This document shows positions 1-64,000 of a stretch of 64,000 nucleotides of DNA, piece after piece. Source of the stretch: Eledone cirrhosa (Eukaryota); the NCBI GenBank assembly GCA_964016885.1, contig OZ024742.1:11036001-11100000 (forward strand), read 5' to 3'. Within the stretch, counting starts at the first letter, position 1, and every line of letters starts with the position of its first letter. The position numbers were made by a program, and so were the translations under genes. The notes under the pieces were generated by a model, which saw only the letters and a program-made list of their open reading frames with translations, was not told the origin of the DNA and searched no databases.

Positions 1-3000
1 GTTGCTAATGTTGTTGTTGCTAATGTTGTTGTTGCTAATGTTGCTGTTGCTAATGTTGTTGTTGCTAATGGTGTTGTAGCTAATGTTGTTGTAGCTAATG
101 TTGTTGTTGCTAATGTTGTTGTTGTTGCTAATGTTGTTGTTGCTAATGTTGTTGCTAATGTTGTTGTTGCTAATTTTGTTGTTGTTAATGTTGTTGTAGC
201 TAATATTGTTGTTGCTAATGTTGTTGTTGCTTATGTTGTTGTTGCTAATGTTGTTGTAGCTAATATTGTTTTTGCTAATGTTGTTGCTTATGTTGTTGTT
301 GCTAATGTTGTTGTTGTTGCTAATGTTGTTGTTGCTAATGTTGTTGCTAATGTTGTTGTTGCTAATGTTGTTGTAGCTAATGTTGTTGTAGCTAATATTG
401 TTGTTGCTTATGTTGTTGTAGCTAATATTGTTGTTGCTAATGTTGTTGTTGCTTATGTTGTTGTTGCTAATGTTGTTGTAGCTAATATTGTTTTTGCTAA
501 TGTTGTTGCCAATGTTGTTGTTGCTAATGTTGTTGTTGCCAATGTTGTTGCTTATGTTGTTGTTGCTTATGTTGTTGTTGTTAATGTTGTTGTAGCTAAT
601 ATTGTTGTTGCTAATGTTGTTGTAGCTAATGTTGTTGTTGCCAATGTTGTTTTAGCTAATGTTGTTGTTGCTTATGTTGTTGTTGCTAATGTTGCTGTTG
701 CCAATTTTGTATTAGCTAATGTTATTGTTGCTAATGTTGTTGTAGCTAATGTTGCTGTTGCCAATGTTGTTTTAGCTAATGTTGTTGTTGCTTATGTTGT
801 TGTTGTAGATAATGTTGTTGTTGCTAATGTTGTTGTAGCTAATGTTGTTGTTGCCAATGTTGTTTTAGCTAATGTTGTTCTTGCTAATGTTGTTGTAGCT
901 AATGTTGTAGCTAATGTTGTTGTTGCTAATGTTGTTGTTGCTAATGTTGTTGTTGCCAATGTTGTTTTAATTAATGTTGTTGTTGCTAATGGTGTTGTTA
1001 ATGTTGTTGTTGTTAATATTGTTGTAGTTAATGTTGTTGTAGCTAATGTTGTTGTAGCTAATGTTGCTGTTGCTAATGTTGTTGTTGTTAATGTTGTTGA
1101 AAGTTAATGTTGTTGTAGTTAATGTTGTTGTAGCTAATGTTGTTGTTGGTAATGTTGTTGTAGTTATTGTTGTTGTTGTTAATGTTGTTGTAGCTAATGT
1201 TGTTGTAGCTAATGTTGTTGTTGCTAATGTTGTTGTTGCTAATGTTGTTGTTGTTAATGTTGTTGTAGCTAATGTTGTTGCTGCTAATGTTGCTGTAGCT
1301 AATTTTGTTGCTGCTAATATTGTTGTTGCTTATGTTGTTGTTGCTAATGTTTTTGTAGCTAATGTTGTTGTTGCTTATGTTGTTGTTGCTAATGTTGTTG
1401 TAGCTAATGTTGTTGTAGCTAATGTTGTTGTTGTTAATGTTGTTGTAGTTAATGTTGTTGTAGTTAATGTCGTCGTAGCTAATGTTGTTGTAGCTAATGT
1501 TGTTGTTGCTAATGTTGTTGTTGCTAATTTTGTTGTTGTTAATGTTGTTGTAGCTAATGTTGTTGCTGCTAATGTTGTTGTTGCTTATGTTGTTGTAGCT
1601 AATGTTGTTGTTGCTTATGTTGTTGTTGCTAATGGTGTTGGAGCTAATGTTGTTGTAGCTAATGTTGCTGTAACTAATGTTGTTGCTGCTAATGTTGTCG
1701 TTGCTAATGTTGTTGTCAATGTTGTTTTAGCTAATGTTGTTGTTGCTAATGTTGTTGTAGCTAATGTTGTTGATGCTAATGTTGTTGTAGCTAATGTTGT
1801 TGATGCTAATGTTGTTGTAGCTAATGTTGTTGTTGTTAATGTTGTTGTAGTTAATGTTGTTGTAGCTAATGTTGTTGTTGCTAATATTGTTGTTGCTAAT
1901 GTTGTTGTAGCTAATATTGTTGTTGCTAATGTTGTTGTTGTTAATGTTGTTGTAGTTAATGTTGTTGTAGCTAATGTTGTTGTTGCTAATATTGTTGTTG
2001 CTAATGTTGTTGTAGCTAATATTGTTGTTGCTAATGTTGTTGTTGTTAATGTTGTTGTAGTTAATGTTGTTGTAGCTAATGTTGTTGTTGCTAATATTGT
2101 TGTTGCTAATGTTGTTGTAGCTAATGTTGTTGTTGCCAATGTTGTTTTAGCTAATGTTGTTGTTGCTAATGTTGTTGTAGCTAATGTTGCTGTTGCCAAT
2201 GTTGTTTTAGCTAATGTTGTTGTTGCTTGTGTTTTTGTTGCTAATGTTGTTGTTGCTAATGTTGTTGTAGCTAATGTTGTTGTTGCTAATGTTGTTGTAG
2301 CTAATGTTGTTGTTGCCAATGTTGTTTTAGCTAATGTTGTTGTTGCTAATGTTGTTGTTGCTTATGTTGTTGTTGCTAATGTTGTTGTCGCTTATGTTGT
2401 TGTTGCTAATGTTGTTTTAGCTAATGTTGTTGTTGCGAATGTTGTTGTAGCTAATGTTGTTGTAGCTAATGTTGTTGTTGCTAATGTTGTTTTAGCTAAT
2501 GTTGTTGTTGCTAATGTTGTTGTTGCTTATGTTGTTGTTGCTAATGTTGTTGTAGCTAATGTTGTTGTTGCTAATGTTGTTTTAGCTAATGTTGTTGTTG
2601 CTAATGTTGTTATGGCTAATGTTGCTGTTGCTAATGTTGTTGTTGTTAATGTTGTTGTAGCTAATGTTGTTGTTGCTAATGTTGTTGCTAATGTTGTTGT
2701 TGCTAATGTTGTTGTAGCTAATGTTGTTGTTGCCAATGTTGTTTAACTAATGTTGATGTTGCTAATGTTGTTGTTGCTAATGTTGTTGTTGCTAATGTTG
2801 TTGTTGCTAATGTTGTTGTTGCTAATGGTGTTGTAGCTAATGTTGTTGTAGCTAATGTTGTTGTTGCCAATGTTGTTGTTGCCAATGTTGTTGTTGCTAA
2901 TGTTGTTGTTGCTAATGTTGTTGTTGCTAATGTTGTTGTTGCTAATGTTGTTGTTGCTAATGTTGTTGTTGCTAATGTTGTTGTTGCCAATGTTGTTTCA

Positions 3001-4141
3001 GTTAATGTTGTTGTTGCTAATGTTGTTGTTGCTAATGTTGTTGTTGCTAATGTTGTTGTTAATGTTTTGTTGCTAATGTTGTTGTTGTTAATGTTGTTGT
3101 TGCTAATGTTGTTGTTGATAATGTTGTTGTTGCTAATGTTGTTGTTAATGTTGTTGTTGTTAATGTTGTTGTTGCTAATGTTGTTGTTGTTCATGTTATT
3201 GTAGTTAATGTTGTTGTAGTTAATGTTGTTTTTTATAATTTTGTTGTTGATAATGTTGTTGTTGTTAATGTTGTTGTTGTTAATATTGTTGTAGTTAATG
3301 TTGTTGTAGCTAATGTTGTTGTTGATAATGTTGTTGTAGCTAATGTTGTTTCTAATGTTGTTGTTGCTAATGTTGTTGTAGCTAATGTTGTTGTAGCTAA
3401 TGTGGCTGTAGCTAATGTTGTTGTTGCTAATGTTGTTGCAGCTAATGTTGTTCTTGCTAATGTTGTTGTAGCTAATGTTGTTGCTAATGTTGTTGTTGCC
3501 AATGTTGTTGCTAATGTTGTTGTTGTTGTTAATGTTGTTGTAGCTAATATTGTTGTTGCTAATGTTGTTGTTGATAATGATGTTGTTGCTGATGTTGTTG
3601 TTGCTAATGTTGTTGTAGCTAATATTGTTGTTGCTAATGTTGTTGTTGCCAATGTTGTTGTTGCTAATGTTGTTGTTGCCAATGTTGTTTAACTAATGTT
3701 GATGTGCTAATGTTGTTGTTGCTAATGTTGTTGCTGCTAATGTTGCTGTTGCTAATGTTGTTGTTGCTAATGGTGTTGTAGCTAATGTTGTTGTAGCTAA
3801 TGTTGTTGTTGCTAATGTTGTTGTTGTTGCTAATGTTGTTGTTGCTAATGTTGTTGCTAATGTTGTTGTTGCTAATGTTGTTGTTGTTAATGTTGTTGTA
3901 GCTAATATTGTTGTTGCTAATGTTGTTGTAGCTAATATTGTTGTTGCTAATGTTGTTGTTGCTTATGTTGTTGTTGCTAATGTTGTTGTAGCTAATATTG
4001 TTTTTGCTAATGTTGTTGCTTATGTTATTGTTGCTAATGTTGTTGTTGCCAATGTTGTTGTTGCTAATGTTGTTGTTGCCAATGTTGTTGCTTATGTTGT
4101 TGTTGCTTATGTTGTTGTTGTTAATGTTGTTGTAGCTAATA

Positions 4142-7100
4142 TTGTTGTTGCTAATGTTGTTGTAGCTAATGTTGTTGTTGCTAATGTTATGGTTGCGTAT
4201 GTTGTTGTTGCTAATGTTGTTCTAGCTAATGTTGTTGTTGCCAATGTTGTTTTAGCTAATGTTGTTGTTGCTTATGTTGTTGTTGCTAATGTTGCTCTTG
4301 CCAATGTTGTTGCTAATGATATTGTTGTTAATGTTGTTGTAGCTAATATTGTTGTTGCTAATGTTGCTGTTGCTAATGATGTTGTTGCTAATGTTGTGGT
4401 TGCGTATGTTGTTGTTGCTAATGTTGTTGTAGCTAATGTTGTTGTTGCCAATGTTGTTTTAGCTAATGTTGTTGTTGCTTATGTTGTTGTTGCTAATGTT
4501 GCTGTTGCCAATTTTGTATTAGCTAATGTTGTTGTTGCTTATGTTGTTGTTGTAGCTAATGTTGTTGTTGCCAATGTTGTTTTAGCTAATGTTGTTCTTG
4601 CTAATGTTGTTGTAGCTAATGTTGTTGCTAATGTTCTTGTTGCCAATGTTGTTTTAGCTAATGTTATTGTTGCTAATGTTGTTGTAGCTAATGTTGCTGT
4701 TGCCAATGTTGTTTTAGCTAATGTTGTTGTTGCTTATGTTGTTGTTGTAGCTAATGTTGTTGTTGCCAATGTTGTTTTAGCTAATGTTGTTCTTGCTAAT
4801 GTTGTTGTAGCTAATGTTGTTGCTAATGTTCTTGTTGCCAATGTTGTTGCTAATGTTGTTGTAGCTAATGTTGTTGTAGCTAATGTTGTTGTTGCTAATG
4901 TTGTTGTTGCCAATGTTGTTGTTGCTAATGTTGTTGTTGCTAATGTTGTTGTAGCTAATATTGTTGTTGCTAATGTTGTTGTAGCTAATATTGTTGTTGC
5001 TAATGTTGTTGTTGCTTATGTTGTTGTTGCTAATGTTGTTGTAGCTAATATTGTTTTTGCTAATGTTGTTGCTTATGTTGTTGTTGCTAATGTTGTTTTT
5101 GCCAATGTTGTTGTTGCTAATGTTGTTGTTGCCAATGTTGTTGCTTATGTTGTTGTTTCTAATGTTGTTGTTGCTTATGTTGTTGTTGCTAATGTTGTTG
5201 TAGCTAATGTTGTTGTTGCCAATGTTGTTTTAGCTAATGTTGTTGTTGCTTATGTTGTTGTTGCTAATGTTGCTGTTGCCAATGTTGTTGCTAATGATGT
5301 TGTTGTTAATGTTGTTGTAGCTAATATTGTTGTTGCTAATGTTGTTGTAGCTAATGTTGCTGTTGCTAATGTTGTTGTTGCTTATGTTGTTGTTGCTAAC
5401 GTTGTTGTAGCTAATATTGTTGTTGATAATGTTGTTGTTGCCAATGCTGTTGTTGCTAATGTTGTTGTTGCCAATGTTGTTTAACTAATGTTGATGTTGC
5501 TAATGTTGTTGTTGCTAATGTTGTTGTTGCTAATGTTGTTGTTGCTAATGTTGTTGTTGCTAATGTTGTTGTTGCTAATGGTGTTGTAGCTAATGTTGTT
5601 GAAGCTTATGTTGTTGTTGCTAATGTTGTTGTTGCTAATGTTGTTGTAGCTAATGTTGTTGTTGCCAATGTTGTTTTAGCTAATGTTGTTGTTGCTAATT
5701 TTGTTGTAGCTAATGTTGTTGCTAATATTGTTGCTAATGTTGCTGTAGCTAATATTGTTGTTGCTAATGTTGTTGTAGCTAATATTGTTGTTGCTAATGT
5801 TGTTGTTGCCAATGTTGTTGCTAATGTTGTTGTCGCTAATGTTGTTGTAGCTAATGTTGTTGTTGCCAATGTTGTTGCTAATGTTGTTGCCGCTAATGTT
5901 GTTGTAGCTAATGTTGTTGTTGCCAATGTTGTTTTATCTAATGTTGCTGTTGCCAATGTTGTTTTAGCTAATGTTGTTGTTGCTAATGTTGTTGTAGCTA
6001 ATGTTGCTGTTGCCAATGTTGTTTTAGCTAATGTTGTTGTTGCTTGTGTTGTTGTTGCTAATGTTGTTGTTGCTAATGTTGTTGTAGCTAATGTTGTTGT
6101 TGCCAATGTTGTTTTAGCTAATGTTGTTGTTGCTAATGTTGTTGTTGCTTATGTTGTTGTTGCTTATGTTGTTGTTGCTAATGTTGTTGTTGCTTATGTT
6201 GTTGTTGCTAATGTTGTTTTAGCTAATGTTGTTGTTGCAAATGTTGTTGTAGCTAATGTTGTTGTAGCTAATGTTGTTGTTGCTAATGTTGTTTTAGCTA
6301 ATGTTGTTGTTGCTAATGTTGTTGTTTCTTATGTTGTTGTTGCTAATGTTGTTGTTGCTAATGTTGTTGTAGCTAATGTTGTTGTTGCTAATGTTATGGT
6401 TGCGTATGTTGTTGTTGCTAATGTTGTTCTAGCTAATGTTGTTGTTGCCAATGTTGTTTTAGCTAATGTTGTTGTTGCTTATGTTGTTGTTGCTAATGTT
6501 GCTCTTGCCAATGTTGTTGCTAATGATATTGTTGTTAATGTTGTTGTAGCTAATATTGTTGTTGCTAATGTTGCTGTTGCTAATGATGTTGTTGCTAATG
6601 TTGTGGTTGCGTATGTTGTTGTTGCTAATGTTGTTGTAGCTAATGTTGTTGTTGCCAATGTTGTTTTAGCTAATGTTGTTGTTGCTTATGTTGTTGTTGC
6701 TAATGTTGCTGTTGCCAATTTTGTATTAGCTAATGTTGTTGTTGCTTATGTTGTTGTTGTAGCTAATGTTGTTGTTGCCAATGTTGTTTTAGCTAATGTT
6801 GTTCTTGCTAATGTTGTTGTAGCTAATGTTGTTGCTAATGTTCTTGTTGCCAATGTTGTTTTAGCTAATGTTATTGTTGCTAATGTTGTTGTAGCTAATG
6901 TTGCTGTTGCCAATGTTGTTTTAGCTAATGTTGTTGTTGCTTATGTTGTTGTTGTAGCTAATGTTGTTGTTGCCAATGTTGTTTTAGCTAATGTTGTTCT
7001 TGCTAATGTTGTTGTAGCTAATGTTGTTGCTAATGTTCTTGTTGCCAATGTTGTTGCTAATGTTGTTGTAGCTAATGTTGTTGTAGCTAATGTTGTTGTT

Positions 7101-8562
7101 GCTAATGTTGTTGTTGCCAATGTTGTTGTTGCTAATGTTGTTGTTGCTAATGTTGTTGTAGCTAATATTGTTGTTGCTAATGTTGTTGTAGCTAATATTG
7201 TTGTTGCTAATGTTGTTGTTGCTTATGTTGTTGTTGCTAATGTTGTTGTAGCTAATATTGTTTTTGCTAATGTTGTTGCTTATGTTGTTGTTGCTAATGT
7301 TGTTTTTGCCAATGTTGTTGTTGCTAATGTTGTTGTTGCCAATGTTGTTGCTTATGTTGTTGTTTCTAATGTTGTTGTTGCTTATGTTGTTGTTGCTAAT
7401 GTTGTTGTAGCTAATGTTGTTGTTGCCAATGTTGTTTTAGCTAATGTTGTTGTTGCTTATGTTGTTGTTGCTAATGTTGCTGTTGCCAATGTTGTTGCTA
7501 ATGATGTTGTTGTTAATGTTGTTGTAGCTAATATTGTTGTTGCTAATGTTGTTGTAGCTAATGTTGCTGTTGCTAATGTTGTTGTTGCTTATGTTGTTGT
7601 TGCTAACGTTGTTGTAGCTAATATTGTTGTTGATAATGTTGTTGTTGCCAATGCTGTTGTTGCTAATGTTGTTGTTGCCAATGTTGTTTAACTAATGTTG
7701 ATGTTGCTAATGTTGTTGTTGCTAATGTTGTTGTTGCTAATGTTGTTGTTGCTAATGTTGTTGTTGCTAATGTTGTTGTTGCTAATGGTGTTGTAGCTAA
7801 TGTTGTTGAAGCTTATGTTGTTGTTGCTAATGTTGTTGTTGCTAATGTTGTTGTAGCTAATGTTGTTGTTGCCAATGTTGTTTTAGCTAATGTTGTTGTT
7901 GCTAATTTTGTTGTAGCTAATGTTGTTGCTAATATTGTTGCTAATGTTGCTGTAGCTAATATTGTTGTTGCTAATGTTGTTGTAGCTAATATTGTTGTTG
8001 CTAATGTTGTTGTTGCCAATGTTGTTGCTAATGTTGTTGTCGCTAATGTTGTTGTAGCTAATGTTGTTGTTGCCAATGTTGTTGCTAATGTTGTTGCCGC
8101 TAATGTTGTTGTAGCTAATGTTGTTGTTGCCAATGTTGTTTTATCTAATGTTGCTGTTGCCAATGTTGTTTTAGCTAATGTTGTTGTTGCTAATGTTGTT
8201 GTAGCTAATGTTGCTGTTGCCAATGTTGTTTTAGCTAATGTTGTTGTTGCTTGTGTTGTTGTTGCTAATGTTGTTGTTGCTAATGTTGTTGTAGCTAATG
8301 TTGTTGTTGCCAATGTTGTTTTAGCTAATGTTGTTGTTGCTAATGTTGTTGTTGCTTATGTTGTTGTTGCTTATGTTGTTGTTGCTAATGTTGTTGTTGC
8401 TTATGTTGTTGTTGCTAATGTTGTTTTAGCTAATGTTGTTGTTGCAAATGTTGTTGTAGCTAATGTTGTTGTAGCTAATGTTGTTGTTGCTAATGTTGTT
8501 TTAGCTAATGTTGTTGTTGCTAATGTTGTTGTTTCTTATGTTGTTGTTGCTAATGTTGTTGT
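4142..8562. repeat. Higher-order tandem duplication of 2207 bp inside the satellite
   Basis: ORFs 4189..5484 and 6396..7691 are identical, as are 5606..6106 and 7813..8313, both offset by 2207. Confidence 0.93.
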
Positions 8563-11500
8563 AGCTAATGTTGTTGTTGCTAATGTTGTTCTAGCTAATG
8601 TTGTTGTTGCTAATGTTGTTGTTGCTTATGTTGTTGTTGCTAATGTTGTTGTTGCCAATGTTGTTGTAGCTAATGTTGTTGTTGCTAATGTTGTTATAGC
8701 TAATGTTGTTGTTGCTAATGTTGTTGTTAATGTTGTTGTAGCTAATGTTGTTGTTGCTAATGTTGTTGTAGCTAATGCTGTTGTTGCCAATGTTGTTTAA
8801 CTAATGTTGATGTTGCTAATGTTGTTGTTGCTAATGTTGTTGTTGCTAATGGTGTTGTAGCTAATGTTGTTGTTGCCAATGTTGTTGTTGCCAATGTTGT
8901 TGTTGCCAATGTTGTTGTTGCTAATGTTGTTGTTGCTAATGTTCTTGTTGCTAATGTTGTTGTTGCTAATGTTGTTGTTGCCAATGTTGTTTTAGTTAAT
9001 GTTGTTGTTGCCAATGTTGTTGTTGCTAATGTTGTTGTTGCTAATGTTGTTGTTAATGTTTTGTTGCTAATGTTGTTGTTGTTAATGTTGTTGTTGCTAA
9101 TGTTGTTGTTGATAATGTTGTTGTTGCTAATGTTGTTGTTAATGTTTTTGTTGTTAATGTTGTTGTTGCTAATGTTGTTGTTGTTCATGTTGTTGTAGTT
9201 AATGTTGTTGTAGTTAATGTTGTTTTTTATAATGTTGTTGTTGATAATGTTGTTGTTGCTAATGTTGTTGTTGTTAATATTGTTGTTGTTAATGTTGTTG
9301 TAGTTAATATTGTTGTAGTTAATGTTGTTGTAGCTAATGTTGTTGTTGATAATGTTGTTGTCGTTAATGTTGTTGTAGTTAATGTTGTTGTAGCTAATGT
9401 TGTTGTTGCTTATGTTGTTGTTGCTTATGTTGTTGTTGCTAATGTTGTTGTAGCTAATGTTGTTTCTAATGTTGTTGTTGCTAATGATGTTGTTGCTGAT
9501 GTTGTTGTTGCTAATGTTGTTATTGCCAATGTTGTTGTTGCTAATGTTGTTGTAGCTAATATTGTTGTTGCTAATGTTGTTGCTGCCAATGTTGTTGTTG
9601 CTAATGTTGTTGTTGCCAATGTTGTTTAACTAATGTTGATGTTGCTAATGTTGTTGTTGCTAATGTTGTTGTAGCTAATGTTGTTACTAATGTTGTTGTT
9701 GCCAATGTTGTTGCTAATGTTGTTGTTGTTAATGTTGTTGTAGCTAATAATGTTGTTGCTAATGTTGTTGTTGCTAATGATGTTGTTGCTGATGTTGTTG
9801 TTGCTTATGTTGTTGTTGCTAATGTTGTTGTTGCCAATGTTGTTGTTGCTAATGTTGTTGTTGCTAATGTTGTTGTTGCCAATGTTGTTGTTGTTGTTGC
9901 CAATGTTGTTTAACTAATGTTGATGTTGCTAATGTTGTTGTTGCTAATGTTGTTGTTGCTAATGTTGTTGTTGCTAATGGTGTTGTTGCGAATGGTGTTG
10001 TAGCTAATGTTGTTGTAGCTAATGTTGTTGTTGCTAATGTTGTTGTTGCTAATGTTGTTGTTGCTAATGTTGTTGTTGCTAATGTTGTTGTTGCTAATGT
10101 TGTTGTTGTTAATGTTGTTGTAGCTAATATTGTTGTTGCTAATGTTGTTGTAGCTAATATTGTTGTTGCTAATGTTGTTGTTGCTTATGTTGTTGTTGCT
10201 AATGTTGTTGTAGGTAATATTGTTTTTACTAATGTTGTTGCTTATGTTGTTGTTGCTAATGTTGTTGTTGCCAATGTTGTTGTTGCTAATGTTGTTGCTT
10301 ATGTTGTTGTTTCTAATGTTGTTGTTGCTTATGTTGTTGTTGTTAATGTTGTTGTAGCTAATATTGTTGTTGCTAATGTTGTTGTAGCTAATGTTGTTGT
10401 TGCTAATGTTATGGTTGCGTATGTTGTTGTTGCTAATGTTGTTGTAGCTAATGTTGTTGTTGCCAATGTTGTTTTAGCTAATGTTGTTGTTGCTTATGTT
10501 GTTGTTGCTAATGTTGCTGTTGCCAATGTTGTTGCTAATGATGTTGTTGTTAATGTTGTTGTAGCTAATATTGTTGTTGCTAATGTTGTTGTTGCTTATG
10601 TTGTTGTTGCTAATGTTGTTGTAGCTAATATTGTTGTTGATAATGTTGTTGTTGCCAATGTTGTTGTTGCTAATGTTGTTGTTGCTAATGTTGTTGTTGC
10701 TAATGTTGTTGTTGCTAATGGTGTTGTAGCTAATGTTGTTGTAGCTTATGTTGTTGTTGCTAATGCTGCTGTTTCCAATGTTGTATTAGCTAATGTTGTT
10801 GTTGCTAATGTTGTTGTAGCTAATGTTGCTGTTGCCAATGTTGTTTTAGCTAATGTTGTTGTTGCTTATGTTGTTGTAGCTAATGTTGTTGATGCTAATG
10901 TTGTTGTAGCTAATGTTGTTGTTGCCAATGTTGTTTTAGCTAATGTTGTTGTTGCTAATGTTGTTGTAGCTAATGTTGCTGTTGCCAATGTTGTTTTAGC
11001 TAATGTTGTTGTTGCTTCTGTTGTTATTGCTAATGTTGTTGTTGCCAATGTTGTCGTAGCTAATGTTGTTGTTCCTAATGTTGTTGTAGCTAATGTTGTT
11101 GTTACCAATGTTGTTTTAGCTAATGTTGTTGTTGCTTATGTTGTTGTAGCTAATGTTGTTGATGCTAATGTTGTTGTAGCTAATGTTGTTGTCAATGTTG
11201 TTTTAGCTAATGTTGTTGTTGCTAATGTTGTTGTAGCTAATGTTGTTGATGCTAATGTTGTTGTAGCTAATGTTGTTGTCAATGTTGTTTTAGCTAATGT
11301 TGTTGTTGCTTATGTTGTTGTAGCTAATGTTGTTGATGCTAATGTTGTTGTAGCTAATGTTGTTGTCAATGTTGTTTTAGCTAATGTTGTTGTTGCTAAT
11401 GTTGTCATTGCTAATGTTGTTGTTCTTAATGTTGTTGTAGCTAATGTTGCTGTTGCCAATGTTGTTTTAGCTAATGTTGTTGTTGCTTCTGTTGTTATTG

Positions 11501-14500
11501 CTAATGTTGTTGTTGCTAATGATGTTGTAGCTAATGTTGTTGTTCCTAATGTTGTTGTAGCTAATGTTGTTGTTACCAATGTTGTTTTAGCTAATGTTGT
11601 TGTTGCTAATGTTGTTGTTGCTTATGTTGTTGTTGCTAATGTTGTTGTTGCTTCTGTTGTTGTTGCTAATGTTGTTTTCGCTAATGTTGTTGTTGCTAAT
11701 GTTGTTTTCGCTAATGTTGTTGTTGCTAATGTTGTTTTAGCTAATGTTATTGTTGCCAATGTTGTTGTAGCTAATGTTGTTGTTGCTTATGTTGTTGTAG
11801 CTAATGTTGTTGTTGCTAATGTTGTTTTAGCTAATGTTGTTGTTGCTAATGTTGTTGTTGCTTATGTTGTTGTAGCTAATGTTGTTGTTGCTAATGTTGT
11901 TTTAGCTATTGTTGTTGTTGCTAATGTTGTTGTTGCTAATGTTGTTGTTGCTAATGTTTTTGTTGCTAATGTTGTTGTTGCTAATGTTGTTGTTGCTAAT
12001 GTTGTTGCTGCTAATGTTGCTCTAGCTAATGTTGTTGCTGCTAATGTTGTTGTTGCTTATGTTGTTGTAGCTAATGTTGTTGTTGCTTATGTTGTTGTTG
12101 CTAATGTTGTTGTAGCTAATGTTGTTGTAGCTAATGTTGCTGTAGCTAATGTTGTTGCTGCTAATGTTGTTGTAGCTAATGTTGTTGCTAATATTGTTGC
12201 TAATGTTGTTGTAGTTAATATTGTTGTTGCTAATGTTGTTGTAGTTAATATTGTTGTTGCTAATGTTGTTGTTGCTAATGTTGTTGTAGCTAATGTTGTT
12301 CTTGCCAATGTTGTTGTTGCTTATGTTGTTGTTGCTAATGTTGTTGTTGCTTCTGTTGTTGTTGCTAATGTTGTTTTCGCTAATGTTGTTGTTGCTAATG
12401 TTGTTTTAGCTTATATTGTTGTTGCTAATGTTGTTTTAGCTAATGTTATTGTTGCCAATGTTGTTGTAGCTAATGTTGTTGTAGCTAATGTTGTTGTTGC
12501 TAATGTTGTTTTAGCTAATGTTGTTGTTGCTAATGTTGTTGTTGCTTATGTTGTTGTAGGTAATGTTGTTGTTGCTAATGTTGCTTTAGCTATTGTTGTT
12601 GTTGCTAATGTTGTTGTTGCTAATGTTGTTGTTGCTAATGTTTTTGTTGCTAATGTTGTTGTTGCTAATGTTGTTGTTGCTAATGTTGTTGCTGCTAATG
12701 TTGCTGTAGCTAATGTTGTTGCTGCTAATGTTGTTGTTGCTAATGTTGTTGTAGCTAATGTTGTTGTTGCTTATGTTGTTGTTGTTGCTAATGTTGTTGT
12801 AGCTAATGTTGATGTTGCTAATGTTGTTGTAGCTAATGTTGCTGTTGCCAATGTTGTTTCAGCTAATGTTGTTGTTGCTTATGTTGTTGTTGCTAATGTT
12901 GTTGTTGCTAATGTTGTTGTTGCTAATGTTGTATTAGCTAATGTTGTTGTTGCTAATGTGGCTGTACCTAATGTTGCTGTTGCCAATGTTGTTTTAGCTA
13001 ATGTTGTTGTTGCTTATGTTGTTGTAGCTAATGTTGTTGTTGCTAATGTTGTTGTAGCTAATGTTGTTGTTGCCAATTTTGTTTTAGCTAATGTTGTTGT
13101 TGCTAATGTTGTTGTAGCTAATGTTGTTGTTGCCAATGTTGTTTTAGCTAATGTTGTTGTTGCTTCTGTTGTTGTTGCTAATGTTGTTGTTGCTAATGTT
13201 GTTGTAGCTAATGTTGTTTTTCCTAATGTTGTTGTAGCTAATGTTGTTGTTGCCAATGTTGATTTAGCTAATGTTGTTGTTGCTAATTTTGTTGTTGCTT
13301 ATGTTGTTGTTGCTAATGTTGTTGTTAATGTTGTTGTTGTTAATATTGTTGTAGTTAATGTTGTTGTAGCTAATGTTGTTGTAGCTAATGTTGCTGTTGC
13401 TAATGTTGTTGTTGTTAATGTTGTTGTAGTTAATGTTGTTGTAGTTAATGTTGTTGTAGCTAATGTTGTTGTTGGTAATGTTGTTGTAGTTAATGTTGTT
13501 GTTGTTAATGTTGTTGTAGCTACTGTTGTTGTAGCTAATGTTGTTGTTGCTAATGGTGTTGTAGCTAATGTTGTTGTTGCTAATGTTGCTGTTGCTAATG
13601 TTGTTGTTGTTAATGTTGTTGTAGTTAATGTTGTTGTAGTTAATGTTGTTGTAGCTAATGTTGCTGTTTCCAATGTTGTATTAGCTAATGTTGTTGTTGC
13701 TAATGTTGTTGTAGCTAATGTTGCTGTTGCCAATGTTGTGTTAGCTAATGTTGTTGTTGCTTATGTTGTCGTAGCTAATGTTGCTGTTGCCAATGTTGTT
13801 TTAGCTAATGTTGTTGTTGCTTCTGTTGTTGTTGCTAATATTGTTGTTGCTAATGATGTTGTAGCTAATGTTGTTGTTCCTAATGTTGTTGTAGCTAATG
13901 TTGTTGTTGCCAATGTTGTTTTAGCTAATGTTGTTGTTGCTAATGTTGTTGTTGCTTATGTTGTTGTTGCTAATGTTGTTGTTGCTTCTGTTGTTGTTGC
14001 TAATGTTGTTTTCGCTAATGTTGTTGTTGCTAATGTTGTTTTAGCTTATGTTGTTGTTGCTAATGTTGTTTTAGCTAATGTTATTGTTGCCAATGTTGTT
14101 GTAGCTAATGTTGTTGTAGCTAATGTTGTTGTTGCTAATGTTGTTTTAGCTAATGTTGTTGTTGCTAATGTTGTTGTTGCTTATGTTGTTGTAGCTAATG
14201 TTGTTGTTGCTAATGTTGTTGTTGCTAATGTTGTTGTTGCTAATGTTGTTGCTAATGTTGTTGTTGCTAATGTTGTTGTAGCTAATGTTGTTGTTGCTAA
14301 TGTTGTTGTAGCTAATGTTGTTCTTGCCAATGTTGTTTTAGCTAATGTTGTTGTTGCTAATGTTGTTGTAGCTAATGTTGCTGTTGCCAATGTTGTTTCA
14401 GCTAATGTTGTTGTTGCTTATGTTGTTGTTGCTAATGTTGTTGTTGCTAATGTTGTTGTTGCTAATGTTGTATTAGCTAATGTTGTTGTTGCTAATGTTG

Positions 14501-17500
14501 CTGTAGCTAATGTTGCTGTTGCCAATGTTGTTTTAGCTAATGTTGTTGTTGCTTATGTTGTTGTAGCTAATGTTGTTGTTGCTAATGTTGTTGTAGCTAA
14601 TGTTGTTGTTGCCAATTTTGTTTTAGATTATGTTGTTGTTGCTAATGTTGTTGTAGCTAATGTTGCTGTTGCCAATGTTGTTTTAGCTAATGTTGTTGTT
14701 GCTTCTGTTGTTGTTGCTAATGTTGTTTTTCCTAATGTTGTTGTAGCTAATGTTGTTGTTGCTTATGTTGTTGTAGCTAATGTTGTTTTTCCTAATGTTG
14801 TTTTAGCTAATGTTGTTGTTGCTTATGTTGTTGTTGCTAATGTTGTTTTTCCTAATGTTGTTTTAGCTAATGTTGTTGTTGCTTATGTTGTTGTAGCTAA
14901 TGTTGTTTTTCCTAATGTTGTTTTAGCTAATGTTGTTGTAGCTAATGTTGCTGTTGCCAATGTTGTTTTAGCTAATGTTGTTGTTGCTTCTGTTGTTGTT
15001 GCTAATGTTGTTGTTGCTAATGTTGTTGTAGCTAATGTTGTTTTTCCTAATGTTGTTGTTGCTAATGTTGTTGTTGCTAATGTTGTTGTAGCTAATGTTG
15101 TTTTTCCTAATGTTGTTTTAGCTAATGTTGTTGTTGCTTATGTTGTTGTTGCTAATGTTGTTGTTAATGTTGTTGTTGTTAATATTGTTGTAGTTAATGT
15201 TGTTGTAGCTAATGTTGTTGTAGCTAATGTTGCTGTTGCTAATGTTGTTGTTGTTAATGTTGTTGAAGTTAATGTTGTTGTAGTTAATGTTGTTGTAGCT
15301 AATGTTGTTGTAGCTAATGTTGTTGCTAATGTTGTTGTTGCTAATGTTGTTGTAGCTAATGTTGTTGCTGCTAATGTTGCTGTTGCTTATGTTGTTGTTG
15401 CTAATGTTGTTGTAGTTAATGTTGTTGTTGCTTATGTTGTTGTTGCTAATTTTGTTGTAGCTAATGTTGTTGTTGCCAATGTTGTTGTAGTTAATGTTGC
15501 TGTTGCTTATGTTGTTGTTGCTAATGTTGTTGTAGTTAATGTTGTTGTTGCTTATGTTGTTGTTGCTAATTTTGTTGTAGCTAATGTTGTTGTTGCTAAT
15601 GTTGTTGTAGCTAATGTTGTTGCTAATATTGTTGCTAATGTTGTTGTAGCTAATATTGTTGTTGCTAATGTTGTTGTAGCTAATATTGTTGTTGCTAATG
15701 TTGTTGTTGCCAATGTTGCTGCTAATGTTGTTGTTGCTAATGTTGTTGTAGCTAATGTTGTTGTTGCTAATGTTGTTGTAGCTAATGTTGTTGTTGCCAA
15801 TGTTGTTTTAGCTAATGTTGTTGTTGCTAATGTTGTTGTAGCTAATGTTGCTGTTGCCAATGTTGTTTTAGCTAATGTTGTTGTTGCTTGTGTTGTTGTT
15901 GCTAATGTTGTCGTTGCTAATGTTGTTGTAGATAATGTTGTTGTTGCTAATGTTGTTGTAGCTAATGTTGTTGTTGCCAATGTTGCTGTAGCTAATGTTG
16001 TTACTGCTAATGTTGTTGATGCTTATGTTGTTGTTGCTAATGTTGTTGTAGCTAATGTTGTTGTTGCTTATTTTGTTGTTGCTAATGTTGTTGTTGCTAA
16101 TGTTGTTGTAGCTAATGTTGTTGTAGCTAATGTTGCTGTAGCTAATGTTGTTATTGCTAATGTTGTTGTAGCTAATGTTGTTGTAGCTAATGTTGTTGTA
16201 GCAAATGTTGTTGCTAATGTTGTTGCTAATGTTGTTGTAGCTAATATTGTTGTTGCTAATGTTGTTGTAGCAAATATTGTTGTTGCTAATGTTGTTGTTG
16301 GCAAAGTTGTTGCTAATGTTGTTGTTGTTAAAGTTGTAGCTAATGTTGTTGTTGCTTATGTTGTTGTTGCTAATGATGTTGTTGCTAATGTTGTTGCTGC
16401 TTATGTTGTTGTTGCTAATGTTGTTGTAGCTAATGTTGTTGCTAATGTTGTTGTTGCTAATGTTGTTGTAGCTAATGTTGTTGTTGCTAATGTTGTTGTT
16501 GCTAATGTTGTTGTGGCTAATGTTGTTGTTGCTAATGTTGTTGTAGCTAATGTTGTTGTTGCCAATTTTGTTTTAGCTAATGTTGTTGTTGCTAATGTTG
16601 TTGTAGCTAATGTTGCTGTTGCCAATGTTGTTTTAGCTAATGTTGTTGTTGCTTCTGTTGTTGTTGCTAATGTTGTTGTTGCTAATGTTGTTGTAGCTAA
16701 TGTTGTTTTTCCTAATGTTGTTGTAGCTAATGTTGTTGTTGCCAAGGTTGATTTAGCTAATGTTGTTGTTGCTAATTTTGTTGTTGCTTATGTTGTTGTT
16801 GCTAATGTTGTTGTTAATGTTGTTGTTGTTAATATTGTTGTAGTTAATGTTGTTGTAGCTAATGTTGTTGTAGCTAATGTTGCTGTTGCTAATGTTGTTG
16901 TTGTTAATGTTGTTGTAGTTAATGTTGTTGTAGTTAATGTTGTTGTAGCTAATGTTGTTGTTGGTAATGTTGTTGTAGTTAATGTTGTTGTTGTTAATGT
17001 TGTTGTAGCTAATGTTGTTGTAGCTAATGTTGTTGTTGCTAATGGTGTTGTAGCTAATGTTGTTGTAGCTAATGTTGCTGTTGCCAATGTTGTGTTAGCT
17101 AATGTTGTTGTTGCTTATGTTGTTGTTGCTAATGTTGTTGTAGCTAATGTTGTTGTAGCTAATGTTGTTGTTGCTAATGTTGTTGTTGCTAATGTTGTTG
17201 TAGCTAATGTTGCTGTTGCCAATGTTGTGTTAGCTAATGTTGTTGTTGCTTATGTTGTTGTAGCTGATGTTGTTGTTGCTAATGTTGTTGTAGCTAATGT
17301 TGTTGTTGCCAATGTTGTTTTAGCTAATGTTGTTGTTGCTAATGTTGTTGTAGCTAATGTTGCTGTTGCCAATGTTGTTTTAGCTAATGTTGTTGTTGCT
17401 ACTGTTGTTGTTGCTAATGTTGTTGTTGCTAATGATGTTGTAGCTAATGTTGTTGTTCCTAATGTTGTTGTAGCTAATGTTGTTGTTGCCAATGTTGTTT

Positions 17501-20500
17501 TCGCTAATGTTGTTGTTGCTAATGTTGTTTTAGCTTATGTTGTTGTTGCTAATGTTGTTTTAGCTAATGTTATTGTTGCCAATGTTGTTGTAGCTAATGT
17601 TGTTGTAGCTAATGTTGTTGTTGCTAATGTTGTTTTAGCTAATGTTGTTGTTGCTAATGTTGTTGTTGCTTATGTTGTTGTAGCTAATGTTGTTGTTGCT
17701 AATGTTGCTTTAGCTATTGTTGTTGTTGCTAATGTTGTTGTTGCTAATGTTGTTGTTGCTAATGTTTTTGTTGCTAATGTTGTTGTTGCTAATGTTGTTG
17801 TTGCTAATGTTGTTGCTGCTAATGTTGCTCTAGCTAATGTTGTTGCTGCTAATGTTGTTGTTGCTTATGTTGTTGTTGCTAATGTTGTTGTAGCTAATGT
17901 TGTTTTTGCTTATGTTGTTGTTGTTGCTAATGTTGTTGTAGTTAATGTCGTTGTAGCTAATGTTGTTGTAGCTAATGTTGTTGTTGCTAATGTTGTTGTT
18001 GCTAATTTTGTTTTTGTTAATGTTGTTGTAGCTAATGTTGTTGCTGCTAATGTTGTTGTTGCTTATGTTGTTGTAGCTAATGTTGTTGTTGCTTATGTTG
18101 TTGTTGCTAATGTTGTTGTAGCTAATGTTGTTGTAGCTAATGTTGCTGTAGCTAATGTTGTTGCTGCTAATGTTGTTGTTGCTAATGTTGTTGTAGTTAA
18201 TGTTGTTGTAGCTAATGTTGTTGTTGCTAATGTTGTTGTAGGTAATGTTGTTGCTAATATTGTTGCTAATGTTGTTGTAGTTAATATTGTTGTTGCTAAT
18301 GTTGTTGTAGTTAATATTGTTGTTGCTAATGTTGTTGTTGCCAATGTTGTTGCTAATGTTGTTGTTGCTAATGTTGTTTTAGCTAATGTTGTTGTTGCTA
18401 ATGTTGTTGTAGCTAATGTTGCTGTTGCCAATGTTGTTTCAGCTAATGTTGTTGTTGCTTATGTTGTTGTTGCTAATGTTGTTGTTGCTAATGTTGTTGT
18501 TGCTAATGTTGTATTAGCTAATGTTGTTGTTGCTAATGTTGCTGTAGCTAATGTTGCTGTTGCCAATGTTGTTTTAGCTAATGTTGTTGTTGCTTATGTT
18601 GTTGTAGCTAATGTTGTTGTTGCTAATGTTGTTGTAGCTAATGTTGCTGTTGCCAATGTTGTTTTAGCTAATGTTGTTGTTGCTTCTGTTGTTGTTGCTA
18701 ATGTTGTTGTTGCTAATGTTGTTGTAGCTAATGTTGTTTTTCCTAATGTTGTTGTAGCTAATGTTGTTGTTGCCAATGTTGTTTTAGCTAATGTTGTTGT
18801 TGCTAATGTTGTTGTTGCTTATGTTGTTGTTGCTAATGTTGTTGTTAATGTTGTTGTTGTTAATATTGTTGTAGTTAATGTTGTTGTAGCTAATGTTGTT
18901 GTAGCTAATGTTGCTGTTGCTAATGTTGTTGTAGTTAATGTTGTTGTAGCTAATGTTGTTGTTGGTAATGTTGTTGTAGTTAATGTTGTTGTTGTTAATG
19001 TTGTTGTAGCTAATGTTGTTGTAGCTAATGTTGTTGCTAATGTTGTTGTTGCTAATGTTGTTGTAGCTAATGTTGTTGCTGCTAATGTTGCTGTTGCTTA
19101 TGTTGTTGTTGCTAATGTTGTTGTAGTTAATGTTGTTGTTGCTTATGTTGTTGTTGCTAATTTTGTTGTAGCTAATGTTGTTGTTGCTAATGTTGTTGTA
19201 GCTAATGTTGTTGCTAATATTGTTGCTAATGTTGTTGTAGCTAATATTGTTGTTGCTAATGTTGTTGTAGCTAATATTGTTGTTGCTAATGTTGTTGTTG
19301 CCAATGTTGTTGCTAATGTTGTTGTTGCTAATGTTGTTGTAGCTAATGTTGTTGTTGCTAATGTTGTTGTAGCTAATGTTGTTGTTGCCAATGTTGTTTT
19401 AGCTAATGTTGTTGTTGCTAATGTTGTTGTAGCTAATGTTGCTGTTGCCAATGTTGTTTTAGCTAATGTTGTTGTTGCTTGTGTTGTTGTTGCTAATGTT
19501 GCTGTTGCCAATGTTGTTTTAGCTAATGTTGTTGTTGCTTGTGTTGTTGTAGCTAATGTTGTTGTTGCTAATGTTGTTGTAGCTAATGTTGTTGTTGCCA
19601 ATGTTGCTGTAGCTAATGTTGTTGTTGCTTATTTTGTTGTTGCTAATGTTGTTGTTGCTAATGTTGTTGTAGCTAATGTTGTTGTAGCTAATGTTGCTGT
19701 AGCTAATGTTGTTGCTGCTAATGTTGTTGTTGCTTATGTTGTTATTGCTAATGTTGTTGTAGCTAATGTTGTTGTAGCTAATGTTGTTGTAGCAAATGTT
19801 GTTGCTAATGTTGTTGCTAATGTTGTTGTAGCTAATATTGTTGTTGCTAATGTTGTTGTAGCAAATATTGTTGTTGCTAATGTTGTTGTTGGCAAAGTTG
19901 TTGCTAATGTTGTTGTTGTTAATGTTGTAGCTAATGTTGTTGTTGCTTATGTTGTTGTTGCTAATGATGTTGTTGCTAATGTTGTTGCTGCTTATGTTGT
20001 TGTTGCTAATGTTGTTGTAGCTAATGTTGTTGCTAATGTTGTTGTTGCTAATGTTGTTGTAGCTAATGTTGTTGTTGCTAATGTTGTTGTTGCTAATGTT
20101 GTTGTGGCTAATGTTGTTGTAGCTAATGTTGTTGTACCTAATGTTGTAGCTAATGTTGTTGCTAATGTTGTTGCTAATGTTGTTGGTAATGTTGTTGTTG
20201 CTAATGTTGTTGTAGGTAATGTTGTTGTAGCTAATGTTGTTGTAGCTAATGTTGTCGTTGCAAATGTTGTTGCTAACGTTGTTGCTAATGTTGTTGGTAT
20301 GTTGTTAGTAATGTTGTTGTTGCTAATGTTGTTGTTGTTAATGCTGTTGTAGTTAATGTTGTTGTAGTTAATGTTGTTGTAGCTAATGTTGTTGTTGTTA
20401 ATGTTGTTGTAGTTAATGTTGTTATAGTTAATGTTGTTGTAGCTAAGGTTGTTGTAGCTAATGTTGTTGTTGCTAATGTTGTTGTTGCTAATGTTGTTGT

Positions 20501-20629
20501 TGTTAATGTTGTTGTTGTTAATGTTGTTGTAGCTAATGTTGTTGCTGCTAATGGTGTTGTTGCTTATGTTGTTGTTGCTAATGTTGTTGTAGCTAATGTT
20601 GTTGTAGCTAATGTTGTTGTAGCTAATGT

Positions 20630-23600
20630 TGTTGCTAATGTTGTTGTAGCTAATGTTGTTGTTGCTAATGTTGTTGCTAATGTTGTTGTAGCTAATGTTG
20701 TTGTAGCTAATATTGTTGTTGTTAATGTTGTTGTAGCTAATGTTGTTGTTGCTTATGTTGTTGTTGCTAATGCTGTTGTTTCTAACGTTGTTGTTGCTTA
20801 TGTTGTTGTTTCTAATTTTGTTGTAGCTAATGTTGTTGTTGCTAATGTTTTTGTTGCTAATGTTGTTGTAGCTAATGTTGTTGTTGCTAATGTTGTTGTT
20901 GATAATGTTGTTGTAGCTAATGTTGTTGTTAATGTTGTTGTTGTTAATGTTGTTGTTGCTAATGTTGTTGTTGTTAATGTTGTTGTAGTTAATGTTGTTT
21001 TTTATAATGTTGTTGTTGCTAATATTGTTGTTAATGTTGTTGTTGCTAATGTTGTTGTTGATAATGTTGTTGTAGCTAATGTTGCTGTAGCTAATGTTGT
21101 TGCTGCTAATGTTGTTGTTGCTTATGTTGTGTTGCTAATGTTGTTGTAGCTAATGTTGTTGTTGCTTATTTTGTTGTTGCTAATGTTGTTGTTGCTAATG
21201 TTGTTGTAGCTAATGTTGTTGTAGCTAATTTTGCTGTAGCTAATGTTGTTGCTGCTAATGTTGTTGTTGCTTATGTTGTTGTTGCTAATGTTGTTGTAGC
21301 TAATGTTGTTGTAGCTAATGTTGTTGTTGCTAATGTTGTTGTAGCTAATGTTGTTGCTAATGTTGTTGCTAATGTTGTTGTAGCTAATATTGTTGTTGCT
21401 AATGTTGTTGTAGCTAATATTGTTGTTGCTAATGTTGTTGTTGCTAATGTTGTTGTTGTTAATGTTGTTGTAACTAATGTTGTTGTTGCTTATGTTGTTG
21501 TTGCTAATGATGTTGTTGCTAATGTTGTTGTTGCTTATGTTGTTGTTGCTAATGTTGTTGTAGCTAATGTTGTTGTTGCTAATGTTGTTGTTGCTAATGT
21601 TGTTGTTGTTAATGTTGTTGTTGCTAATGTTGTTGTGGCTAATGTTGTTGTAGGTAATATTGTAGCTAATGTTGTTGTTGCTAATGTTGTTGCTAATGTT
21701 GTTGCTAATGTTGTTGGTAATGTTGTTGCTAATGTTGTTGTAGGTAATGTTGTTGTAGCTAATGTTGTTGTAGCTAATGTTGTCGTTGCAAATGTTGTTG
21801 CTAACGTTGTTGTAGCTAATGTTGTTGCTAATGTTGTTGTAGGTAATGTTGTTGTAGCTAATGTTGTTGCTGATGTTGTTGCTAATGTTGTTGGTATGTT
21901 GTTGGTAATGTTGTTGTTGCTAATGTTGTTGTTGTTAATGTTGTTGTTGTTAATGTTGTTGTAGTTAATGTTGTTGCAGTTAATGTTGTTATAGTTAATG
22001 TTGTTGTAGCTAATGTTGTTGTCGTTAATGTTGTTGTAGTTAATGCTGTTGTATCTAATGTTGTTTTAGCTAATGTTGTTGTTGCTAATGTTGTTGTTGT
22101 TAATTTTGTTGTAGCTAATGTTGTTGTAGCTAATGTTGTTGTAGCTAATGTTGCTGTAGCTAATGTTGTTGCTGTTAATGTTGTTGCTTATGTTGTTGTT
22201 GCTAATGTTGTTGTAGCTAATATACTTGTTGCTAATGTTGTTGTAGCTAATATTGTTGTTGCTAATGTTGTTGTTGCCAATGTTGTTGCTAATGTTGTTG
22301 TTGTTAATGTTGTTGTAGCTAATGTTGTTCTTGCTTATGTTGTTGTTGCTAATGATGTTGTTGCTAATGTTGTTGTTGCTAATGTTGTTGTTGCTAATGT
22401 TGTTGTTGTTAATGTTGTTGTTGCTAATGTTGTTGTTGCTAATGTTGTTGCTAATGTTGTTGTAGCTAATGTTGTTGTTGCTAATGTTGTTGCTAATGTT
22501 GTTGTAGCTAATGTTTTTGTAGCTAATATTGTTGTTGTTAATGTTGTTGTAGCTAATGTTGTTGTTGCTTATGTTGTTGTTGCTAATGCTGTTGTTTCTA
22601 ACGTTGTTGTTGCTTATGTTGTTGTTTCTAATTTTGTTGTAGCTAATGTTGTTGTTGCTAATGTTTTTGTTGCTAATGTTGTTGTAGCTAATGTTGTTGT
22701 TGCTAATGTTGTTGTTGATAATGTTGTTGTAGCTAATGTTGTTGTTAATGTTGTTGTTGTTAATGTTGTTGTTGCTAATGTTGTTGTTGTTAATGTTGTT
22801 GTAGTTAATGTTGTTTTTTATAATGTTGTTGTTGCTAATATTGTTGTTAATGTTGTTGTTGCTAATGTTGTTGTTGCTTATTTTGTTGTTGCTAATGTTG
22901 TTGTTGCTAATGTTGTTGTAGCTAATGTTGTTGTAGCTAATTTTGCTGTAGCTAATGTTGTTGCTGCTAATGTTGTTGTTGCTTATGTTGTTGTTGCTAA
23001 TGTTGTTGTAGCTAATGTTGTTGTAGCTAATGTTGTTGTTGCTAATGTTGTTGTAGCTAATGTTGTTGCTAATGTTGTTGCTAATGTTGTTGTAGCTAAT
23101 ATTGTTGTTGCTAATGTTGTTGTAGCTTATATTGTTGTTGCTAATGTTGTTGTTGCTAATGTTGTTGTTGTTAATGTTGTTGTAGCTAATGTTGTTGTTG
23201 CTTATGTTGTTGTTGCTAATGATGTTGTTGCTAATGTTGTTGTTGCTTATGTTGTTGTTGCTAATGTTGTTGTAGCTAATGTTGTTGTTGCTAATGTTGT
23301 TGTTGCTAATGTTGTTGTTGTTAATGTTGTTGTTGCTAATGTTGTTGTGGCTAATGTTGTTGTAGGTAATGTTGTAGCTAATTTTGTTGTTGCTAATGTT
23401 GTTGCTAATGTTGTTGCTAATGTTGTTGGTAATGTTGTTGCTAATGTTGTTGTAGGTAATGTTGTTGTAGCTAATGTTGTTGTAGCTAATGTTGTCGTTG
23501 CAAATGTTGTTGCTAACGTTGTTGTAGCTAATGTTGTTGCTAATGTTGTTGTAGGTAATGTTGTTGTAGCTAATGTTGTTGCTGATGTTGTTGCTAATGT

Positions 23601-24130
23601 TGTTGGTATGTTGTTGGCAATGTTGTTGTTGCTAATGTTGTTGTTGTTAATGTTGTTGTTGTTAATGTTGTTGTAGTTAATGTTGTTGCAGTTAATGTTG
23701 TTATAGTTAATGTTGTTGTAGCTAATGTTGTTGTCGTTAATGTTGTTGTAGTTAATGCTGTTGTATCTAATGTTGTTTTAGCTAATGTTGTTGTTGCTAA
23801 TGTTGTTGTTGTTAATTTTGTTGTAGCTAATGTTGTTGTAGCTAATGTTGTTGTAGCTAATGTTGCTGTAGCTAATGTTGTTGCTGTTAATGTTGTTGCT
23901 TATGTTGTTGTTGCTAGTGTTGTTGTAGCTAATATTGTTGTTGCTAATGTTGTTGTAGCTAATATTGTTGTTGCTAATGTTGTTGTTGCCAATGTTGTTG
24001 CTAATGTTGTTGTTGTTAATGTTGTTGTAGCTATTGTTGTTCTTGCTTATGTTGTTGTTGCTAATGATGTTGTTGCTAATGTTGTTGTTGCTAATGTTGT
24101 TGTTGCTAATGTTGTTGTTGTTAATGTTGT
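20630..24130. repeat. Second higher-order duplication in the satellite (~1.7-1.8 kb unit), edges approximate
   Basis: Near-identical ORFs 21635..21964 and 23347..23676 (offset 1712); shared rare variants GCAGTT, GTATCT, TCTAACG. Confidence 0.85.
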
Positions 24131-24974
24131 TGTGGCTAATGTTGTTGTAGCTAATGTTGTTGTTGGTAATGTTGTTGTTGCTAATGTTGTTGTAGGTAAT
24201 GTTGTTGTAGCTAATGTTGTTGTAGCTAATGTTGTTTTTGCAAGTGTTGTTGCTAACGTTGTTGTAGCTAATGTTGTTGCTAATGTTGTTGTAGCTAATG
24301 TTGTTGCTAATGTTGTTGCTAATGTTGTTGGTAATGTTGTTGTTGCTAATGTTGTTGTAGGTAATGTTGTTGTAGCTAATGTTGTTGTTGCTAATGTTGT
24401 CGTAGGTAATGTTGTTGTAGCTAATTATGTTGTTGCTAATGTTGTAGCTAATGTTGTTTCTGCTAATGTTGTTGTTGATAATGTTGTTGTTGTGTTGTTG
24501 TTGGTGGTCGTCTTTGTGGTGATGTTTTTTCTTTTATAGTCTCAGGTCAACTCTGACATTCCAGCCGTGCCCACCTCGCTGTTTTTCTTCGATTCCCTTT
24601 GTTTGTATTGTAGAGACGAGGTAACCAATGTGACCAATTCATGTTAAACCTTGTTTTAAGGTATTGGTCTGGTGTGATTTGAGCTGCTATTAATGAGAGG
24701 TCGAGACTCCTTCGTTGGGTTGTGTGTGATAATGATTTGTGGATATTGTTGTTGTTGATGTTGTTGTTTTGAGGCGATAGATTTCAATGGACGTCAGACA
24801 GAATAATGATATGGAAATGGCCTTTCACGAGGGAATATACATTTTTATTTCGTCTAATTTTATAATCAACCATTTTGTAAGCAATAGCGTCGTTAGTTAG
24901 AGATTCCCTGTGGAATAACCATTGATTCGATGTAGTTTCAATGGCGAGAGTTACAGGAAAGTATTTGGGTAATT

Positions 24975-25016
<42 letters not shown>

Positions 25017-25047
25017 ATATATGTATATGTATATATATATATGTATA

Positions 25048-25119
<72 letters not shown>

Positions 25120-25142
25120 TAAATATATATATATGTATATAC

Positions 25143-25181
<39 letters not shown>

Positions 25182-25184
25182 TAA

Positions 25185-25245
<61 letters not shown>

Positions 25246-25248
<3 letters not shown>

Positions 25249-25330
25249 CGAAGGAAATGTGGTAAGGAACCAGATGGACCATAACGCACCAAAGTACTCA
25301 ATACTTAGGGTAGTAGAGTGGGTAATAGGA
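25246..25330 (-). mobile_element. Fragment of PLE-derived family A (3' tail of pLTR)
   Basis: AACGAAGG..GTGGTAAGGAACCAGATGGACCATAACGCACC..GTACTCAATACTTAGGGTAGTAGAGTGGGTAATAGGA also occurs at 29087, 47713, 49727, 60220 and inverted at 27230. Confidence 0.8.
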
Positions 25331-25700
25331 ACAACAACATTAGCTACAACAACATTAGCAACAACAACATTAACTACAACATTAGCTACAACAACATTAG
25401 CAACAACAACATTAGCAACAACAACACTAGCTACAACATTAGCAACAACAACATTAGCTACAACATTAGAAATAACAACAAACATTAGCCATAACAACAA
25501 CAACACTAGCAATTACAACAACAATATTAACAACATCGGCAATAACAACAACAACATTAACAGCAAAACAACATTACCGTTAACAACAACAACAGCAATA
25601 ACAACACTAGCAATTACAACAACAATATTAACAACATCGGCAATAACAGCAACAACAACAGCAATAACAATGACAGCAAAACAAATCACCAGAAACAAAA
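25331..25700 (-). repeat. Short inverted copy of the 15-bp satellite decaying into (AAC)n-like sequence
   Basis: ACAACAACATTAGCT units are the reverse complement of the main array. Confidence 0.9.
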
Positions 25701-25739
25701 CACTAATTACAATTCCAAGAAACAGACAGCACAATAATA

Positions 25740-25831
25740 ATAATAGTAGTAGTAGTAATAGTAGTAGTAGTAGTAGTAGCAGCAGTAGTAGTAGTAGTAG
25801 TTGTAGTAGTAGTAGTTGTAGTTGTAGTAGT

Positions 25832-25891
<60 letters not shown>

Positions 25892-25924
25892 TATAGTAGT
25901 AGTAGTAGTAGTAGTAGCAGCTGC

Positions 25925-25963
<39 letters not shown>
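25740..25963. repeat. (AGT)n/(AGC)n microsatellite
   Basis: Direct reading. Confidence 0.95.
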
Positions 25964-25964
<1 letters not shown>

Positions 25965-26099
25965 ACAATGATAAATAAATAAATAAATAAAACGGAGAAT
26001 GAACGGGAAATAAAAAATATGACAACAGAAATGAAATAAAAATAAAATAAAGTTGTAGACTTGCCTTGGATATTTTAGTTGTTATTTCTTATAATGATA

Positions 26100-26271
26100 G
26101 CCATTGCAGTGTCGCTAGAGGGTCGGACGCCATGCTTTGCAGCAAAGAGTTACGGCCCTTTATGATCTGAGTTCAAATCCAGCCGAGGTTAACTTACGGG
26201 GTCGATAAAATAAAGTACCAGTAGTACACTGAGATAATTGCTGGCCTTTTGTCAAAAAGTAGAAACAATTA
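26100..26271 (+). mobile_element. tRNA-derived SINE (octopus-type), internally deleted
   Basis: B-box-like GAGTTCAAATCC, then GGGGTCGATAAAATAAAGTACCAG..TTGCTGGCCTT..AGTAGAAACAATTA shared with ~9 other copies. Confidence 0.8.
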
Positions 26272-26769
26272 TTATGGTGCTCTTTGATTCTTTCACTAGG
26301 ACTGTTTACTGAGGGAGAGAAGGGTATCCAAGAAAATGTAGAATGTAAACTTAAATTTGAAACCTGGCTTGTATTCTTACAATAGAGTCTGCTAAAGATA
26401 CCTAACAGTCTACCATGCAAGTTGACCACAGCACAATTTGAATTCAGAACACAGGGAACGTGAACACATTCTGTATATTTGGTTATTACACAAGCTTGGT
26501 GGACTAAAAAGAAGCTTAGTAGCCAGTATTGTGTGGTGTTGAATATTTTGTTTATCTATAGTTAGTGAAGGATGTAATCAAATGGTATACTGATAAGGAT
26601 GGTATTATAACTAAACTCTCAGAAAAGCCTCGTAGGTCATGAATATAGAACGTGTATTATTGAGTTGTTGAGTAATACCTAGTCATTGTTATGAATTAAA
26701 ATTCACTGTATTCACCTTATTCTTTCTCTCTCTTTCCTTTCCACTACTTCTTGGCAGCACATTCTATTA

Positions 26770-26900
26770 TAGCCATGGCTAGGTGGTTAAAGAGTTCGCC
26801 ACGTAACCATATCTTGGACAAGAGTTTTCTACTATAGCTCCAGGCTGGTAAATACCTTTAAGTGGTATTTGGTAGGCGGAAACTGAAGAAACCCGTCGAA
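26770..26900 (+). mobile_element. Degenerate SINE of a second family
   Basis: A-box-like TGGCTAGGTGGTTAA and TTCTACTATAGC..TTGGTAGGCGGAAACTGAAGAAACCCGTCG resemble cephalopod SINE bodies (recalled, not searched). Confidence 0.5.
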
Positions 26901-27118
26901 TCCTTTCCTTCAAAAGGCATCCGATTTTTGTTTTGTTATTGTCGCACCTTACCAACAGAGCGATTATTAATCTATTGCACAAACTGGCATAGCAAGTTCA
27001 ATGCCATATTAGGGTGCAAAACTTCTGATTACCAACGTGGCTGATGAGGTAGAGGTGCAGATGGCTAGTCGTCTTACAAAACTGTGTGAATTTTCTGCTG
27101 ATACTATATATATATATA

Positions 27119-27309
27119 TAGGAAAAGAGTCAGGACCCCGACAGCAGAGCTCAAGCCGTTTCGACGCCTATTTGTGGACTCAGTCCAGAAAACGGCTTGA
27201 GTTCTGCCGTCGGGGTCCTGACTCTTGTCCTATTACTCACTATACTACCCAAAGTATCGAGTACTCTGATGCGTTATGGTCCACCTGGTTCCTAACCACA
27301 CTTCCTTCG

Positions 27310-27312
<3 letters not shown>
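27119..27312 (+). mobile_element. Family A fold-back non-autonomous PLE derivative
   Basis: Inverted repeat of the HHR 3' half (GAAA..CGGCTTGAGTTCTGCCGTCGGGGTC) followed by the pLTR tail; flanked by (TA)n. Confidence 0.8.
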
Positions 27313-27366
<54 letters not shown>

Positions 27367-27540
27367 CATAAACGGAGAAAGCTAATAGCGATACTCCGGC
27401 CAAATCCCAACTCACTCAACAAACATTAGGAAATAAGTGAGTATATTCCTAATTAAACGTTCGGGGTGCTAACTGTATTGTATTGTGTGGAGAATTGGCT
27501 GTATCATTTCATATGAGATATATCAAATATATATATATAT

Positions 27541-27542
27541 AT

Positions 27543-27584
<42 letters not shown>

Positions 27585-27765
27585 GACAACGAAGACGACG
27601 ACGACTACTATTACTGCTACTACTACTAATATTACTACTACTACTATAGTACTACTACAACTACTACTACTACTATTACTACTACTACTTCAACTACTAC
27701 TACTACTATTACTACTACTACTATTACTACTACAACTACTACTACTACTACTACTACTAGTACGT

Positions 27766-27820
<55 letters not shown>
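27541..27820. repeat. (ACT)n microsatellite
   Basis: Direct reading. Confidence 0.95.
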
Positions 27821-28179
27821 GTTATCTCCTTCTGATGTAGCGAATAGTTGTTACAAAGATCTCTGACATATATACAATACCTCTAATATCTGCTATTGGT
27901 TTTCTATAATAATATTTTCAAGCAATGTCCACCTGACTGGTTGGTTCGTCATGCTACAATAATTATATTCTACGTATGTTTGTGGTTGTCCTTCTTCCAT
28001 GGAAAATCGTCTCAGAAACTATATGAGAAGATCAGGGCTCCCAGAGCTAGTAAGACGTGGAAGAAGGTTGAGACAACACCTCACGCAGAACTACGCTGAA
28101 GAGGCTGTCTTCGGAGATGACCTGTCTGGGAAATATACTACTACAAGAATTAACAGTAACAATACAAACCAATATATCT

Positions 28180-28436
28180 AAGAGACCTTGTGGTGTATGT
28201 GTTGAACTGTGTGCAGAACCAACGGCACCAGTTCCATGAAACACCAACTGCATAACAGAATACTCGAACACTTTGAAAAAGGGATGCTTCCGACATAAAG
28301 ATTCAACTCACAGAAATATGTGAAAGTATAACAACAAACATATTAGTGGAGAAAAGAGATAGGATCGAACTAAGAATAGTGATGACACATTTTATTAGGT
28401 AGGGCGTGGCTACCTTAAACTATCGGAGTGACCTGA
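28180..28436 (+). pseudogene. Highly decayed GIY-YIG endonuclease end of a Penelope-like element
   Basis: Frameshifted translation VVYVLNC / GTSSMKHQLHNRILEH / ILVEKRDRIELRIVMTHFIR*GVATLNYRSD resembles a PLE GIY-YIG C-terminus; HHR relic downstream at ~28655. Confidence 0.5.
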
Positions 28437-28507
28437 AAATATGGAAACACATATACAAATTCCGAGGGGTAACAGATTTGCCAAACCAGGGATTAATATA
28501 GAATAAT

Positions 28508-28627
28508 TGTTTCTACTTTTAGCACAAGGCCAGCAATTAACCAGTACATTACTGGTACTTTATTTTATCGACCCCGTAAGGATGAAAGGCAAAGTTAACC
28601 TCGGCGGGATTTGAACTCAGACCGTAA
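28508..28627 (-). mobile_element. 5'-truncated SINE with 20-bp target-site duplication
   Basis: AGGGATTAATATAGAATAAT at 28488-28507 and 28628-28647. Confidence 0.9.
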
Positions 28628-29086
28628 AGGGATTAATATAGAATAATACAGTCCGATGAAGGATTATAATCCGAAAGGGCTCCCTCTCAAGTAAACAATA
28701 CTAACCCAGTAACAAGGTTCGTAGACGGTAGACATGTGACCATTCACAGTAAATATACTAACACTAACCCTAATCCTATTTCTAACTCTAACCCTAATTT
28801 TAATTCTTACATTACCTCAAACACATCTTTCAACATCTCTATCTTCAAATAAACAATAAGACACAAAACATACACCATGTTTTAAAACAAGTTTTATCTC
28901 GTTTATTGTATTTTATTACATTCTAGCTCCTCACTTTTAGCTCCCCTATAACTTACTATAGCTTACTATAGCTTACTATAGCTTACTGTTCTTGTCTTGC
29001 CCCCAACTGTTCTCACTCCAAAACCTACACAACACACTATACATACATATGTACACACCACACACATGTGTATATATATATATATA

Positions 29087-29284
29087 TAACAAAGGAGTTG
29101 TGGTAAGGAACCAGATGGACCATAACGCACCAGAGAACTCAGTACTTAGGGTAGTAGAGTGGGTAATAGGACAAAGTTTAACCCCCACGGCAGAGCTCAA
29201 GCCGTTTCGACGGCTATTTCTGGAGTCCAGAAATAGCCGTCGAAACGGCTTGAGCTCTGGCGTCGAGGTTAAACTTTTTCCTAT
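29087..29284 (-). mobile_element. Family A fold-back PLE derivative
   Basis: Tail plus hairpin CAGAGCTCAAGCCGTTTCGACGGCTATTTCTGGA-G-TCCAGAAATAGCCGTCGAAACGGCTTGAGCTCTG, in (TA)n. Confidence 0.85.
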
Positions 29285-29303
29285 ATATATATATATATAT
29301 ATA

Positions 29304-30218
29304 CTAGCAGTGGTACCCGGCGTTGCACGAGATAAGGTATTTTGAAATGCAGGCCGCCAACAGAGCTAATCGTGGAAAAACTGCATGCCTCGACAATATG
29401 TAAAGGAAATAAACCGAATACTCTGATGGCTGGATAATCTTTATGAATTTCCTCGATGAAGCAGGAAAAATGCAGGTTTTCACCTAATGCGGGCCCTAGG
29501 GGATCAAGAAAATTAATTTTTTTTATGTACATAATATGACTTGAAATTTGGGAAAATCGGCTAGACGAACGCCTCAAAAGAGCCCTAAAAAGCTGAAAAA
29601 ATGAAGTTTTTCACCTAATGCGGGCCCTAGGCCATAAAAAAGTTGGATATCTTTGCTCACGGTATGAAGAAGAGACTGACTAATACATCGTTACAATTTC
29701 AAGGAAATCAGTCGGACGTAACGCCTAAAAAAAACCCTAAAACCCTGAAAAAATGCAGTTTTTCACCTAATGCGGGCCTTAGGGGATGAAAAAGTTGAAT
29801 TTTATGTGCATAACACTCCCTGAAACATAAGTAATACACATGCAAAGTTTGAAAAAAGTTGGTTGGGTACTTCTCGAGTTTTAGGGATTCAAACTCACAG
29901 ACACACACACAGACTGACATCCTCAGGGAAGTGACGTAATGTAGACAGTCAGACATACAGAGAGATATTATAAGGGCGCGACGTTATATGTATGTATCTA
30001 TCTAAAAAGAGAAAAAACTAAGAATTATAGAGAGAGATCGCTAAATCGCCTCATGCGGTTCCTAGGGCATTGGAAATTATAATTTTTTTTACTCAGAACA
30101 CTTCCTGAAACATAAGTATTACACGTGTAAAGTTTGAAAACATTCGGTTGGGCAGTTCTCGAGTTTTAGGGATTCAAACTCACACACAGACAGACATCCT
30201 CAGTTTTATATATATAGA
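29304..30218 (-). mobile_element. Complete non-autonomous Helitron
   Basis: On the minus strand: A|TCTATATATATAAAA 5' end at 30218, GCAACGCCGGG subterminal hairpin motif and CTAG|T at 29304; internal subrepeats TTTCACCTAATGCGGGCCCTAGG. Confidence 0.8.
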
Positions 30219-30242
30219 TATATATACATCTAATTATATAAT

Positions 30243-30416
30243 TGTTTCTACTGTTGGCACAAGGCCAGAAATTATCCAGTACATTACTGGTACTTTATTT
30301 TATCGACCCTGTAAAGATGAAAGGCAAACTTAACTTCGGCGGGATTTGAACTCAGAACGTAAAAGGACGTAACTATGCTGGTAAGCATGTCCGACCCTCT
30401 ACCGATACTGCCAATT
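30243..30416 (-). mobile_element. SINE with 15-bp TSD
   Basis: ATCTAATTATATAAT at 30228-30242 and 30417-30431; same family as 26100. Confidence 0.88.
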
Positions 30417-30440
30417 ATCTAATTATATAATATTATATAT

Positions 30441-30625
30441 GGTGGATTGGCAGTACGGTAGAGGGTCGGACGCTATGCTTTGAAGCATAGAGTTAACTCC
30501 CTGCATGATCTGAGTTCAAATCCCGCCGAGGTTAACTTTGCCTTTCATCCTTCCGGGGTCGATAAAATAAAGTACCAGTAATGCACTGGATAATTGCTGG
30601 CCTTGTGCCAAAAGTAGAAACAATT
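30441..30625 (+). mobile_element. Near full-length tRNA-derived SINE
   Basis: TGGCAGTACGGTAG (A-box-like), GAGTTCAAATCC (B-box), TTTGCCTTTCATCCTTCCGGGGTCGATAAAATAAAGTACCAG. Confidence 0.88.
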
Positions 30626-30640
30626 ATATATATATATATA

Positions 30641-31090
30641 CTAGCAGAGGTACCCGGTGTTGCTCAGATATTAAATAGCAATTGTGTATACCATTTATGT
30701 CAATACTTCAGATGTGCTGCTTCGAAAACTATACTTTTACAAAATCATCGGCTTTTTCCAAAAGGGAGTTCCTGCCCCCAGGGGTCCACTACCCAATATA
30801 TGCCAATTCTGAGAGTTCACATTCATCTATAGGACAAACGTAGCCCCTGTGTCAAGTTTTGTGAAAATCGGTTGCGAACTCCAGAAGTTATGACGTTTTG
30901 TTGCATTGCACTGCAGTGCTTCAGTCGACTCCAAGGAAGTGGTTAAAGTGGTTAAAGGGGTTATCTGTCGGGGAGCCCTATAATCAATATCTGGAAAAAT
31001 GACAGTGCTCATGACCATCCGGAGTACATAAGTAACCTATGTCTTAAGTTTGGTGAAAATACTGTAGAAATGCATAAGGTTTATACATAC
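30641..31090 (-). mobile_element. Non-autonomous Helitron 3' portion (5' end not located)
   Basis: ACTAGCAGAGGTACCCGGTGTTGC terminus matches 29303 and 54078; AAGTTT..TGAAAAT motifs as in 29304-30218. Confidence 0.6.
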
Positions 31091-31329
31091 GCGCGTGCGT
31101 TCGTGTGTGTGCGTGTGTGTGTATGTATTTGTGTGTGCGTATGTATGTGTATGTCCGTCGGAGCATACGTATGTACTGGCCTAAATATTCACTATTTACT
31201 TTTACTATTTTAATGAACTCTGTCATTTTCGTTTTCAATTTTATTTACATCATTCTTAAACTCCGGGGCTGGTAATCATTCTGTTATTTTAAATAGAATA
31301 TTAGTCTAACGACTCCATTTATACCATAA

Positions 31330-31500
31330 ACTTGGTTTTGTCTTTGCATGAAATTGTTCTTCACGCTCCACATAACGACGTATTATCCTCGCTTTTTTCT
31401 CGTTCATTGCCAGGGAACGTCTTCACGAACCAAAATATCGTCTTCCTGTTTTCGTTCGGTTGCAACGTTTCTCGAAATAATTACTTCTGCGTTCACAGAT
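31330..31500. repeat. Unclassified dispersed repeat, inverted relative to 63040-63380
   Basis: CGTTCATTGCCAGGGAACGTCTTCACGAACCAAAATATCGTCTTCCTG..GGTTGCAACGTTT recurs reverse-complemented at 63078-63300. Confidence 0.75.
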
Positions 31501-31818
31501 TACTCTCAGTTCAATTTGAATGGGAAATTCCTGTTTTATCGATTTTCTCCGAAACCATGGAAGATTTAGCTTGAAAGTCGACCCAACGCCTCCTAGGGTC
31601 ATTCTGCATAACTGTGTAAATTTTCGCTGCATTCCACCAAGCCATTTCGACGTTTATCCGACTACACCTACATCTACAACGTCCGACCACTTCCAATTTA
31701 TATAGTAGATTTGTTTATATATGAATGACAAAAAGAAAAGTACAAAACTATACATGAATTGTTTCTACTAAACCTTCAATTTAAGACACAACCTACATAT
31801 TTGATAGGACTCCAGCTC

Positions 31819-31819
<1 letters not shown>

Positions 31820-31849
<30 letters not shown>

Positions 31850-32010
31850 CTTCTTCTTCTTCTTCTTCTTCTTCTTCTTCTTCTTCTTCTTCTTCTTCTT
31901 TTGCTCCCCCTGGAACATTGGGCTGCGAGCCACCCCCACACAACGCCATGTTCTGAGTCTGCTTTTCAACTCCACCGTGATGCACTGTGCGTCATGGTGT
32001 ATCTAACCAT
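31820..32010 (-). mobile_element. (GAA)n tail with probable short LINE 3' end
   Basis: Pure (TTC)n 31820-31899 adjoining a GC-richer segment; RTE-like 3' end is an inference. Confidence 0.45.
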
Positions 32011-32806
32011 TTTTTTAGGTCTTACTACGGCTGATTTCTTCCAGAGAGAAAGAAAGAGATGGAAAAATGCAGTGAAGATTCATCCCCGGAGGAATAATAA
32101 AAAATATTTACACCGCACATTTCATTTTTTCAAAGGTAAAGCTGCCGATCCAAAATCAGTAATTCAACTCCCTGAAAACTTTCAAATATATGCTGTTCTA
32201 GCATGAATATTATGCTAAGGATAAGCTGTCCACAAAGTAAGATTTACTTGCATATCCCCGTTCATATAAACACATACATACATGCATACATAAGTATTAG
32301 AACAGGGGGAAATAACTCACCGAAAGGGATAGTTTTGGGGCCCCAGGGACCACATTTTTCAAGTTAGAGGTTTGAAACCCCGTGTATTTGCTTCCTTGGA
32401 ACTTTTTACATAGGTGTGTAAATTTTCATGTCAGTCCGACCACGTCTACTACCATTTAACCGTGCACATCTGAATTTCAATCACCACCCATTTCACAAAT
32501 ATATATTAGATAAATGTGGTTACACAACAGTTAGTTCACCATACCGAGAACAATTGTTTCACCTCAGCGGATCCTCAGCTCGTAATGGATATGGTTATAC
32601 TGAAGAGGAAGGACAACCGTACGAACGTGCATGCGCAGAAACCGGCCACTTCACACAGGCAATACTAAAATGCGCGCAAGAGGTGTAAGGGAGATAACTG
32701 CGAAAGTCCGAAAAGATTCTAGTTGATAAAAAAATTATGATGTTGTTGTAAATCAATCCGGAGCTTTGTAGTTATGCAAGAGGTGTTTCGAGACGCGTGG
32801 ACAACA

Positions 32807-34016
32807 ACGGAGTAGCCTGGGAAAAGAAGTCTACAACTTCAGACCTATTCGACGTCTCCATGGGATCGTTTGACAGTGCTGACCTATGCGGCTTGGTTGG
32901 CCTATTTATTTTAGACATATTACATGTTAGATTCCCGGACTTCCACACGGGAATATACCGCGACGATGGACTGACCTTATCGAACCATAAAAGTGCTCAC
33001 GACCTCGACCGGTTTAAAAAAGACTTAGCTTCTACCTTCAATGAGTTAGGACTTAGGATAACAGCGTAGATTTCTTAGACATTAATTTAGACCTTCGCAC
33101 ACACACCTACAGCCCCTTCCATAATCTAAACGAAAAACTCAATTACATTCACAAGGACTCATGCCACCCGCCCACTGTTTTTAGAAACTTTGTAAATAAT
33201 ATCAGTACTAGAATCTCAAACCTCTCCTATAATAAGGCTATCTTTGACAGGGTGTCACCCTACTATAACACAACGTTAGCTAATAGCGGCATCTCGCAAC
33301 ATATCACTTACTCTCCCACTATCAACAACAGCAATAAGAAAAGAAAGCGTAACAATAGACAAACTATCTGGTTCTCTCCTCCCTTCTCACTCAACGTTAA
33401 AACCAATGTAGGCAAAACATGTCTAGCCCTCTTAGATAGACACTTTCCCATAGGTCATAAATACCGCTCCATCTTTAACCGACACAAAGTAAAACTAGGA
33501 TACTCCTGCGCTAAGAACATGAAGGCCCACATCACCAGCAGCCCTAGGAGCAACACCTCACCAGGGTGCTCTTACCATAAGCCCGAAGCTTGACCCCTTC
33601 AACAGCAATCCAACACACCCGCTATAATTTATGAAGCTGTGGTCACTTCCAACCGACCAAATCAACCACAGGAGGTCAAATCCTATGTGGGTATGGAGGA
33701 GGGCCGATTTAAGGAACGTTTCCTGAACCACCAGTCGACCTTTAGGTACCCGGACAGACGTTTATCCACGAAACTCGCGAGCCACGTATGGCCCCTCAAG
33801 GACTCAAGTATAGACTACTCCATTCAATAGAAAGCCATCACTAAGTCCAAGCCATACGCAAGGGGAATTCCGTCGTGTGGACTATGTATTGATGAACGAA
33901 TAAATATTCTAAAGCGATTATGCAATAGTGATTGCCTAAACACGAGAAATGAATTCTTCACACGTTGTCCACACGTCCCGAAACACCTCTTGCATAACTA
34001 CAAAGCTCCGGATTGA
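32807..34016 (+). pseudogene. PLE reverse transcriptase + GIY-YIG endonuclease (disrupted)
   Basis: FDVSMGSFD, GIYRDDGL, DFLDINLDL, WFSPPFS, IIYEAVV..SYVG..FKERFLNH, CGLC..LNTRNE..CPH; frameshift near 33068, TGA at 33591, TAG at 33828. Confidence 0.92.
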
Positions 34017-34186
34017 ATTACAACAACATCATAATTTTCTTATCAACTGGAACCTTCTCGGACTTTCGCAGTTATCTCCCTTACACCTCTCGCACGCATT
34101 TTAGTATTGCGTGTGTGAAGTGACCGGTTTATGCGCATGCGCGTTCGCACGGTTGTCCTTCCTGTTCAGTATAACCATGTCCATTA

Positions 34187-34224
34187 CGAGCTGAGGATCC
34201 GCTGAGGTGAAACAATTGTTCTCG
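34187..34224 (+). ncRNA. Minimal type I hammerhead ribozyme (family B); antisense copy at 32545-32582
   Basis: CGAG-CTGAGGA-TCC GCTGA GGT-GAAA-CAATTG-TT-CTCG; palindromic stem III AACAATTGTT. Confidence 0.75.
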
Positions 34225-34321
34225 GTATGATGAACTAACTGTTGTGTAACCACTTCTACCTAACTCGTCCCATGGACTGAGCGCTCTACCACTACGGATA
34301 TTACCTTCCAGTGTTCTACCC

Positions 34322-34395
<74 letters not shown>

Positions 34396-34744
34396 GCAGA
34401 GGTTATATTTAATTTGTTGGGATTCAACAACCTTAAACATTTTTATAACTGATATAAAGCACTCAACAAGTTAGTGGAGTAAATATACAATATATTAATA
34501 AATGGAAACTATATTTATAAAACCATAAATATTTTATTATATATATTTCAAGGGCGACCAAGGTAAACTCTCCAGCGAATTTCAACCGTGGGGTTGTCTT
34601 TATTCCGGGTATATCAATATTTATTTATAAAACCAATCTGTATTTTATCTGATGAAAGCGCACCATAATTTACCTTGGTCGCCCTTGAAATATATATAAT
34701 AAAATAAATATGGTTTTATAAATATAGTTTCCATTTATTAATAT

Positions 34745-34753
<9 letters not shown>
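34396..34753 (+). mobile_element. Family C fold-back mini-element with HHR
   Basis: Inverted arms ~34483-34567 / 34669-34753; second copy at 45420-45663; both in (TA)n. Confidence 0.8.
34641..34706 (+). ncRNA. Type I hammerhead ribozyme (family C)
   Basis: TATTTTAT-CTGATGA-[AAGCGCACCA..TGGTCGCCCTT]-GAAA-TATATA-TA-ATAAAATA; 8-bp stem I. Confidence 0.75.
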
Positions 34754-34817
<64 letters not shown>

Positions 34818-34977
34818 ATGTGTGTGTGTGTGTATATATGTGTGTGTGTGTGTGTATATGTGTGTGTGTAGTTCAAGAGATGACAAGACAAACACAGAGA
34901 TGCAAAAACAGTGTTATTAGTTTCACGCTTAGGAAGTAGAAGATATACGAATATATAAATATATATATATACACACA

Positions 34978-35008
<31 letters not shown>

Positions 35009-35870
35009 CACACACAACACATACACATATATATATATTTTTTTTTTGTGTGTGTATATATACCACACATTGAGTTCACAGACACATCATATATATATAC
35101 ATATATAAATATACCTATACACACACACATATATATATGTGTGTGTGTATATATGTGTATGTGTGTGTGTATGTGTGTGTGTGTATGTGTGTGTATGGGT
35201 GTGTGTGTGTGCGTGTGTGTGTGCGTGAGTATGTGTGTATGTGTGTGTGTGTGAGTGTGTGTGTGTGAGTGTGTGTGTGTGGTATATAACATGCTAATAA
35301 AGAAATCAACTTGAAGGATGGCAATCAATAAAGAGCAGAACAACAGAATCTTACATGGATGAGGTAACATGTCGTAACAGATGAGAGAGGGGGGAGGGTA
35401 GAAAGAGAGAGGGAAGAAAGAGACAGAAAGCCAGGCAGAGAGAGAGTGAGAGAGAGAGAGAGGAAGAAGGAGAGAGAGACGGGAGAGAGAGAGAGGAAGA
35501 AGGAGAGAGAGACGGGAGAGAGAGAGAGGGAGAGAGAGAGAGAAAGAGAAGGAGAGCGAGAGAGAAAGAGAGAGAGAGAGAGAGAGCAAGAGAAAGAGGA
35601 AGAAGGAGAGAGGGACGGGAGAGAGAGTTAGTGAGAATGTGCGGAAATCTCCTAGATATCTCTAATATAGAAAGGTTATTGTTGATGTTCACAGCTAATA
35701 AGATATATTAAGAGAAGAGTTAATAAGAATGAAATAACGAACAGACCGTAGAAGATTCGGGCAGTGGTTTAGATAAATGGCGCATAAATCACATATGTTG
35801 TGGCACTTGCACTACAGGTTATGTTTCAATACACAAGAATAGACTACATGATGAAAAAAATATATCATGC

Positions 35871-36021
<151 letters not shown>

Positions 36022-36027
36022 TATATA

Positions 36028-36098
<71 letters not shown>

Positions 36099-36820
36099 GT
36101 GTGTGTGTATGTGTGTAGGCATGTATATATACATATATATATATACACGTAGGCATATATATATATGTAGACATGTATATTATATGTATGTTAGTATGTA
36201 TATATATGCATGTATGCATATATATATATGTGTGTATGTGCTATGTATGTATATGGATATATAATAAACACACACACATATATATATATTATATTATATG
36301 TCTGTAGGTATATATATAGAAAGCCAAAGTGGTTTTTGACAAATAAAACATGAACACGAAAAAACAGAAGCAGGTATGAAAAAAATTGTACAATTTCTCA
36401 GTTTCCACTGAACTATAACACTTCAACAGATACACCAGACATGAAAAAACAATGTTAACGGCCTGACCAAATAAGGCAATGACATTTTGTCTGACGCTCT
36501 ACCAATTCTGCCATTTCACCACCTTACAGTACAGAAAATATTACCATCGTTATAGTGCTATCGTTTAAAACTTTTATATATGAAGCTAGATTGAATATTC
36601 ATATGCTGACTATGAAGGAGTGATGCTAGAGCTGTGAAATCTTGCATATATTTATTTCAACTCTTTATATTAATAACTGCATTGTTTCCTTCCTGGAAAT
36701 ATGTTGAAAAATATACCTCATTTGGTCATTCCATGAGAGTATCTTGGTCAGCCTATGAACTTTTCACACCGACTCTCATATTTGTTCCATTGTATTGGTT
36801 TTCATTATTTAAGTGCAGTG

Positions 36821-37040
36821 AGGTTGGTGGGTTGGCAGTATTGGTAGAGTGTCAGACACCATGCTTCGTAGCATAGAGTGACGGCCCTTTACGTTCTGCG
36901 TTCAAATCCCACCAATGTTAGCTTTGCCTTTCATCCTTACGAGGTCGATAAAATAAAATACCAGTAACGCACTGGGGTCGATTTAATAGACTTTCCCCTC
37001 CCCCAAATTGCTGGCCTTGTGCATACATCTGAAACCATTA
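36821..37040 (+). mobile_element. tRNA-derived SINE
   Basis: TGGCAGTATTGGTAG..GTTCAAATCC..TTTGCCTTTCATCC..GGTCGATAAAATAAAATACCAG..TTGCTGGCCTTGTG. Confidence 0.85.
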
Positions 37041-37735
37041 TTTCAGTGCAATTGTGTGTCCCTAGCTGCAAGAGACCTCAATAAATCAAATCACATTATT
37101 TAATGTTGAAATTTTAACTTCAAATATCACCAAGTAAAACTTTGCTTTTCTGGGGATCACCTACTTCAAGATAACATTCTCTCTCACCCCCTTCCACCAA
37201 TTTCGAAGGCCCTGGAAAATAAAGGCTCGGGAACACTGCCCTTTCTTCTGTTGTTAAACAATAAAAAAAGTTTAAAGAGATTTGGTTTCGTTTTGACTTT
37301 TATTGACAGAAGCAGGTTTTAATGCTCTGGGGTAACCAAGTGGCCGACACAGCTGTAATGATAGTTAATATATTGGCTTTAACTAAGTCCTACCCCACCC
37401 ACAAATAATAATAAATAAAATAAGACAGCAAAACAAATGTTTTAAGATTGCGATTGTAGTTTTCTCACAATTTGCGTGAATTTTCCTAAGCAGCTGTCTT
37501 GAAATTGCCAACACTCAACCATTGGAATAAAATACAGAATACTGAAGTAAATTATCAATTTCTGTAACAGAGAAGCAACGTTCTCCTTTGTCGTAGTCCA
37601 ACCCAATAAATACAAAGATATGAACTTGAAAACTTGTCCCAGATACCCAGTAAACTCTCACTCTCGCTCCCTCTCTTTCTCTCTCTGTATACACGCACAC
37701 ACACACACACACATATACATACATACATATATATT

Positions 37736-37782
<47 letters not shown>

Positions 37783-38035
37783 GTATGTATCATTTTGAGA
37801 ACAATACATAGCTGGCAGATGCTACCAGCTTTTAAAAGTTTCGAAGCAATTAACTCCCGTTCTTATCAAAGGTATTCTTTTCTTCTTTGTAATAAGGAGG
37901 TCGTAAATTACAAGAGTCTCCTTTCTAAAAGAGTTCCAATACAAACATAAATGTCTGGCTACGTATTAATTAGTTGCCGACTTCCGGTCAGGTATATCTA
38001 AGTAGACCACCGATACTTTATACCTTGCCATGTGT

Positions 38036-38336
38036 TAACAACAACAACAACAACAACAGCCATGCAAACAGCGACAATAACAAGAATAACAATAACAATA
38101 CCACCAACCACAACCATAACAATAATAACCACACCACCACTAACAACCATCATACCACCAACAATAGCCAGACCATCACCACCACCACCACCACCAACAA
38201 CAACAACAATCATACCACCAACAACAGCCAGACCATCACCACCACCACCAACAACAACAACAACAACAATCATACCACCAACAACAGCCAGACCATCACC
38301 ACCACCAACAACAACAGCGACACCACCATCACCACC

Positions 38337-38368
<32 letters not shown>

Positions 38369-38430
38369 CAGCCAGACCATCACCACCACCAACAACAACA
38401 GCGACACCACCACCAACAACAACAACAACA
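38036..38430. repeat. Cryptic (AAC/ACC) minisatellite with ~60-bp units
   Basis: Recurrent CATACCACCAACAACAGCCAGACCATCACCACC. Confidence 0.85.
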
Positions 38431-38779
38431 AGTACCTTCTGTTCCTATGGTTACTACAGTGTAAATCTGACGAACTGAAATCTGACAAGCGAAAAAAAAG
38501 TTTAAGGTTTAATCCCTTTCAACGTCTGCTTGGTCACAGTGTTAGTAATTAGCAAAGGACGCAGGTGATGGTTGGCTGGGTCAGGTTTACATAGAGAGGA
38601 ACTGGAGCACAAATACATAGGTAAATTAGATTAGGTAGCTTGTTTAGAGAGAGAGGGGGGATAGGGGGAGATGGGGAAGAGAGAGAGGAGAGAGAGAGGG
38701 GAGAGAGCGAGAGAAAGAGAGAAAGTCAGTATCTTTCTGAAAATAAGTTTCTGTAAGAGACGACCATATATATATATAT

Positions 38780-39165
38780 ATATATAAATATAAATATAAG
38801 TATGTACACGTACATACATATATGTATACAGACGTACAGTAGTATGTATATATATATATACATACATGCACACATATATATATATGTACGTATGGATTCA
38901 CCGAGCATTTATTATAATGCTCGGTGAGTTTGTAAACAAACATCCCGTATTAAGCCGTACAGTGTCTAGCAACCATCGTTGCTCGTTTGTTCAACACTGA
39001 CAAAGGAACGCTGTACTAGTTTCAAGCTTATTAGCTATCGTCAACAATGTATACCTTCCTGCCAGATGGTTGAACGTCTGAAAGTATATACTTTCCTTAT
39101 GCATATTAACGGCTGAGCAGCCTAATTTGCATATCGAGTGGTTTAATCGGCCGGGTGCAAATATG
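38780..39165. repeat. Unclassified dispersed repeat; left part homologous (inverted) to 62745-62890
   Basis: GACGTACAGTAGTATGTAT and the ACCGAGCAT-TTATTATA-ATGCTCGGT hairpin match 62755-62850 in reverse. Confidence 0.65.
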
Positions 39166-39254
<89 letters not shown>

Positions 39255-39258
<4 letters not shown>

Positions 39259-42200
39259 CTATCTAAGGCGGGTAAAATTCCCGAGATCCATGGACGAGTT
39301 CTCTCCAGCGGTCTCTGTCCCTCATTATCGCTGCCATATCCTGCATCTCCAACAGACCAGTGTCTGTCCTTAGGGCATCAACATATGTTAACCTTGGTCT
39401 TCCTCTTCTAGTGTGTCCATGTAGGGGCTCCCAAAGGAGCACTGAGTGCAATGTCAACTCTGGATGTCGGTGAGCATGTCCAGCCAACCTCAGTCTTCTC
39501 TGTGTCACTTTTGAGCTGACTTTTGGGATGCTCCCATACAGCTCTGAGTTTTTCATCCTCAGTGTATACTGATTAATGTTCAGAGCCATCCTCAGCATTC
39601 TCGTGTAGCACCCATCCACCATCTGAGTGAGTCTCTTGGTCAGTGTCCAAGTCTCAGACCCATACAGCAGCACAGACTCCACTACAGCAATGAAGAGGCG
39701 GATTTTCAGGTCTCTACGAAGGTCTGACTTCCACACCGATCTCAAGCTGTGACACGCCGCCCAGGCCTTGCTCTTCCTCTCAACCACATCATCTTCCGTA
39801 TTCCCAATCTTTGCTCCCAAATACAGGAAGTCCTCAACCAATTCCAGCGGCTTCCCGCCTACATTAGTGATCCCCTCTGGCTTCTCAACATTCTCTACCA
39901 GATATTTTGTTTTAGTCTCATTCATTCTCAGCCCCACACTCATCGACACAGTCTCAACCTCCCGCATCAAATCCCCTGCCTCCTTCACTGTATTTGTCAC
40001 CAAAACTATGTCGTCAGCAAACTCAGCATCCGATACCTTTTTCGCCCCAACTCTCCTGCTCTGAGCCGGTGCCACAGTAAAGCCAGAGTCCTGGTGTTTC
40101 TCCAGTGCAAGGCGCATACAATAGTCCACTACGATGATAAAAAGGTAGGGAGCCAATGTATCTCCCTGGAGCACTCCAGCCAGTATCTCAAAGAACTCTG
40201 TCATCCCATCAGGTGTAATGACTTGGGCTTTGGTGTTGGTGTAGAGCAGTGATATCAGGTCCACTATCCTCTTGGGGATTCCATAAGCCTGTAAGATCTT
40301 CATCAGGCAGTAACGGTCCACAGAATCAAAGGCCTTCCTAAAGTCAATGAAAACCATGACCGCAGGAAGGCACTTTGCTCTAGCTCCCTCTAATATCCTC
40401 CTCAGCATCAGGATGTGACTGGTGGTTGATCTACCCTCTCTGAAGCCGTTCTGGTTGTCCCTGAGCTTCTTCTCCATCTCAGGCTGGATCCTGTTAAGAA
40501 TCATCCTGTTGAGGGTCTTTGCCACAAGTGACGTCAGTGAGATCCCCCGGTAGTTGTTGGTGTTAGAGAGATCTCCCTTCTTTGGCACTGGGACGATGTT
40601 ACTGATCCTCCACTGATTCGGGGCAACTCCTTTCTCCAGTGCCCCGTTACAGAACCCCAGGATGATATCATCAAAATCACACCTCTTCATCACCTCTGAT
40701 GCCACTCCATCCTCTCCATGAGCCTTGCCCTCCTTGATCTTCTTCTTGGCTCTCCGAAGCTCCTCTCTGGTGAAGGGCTCTGTCTCAACATCCAGTTCCT
40801 CAAACAGCCGCCTGATCTCCCCAGTGCTCTGGGCTGTGGAGGGTGGCTCTCCTAGTAGGGTCCTAAAATGGTCTAGCCATTTCCTCTTCCTATCCACGGG
40901 CCCCGTTCCCTGGATCTGACTCGAACACCTTTTCTTCCTCCCTGTGATCTCGTTGATGATCATCCAGCTCTCCTTACATCCAGATCTGTCAACCGCTCTC
41001 TCCACACTTCTGATCTTCTCTATCAGTGCCTCCTCTCTGACCTCAGTGTAAGCGGTACAGAGCTCTTCCCTCATCACCTCCACAGTCTCCATCCTCTCCT
41101 CCGTAGGATCAGCATAGAATTGGTCCCTGGCAGCTTTCAGGTGTTCTCTGGCTGCACACACTTTTGGGTTTGCAGAGCTGACGTGCTTCCATTTGTTCTT
41201 TTTCCTCGGCACCAGGGTTTCACTTGCTTTCGCCACTGCATTGGTGAAGTGCCCGTACCCCCTCGTCACACTCTCCTCAGTCCATCCAATCTCTCTCTCC
41301 TCTGACTCTCCACACAGAGCACTAAACCTGTTTCTCACTTCCACTGTGAACCTCTCCTGTAGCTTATCATCTTCCCTGAAAGCTCCCCAGTCATAGATTG
41401 TTCTCCGGGGCTGAGCCTTGCTCTTTCTTAAGCTCACGCGGACCTCACTCATAACAAGCCGGTGGTCACTACCCAGTGTACTGAAATAGCTGTATGGTTC
41501 CGTGTTCAGAACACTATTCCGCCACTTTTTCCTCACCAGAATGAAATCAATCTGGGACTTGGACAGGTGCATATCTGAGATGTAGGTCCACATCTTCCCC
41601 AGATTCTTCCTAAACCTTAGGTTGGTCGCCATCAAGTTCGCCTCCAGCAGGGTGTCTCTCAGTAGTCTTCCATTTCGGTTGGTGTTGTTATGGAAGTACC
41701 AGCAAGGATCTTCACTGCCCTCCTTACTCAGATGTGCATTGAAGTCCCCCAAAACAAGCAGGATATTGTGTGCCTGAGTGGTGTTGACAGCTCTACACAC
41801 CTCCTCATGGAACTCCTCGGCATTCACATCACTGTCCCCCTCGGTTGGACTATAGGCTGAGATGACTGTCAGTCTTGGGTTTCCATTGAAGGTCACCCTC
41901 AACACTCGCGGGGAGATAGGCATTATTTCCCTCACCAACAGATTGGTTTTTGCACTGAACACAAAACCCACTCCTCCTACTGCAGCGTTTGTTGTGTTCT
42001 TCACTGCCGATGTAGTGATGAGCTGGCTCTTCCTCCCGATCATCACACTCCTCACGGGCTCATCGTGTAGAATCCTGTGTTCTTGGATCGCAAGTATCTG
42101 TATACCACTCTCCTCGAACAGATGTCCCAACTCCTCTCTCTTCTCCAGCGTTCGAATAGTCCTCACATTCAAAGTGCCCATTTTGATGGCTCTTCTGCAG

Positions 42201-42572
42201 GACAAAACTGCATTCTTTATATTTGTCTCAGAGACAGCTGATCCATCATCCACTGGCCCTCTCTGTGGCTCTAAGCCAGCAGAGTCATAACGACCAGGCT
42301 GATCCTTGACAGTGTAATTAGGGGCTCTAACCCTAGTGCTGTTAGATCGACTCTCCATATTTCTTTTCAATGGCTGACAATACCTTACCGGCGCCACTCG
42401 AGTAAGGTAGTTATTTAACCCATAACTGGAGCCCTAACAGGTAATACCACCCCGGGCCAGGGCAGACCTGGGAGTCATGACAACTAAGGGGTAACTCCAC
42501 ATTCCCCACATCTCCTGAACTCCCGAACTGGAGCCTTGCCACTGGATGTAGTTTAATGTCATACCCAGGACA
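39255..42572 (-). mobile_element. Full-length RTE-clade non-LTR retrotransposon inserted in (TA)n/(CA)n
   Basis: Single long ORF, ~200-bp 5' UTR, stop codon followed directly by a (TAGA)(TA)n tail. Confidence 0.92.
39263..42397 (-). CDS. APE endonuclease + reverse transcriptase polyprotein (1044 codons; first ATG at 42358)
   Basis: GTLNVRT, AIQEHR, LGDFNA, IDFIL, SDH (APE); PVPKKGD..NYRGISL, QNGFR, FIDFRKAFDSV, GVLQGDTLAPYLF, FADD, FLYLG, LLYGSETW, RLRLAGH (RTE-type RT and C-terminus); no internal stops. Confidence 0.96.
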   Translation of the reverse strand: MAPVRYCQPLKRNMESRSNSTRVRAPNYTVKDQPGRYDSAGLEPQRGPVDDGSAVSETNIKNAVLSCRRAIKMGTLNVRTIRTLEKREELGHLFEESGIQILAIQEHRILHDEPVRSVMIGRKSQLITTSAVKNTTNAAVGGVGFVFSAKTNLLVREIMPISPRVLRVTFNGNPRLTVISAYSPTEGDSDVNAEEFHEEVCRAVNTTQAHNILLVLGDFNAHLSKEGSEDPCWYFHNNTNRNGRLLRDTLLEANLMATNLRFRKNLGKMWTYISDMHLSKSQIDFILVRKKWRNSVLNTEPYSYFSTLGSDHRLVMSEVRVSLRKSKAQPRRTIYDWGAFREDDKLQERFTVEVRNRFSALCGESEEREIGWTEESVTRGYGHFTNAVAKASETLVPRKKNKWKHVSSANPKVCAAREHLKAARDQFYADPTEERMETVEVMREELCTAYTEVREEALIEKIRSVERAVDRSGCKESWMIINEITGRKKRCSSQIQGTGPVDRKRKWLDHFRTLLGEPPSTAQSTGEIRRLFEELDVETEPFTREELRRAKKKIKEGKAHGEDGVASEVMKRCDFDDIILGFCNGALEKGVAPNQWRISNIVPVPKKGDLSNTNNYRGISLTSLVAKTLNRMILNRIQPEMEKKLRDNQNGFREGRSTTSHILMLRRILEGARAKCLPAVMVFIDFRKAFDSVDRYCLMKILQAYGIPKRIVDLISLLYTNTKAQVITPDGMTEFFEILAGVLQGDTLAPYLFIIVVDYCMRLALEKHQDSGFTVAPAQSRRVGAKKVSDAEFADDIVLVTNTVKEAGDLMREVETVSMSVGLRMNETKTKYLVENVEKPEGITNVGGKPLELVEDFLYLGAKIGNTEDDVVERKSKAWAACHSLRSVWKSDLRRDLKIRLFIAVVESVLLYGSETWTLTKRLTQMVDGCYTRMLRMALNINQYTLRMKNSELYGSIPKVSSKVTQRRLRLAGHAHRHPELTLHSVLLWEPLHGHTRRGRPRLTYVDALRTDTGLLEMQDMAAIMRDRDRWRELVHGSREFYPP

Positions 42573-42583
42573 TATATATATAC

Positions 42584-42709
<126 letters not shown>

Positions 42710-42714
42710 ACACG

Positions 42715-42752
<38 letters not shown>

Positions 42753-42791
42753 CATATACATATTTGCACCTCTGTGTTTGTTTTGTTTATC

Positions 42792-42896
<105 letters not shown>

Positions 42897-43317
42897 GATA
42901 GATATATAGAGAGATAGAGAGATAGAGAAGTAGTATGATGGTGTAGACACATATCTTCTACGGCTGATTAAATAGCATATGTTAGTTTGGTATCAAGTGT
43001 TAATTGTTGGCTTATTGTTCTAGTTGTTGTTAAAGTTGGGATGGAGGGATTATTGGCTCCTCTCGAGAGCAACATACTTAATACGATGTAAAGGATACAT
43101 AAATATACACACAGGAATATATATACACTCACACACACATATATATATATATATATATAATAGACACACACATATATTTGTGTGTGTGTGTGTGTGTGTG
43201 TGTTATTACAGCTTACGCCTATGGAGGCTTAGCTGACCCCCTACGCGGTTGCGTTAATGACAGAGGCCCCAGTCCCATGACATACACGTGCGCGTGCACG
43301 CATGCGTAAACCCACTC

Positions 43318-43376
<59 letters not shown>

Positions 43377-43688
43377 TATATGTGTATGTGTGTGTATATA
43401 AACACAAAGGGTATGGTGAACATTCTTGAAGGGGCGCGCTCAGCATGTCTAGATAGGATACATATTTGCTCTCTGAATATAGCGATACTCGGAAACAATA
43501 CATAAAAACATTATCCAGTCGAGGTTATTCTAACAATTTCAAGTTCTAAACTTCTATTAGAGGTGTACAGGTGTTGGAAAACATCCAAGGGACATAACCC
43601 CTATAGCCTCAATTGATATAAGTTTCAGGGAACAATTTAAGACACAGTAGTGGAAGTGAGCCTTGATTATAAGCCAGCTTGGAGAAAG

Positions 43689-43730
43689 CAACCGACATAT
43701 TTCGGCCTTTGTTAGACCTCTTCAGGTGAA
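43689..43730 (-). ncRNA. Solitary minimal hammerhead relic
   Basis: CTGAAGA-GGTC TAACAAA GGCC-GAAA-TATG-TC; stem I poorly paired. Confidence 0.5.
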
Positions 43731-43924
43731 TATACTTCTTTGATGATATTTAGTTTTATTGCTTTGATCTCCAAATATTTTGACATTTTAATGTTTCACC
43801 GCAGTTTGTCATGTTGTTGTTGTTGCTGTCGTTTAGAACAGATCAGTCTCGATTGATCAAAGATGTTTTATCTATGATCATCCTTCATTTTGGTGTATCT
43901 ATAGTTTGGGATTCTGGCCTAGAC

Positions 43925-44085
43925 ATAAGGCCATCAAGTATATTACTGGTACTTTACTTCATCGACCCCGTAAGGATGAAATACAAAGCTTACCTCGGTG
44001 GGATTTGAAGTCAGAAAGTAAAGGGACATAACTATATGCCACAAAGCATGTTGTTCGACGCTCTACCGATTACCGCCAAGCCACA
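43925..44085 (-). mobile_element. tRNA-derived SINE
   Basis: Reverse complement of the 30441 family. Confidence 0.82.
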
Positions 44086-44404
44086 ACCATGGTGTATTTA
44101 TAATTATATTTTTAATTTCTCTTTTTACAATTCGTCAGGGATTTATTTGTTATATTTACCAGGTAGAGCTACAAGAGACACGACTTCATCGTTTTAGATA
44201 AACTTAGTTGTAACCCTTCCACAGAAGACATATCGCTCCTCTAACAAATCTCTCTACATAGATTGAGTCTAAGGGAAGCAGTTGTGGTATAGAAAGTGTC
44301 TTTGGCATTTAAACTCAGCTGAGCCAGTACCTCTCCAGGTTTTTATTTACATAGTCTATTTTGTCTTATGATATACGCAACAAATATTCACAGTACAAGC
44401 TGTA

Positions 44405-44653
44405 AAGTGGTTGGTGTTAGGAAGGCATCCAGCTGTGGAAATCTTGTCAAAGGTTTGGGAGGACTCCCCAGTTTGTATGAAATGACAACTTCTCCTCTGC
44501 ACTCGATAGTACATATGACCGTATATAAGTGAGATGCTGACGCCTCAGCATGTCTGGGTGGTCAGTAGCACTATTTCATTACTGACTTTGTCTATGTAGA
44601 CCTGTCCAACCTTGGCTAGCAGGGAGGGCGGACTTTAAACGATGATGATGATG
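44405..44653 (+). mobile_element. Degenerate SINE/LINE-tail element ending in (GAT)n
   Basis: GTGGTTGGTGTTAGGAAGGCATCCAGC..GCGGACTTTAAACGATGATGATG; the tail resembles the RTE 3' end at 56810-56880. Confidence 0.6.
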
Positions 44654-45026
44654 CAAGGTAGAGAAAATATGAGGGATAGAAGAATTGAGAAAGCATACGG
44701 AGAAAGAATGCCCCCGCCCCAAGGCTGAACTGGTATTTCATTTATCGATCTCTAAATGATGAAGAACAAAGTATTCTATCTGATGTTCTAACGACTCTGT
44801 CAACTCGCCACCTACGTAAATATATACAGGGTCCCGTAAATCCCGAAGGAGTCGTAGAGACACCATAGTGACATACGGCGTTTCTAGGGCTTTAAAACCT
44901 AGCGCAACTCATCTCTTCTCCAGACATGAATATAGAAAATTTCTATCAGAGAAGGAGAGATAGAGTGTGAGAAAATGGAAGTGAGAAAGAGATATAATGA
45001 TATAGAGAAAAAAAGGAGTCCAGCAC

Positions 45027-45313
<287 letters not shown>

Positions 45314-45419
45314 TAATTTAAATAAACCGTTATCTTTTCAACCTTTCGGACACTCATTTGCATACTCACTCATAATTTTGTATCACCCTCAATAAATGTA
45401 ATATCTCCACTATCCAGGA

Positions 45420-45660
45420 AGCTCCAACCGTTAAGGTGGTCTTTTTTCCGGGTATGTCAATATTTATTTATAAAACAAATTTGTATTTTATCTGATGAAA
45501 GCGCACCATAATTTGTCTTGGTTTTCCTTGAAATATGTATAATAAAATAAATATGGTTTTATAAATATAGTTTCCATTTATTAATATATTGTATATTTAT
45601 CCATTAAACTGTTGAGTGCTTTATATCAGTTATGAAAAAATTTAAATTAAATATAACCTC

Positions 45661-45663
<3 letters not shown>
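45420..45663 (+). mobile_element. Family C element, second copy (HHR at 45484-45549, stem II decayed)
   Basis: Colinear with 34575-34753 and continues into the tail seen inverted at 34396-34480. Confidence 0.8.
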
Positions 45664-45696
<33 letters not shown>

Positions 45697-45703
<7 letters not shown>

Positions 45704-46405
45704 AAAAATAAACAAAGAAGCCTTCAATTCATCAAAAATCTTTATTTGCTGACAATGTTTCGTCCCATTAATAAGGACTCATCAGAGCAAGGAAAAAGAC
45801 AAGAAGTATTAACGGCCAGTTGACTTTACATGATACGTAGGATGAATTTTTATATATTTTTTTAATGTCAATATATTTTTTTCATTGATTTTGGTATTGT
45901 TTAATCACACCGTCAGGGTGATTATTCTATTATAATGCTTATATTTATATTTGTGTTATTATGTGTATGTGTAAATGTGTATATATATGTGTCAGAGTGA
46001 GTGTGGATGTATATATATATATATATATATAAAGTTTTATTTCTGTATTATCTATTGTATTGTATTGTATATTATAATTCTCACATTGTATTACCATGTT
46101 GTATTTCTAGTATTAGACTTATATTGTACTTGTAACGTGGGTTTGTTTAATGTCTTGCCTGCACTCTTGCCCTATAGTCTTTATTTACAAATGCACCCTA
46201 TTAGATTTAGCATGTCTTTCCATGATAATTTTCCCAAATTTTCATAAATATCAATTAGCTGTTCTTCTGAGTGTTGGCTTGTTCTGGCCGTTAATACTTC
46301 TTGTCTTTTTCCTTGCTCTAATGAGCCCTTATTAATGGGACGAAACATTGTCAGCAAATAAAGATTTTTGATGAATTGAAGGCTTCTTTGTTTATTATTT
46401 ATATA
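45697..46405. mobile_element. Family D fold-back element with ~120-bp inverted arms, each with an HHR
   Basis: Arms 45697-45819 / 46284-46405. Confidence 0.85.
45746..45790 (-). ncRNA. Canonical type I hammerhead ribozyme (family D)
   Basis: TTGCT-CTGATGA-GTCC TTATTAATG GGAC-GAAA-CATTG-TC-AGCAA; full core with a GUC site. Confidence 0.88.
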
Positions 46406-46517
46406 ATTTTTCGGCTCTGTTGGATAACATTGAGCTATATCTTATACTGTCATATCTCTAATACGACGAGTGTGTTTAACTCTAATGCACTCAAGTATTT
46501 TTATCTTATATATATAT

Positions 46518-47155
46518 ATATATTGGTAAAAGGAAAAGAAAATGCTGGCAAATTGTTCCCAGTGAAAAATAGTTTAATTAGGAATAAGTAAAAATTAGTA
46601 ATAAGATTTGGTTAGTATTCAGTTTTGGTTTTAAGTTTTTACCGGTTGCGCATTTCTAATGCTTTTCGACTGCAATTCACATACACATACCTACTGACTA
46701 TTATCACAACAATGAACCTCTTTACTACTACTACACACACACACACATATTTGTCTTAAAAAACTTATTTTTCAGTGAATCAGCCGAGACAAACCTACAT
46801 TTGGCGCAAAATCAATTTTTAACATTCACATGACCTCTACCGACCAATCAAAATTGTTTTGACCACAAGAATTTTTGCAACACGAATTGGCGCGAAACTT
46901 ATTTTAATACATCTGAAGCCACTTTTTTCACATAAAACAGGTAGAATTTCCAAAACTAATCAGATTAGAGCAAACATCACGGCGCTCTATTTGAAAATTA
47001 TTTTTGAAAAGCATTAGAAATGCGCAACCGGTAAAAACTTAAAACCAAAACTGAATACTAACCAATACTTATTACTCATTTTTACTTATTCCTAATTAAA
47101 CTATTTTTCACTGGGAACAATTTTTCAGCATTTTCTTTTCCTTTTACCAATATAT
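46518..47155 (+). mobile_element. Family E fold-back element with 150-bp inverted arms and a variant HHR-like core
   Basis: Arms 46518-46667 / 47006-47155; TTT-TTGAAAA-GCA TTAGAAA TGC-GCAA-CCGG-TA-AAA at 47001-47036. Confidence 0.75.
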
Positions 47156-47185
47156 CATAACTCGTGTGTTACACCTCTATTCTTT

Positions 47186-47255
<70 letters not shown>

Positions 47256-47889
47256 TATGAAACGAAAGGAGCTGTGTGGTTAGTAAAAACAAGGTTTAGG
47301 ATGGTGGTTAGAACGGAACAGGAGGAGAAAGGAAGAAAGGAGTTTCCATCGTCAGCTGTAAATGTTTCCCGAACCGATGTTTCGGCGCTGAATTACACGA
47401 CATCGGTGTAGTTCGGGGGCGCCCGAGGCCTTTTTATTAATCAAAAGGCCAGGTGGAAAAGGAGGGAGAAAGAGAGAAAAAAAGGGGAGAAAAAAGGAGA
47501 GAGAAAAGGAAAGAGAGGGAAAGGAAGAAGAACAGGGGGAAAAGGATGAGGAGAGAGGAAGAAAAGGGGAAAGGAAAAGGAGTAGGAGAACAAAAATATA
47601 TATATATATAGTGAGTTAGAAACTCTGAGTAGTCTCTTACAATTAAATAGCTCTAAGATAAAAGCTTTTCCGAGCCGTACAATATAATTCATCTCTCTTT
47701 ATTATATATATATAACAAAGGAATTGTGGTAATGAACCAGATGAACCATAACGCACCAGAGCACTCAATACTTAGGGTAGTAGAGTGGGAAATAGGAAAA
47801 AGATATGACCCCGACGGCAGAGCTCAAGCCGTTTCGACGGCTATTTCTGGACTAAATTAGAATTTTTAGCCTGGTGAATAAATAGCCGA

Positions 47890-48774
47890 ACATCCTGGAA
47901 ACATCACCAATAACCTGGTTAAAAACATCTCCCTCCGCATATCTCGTTTGTCTGCTAATGAGCAGATATTCGACGAACACGAGCCTCATTACAATCAGGC
48001 CCTCATGTGGAGTGGCTTCCGGGAGGAAATATCCTTTTATCCAGCTTCCCCTAGCGGATCCAGCAGGCGACACCGCCGCTCACGCAACGTAACGTTGTTC
48101 AATCCTCCCCATAATGCCGAGGCGGCAACACCTATCGGGAAAATCTTCTTTAGACTCCTCGAAAACCACTTCCCACTACAACACCGCTACCACAACATAA
48201 TCAACAAAAACATCATCAAACTCTCCCACAGCACCACACCTAACTTCGCACAAAACATCGTCTCCTCAAACAACAAAAAACTTAACCCCTATGGAAGAAA
48301 TAACCTAGACATCAGTGGAGAGCCGACCAGGAGATGTAACTGCCCTGATAGATCTACGTGAGCCTCAACAACAAATGCTGAGAACGTAACGTGATCTACC
48401 AGTGCAACGTGAGGACGGACACCTCCAACAAAGCTTATATAGGATTAACCGCGTGTGACTTCAAGACCCGGCTCTACCAACACCGACATACTTTCCGTAA
48501 CCCGGTCCGGCGACATGCCACTACACTTTCAGACCACATCTGGGACCTCCAAGATAATAATATAACCTACAATCTCACTTGGAGCTTACTTTCCAAAGTT
48601 AACTCTTACATGGGAGGACGCCGTCCGTGTAACTTATGCTCGGAGGAAACATTACAAATGTTGTTTTCGAAGGACCAACTCCTAAACAAGAAAGAGGAAC
48701 TGGTAACCGCATGCAAACACAGTTTGCGTAGGACTTACCTCGCCCTCAAACTCCATAACGACCCGGGTGGGTAG
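47890..48774 (+). pseudogene. PLE RT C-terminus + GIY-YIG endonuclease (disrupted)
   Basis: LFNPPH..IGKIFFRLL..HFP..HRYHNII, CNC, VIYQCNV..AYIGLT..FKTRLYQH, CNLCSEE..LLNKKEE..CKH. Confidence 0.92.
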
Positions 48775-49454
48775 ACAAGGGCTGATACCTCCCTACTTGC
48801 CGAATAAGTTAGGGGAAACCCCAGCTTACTTAGGTAGATGTTTCTCTTTTCTTTTCTTTTCTTCTTTGTCTTCTTCTTCCCCCCGTTTCTTTCCACCCCC
48901 TATTTTCTTCCTCGTCTGCTTTTCCCCTTCGCCTACCGCGATGCAGCCCATCGGGCCTCTGTAGCATCAGTTCCCCCACCCCTGTAATTTTAAGATAGAA
49001 TTGGCCGAATACGTTTTTCTAACTACTTATAGCAGACGTGTTAAACCCCTTTAATTCTGTATCAGTTCTGGTACTACTCAATTTCTACAAGTGTTTTCTA
49101 TTCTCACCTTATTAACCTGTAATTGTAAGATAGCATTGTGATTTTTTTTTATTCATTTCTCACTATCTAATTTTATATATTTTTTTTTATTTATTTCTAT
49201 TATCTTTTATTGTCTCCTACTCTCATTCGATTTACCTATTTTATAACCTCCCTCTTCCAATTCATATACTATACTTAGAATCTGCTGTATACATACCACT
49301 CTCAACGCTTGACCGCTCCACTCACTCCCCTATTGTTCTACAGGCAAGTTCAGCCACCCCTACCTCCCACCAAATGCCATGATAGACTTATTTGTGTTTA
49401 CAACAAATTTTAACCAATCCTCTTGACACATACAATCTTCCCATATAAGGAAGT

Positions 49455-49553
49455 ACCCCCTTGAAAAGTTTGGCTATTTATTCACCAGGCTAAAAATTCT
49501 AATTTAGTCCAGAAATAGCCGTCGAAACAGCTTGAGTTCTGCCGTCGGGGTCA
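49455..49553 (+). ncRNA. Hammerhead of family A with U3-A8 core and long stem II
   Basis: CCCC-TTGAAAA-GTTTGGCTATTT..AAATAGCCGTC-GAAA-CAGC..GCCG-TC-GGGG. Confidence 0.6.
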
Positions 49554-49566
49554 TATATTTTTCCTA

Positions 49567-49597
<31 letters not shown>

Positions 49598-49654
49598 CAC
49601 GAATGAAACAGTTCTAGTGCTGTAGAAGCTTTTCTATATATATATATATATATA

Positions 49655-49905
49655 TAGGAAAATGTATGACCCCGACGGCAGAGCTCAAGCCGTCTCGATA
49701 TATATATAACGAAGGAGTTGGCCATAACGCACCAGAGTACTCAATACTTAGGGTAGTAGAGTGGGTAATAGGAGAAAGTATGACCCAGACGGCAGAGCTC
49801 AAGCCGTTTCGACGGCTATTTCTGGGCTAAATTAAACTCTAATTTAGTCCAGAAATAGTCGTCGAAACGGCTTGAGCTCTGCCGTCGGGGTCATACTCTC
49901 TCCTA
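49655..49905 (-). mobile_element. Family A fold-back derivative(s)
   Basis: Tail plus a long hairpin centred near 49836. Confidence 0.85.
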
Positions 49906-50159
49906 TATATATATATATATCCCACCGACCACACGTTGGCGGAGGGACAAATATTTTGCCTAGCTTTTGTCGTCATTTCATTCCCCTTCATCATCTTCTT
50001 ATTAACTCTTAATCTTCCTCATCCCTTCCTCCTTCCACTTCCTTCTCCCCCCCTTCCCCCCTATCCACTTTTTACTCTCTGTATGACGTTCTCATAATGA
50101 CGTTCCTCCCCATTTTGTTCTAAATCTACCATAAACGTCGGTACCTATATCTAAACATT

Positions 50160-50224
<65 letters not shown>

Positions 50225-50227
<3 letters not shown>

Positions 50228-50420
50228 GTTTTAATATAGATGAGATTCTACAGGACTAGAACTGTTTCATTCATTAGAAATCATCAGGGATTCCTGATGA
50301 TTTCTAATGAATGAAACAGTTCTAGTCCTGTAGAATCTCATCTATATTAAAACTATTATACTCTGCTATGTATTGAGTACCTTACTTACTGTGGTTACCT
50401 CCGATTCAACCCGGAATAAC

Positions 50421-50421
<1 letters not shown>
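50225..50421 (+). mobile_element. Family F: perfect 64-bp-arm palindrome of two head-to-head HHRs plus 3' tail
   Basis: Arms 50225-50288 / 50293-50356; related pieces at 49600-49632 and 55410-55540. Confidence 0.85.
50289..50337 (+). ncRNA. Type I hammerhead ribozyme (family F)
   Basis: GATTC-CTGATGA-TTTC TAAT GAAT-GAAA-CAG TTCTAGTC CTG-TA-GAATC. Confidence 0.8.
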
Positions 50422-50455
<34 letters not shown>

Positions 50456-50478
50456 CATGTGTACATACATATACATGT

Positions 50479-50569
<91 letters not shown>

Positions 50570-50590
50570 TGAATACATACATACATACAT

Positions 50591-51017
50591 ACATACATAC
50601 ATACATACATACATACATACATACATACATGGTGGCTGCCAACTTTTATAGTGAGCAAAGGCACTGCACAAAGCCAGTCCCACTCTCTTAACCAAGATGA
50701 TATTTACCAAAAAGAACAACAAGTCAACATCATTGGATACCATCAGGGTTGCAGGTGTTATATCAGTTTTCCTTCTCCTAGAATTCTGCCTTGACAAAGG
50801 GTAAGGGGTCATCTCTCCCGGTGATTTTGGATGGCCATTGACTCTTAAGAGCTCCTTTGCCCTTTGACAGGTTTTGTTTTTAGTCCTGCAGGATGTCCAA
50901 AGTCACCCTCCTCACCAAAAAACCTTGGTGGGGTTGCCAGTTTAGTCGCCAACGACCCGACCATGAGACAGGTTGTACTGGGATACATGTTACCAGTTGC
51001 ACTCAAGAGTGACTCGA
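50591..51017 (-). mobile_element. Non-autonomous element resembling an RTE 5' UTR, inserted in (CATA)n
   Basis: GC-richer block bounded on both sides by (CATA)n; the CTAGGAGAAGGAAAACT motif is recalled from RTE leaders. Confidence 0.5.
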
Positions 51018-51185
51018 CATACATACATACATACATACATACATACATACATACATACATACATACATACATACATACATACATACGTGTATATAAATAC
51101 ATATGTACAAGACGTTTCATTAGAATTTAGACATTAACTAGGTAAATACGTATGCATGTCTGTATATGTATGTATGTATGTATGC

Positions 51186-51240
<55 letters not shown>

Positions 51241-51248
<8 letters not shown>

Positions 51249-52709
51249 CTGGCAGGAGGTCATATATTTTGTCGTTCCTGGTACCCCTAAAAATACATAG
51301 GTTGTCTATGATTCAAGGTTGTTCAATGGTATTAATTTGATACACCAGAACTTTAATATTAAGATAAGCAGAACAAGTAAAATTCAACCAATTTTTTAAA
51401 ATACATTAAAAAATATAATATAAATATTTACCTCTCCTAGTGGCCCGTACTGATCAGTTTCGCTTTGTAAAACCTCATAAATCCGATGGATTTCTGATGG
51501 AAAACCAAAGCTCATCAGAGAAGCATTTTCCTTTCCTAGGGCTAAACGTCCAGGAACGACAAAATATATGACCTCCTGTCAGCAAATATAGGTCTGAAAG
51601 GTCGTAAAAGTGACCCGTATGTAAACTGGACCGAAGTAAAAGCGGGAAAATCATAGACTTGTTGTCTACAATTACTACTAAAAAAAATAGCAGCTAAATA
51701 GAACAACAGATTTGTTCTCAACATAACGGAGTTTAATGATTGAAGTTAATATGTCCAAGTATACTAGGTACCCCTAGAAATACATAGGTTGTCTATGATT
51801 CAAGGTTGTTCAATGGTATTAATTTGATACACCAGAACTTTAATTTTAAGATAAGCGGAACAAGTAAAATTCAACCAATTTTTTAAAATACATTAAAAAA
51901 TATAATATAAATATTTACCTCTCCTAGTGGCCCTTACTGATCAGTTTCGCTTTGTAAAACCTCAAAAATCCGATGGATTTCTGATGGAAAACCAAAGCTC
52001 ATCAGAGAAGCATTTTCCTTTCCTAGGGCTGTTTAGCCCTAGGAAAGGAAAATGCTTCTCTGATGAGCTTTGGTTTTCCATCAGAAATCCATCGGATTTT
52101 TGAGGTTTTACAAAGCGAAACTGATCAGTAAGGGCCACTAGGAGAGGTAAATATTTATATTATATTTTTTAATGTATTTTAAAAAATTGGTTGAATTTTA
52201 CTTGTTCCGCTTATCTTAAAATTAAAGTTCTGGTGTATCAAATTAATACCATTGAACAACCTTGAATCATAGACAACCTATGTATTTCTAGGGGTACCTA
52301 GTATCCTTGGACATATTAACTTCAATCATTAAACTCCGTTATGTTGAGAACAAATCTGTTGTTCTATTTAGCTGCTATTTTTTTTAGTAGTAATTGTAGA
52401 CAACAAGTCTATGATTTTCCCGCTTTTACTTCGGTCCAGTTTACATACGGGTCACTTTTACGACCTTTCAGACCTATATTTGCTGACAGGAGGTCATATA
52501 TTTTGTCGTTCCTGGACGTTTAGCCCTAGGAAAGGAAAATGCTTCTCTGATGAGCTTTGGTTTTCCATCAGAAATCCATCGGATTTATGAGGTTTTACAA
52601 AGCGAAACTGATCAGTACGGGCCACTAGGAGAGGTAAATATTTATATTATATTTTTTAATGTATTTTAAAAAATTGGTTGAATTTTACTTGTTCCGCTTA
52701 TCTTAATAT
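51241..52709. mobile_element. Family G: palindromic array of a 487-bp HHR-containing repeat (retrozyme-like)
   Basis: 675-bp arms 51356-52030 / 52035-52709; direct repeat offset 487; identical ORF translations at 51542(-) and 52341(+). Confidence 0.88.
52055..52134 (+). ncRNA. Type I hammerhead (family G); further copies at 52542-52621 (+), ~51931-52010 (-), ~51444-51523 (-)
   Basis: TTCT-CTGATGA-GCTTTG[..TCAGAAATCC ATC GGATTTTTGA..]CAAAGC-GAAA-CTGATCAG-TA-AGGG. Confidence 0.78.
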
Positions 52710-53157
52710 ATATATACATATATATATATTATGTGTGTATGCTTTTGTCTGTGTGTGAATGTTTGTAAGCATATGCGTCTGTCTGTCTATATGTATGTAT
52801 ATATGTATGCGTATGTATGTGTGTGTGTGTGTCTACATGTATGTATATATGTATGTATGCGTATGTATGTTGTGTGTTTGTGTGTGTGGAATATTTCGTG
52901 CCGCCTTTCCTGGCGGAACAAATTTACAGTAACTGTTGATGAAGAAGCCTTATAACTCGTGTGTGTTTGTATGTGTGTAAGTATATGTGTTTGTATGTGT
53001 GTAAGTATATGTGTGTAAGTGTATGTGTATGTTTGTAAATGTATGTGTGTAAGTGTATGTGTGTAAGTGTATGTCTATGTACAGTAGATCCTCTCGAAGA
53101 AGTCGATAACTCGTATATTTTAATGAATAATACATGCTTGGTTTGTTGAGTTATTTG

Positions 53158-53616
53158 AAAACAGATCTGAAATTGAGCCGCGGTCTAGAGCCTGTCTGTC
53201 TCAATGAAATTATACGTAAACATAACAAACGGAGCCGAGGTCTACAGCTTCTGTGTCTCAACGACATTATACTTAGTTGGATTGGCAGTATCGGTAGAGG
53301 GTCGGACACTATGCTTTGCAGCAAAGAGTTACGGCCCTTTATGGTCTGAGTTCAAATCTCCCCCGAGGTTAACTTTGCCTTTCATCCTTACAGGGTCGAT
53401 AAAATAAAGTACCAGTAATACACTGGGTAATTGCTCGCCTTGTGCCAAAAGTAGAAACAATTATACTTAAACGGGTCTCAAACTGAGCCGAGGTCTACAG
53501 TTTCTGTGTCTCAACGACATTATACTTAAACAGATGTCAAACTGAGCCGAGGTCTGCAGCCTGCCTGTCTCAAATACATTATAGTGAAACAGATCTCAAA
53601 CTGAGCTGTGGTCTAC
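53158..53616. repeat. 59-bp minisatellite (~5 units) interrupted by a SINE
   Basis: AAACAGATCTCAAACTGAGCCGAGGTCTACAG..GTCTCAACGACATTATACTT units at 53158, 53218, 53469, 53528, 53587. Confidence 0.88.
53276..53462 (+). mobile_element. tRNA-derived SINE with ~10-bp TSD (ATTATACTTA)
   Basis: Same family as 30441. Confidence 0.88.
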
Positions 53617-53638
53617 GTTACTGATTGACACACTAGCA

Positions 53639-53686
<48 letters not shown>

Positions 53687-54077
53687 ATGGTGAAGATGAT
53701 GATGATGATGATAATGATTGGGTGGAATGTGATGGTGATGGTGGCGTGTGGTAGTAGTGATCGTATTGTGAATGTAGTAGTAGTGCTTGTGGTAGTGGTG
53801 GCGGCGGTATTGTGACAGTAGTGGTTCCAGTAGATAGTAGTGTTGTTGTGGTGGTGGTGGTGGTGGTGTTGGTGGTGTGGTGATGGTGGTGGTGATGGTG
53901 ATGGTGTTCTATGTTGGTAATTATGTTAGATATAATGAGGAAAGTATTGCATTCAGCCTGCTGGTTTGTCTGAAACTGACTGAAACTGTACTAAATGACT
54001 GGCTTTTGTGTTGCCATTCAAATGGATATATATATATATATATAATAAATGTAATCTGAGTTTTTTGAATATTAATA

Positions 54078-55395
54078 ACTAGCAGATTTACCCGGCGTTG
54101 CTCGGGGTTTGAAATTATGCTAAGAATATACAGCTAGGAAGTAAAAGAACATTATTTGTCCCCAACTTGTCAAAATAAGCAGTCTCTTTATAAGGACTGT
54201 TAATAAAGTTGGTTATCTCCCTTACATCACTTTTGCTACCGATAATTTTGATATCGATTTTTTATTGCTCAACGTGGGTCGATTGGAAATTATTTGTGAG
54301 GTGATCATCTTAGCGACCTGTGCAACGTGCACAGAAAATTTGGTCAAATTCGGTTGGTAATTGTAAAAGCCTTAGGTATCCAAAGTTGTCCACGGATATA
54401 TAAATCTATTGATACTGTATGTGATCCACAGGATGCGGTCAACTATCCAGTTGAATTTCTAAATTCTTTAAATCCTCCTGCTTTACCTCCTAATACATTG
54501 GTTCTGAAAGAGGGAACGCCAGTTATTTTGCTGAGAAATATCACTCCTCCAAAACTATGCAATGGTACACGCCTTGTGGTTAAAAAACTGTCTCCACTTA
54601 GTATTGACGCTACCATTCTATCCGGATGTGGAAAAGGCGAGGATGTGATAATAACAAAAATTAGCCTGACTACATCAGGCGTGGATACTCCCTTCTCCTT
54701 TCGCCGAACCGAATTTCCCCTTCTTGTTGCCTTTGTGATGTCCATAAACAAGTCGCAAGGTCAAACTCTGTCCGTCACTGGAATTCACTTGGATGAACCT
54801 TGCTTTTCGCACGGAAAATTCTACGTTGCCTGCTCACGAGTTGGCAGTCGAGATAATCTTTGCGTTTGTTTCGAAAAGAAAAACAAGAATATCGTCCATC
54901 CTGAAGTATTTAGTGTTAACAAAATAACTTATTACAGCTCTGCCTTGACTTCACCTTACTCATTACAAAACATACCAATGAATATGTCATGCAGGATATT
55001 TTGGATTATACGTTCAAAATTTAACCATACACAGCAAAGGATGCTCTCAAAGAATAGATTTTCTCTTATTCTACTCTCATTATTTTTTTGTTTGTATACA
55101 ACTCTGCTTTCATTACAACTTTATGTACTTTAGCAAAACTGCCGGTTTTTTTACAGATTTGCAACGTGTATTGTCTTTAATCATTTGTATAACTACATCC
55201 TGTTCAGTGTTTTCCTTCATTATCAGCATAGTTTTATGTGTACAAAGATTGCACTAAATATTCGTTTGCATTAATTATTGAAGACTTCTGCTTATTTTGA
55301 CAGGTTGGGGACAAATAATGTTCTTATTTTACTTCCTAGCTGTATATTCTTAGCATAATTTCAAACCCCTAGCAACGCCGGGTAAATCTGCTAGT
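54078..55395. mobile_element. Helitron-derived element with two inverted 3' termini
   Basis: ~105-bp inverted repeats 54078-54182 / 55288-55395, each ending in GCAACGCCGGG..CTAG|T. Confidence 0.82.
54399..54911 (+). pseudogene. C-terminal part of a Helitron PIF1-family helicase (within ORF 54327..55133)
   Basis: [65 protein letters not shown]. Confidence 0.93.
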
Positions 55396-55409
55396 ATATT
55401 ATATTTATT

Positions 55410-55540
55410 TCATATAGAAATGACTTCTACAGATCTAGAAATGTTTCATTCGTATGAAATCATCAGGTTAGATGCCTATACTATACTGACGTATTGAGTA
55501 CATTTATTGACTGTGGTCTCCTCCTAATACCCGGCGGGGG
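55410..55540. mobile_element. Family F relic (antisense HHR core at 55423-55470 plus tail)
   Basis: Minus strand CTGATGA-TTTC ATAC GAAT-GAAA-CAT..CTG-TA; tail TATTGAGTAC..ACTGTGGT..CCCGG as at 50371-50414. Confidence 0.7.
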
Positions 55541-55646
55541 AATTCACATATATATGTGTGTGTGGCGGTGGTGGTTGTTGTTCGTATGTCTATGCCATGC
55601 TGTGAAGGATCGGCGTTGGACCGTAACCTAGTTGCCTGCTGTGAGA

Positions 55647-55693
<47 letters not shown>

Positions 55694-55912
55694 AAAATTA
55701 GAGGCAGGACTGGTGTAATTCCTTAAAGGTTTATTATACTATGACCGGGTGCAGTGTGAATCCGGTGACATCATCAGGTATTCCGAAATTTATCCAACAA
55801 AAGGAATATAATAGACACAATCCAAGGGGCTGAAAAGCAGAGAGATGCCCAAGACGAGAAGGCGGCCAAAAATTAGCAGTTGTAAGTCCGGGCGGCTGCC
55901 TTCAAGTCTCTC

Positions 55913-56303
<391 letters not shown>

Positions 56304-56804
56304 TAGCGGACCCATGCCATTAATAATGATTGCAATAGTTGAAAGTATTTGATTTCTGGTGTCCTCATCCTCTCAATGACCATCACCGCTCTCTTTCTCC
56401 TTCACATATCTGCGTTAAATCACACCACACTTGTCATACATTCATGACATCATACTTGTCATCATTGCTTGTCACCCAATTTGTCGAGGATGATGACGGT
56501 GATGGTGATGATTAAACAAAACAGAAGTTGTGTCAGAAACCGTTGTTAAGTGTTTAAATATTTAAAATATTTATTGTAGAATTTCTCCCATCATAAAGTA
56601 AGCAGGTGGTTTAATAAAGAAAATAAACGACTGAACATTAAATTCCTTTACAGACGTGGTAATTGTTGCTGAAATAAAATCGATAAAGTGAAAGATAATA
56701 ACTTAATTATATATCCAGATACACAGACAACACGCTCACATACTAATACATGCACACGCTCACAATATATATATATATATACACACACACACAGACATAT
56801 ATAT

Positions 56805-57137
56805 CACCATCATCCTCATCATCCTCATCATCATTTTACGTCCGCTTTTCCCTGCTTGCGAGGGTGGGACGGGTCCTATTCAGCACAACATCTTTCCACT
56901 TGTCCCAGTCCTTCGTCATCTCCACCGTGTGCTTCAGTGATCTGAGGTCTGCTCTCACCACCTCCACCCATGTTTTTCATGGTCTACCTCTACTGCGTCT
57001 TCCTTCTATGGGATTTCTTGGCACTTCTTTACCCAGCGGTCATCCTCCATGCGCATCACATGTCCATACCATCGCAATCTTCTCTCCCGCACACCACAAC
57101 TTATCCCTCTTAAACACAGTTTCTCTCTCAACACATC

Positions 57138-57140
<3 letters not shown>
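56805..57140 (-). mobile_element. 3' fragment of an RTE LINE with (GAT)n-like tail
   Basis: Minus-strand translation RERRLRWYGHVMRMEDDRWVKK..GRRSRGRP*KTW.EVVRADL. Confidence 0.85.
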
Positions 57141-57206
<66 letters not shown>

Positions 57207-57214
<8 letters not shown>

Positions 57215-57760
57215 TAAAAAAATAATGAATAAAACAATGAAACAGTTCCTTATATTAAACAAAAAAAGTTCATTATTTAACGATCGTTTCTAGGACATAT
57301 ATGTGTTAGAATTGTCTGTGGATTATAAACATACAGAGACATTAGCCCTAAATTTTTATATTTACATACACTTTTTCGACATGCGTATGCATGTCAACAT
57401 ACATTTTATGCATATCTGTGAACGAAGTTACTTACATATATACACACACCTAACTGTATTTTCTTGATGAATTTTTATGTATTTCATTGGTCTATTTAAA
57501 ATCTGTTCCCAAACAGACCTGTAATTTTGAATTGTTGTTATTATCAATAAATATACTTCATTATTTCTGAAGACAGCATATATATGTGATGGTATGTATA
57601 TTCTCTTTGATAGTTTGTATAATTTTGTACATAGATCTTTTGAATATGCATGCCAATTCTAACACATATATGTCCTAGAAACGATCGTTAAATAATGAAC
57701 TTTTTTGTTTAATATAAGGAACTGTTTTATTGTTTTATTCATTATTTTTTAAATATTTTA
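57207..57760 (+). mobile_element. Family H fold-back element with ~108-bp inverted arms
   Basis: Arms 57207-57314 / 57654-57760. Confidence 0.85.
57557..57699 (+). ncRNA. Type I hammerhead with ~100-nt stem II (family H)
   Basis: TTCATTATTT-CTGAAGA-[..ATATATGTG..CACATATAT..]-GAAA-CGATCG-TT-AAATAATGAA; 10-bp stem I. Confidence 0.78.
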
Positions 57761-57892
57761 TCTTGACTCTGTATTCCGTTTATCTTTCACCGAAAGTGAT
57801 TTTTGAATGCATCTCTTCTTTCCATGATATCCGGATTACATTGAGTTCTTCATACGGATTGGACACTACCGTAAACTTTTGGTAGATTTATC

Positions 57893-57995
<103 letters not shown>

Positions 57996-58021
57996 GAGGG
58001 GAGAGAGGGAGAGAGTGAGAG

Positions 58022-58072
<51 letters not shown>

Positions 58073-58407
58073 TGAAAAGCATAAGAGCTGTGAAAACAGT
58101 AAAGGAAACAAATAAATATTCTTAAAAAGACTCCAGTTGCATTTTCAATTCCTCTTCATTATACGTTCACTCGCTTAGGACATCTCGTTTTTGTTTTTTC
58201 ATAAAAAAAAAACTCCTTTTCGTTGAGTGCTTCAGTTATTACATCGTGATTTGCTGACCGGAATTACAAAGAGAAATGATGAATTTAGTGTATTGATCTG
58301 TTAAGTTCGATATCGGATCATTTGTCATCTGCAATAATTAATTATGATGTAACCATGACTTCGTTCTGCCTTACACACACACACACACACATATAAATAT
58401 ATATATT

Positions 58408-58706
58408 TACTGATAATGCTTCCAAAATATGTGAACCTATCTACTACACTCAGGTGGATACCGTTTACTGTTAAATTTGGCTGAAACATGATCCTCGCCT
58501 GGAGGAGAAGTGAACATTACTTTAGTTTTTGTGTGGCTGATGGTCACTTCAAAAACCACAAGTCATAGAAATATGATCCATTATGACCTGTGTGACTTCT
58601 TCATTGTAACAAGACCACCATCATCTGCATACAGCAACACTCGGACAATGTCTTGATAAGTTTTTTGATTTAGCGTAAAATCGACGCAAATTAAAGGGTT
58701 TGCGAG
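58408..58706 (-). pseudogene. Decayed LINE reverse transcriptase fragment (RTE/BovB-like)
   Basis: Frameshifted KPFNLRRF..IVRVLLYADD..TISHTKTKVM..PPG..VVDRFTYFGSII. Confidence 0.75.
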
Positions 58707-59150
58707 ATGTATGCACATATATATATATATCTATATATTCACAAACAAGCCTGATGTTCCTCTTCATTGTAATAAAGTTCTTCTATCTTTACAGTATTCA
58801 ATAAAACGCATGCAAGACAAAAATATTCGGTAGCAATTACGCAACATGTATACAGGTATATCAATACTCATTTTGAAGGTGGTGACGTGAAGACTCCGAA
58901 ATGTTAAGAGAGCAAATGATTTAGGAATGCTACAGTAAGGAACTAAAGATAAAGCATTACTAAGGACACAGGAAATTCCTTAATAGAAATATAGTCATGT
59001 TTTTAACGTAATATATTTGAGAAAATAGCTGTTCCCTACACAGACATAGACACACACTTGCGTCTATAAGTATATGTAGGTTAAGCTTTGTGAGCTTGTA
59101 GGCTTTGTGTGTGTGTCTGTTTAAGGATAATATATATATATATATATTAT

Positions 59151-59625
<475 letters not shown>

Positions 59626-59809
59626 TATATTATATGTATGATGTTATATATATATCCATTTCCATATATAACATATATGCAAATAATACATATACAGATA
59701 TATTATACATAAATACATACAAGTATACATGCATACACACATGTATATATATACATATATACAGACATACACGCATCCATACTTATTTAACTACATACAT
59801 TCTTACCTA

Positions 59810-59863
<54 letters not shown>

Positions 59864-60219
59864 TATATATACATAAAATGGATACCCAACTGGAATTAGT
59901 TTTTGAAATGTTCAATAATTCATGTTGCTATAAAGAGCAAAATTTTCTGTGACAACATGGCGTTAGCCTCAGAATGGCCTTTTCTTCCAAATTCTTCAAC
60001 CCTGCTTCATTTAGTCGGTTCCAATTAACAGTTTCCAGAAATAAGCATACTCCAACAATATATACGCTGACAGTATTTTGGCACGTGTCCTAGACAGCAT
60101 ATCAACCCAGTCAAAGCCAGGAAGAAGCAGCCTCTGCAGTTATATATATATAATCCCTTCCATATACTCTACCGATTGTGTTGTTATTTCTGTTTACCTT
60201 TTACATATATATATATATA

Positions 60220-60428
60220 AAACGAAGGAAGTGTGGTAAGGAACCAGGTGGACCATAACTAACGCACCAGAGTACTCGATACCTTGGGTAGTAGAGTGGG
60301 TAATAGGAAAAGAGTCAAGACCCCGACGGCAGAGCTGAAGCCGTTTCGACGGTTATTTCTGCACCTGGTCCAGAAATAGCCGTCGAAACGGCTTGAGCTC
60401 TGCCGTCGGGGTCCTGACTCTTTTCCTG
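60220..60428 (-). mobile_element. Family A fold-back derivative
   Basis: Tail plus hairpin centred near 60365, in (TA)n. Confidence 0.85.
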
Positions 60429-60755
60429 TATGTATATATATATATATAAAATTATTTTGCGTTCCGTGCTCAATCCTGACCAGCTACCAACCCTTTGTGT
60501 TCCAATATTTTACCCCTTCCCTTTAACATCATCACATCTAGACACACCACATGTACATCATTCATCTACAGTAACATATCTAACAGAACTTTGTATGGTT
60601 AGTCCCTTTTGTATGAAGATGTCCCAAACCTGTTCTTTCACTATCTACACTCTCCCTCTTTCTTTCTCTCTCTCTCTCTCCCTTGACCCACGCACACAAA
60701 CCTACACTCACACACATATATATATATGCACACACACACACTCACACACACACAC

Positions 60756-60795
<40 letters not shown>

Positions 60796-60815
60796 GCACA
60801 CACACACACACGTAT

Positions 60816-60889
<74 letters not shown>

Positions 60890-60980
60890 GGATTTAAATG
60901 GATACAGTTCAGTAAAAGGAATTTATTGACACGTGTTTCAATAACAGTTATACAACCTGAAAACAGCTATCTACAAAGTA

Positions 60981-61162
60981 ATTGGCAGTATCGGTAAAGG
61001 ATCGGACGCCATGCTTTGACGCATAGAGTTACGGCCCTTGCCATTCTGAGTTCAAATCCCGCCAAGGTTAACTTTGCCTTTCATCCTTACGGGGATCGAT
61101 AAAATAAAGTACCAGTAATGTACTGGGTAATTGCTGGCCTTGTGCCAATAGTAGAAACAATT
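60981..61162 (+). mobile_element. tRNA-derived SINE nested in the PLE terminal region
   Basis: Same family as 30441. Confidence 0.88.
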
Positions 61163-62118
61163 AATTATTCAGACACTCAATATTTCAATGTTATTTTCAA
61201 ATACCATTTCATCAGAATAATATCATTGAGAACTTGTTTGGTTTTTATAGAGAATATTAAGAGGGAGGAGTGAAGTTGTTAGAAGAATAGTTAAGGGAGT
61301 GGATAGACATTTTTGATAGCAGTGGGTAATTAGATTCCCATCTGTTATTTTGTTAGTTGAGTTTGACATTTTTTATAGAATATTCATTATTTGGCGTTGG
61401 CTGTATTGGTTATTTTTCTAAATCTATAGAAGGATAGGAGATAGTAAAGATATGTATAGTTGGTTTTGTGTTTGCACTTAATTCACATACAGACTTAAAT
61501 TTTTCTTTCAAGTGTACGTATCCGTTCGCCCACACATAAATATATGCGTATATATACTTATTTTTTAAAAAAACATACAGTCACATACTTACATATATGT
61601 ACACCTCTACAAATATATACACTCACATACACATACTTACATGCTCATACTTACATACATATATACCTGTACACACACATATATATATATATACATATAT
61701 ATATGTGTACATACATACGCATTCGTGTATATACACTTTCATACTCTACTTATCTTCATATACACACATATAGACACACACATATATACATACATACTCT
61801 TGTCCATGTGTATATATATATATAAATACACATATACATGAATACACATACATTTAATTATACACATCAAACATATATATATATACACTCACCCACTTAT
61901 TTACTTATTTATATACATTTTCACGTATATACATTCACATGGTCGCTTTTAGACACATTCATTATAGCATATTCGCACCTATTCTCACCAGCATATTTAT
62001 CCATCATTAGTGTGATAATTTAAGGTTATTAATAGTACACATATATGTTGAGAAGAGATTGTTTTTATATTTTTCTAACTAGATTGAGGATTTGTATAGT
62101 TGGGAGGATGTCCCTCGT

Positions 62119-62745
62119 TTATGTAATATTCAGCTTGTAGTGGGAAAAAAGGGTTTTAGTTCGGTGACGGCAGAATAATGTTCGTTCAATTCTGTTATTA
62201 AGCAATTTCTTCTTGTGTGTGATTATGTAATAAATCTCAAGATTACATAATTTGCAAACATTTTGGCTCCTGGAAAAGCTTTGGGTTTTAGCTAATTTCT
62301 CCCATTTTAAGGTAAACTTTTGATCGCTCTCCCTGAGCGTCCAAGCTTTTTTTGCTAAAGTTGTTACATTTCTTTGGCTCTGGTGTTTTATTGAGTAAGA
62401 ATGCCTATACAATCGAGATTTAAACGATGTTGCCGTTGATCCCACGTAATACCACTCGTTGCCTCCGGATTCAATGGTACACTTATAGATGATATTTTTT
62501 TCAAGGCAGTTATTGCCGAGGGGCAATTGTCAGGATAGGTGCAGTTACAGTTGTGGACGTTGGTTTTGTAGTTAGGTTCACTCTGGAGTAGTATTGCGGA
62601 CGAACTTAGGTGTGGTTTATTTATGTTCTGTAGTGTATTGTCTACTGTTTTTTTTGTGCTCTTTGTACTTAAGTTTTTAGTGTTTTCGTTTAACCTTCTA
62701 GTATTGATCTTTTTTATGTGTTGTTCAAGGTTTAACGCTGTAGAG
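62119..62745 (-). pseudogene. PLE linker + GIY-YIG endonuclease (1-nt frameshift near 62521)
   Basis: YSTALNL..HI, CNC....CP/LGNNCL..NIIYKC..YYVGSTATSFKSRLYRH, CKLCNLE..LLNNR.E..CRH. Confidence 0.92.
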
Positions 62746-62938
62746 TACAAACAAACCGAACATTATAATATATGTTCGGTAAACACATACGTACACACAT
62801 ATATGTGTGCATCTATGTATGTGTATACATACTACTGTACGTCTGTATACATATATGTATGTACGTATAGATACTTATATTTAAGTATCAGCCGTACTAA
62901 GAGTGAGAAATGAAATTTCAATTTCATTTTTTCCATTT

Positions 62939-62975
<37 letters not shown>

Positions 62976-63039
62976 TAACAGATTAAAGTTTAAGCAAAGA
63001 ATCGCTGCTTTCACTCTTAACGGGATTTTCTGAAACTAA

Positions 63040-63380
63040 CAAAGTCAATCTATGAACGCAGAAGTGGATATTTCAAAAAACGTTGCAACCGGAGGAAGAC
63101 AGGAAGACGATACTTTGGTTCGTGGAAACGTTCCCTGGCAAAGAACGGGAAAAAACGAATACGTCATTAATTGGAGAAGTGAAAAACAGAACCACGTTTA
63201 TGGTATAAAAGAAGTCGTAGACTAAAATTCTATTAGGTGGTTCATAGAGACGTTCTCTGGCAATGAGCGGAAAAAACGAAGATAATACGTCATATGTGGA
63301 GCGTAGAGAACAATTACACGCAAAGACCAAACCACGTAAACGGTATAACTGAAGTCGTAGACTAAAATTCTAACTAGGAA
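63040..63380. repeat. Unclassified repeat with internal ~130-bp duplication; homologue of 31330-31500
   Basis: Two copies each of GGTTC.T.GA.ACGTTC.CTGGCAA and GAAGTCGTAGACTAAAATTCTA. Confidence 0.7.
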
Positions 63381-63598
63381 ACCGAATTATTCTCCGCTTC
63401 AGAGTTAAGAATAAAGTAAATAAAATACAGAGATAATTGAAATTAAATAAATACATACACGGATCCAAATACGTACATACTCAAGCATACGCGAAAACAC
63501 TCGCCTTAGGTATACAAAACCATATATATATATATGAAAAAAGGAGAGCAATGAGAAAAGGAGTGCAAGGAGAGTAAGGAGAGCAAGGAGAGCAAGGA

Positions 63599-63930
63599 GA
63601 GGTTAAGGCAAATATTGCTCAAGTTATGCTGTAAACAGACAAAGGTGAAGAAGAGGAAGAAGAAAAAAATCAACTGAAGAGGTAGATTCTGCACCAAAAT
63701 GACTTTGCTTCTTTTACAAACATCGAGTTTTCGTCTTTTGTAACTCCTGGTACAAAAACTTTCTTCACGAGATTTTCTATCAGCACCGATTTCTTCGACA
63801 AAGACCCTTCAACATGGAAGGATGATCCTGGTTACAAAAGTGGACTTGAAAAACTTGAGAAGACAGTTGTTGTGAATGATGTTGCAGAAAGAGGTGTCAA
63901 ACTCATTCAGGATTACAATAACATTCTCAC
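63599..63930 (+). pseudogene. C-terminal fragment of a hAT-like (probably hATm-type) DNA transposase
   Basis: EVKANIAQVML*..KR*..FVTPGTKTFF..DFFDKDPSTWKDDPGY..VVVNDVAERGVKLIQDYNNILT; subgroup assignment from memory. Confidence 0.7.
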
Positions 63931-64000
63931 TTACAGATCGTTACCGAAAACCGTAAAACATACCCAACTGCCACTAAATCCTCTCTTATGTAAAAATAAT

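What the first reader, a model, noticed from the sequence alone, without database searches (positions are those of the whole stretch)
51241..52709. 1.35-kb palindrome of a 487-bp hammerhead repeat: retrozyme/circRNA-like locus on both strands
Seen: near-identical 675-bp arms around GTTT (52031-52034). Each arm holds two HHRs 487 bp apart, with palindromic stem III ACTGATCAGT and an extended stem II. A further 41-bp inversion caps the left end; there is no coding capacity; (TA)n on both sides. Established: non-LTR retrozymes are tandem type I HHR repeats whose transcripts self-cleave to monomers that circularise. Inference: either strand could release a 487-nt monomer, and read-through would give long dsRNA. 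Caveat: stem I is weak (G-U rich), and the outer copies have C instead of A after the cleavage site.
Basis: partly seen in the sequence, partly recalled or inferred. Interest (0 to 1): 0.8.

Follow-up and report, generated by a model that had tools for sequence, protein, structure and literature searches.

The report
Mirror-image hammerhead retrozyme insertion
This 1.35-kb palindrome is one aged copy of a non-coding, hammerhead-ribozyme-bearing repeat present in hundreds of places in this animal genome, about a quarter of whose insertions carry a head-to-head mirror arm of the kind Penelope-like retrotransposons leave; it is likely a damaged copy rather than an active circular-RNA source, and its one oddity is that its two arms were likely recopied onto each other long after it landed.

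Summary
The palindrome is in the assembly as described: 675-bp arms, 2 mismatches, GTTT loop, four type I hammerheads, a 41-bp cap and (TA)n flanks. No reads spanning its centre were found. It is one insertion of a dispersed non-LTR retrozyme family (485-487-bp unit, 627 exact hammerhead-core matches, arrays of 15 or more units). The mirror is family-typical: 28 of 100 sampled insertions have a head-to-head arm. Of 37 two-orientation insertions, 29 end one arm at fixed site A and the other about 105 nt further on at site B; none is A+A or B+B. A 65%-identical sister family gives 11 of 11. This is the known Penelope-like 'inverted copy plus tail' signature with a longer tail; no autonomous partner was found. 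What is special here: units within an arm differ by 2.0%, the arms in register by 0.3%, and they share mutations found nowhere else in the genome, so the arms were likely recopied after the insertion aged. The outer hammerheads carry a private mismatch beside the cut, and read-through RNA would hide the ribozymes in a hairpin, so monomer release from this copy is doubtful. Cleavage and circles are untested. New member of a known kind; interest 0.4.

The parts
51187..51245 (.). Left (TA)n tract, the target microsatellite; overlaps the cap by a TATAT microhomology
51241..51281 (+). 41-bp cap = unit positions u445-485 in sense orientation; colinear with the right arm except for the 2 missing bases u486-487
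   Evidence: (D16)
51280..52030 (-). Left arm, 751 nt: inner unit u5-487 then outer unit u1-268; ends at u268, short of the family's site B (u289-304)
51280..51355 (-). Unpaired 76-nt extension of the left arm (u193-268), with one private change (51290)
51444..51522 (-). Outer left type I hammerhead; cut predicted between 51448 and 51447; first stem I pair lost (C at 51447)
51931..52009 (-). Inner left type I hammerhead; cut predicted between 51935 and 51934
52031..52034 (+). GTTT loop at the palindrome centre = u1-4 of the right arm
52031..52709 (+). Right arm, 679 nt: inner unit u1-487 plus outer unit u1-192, ending at the family's main 3' end (site A, ...TCTTAATAT) in (TA)n
52056..52134 (+). 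Inner right type I hammerhead; cut predicted after 52130
52131..52617 (+). 487-nt cut-to-cut monomer (34% GC; circular fold -120.8 kcal/mol, z -5.3 against 40 shuffles)
52223..52326 (+). Interval between site A (u192) and site B (about u296), the family's 'tail'; holds the hairpin GTTCTG...CATTGAAC (52227-52257) shared with sister families
52543..52621 (+). Outer right type I hammerhead; cut predicted after 52617; first stem I pair lost (C at 52618)
52710..52730 (.). Right (TA)n tract

Best explanation
The locus is one insertion of a dispersed, non-coding hammerhead repeat family (a non-LTR retrozyme) sitting in (TA)n, likely copied in by a Penelope-like reverse transcriptase, and its two arms were likely recopied onto each other long after insertion. 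Shown: a tandem 485-487-bp unit with a conserved type I hammerhead; two fixed 3' ends (A at u189-192, B at u289-304); head-to-head second arms in 28 of 100 insertions, nearly always A on one side and B on the other; in this locus, mutations unique in the genome that sit in mirror position in both arms. Inferred: a Penelope-like RT/GIY-YIG protein nicks both strands of (TA)n and starts one cDNA at A and the other at B on multimeric or circular RNA; the two cDNAs are joined head to head (twin priming). Here the junction is nearly symmetric (4-nt loop), the copy aged to about 2% unit-to-unit divergence, and hairpin-driven template switching or arm-to-arm conversion then reset the arms to 0.3%. 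That also spread the damaging C beside the outer cut site to both arms. The locus is therefore likely a poor source of monomers or circles; if read through it would give a 675-bp dsRNA hairpin.
For: 627 exact core matches, control 0; 349 exact site-A junctions; arrays of 15 or more units. 28 of 100 site-A insertions have an inverted arm; all 37 two-orientation insertions among 137 have a head-to-head junction; 29 A+B, 7 A+other (the window among them), 1 B+other, 0 A+A, 0 B+B. Sister family with a 467-bp unit: 11 of 11 clean two-arm loci among 27 are A+B at homologous sites. B arms tend to stop near site A: 10 of 30 are 81 nt or shorter, and 9 of 20 longer ones end in u170-240 (p 0.001, interval chosen after seeing the data; A arms 4 of 30). 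Window: same-arm units differ at 8 of 392 positions; arms differ at 2 of 594 in register and 5 of 236 and 3 of 156 out of register, while older two-arm loci L005, L009, L012, L052, L089, L144 differ by 2.9-6.3% in every register. u101C and u70T each occur exactly twice in the genome, once per arm here. Literature: inverted 5'-truncated copies and a one-sided tail are typical of Penelope-like insertions (PMC8557442; PMC3846280); a purified Penelope-like protein cuts and extends both strands and starts internally at two sites (PMC11167929).
Against: No autonomous element sharing the unit was found: no RT or GIY-YIG frame is attached to the hammerhead or the A-B element in any held locus. The window itself breaks the A+B rule (left arm ends at u268 under a cap). 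In vitro the two target strands showed no difference in start site, whereas a strict one-each rule is seen here. The age contrast rests on few changes (4 of 233 against 2 of 675, Fisher p 0.04). No other near-symmetric long locus was sampled (junction offsets), so the link between a short loop and recopying rests on one case. No read bridges the centre.
Confidence: 0.62

Rival explanations
1. The left arm is a later fold-back duplication dropped into an old single-arm insertion (cap + right arm) by replication or repair template switching, not a second arm made at insertion.
For: Cap u445-485 runs on into the right arm's u1 with only 2 bases missing, as an ordinary 5'-truncated copy would; the left arm does not end at site B; in-register sharing of private mutations; 2-nt GG microhomology at the cap junction.
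Against: The left arm runs 76 nt beyond the right arm's end, so an extra switch between tandem units is needed; that extension has its own private change; head-to-head arms are common in the family anyway.
Confidence: 0.2
2. Young insertion: the RT copied a linear transcript of an old, heterogeneous array and folded back on its own cDNA, so both arms inherited the unit-specific variants at once.
For: Palindromes at inverted junctions of Penelope elements have been read as self-priming (PMC3846280); the 4-nt loop fits a fold-back.
Against: No source with u70T or u101C exists in this assembly; sister insertions of the same subfamily all show 1.2-3.9% unit-to-unit decay in place; a fold-back cannot run past its own priming site, yet the left arm does.
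Confidence: 0.08
3. Assembly or polishing artefact: the mirror, or the near-identity of the arms, was made by chimeric reads or by polishing that mixes the arms.
For: No contig or read bridges the centre in the runs laid; the assembly method is unknown to me.
Against: The mirror stops at the element's family-typical 3' end and the flanks are not mirrored; the arms differ at 2 places and in length; 36 other head-to-head insertions lie in the same assembly and the older ones are not homogenised.
Confidence: 0.07
4. One reading: a working locus that releases a 487-nt monomer from either strand and makes circles.
For: All four catalytic cores are intact; the monomer folds well; mussel retrozymes with slow ribozymes still give abundant circles (PMC7229834).
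Against: The outer cut sites have lost the first stem I pair through a private mutation; the active fold lies 8-9 kcal/mol above the predicted minimum; read-through RNA forms a -1187 kcal/mol hairpin; only 1 of 9 frog dimers cleaved in vitro (bioRxiv 2026.07.22.740005).
Confidence: 0.1

Closest known systems
Metazoan non-LTR retrozymes (PMC7229834; bioRxiv 10.64898/2026.07.22.740005)
   Same: Non-coding tandem repeats, one type I hammerhead per unit, GC under 45%, dimers to long multimers, dispersed, in a genome that holds Penelope-like elements.
   Different: Unit 485-487 nt, above the 170-400 nt of the tested circles but inside the 51-972 bp range of the 2026 survey; stem II is long (50 nt); fixed 3' ends and inverted arms are mapped here; cleavage and circles untested; homology to a Penelope pLTR not found.
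Penelope-like element insertions with an inverted 5'-truncated copy and a one-sided tail (PMC3846280, PMC8557442)
   Same: Head-to-head inverted copy, partial tandems, 5' truncation, (TA)n preference, extension on one arm only, palindrome at the inverted junction.
   Different: No ORF; the extension is about 105 nt rather than 30-40 nt; the one-each rule is counted here (29 of 37, 0 A+A or B+B; 11 of 11 in a sister family).
Poseidon element PAc in vitro (PMC11167929)
   Same: Internal start of reverse transcription at two sites downstream of the hammerhead; both target strands cut and extended; AT-rich targets.
   Different: There both strands used the same start sites and priming needed no homology; here the arms split between A and B, and site A has a 4-6-nt match to (TA)n.
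Arm homogenisation in palindromes (template switching between inverted repeats, PMC8604942; arm-to-arm conversion, PMC3723533; listings and abstract starts only)
   Same: Arms more alike than their age allows, private mutations mirrored.
   Different: A single 1.35-kb mobile-element insertion in an invertebrate-type genome; inferred from one assembly, no population data.

Membership tests
non-LTR retrozyme | Tandem repeat with a type I hammerhead in each unit | tested here: met
   Four cores in the window 487 nt apart; arrays of 15 or more units elsewhere; core columns 98-100% invariant. Rfam found no hammerhead.
non-LTR retrozyme | No coding capacity, no LTR, low GC | tested here: met
   Longest ATG frame 60 aa; 34% GC; ends lie at fixed internal sites in (TA)n.
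non-LTR retrozyme | Dispersed, multi-copy, retroposed | tested here: met
   627 core matches and 349 identical 3' junctions; variable 5' truncation; both flanks TA-rich in 62 of 100.
non-LTR retrozyme | At least two consecutive intact hammerheads (the 'active' criterion of the 2026 preprint) at this locus | tested here: inconclusive
   Cores are intact but the outer copies have lost the first stem I pair; met by other arrays of the family.
non-LTR retrozyme | Self-cleavage and accumulation of linear and circular monomer RNA | not testable with these tools
No RNA run was listed.
Penelope-like insertion signature | Inverted 5'-truncated copy, head to head | tested here: met
   37 of 37 two-orientation insertions have a head-to-head junction.
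Penelope-like insertion signature | 30-40-bp tail on one end only | tested here: inconclusive
   A one-sided extension is present but about 105 nt long; the window's own left arm holds only 76 nt of it.
Penelope-like insertion signature | Sequence shared with the pLTR of an autonomous element | tested here: inconclusive
   None found in the held loci; the genome was not searched with a Penelope-like protein.
Autonomous Penelope-like element | ORF with RT and GIY-YIG endonuclease | tested here: not met
   No such frame in or attached to the element.

The most novel reading that the evidence does not exclude
This genome's retrozyme superfamily (thousands of units) records the Penelope-like insertion reaction in vivo: one protein dimer on one RNA primes the two target strands from two different fixed sites about 105 nt apart, with the downstream cDNA stopping where the upstream one starts. 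When the junction happens to be symmetric, as here, the insertion becomes a self-correcting palindrome whose arms are recopied over time and which would yield long dsRNA able to silence the whole family.
Probability: 0.35. Interest if true: 0.62.

Novelty: new member of a known kind. Interest (0 to 1): 0.4.

Why it matters
The locus itself is a decayed copy. The family is more useful: how Penelope-like elements make their inverted ends and tails is still open (PMC8557442), and hundreds of short, young, ORF-free insertions give a countable record of it. The strict pairing of end A with end B, kept across families only 65% alike, is a prediction that the existing in vitro system can test directly. 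It would also add a large retrozyme superfamily in a genome type for which my searches listed no retrozyme paper. The mirrored private mutations are a small, clean case of arm-to-arm recopying in a mobile-element palindrome.

Tried and rejected
Rfam: no hammerhead family among 58 matches; the miRNA hits are the hairpin and the TA tracts. Read support: no RNA holder listed; contigs of X1, X2, X3, X5 and RAD reads of X8 hold the family but none bridges 52031, and X9 laid no reads on the centre; neither for nor against. Autonomous partner: ORF scan of held loci, low-stringency blastn, 30 loci of the shared hairpin, an nhmmer profile of the A-B element over all held loci and the 3' regions of 20 GIY-YIG motif groups gave no linked element; Neptune-like neighbours end in (TA)n in the same style but have other terminal sequences. 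Pfam named none of the five Penelope-like frames of the window. Rejected: that the right end is a random truncation (it is the family's main 3' end); that TTAATAT at 52707 is target-derived (it is the family's own internal letter); that the left arm was copied from a circle of this locus (it carries the outer-unit letters u101C and u190T); that within-array identity proves rolling-circle copying (young arrays differ by 0.1-0.4% inside but 0-1% from other loci too). Rows not counted: L198, L199, L210 (duplicates) and the short internal self-hits of L205 and L215; homopolymer and TA tracts u118-149 and u345-361 were masked. The 100 and 37 include segmental duplicates (L133-135; two in L131) and one 34-nt overlapping hit (L150). 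The supplement of PMC7229834 could not be read and may list cephalopod repeats; supplements of the bioRxiv paper were not seen.

Full report
Observation. The structure is in the assembly as described. Arms 51356-52030 and 52035-52709 are 675 nt, 4 nt apart, with two mismatches. Four type I hammerhead cores lie at +52060, +52547, -52005 and -51518. Numbering the 487-bp unit from 52031 (u1), the cut is predicted after u100. The locus reads (TA)n, sense cap u445-485, antisense arm u268 back to u5 (751 nt), sense arm u1 to u192 of the next unit (679 nt), (TA)n. The longest ATG frame is 60 aa and the flanks are not mirrored. Rfam lists no hammerhead among 58 matches, so the ribozyme call rests on motif and pairing: core columns are 98-100% invariant over about 250 sampled units, and sister families keep stems I and III paired with different letters (GCUGU/ACAGC, ACUCC/GGAGU; stem III ACCGUCGGU, ACUAAUUAGU). 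The genome is 3.0 Gb; its TA- and TACA-rich repeat make-up looks octopus-like to me, which is recalled and untested.

The family. The right arm has 97 scored matches from 2,485 candidates. The hammerhead core occurs 627 times exactly, control 0. Copies are dispersed, 5'-truncated, and include arrays of 15 or more units. I mapped 137 insertions. Their 3' ends fall at two fixed places: site A (u189-192, 349 exact junctions with TA) and site B (u289-304). In a sample picked by the hammerhead, 47 single-arm insertions split 38 A, 6 B, 3 other, and 16 of 63 have more than one arm. In the first 100 site-A matches, 28 carry an inverted arm and 62 have TA-rich flanks on both sides. So the mirror is a family habit, not a property of this locus.

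The A+B rule. All 37 two-orientation insertions have a head-to-head junction; 29 end at A on one side and B on the other, 7 are A+other (the window among them), 1 is B+other, and none is A+A or B+B. A sister family with a 467-bp unit, 64-69% identical, has the homologous two ends, and 11 of 11 clean two-arm loci among 27 are A+B. A hairpin just after site A is shared by further families with 520-570-bp units: 9,449 matches, control 11. B arms tend to stop near site A: 10 of 30 are 81 nt or shorter and 9 of 20 longer ones end in u170-240 (p 0.001, interval chosen after seeing the data), against 4 of 30 A arms. That fits templates whose 5' end was made by the ribozyme, but an internal TA tract at u118-130 and a stall after one turn of a circle fit too. 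Linear against circular template is not settled.

What is special here. Units within one arm differ at 8 of 392 positions, like other old members of the subfamily (1.2-3.9%). The arms differ at only 2 of 594 unmasked positions in register, but at 5 of 236 and 3 of 156 out of register; six older two-arm loci differ by 2.9-6.3% in every register. Inner units of both arms share u70T, u190A and u456A; outer units share u101C. u101C and u70T each occur exactly twice in the genome, once per arm of this locus. Independent mutation cannot do this, and no source carrying them is in the assembly. The arms were therefore most likely copied onto each other after the insertion aged. This is also the only long locus sampled with a near-symmetric centre (offset 4; the long loci next in line are 13 or more). 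The numbers are small (Fisher p 0.04) and no read bridges the centre.

Mechanism. Inferred: a Penelope-like RT with GIY-YIG endonuclease nicks both strands of (TA)n and primes at A on one strand and B on the other; the cDNAs meet and are joined head to head. Basis: inverted 5'-truncated copies, one-sided tails and (TA)n bias are typical of these elements (PMC8557442, passages; PMC3846280, passages), and a purified Poseidon protein cuts and extends both strands and starts internally at two sites without needing ribozyme cleavage (PMC11167929, parts 1-2 of 4). Against: no autonomous partner was found, the in vitro strands shared their start sites, and the window's left arm ends at u268 under a cap. 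Later recopying is inferred from the variant pattern; arm homogenisation by template switching or conversion is known from other systems (PMC8604942, PMC3723533; listings and abstract starts only). Rivals are a late fold-back duplication into a single-arm copy (0.2), a young fold-back insertion from a lost source (0.08) and an artefact (0.07).

Function of this copy. A monomer needs both the inner and the outer cut. The outer copies have lost the first stem I pair; 269 of 271 sampled units have A there. The active fold is 8.0 (inner) and 8.9 (outer) kcal/mol above the predicted minimum, stem III can pair between molecules (-13.6 kcal/mol), and read-through RNA would form a -1187 kcal/mol hairpin. 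The circular monomer folds well (z -5.3 against 40 shuffles), so circles from intact arrays are plausible, as in mussel (PMC7229834, passages and section 14). No RNA run was available.

Comparison and novelty. It meets the sequence-level definition of a non-LTR retrozyme (PMC7229834; bioRxiv 10.64898/2026.07.22.740005, parts 1-3 of 5, which argues that these are non-autonomous Penelope-like derivatives). It works like a Penelope-like insertion; membership of a named Penelope family is not shown. Searches for retrozymes or hammerheads with octopus or cephalopod listed no such description; a squid genome paper counts 235 hammerhead loci without analysis (PMC6962438, passages); the supplement of PMC7229834 could not be read. 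Earlier notes of this scan on other genomes describe similar mirror-arm Penelope-type insertions; they are unchecked and were not used as support. Verdict: new member of a known kind. The 105-nt tail, the strict A+B pairing and the recopied arms are worthwhile details. Interest 0.4.

Noticed in passing
L023:2391-2980 and L187-L216: Sister retrozyme family, 467-bp unit, 64-69% identical, with a 5-bp Watson-Crick stem I and the same two ends; 80 scored matches.
   Followed up: partly
L089:5450-8001, L217-L246: Larger group of hammerhead repeats with 520-570-bp units sharing the hairpin GTTCTG...CATTGAACCAC, 9,449 matches genome-wide; many end about 105-110 nt after the hairpin start.
   Followed up: partly
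window +34649, +45492, -45785, -43725, -61215: Other type I hammerhead-like motifs in the window; those at 34649 and 45492 have an 8-bp stem I and a self-complementary AT stem III.
   Followed up: no
window 32752-33593 (+), 47882-48774 (+), 62119-62762 (-): Broken frames that look like Penelope-like RT and GIY-YIG remnants by eye (YRDDG, YIG motifs; recalled); Pfam named none of the five frames tested.
   Followed up: partly
window 39263-42433 (-): Open 1056-aa frame with AP endonuclease and RT domains, a LINE-type element that looks intact.
   Followed up: partly
window 1-24503: 24.5-kb array of a 15-bp unit, about 1657 copies, with strong strand skew.
   Followed up: no
window 49494-49895: A cluster of about 60-bp repeats in direct and inverted arrangement around (TA)n, just downstream of a GIY-YIG-like remnant; possibly another small Penelope-type end.
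   Followed up: no
window 54300-55133 (+): Frame with a Pif1 helicase 2B domain, likely a Helitron remnant.
   Followed up: no
L142:380-2616, L061, L178, L010, L147, L072: Neptune-like elements with RT and GIY-YIG frames lie near several retrozyme copies and also end in ...AAT followed by (TA)n; two related families end about 60 nt apart. Candidate drivers, but no sequence shared with the unit.
   Followed up: partly
window 52142-52152 (+): GAG/GTAAAT just after the hammerhead resembles a splice donor; most family copies have A at u112, and splicing was not tested.
   Followed up: no
L133, L134, L135; L131: The same insertions recur with their flanks about 100 kb apart (three times) and 2.8 kb apart (twice): segmental duplication of host DNA.
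   Followed up: no
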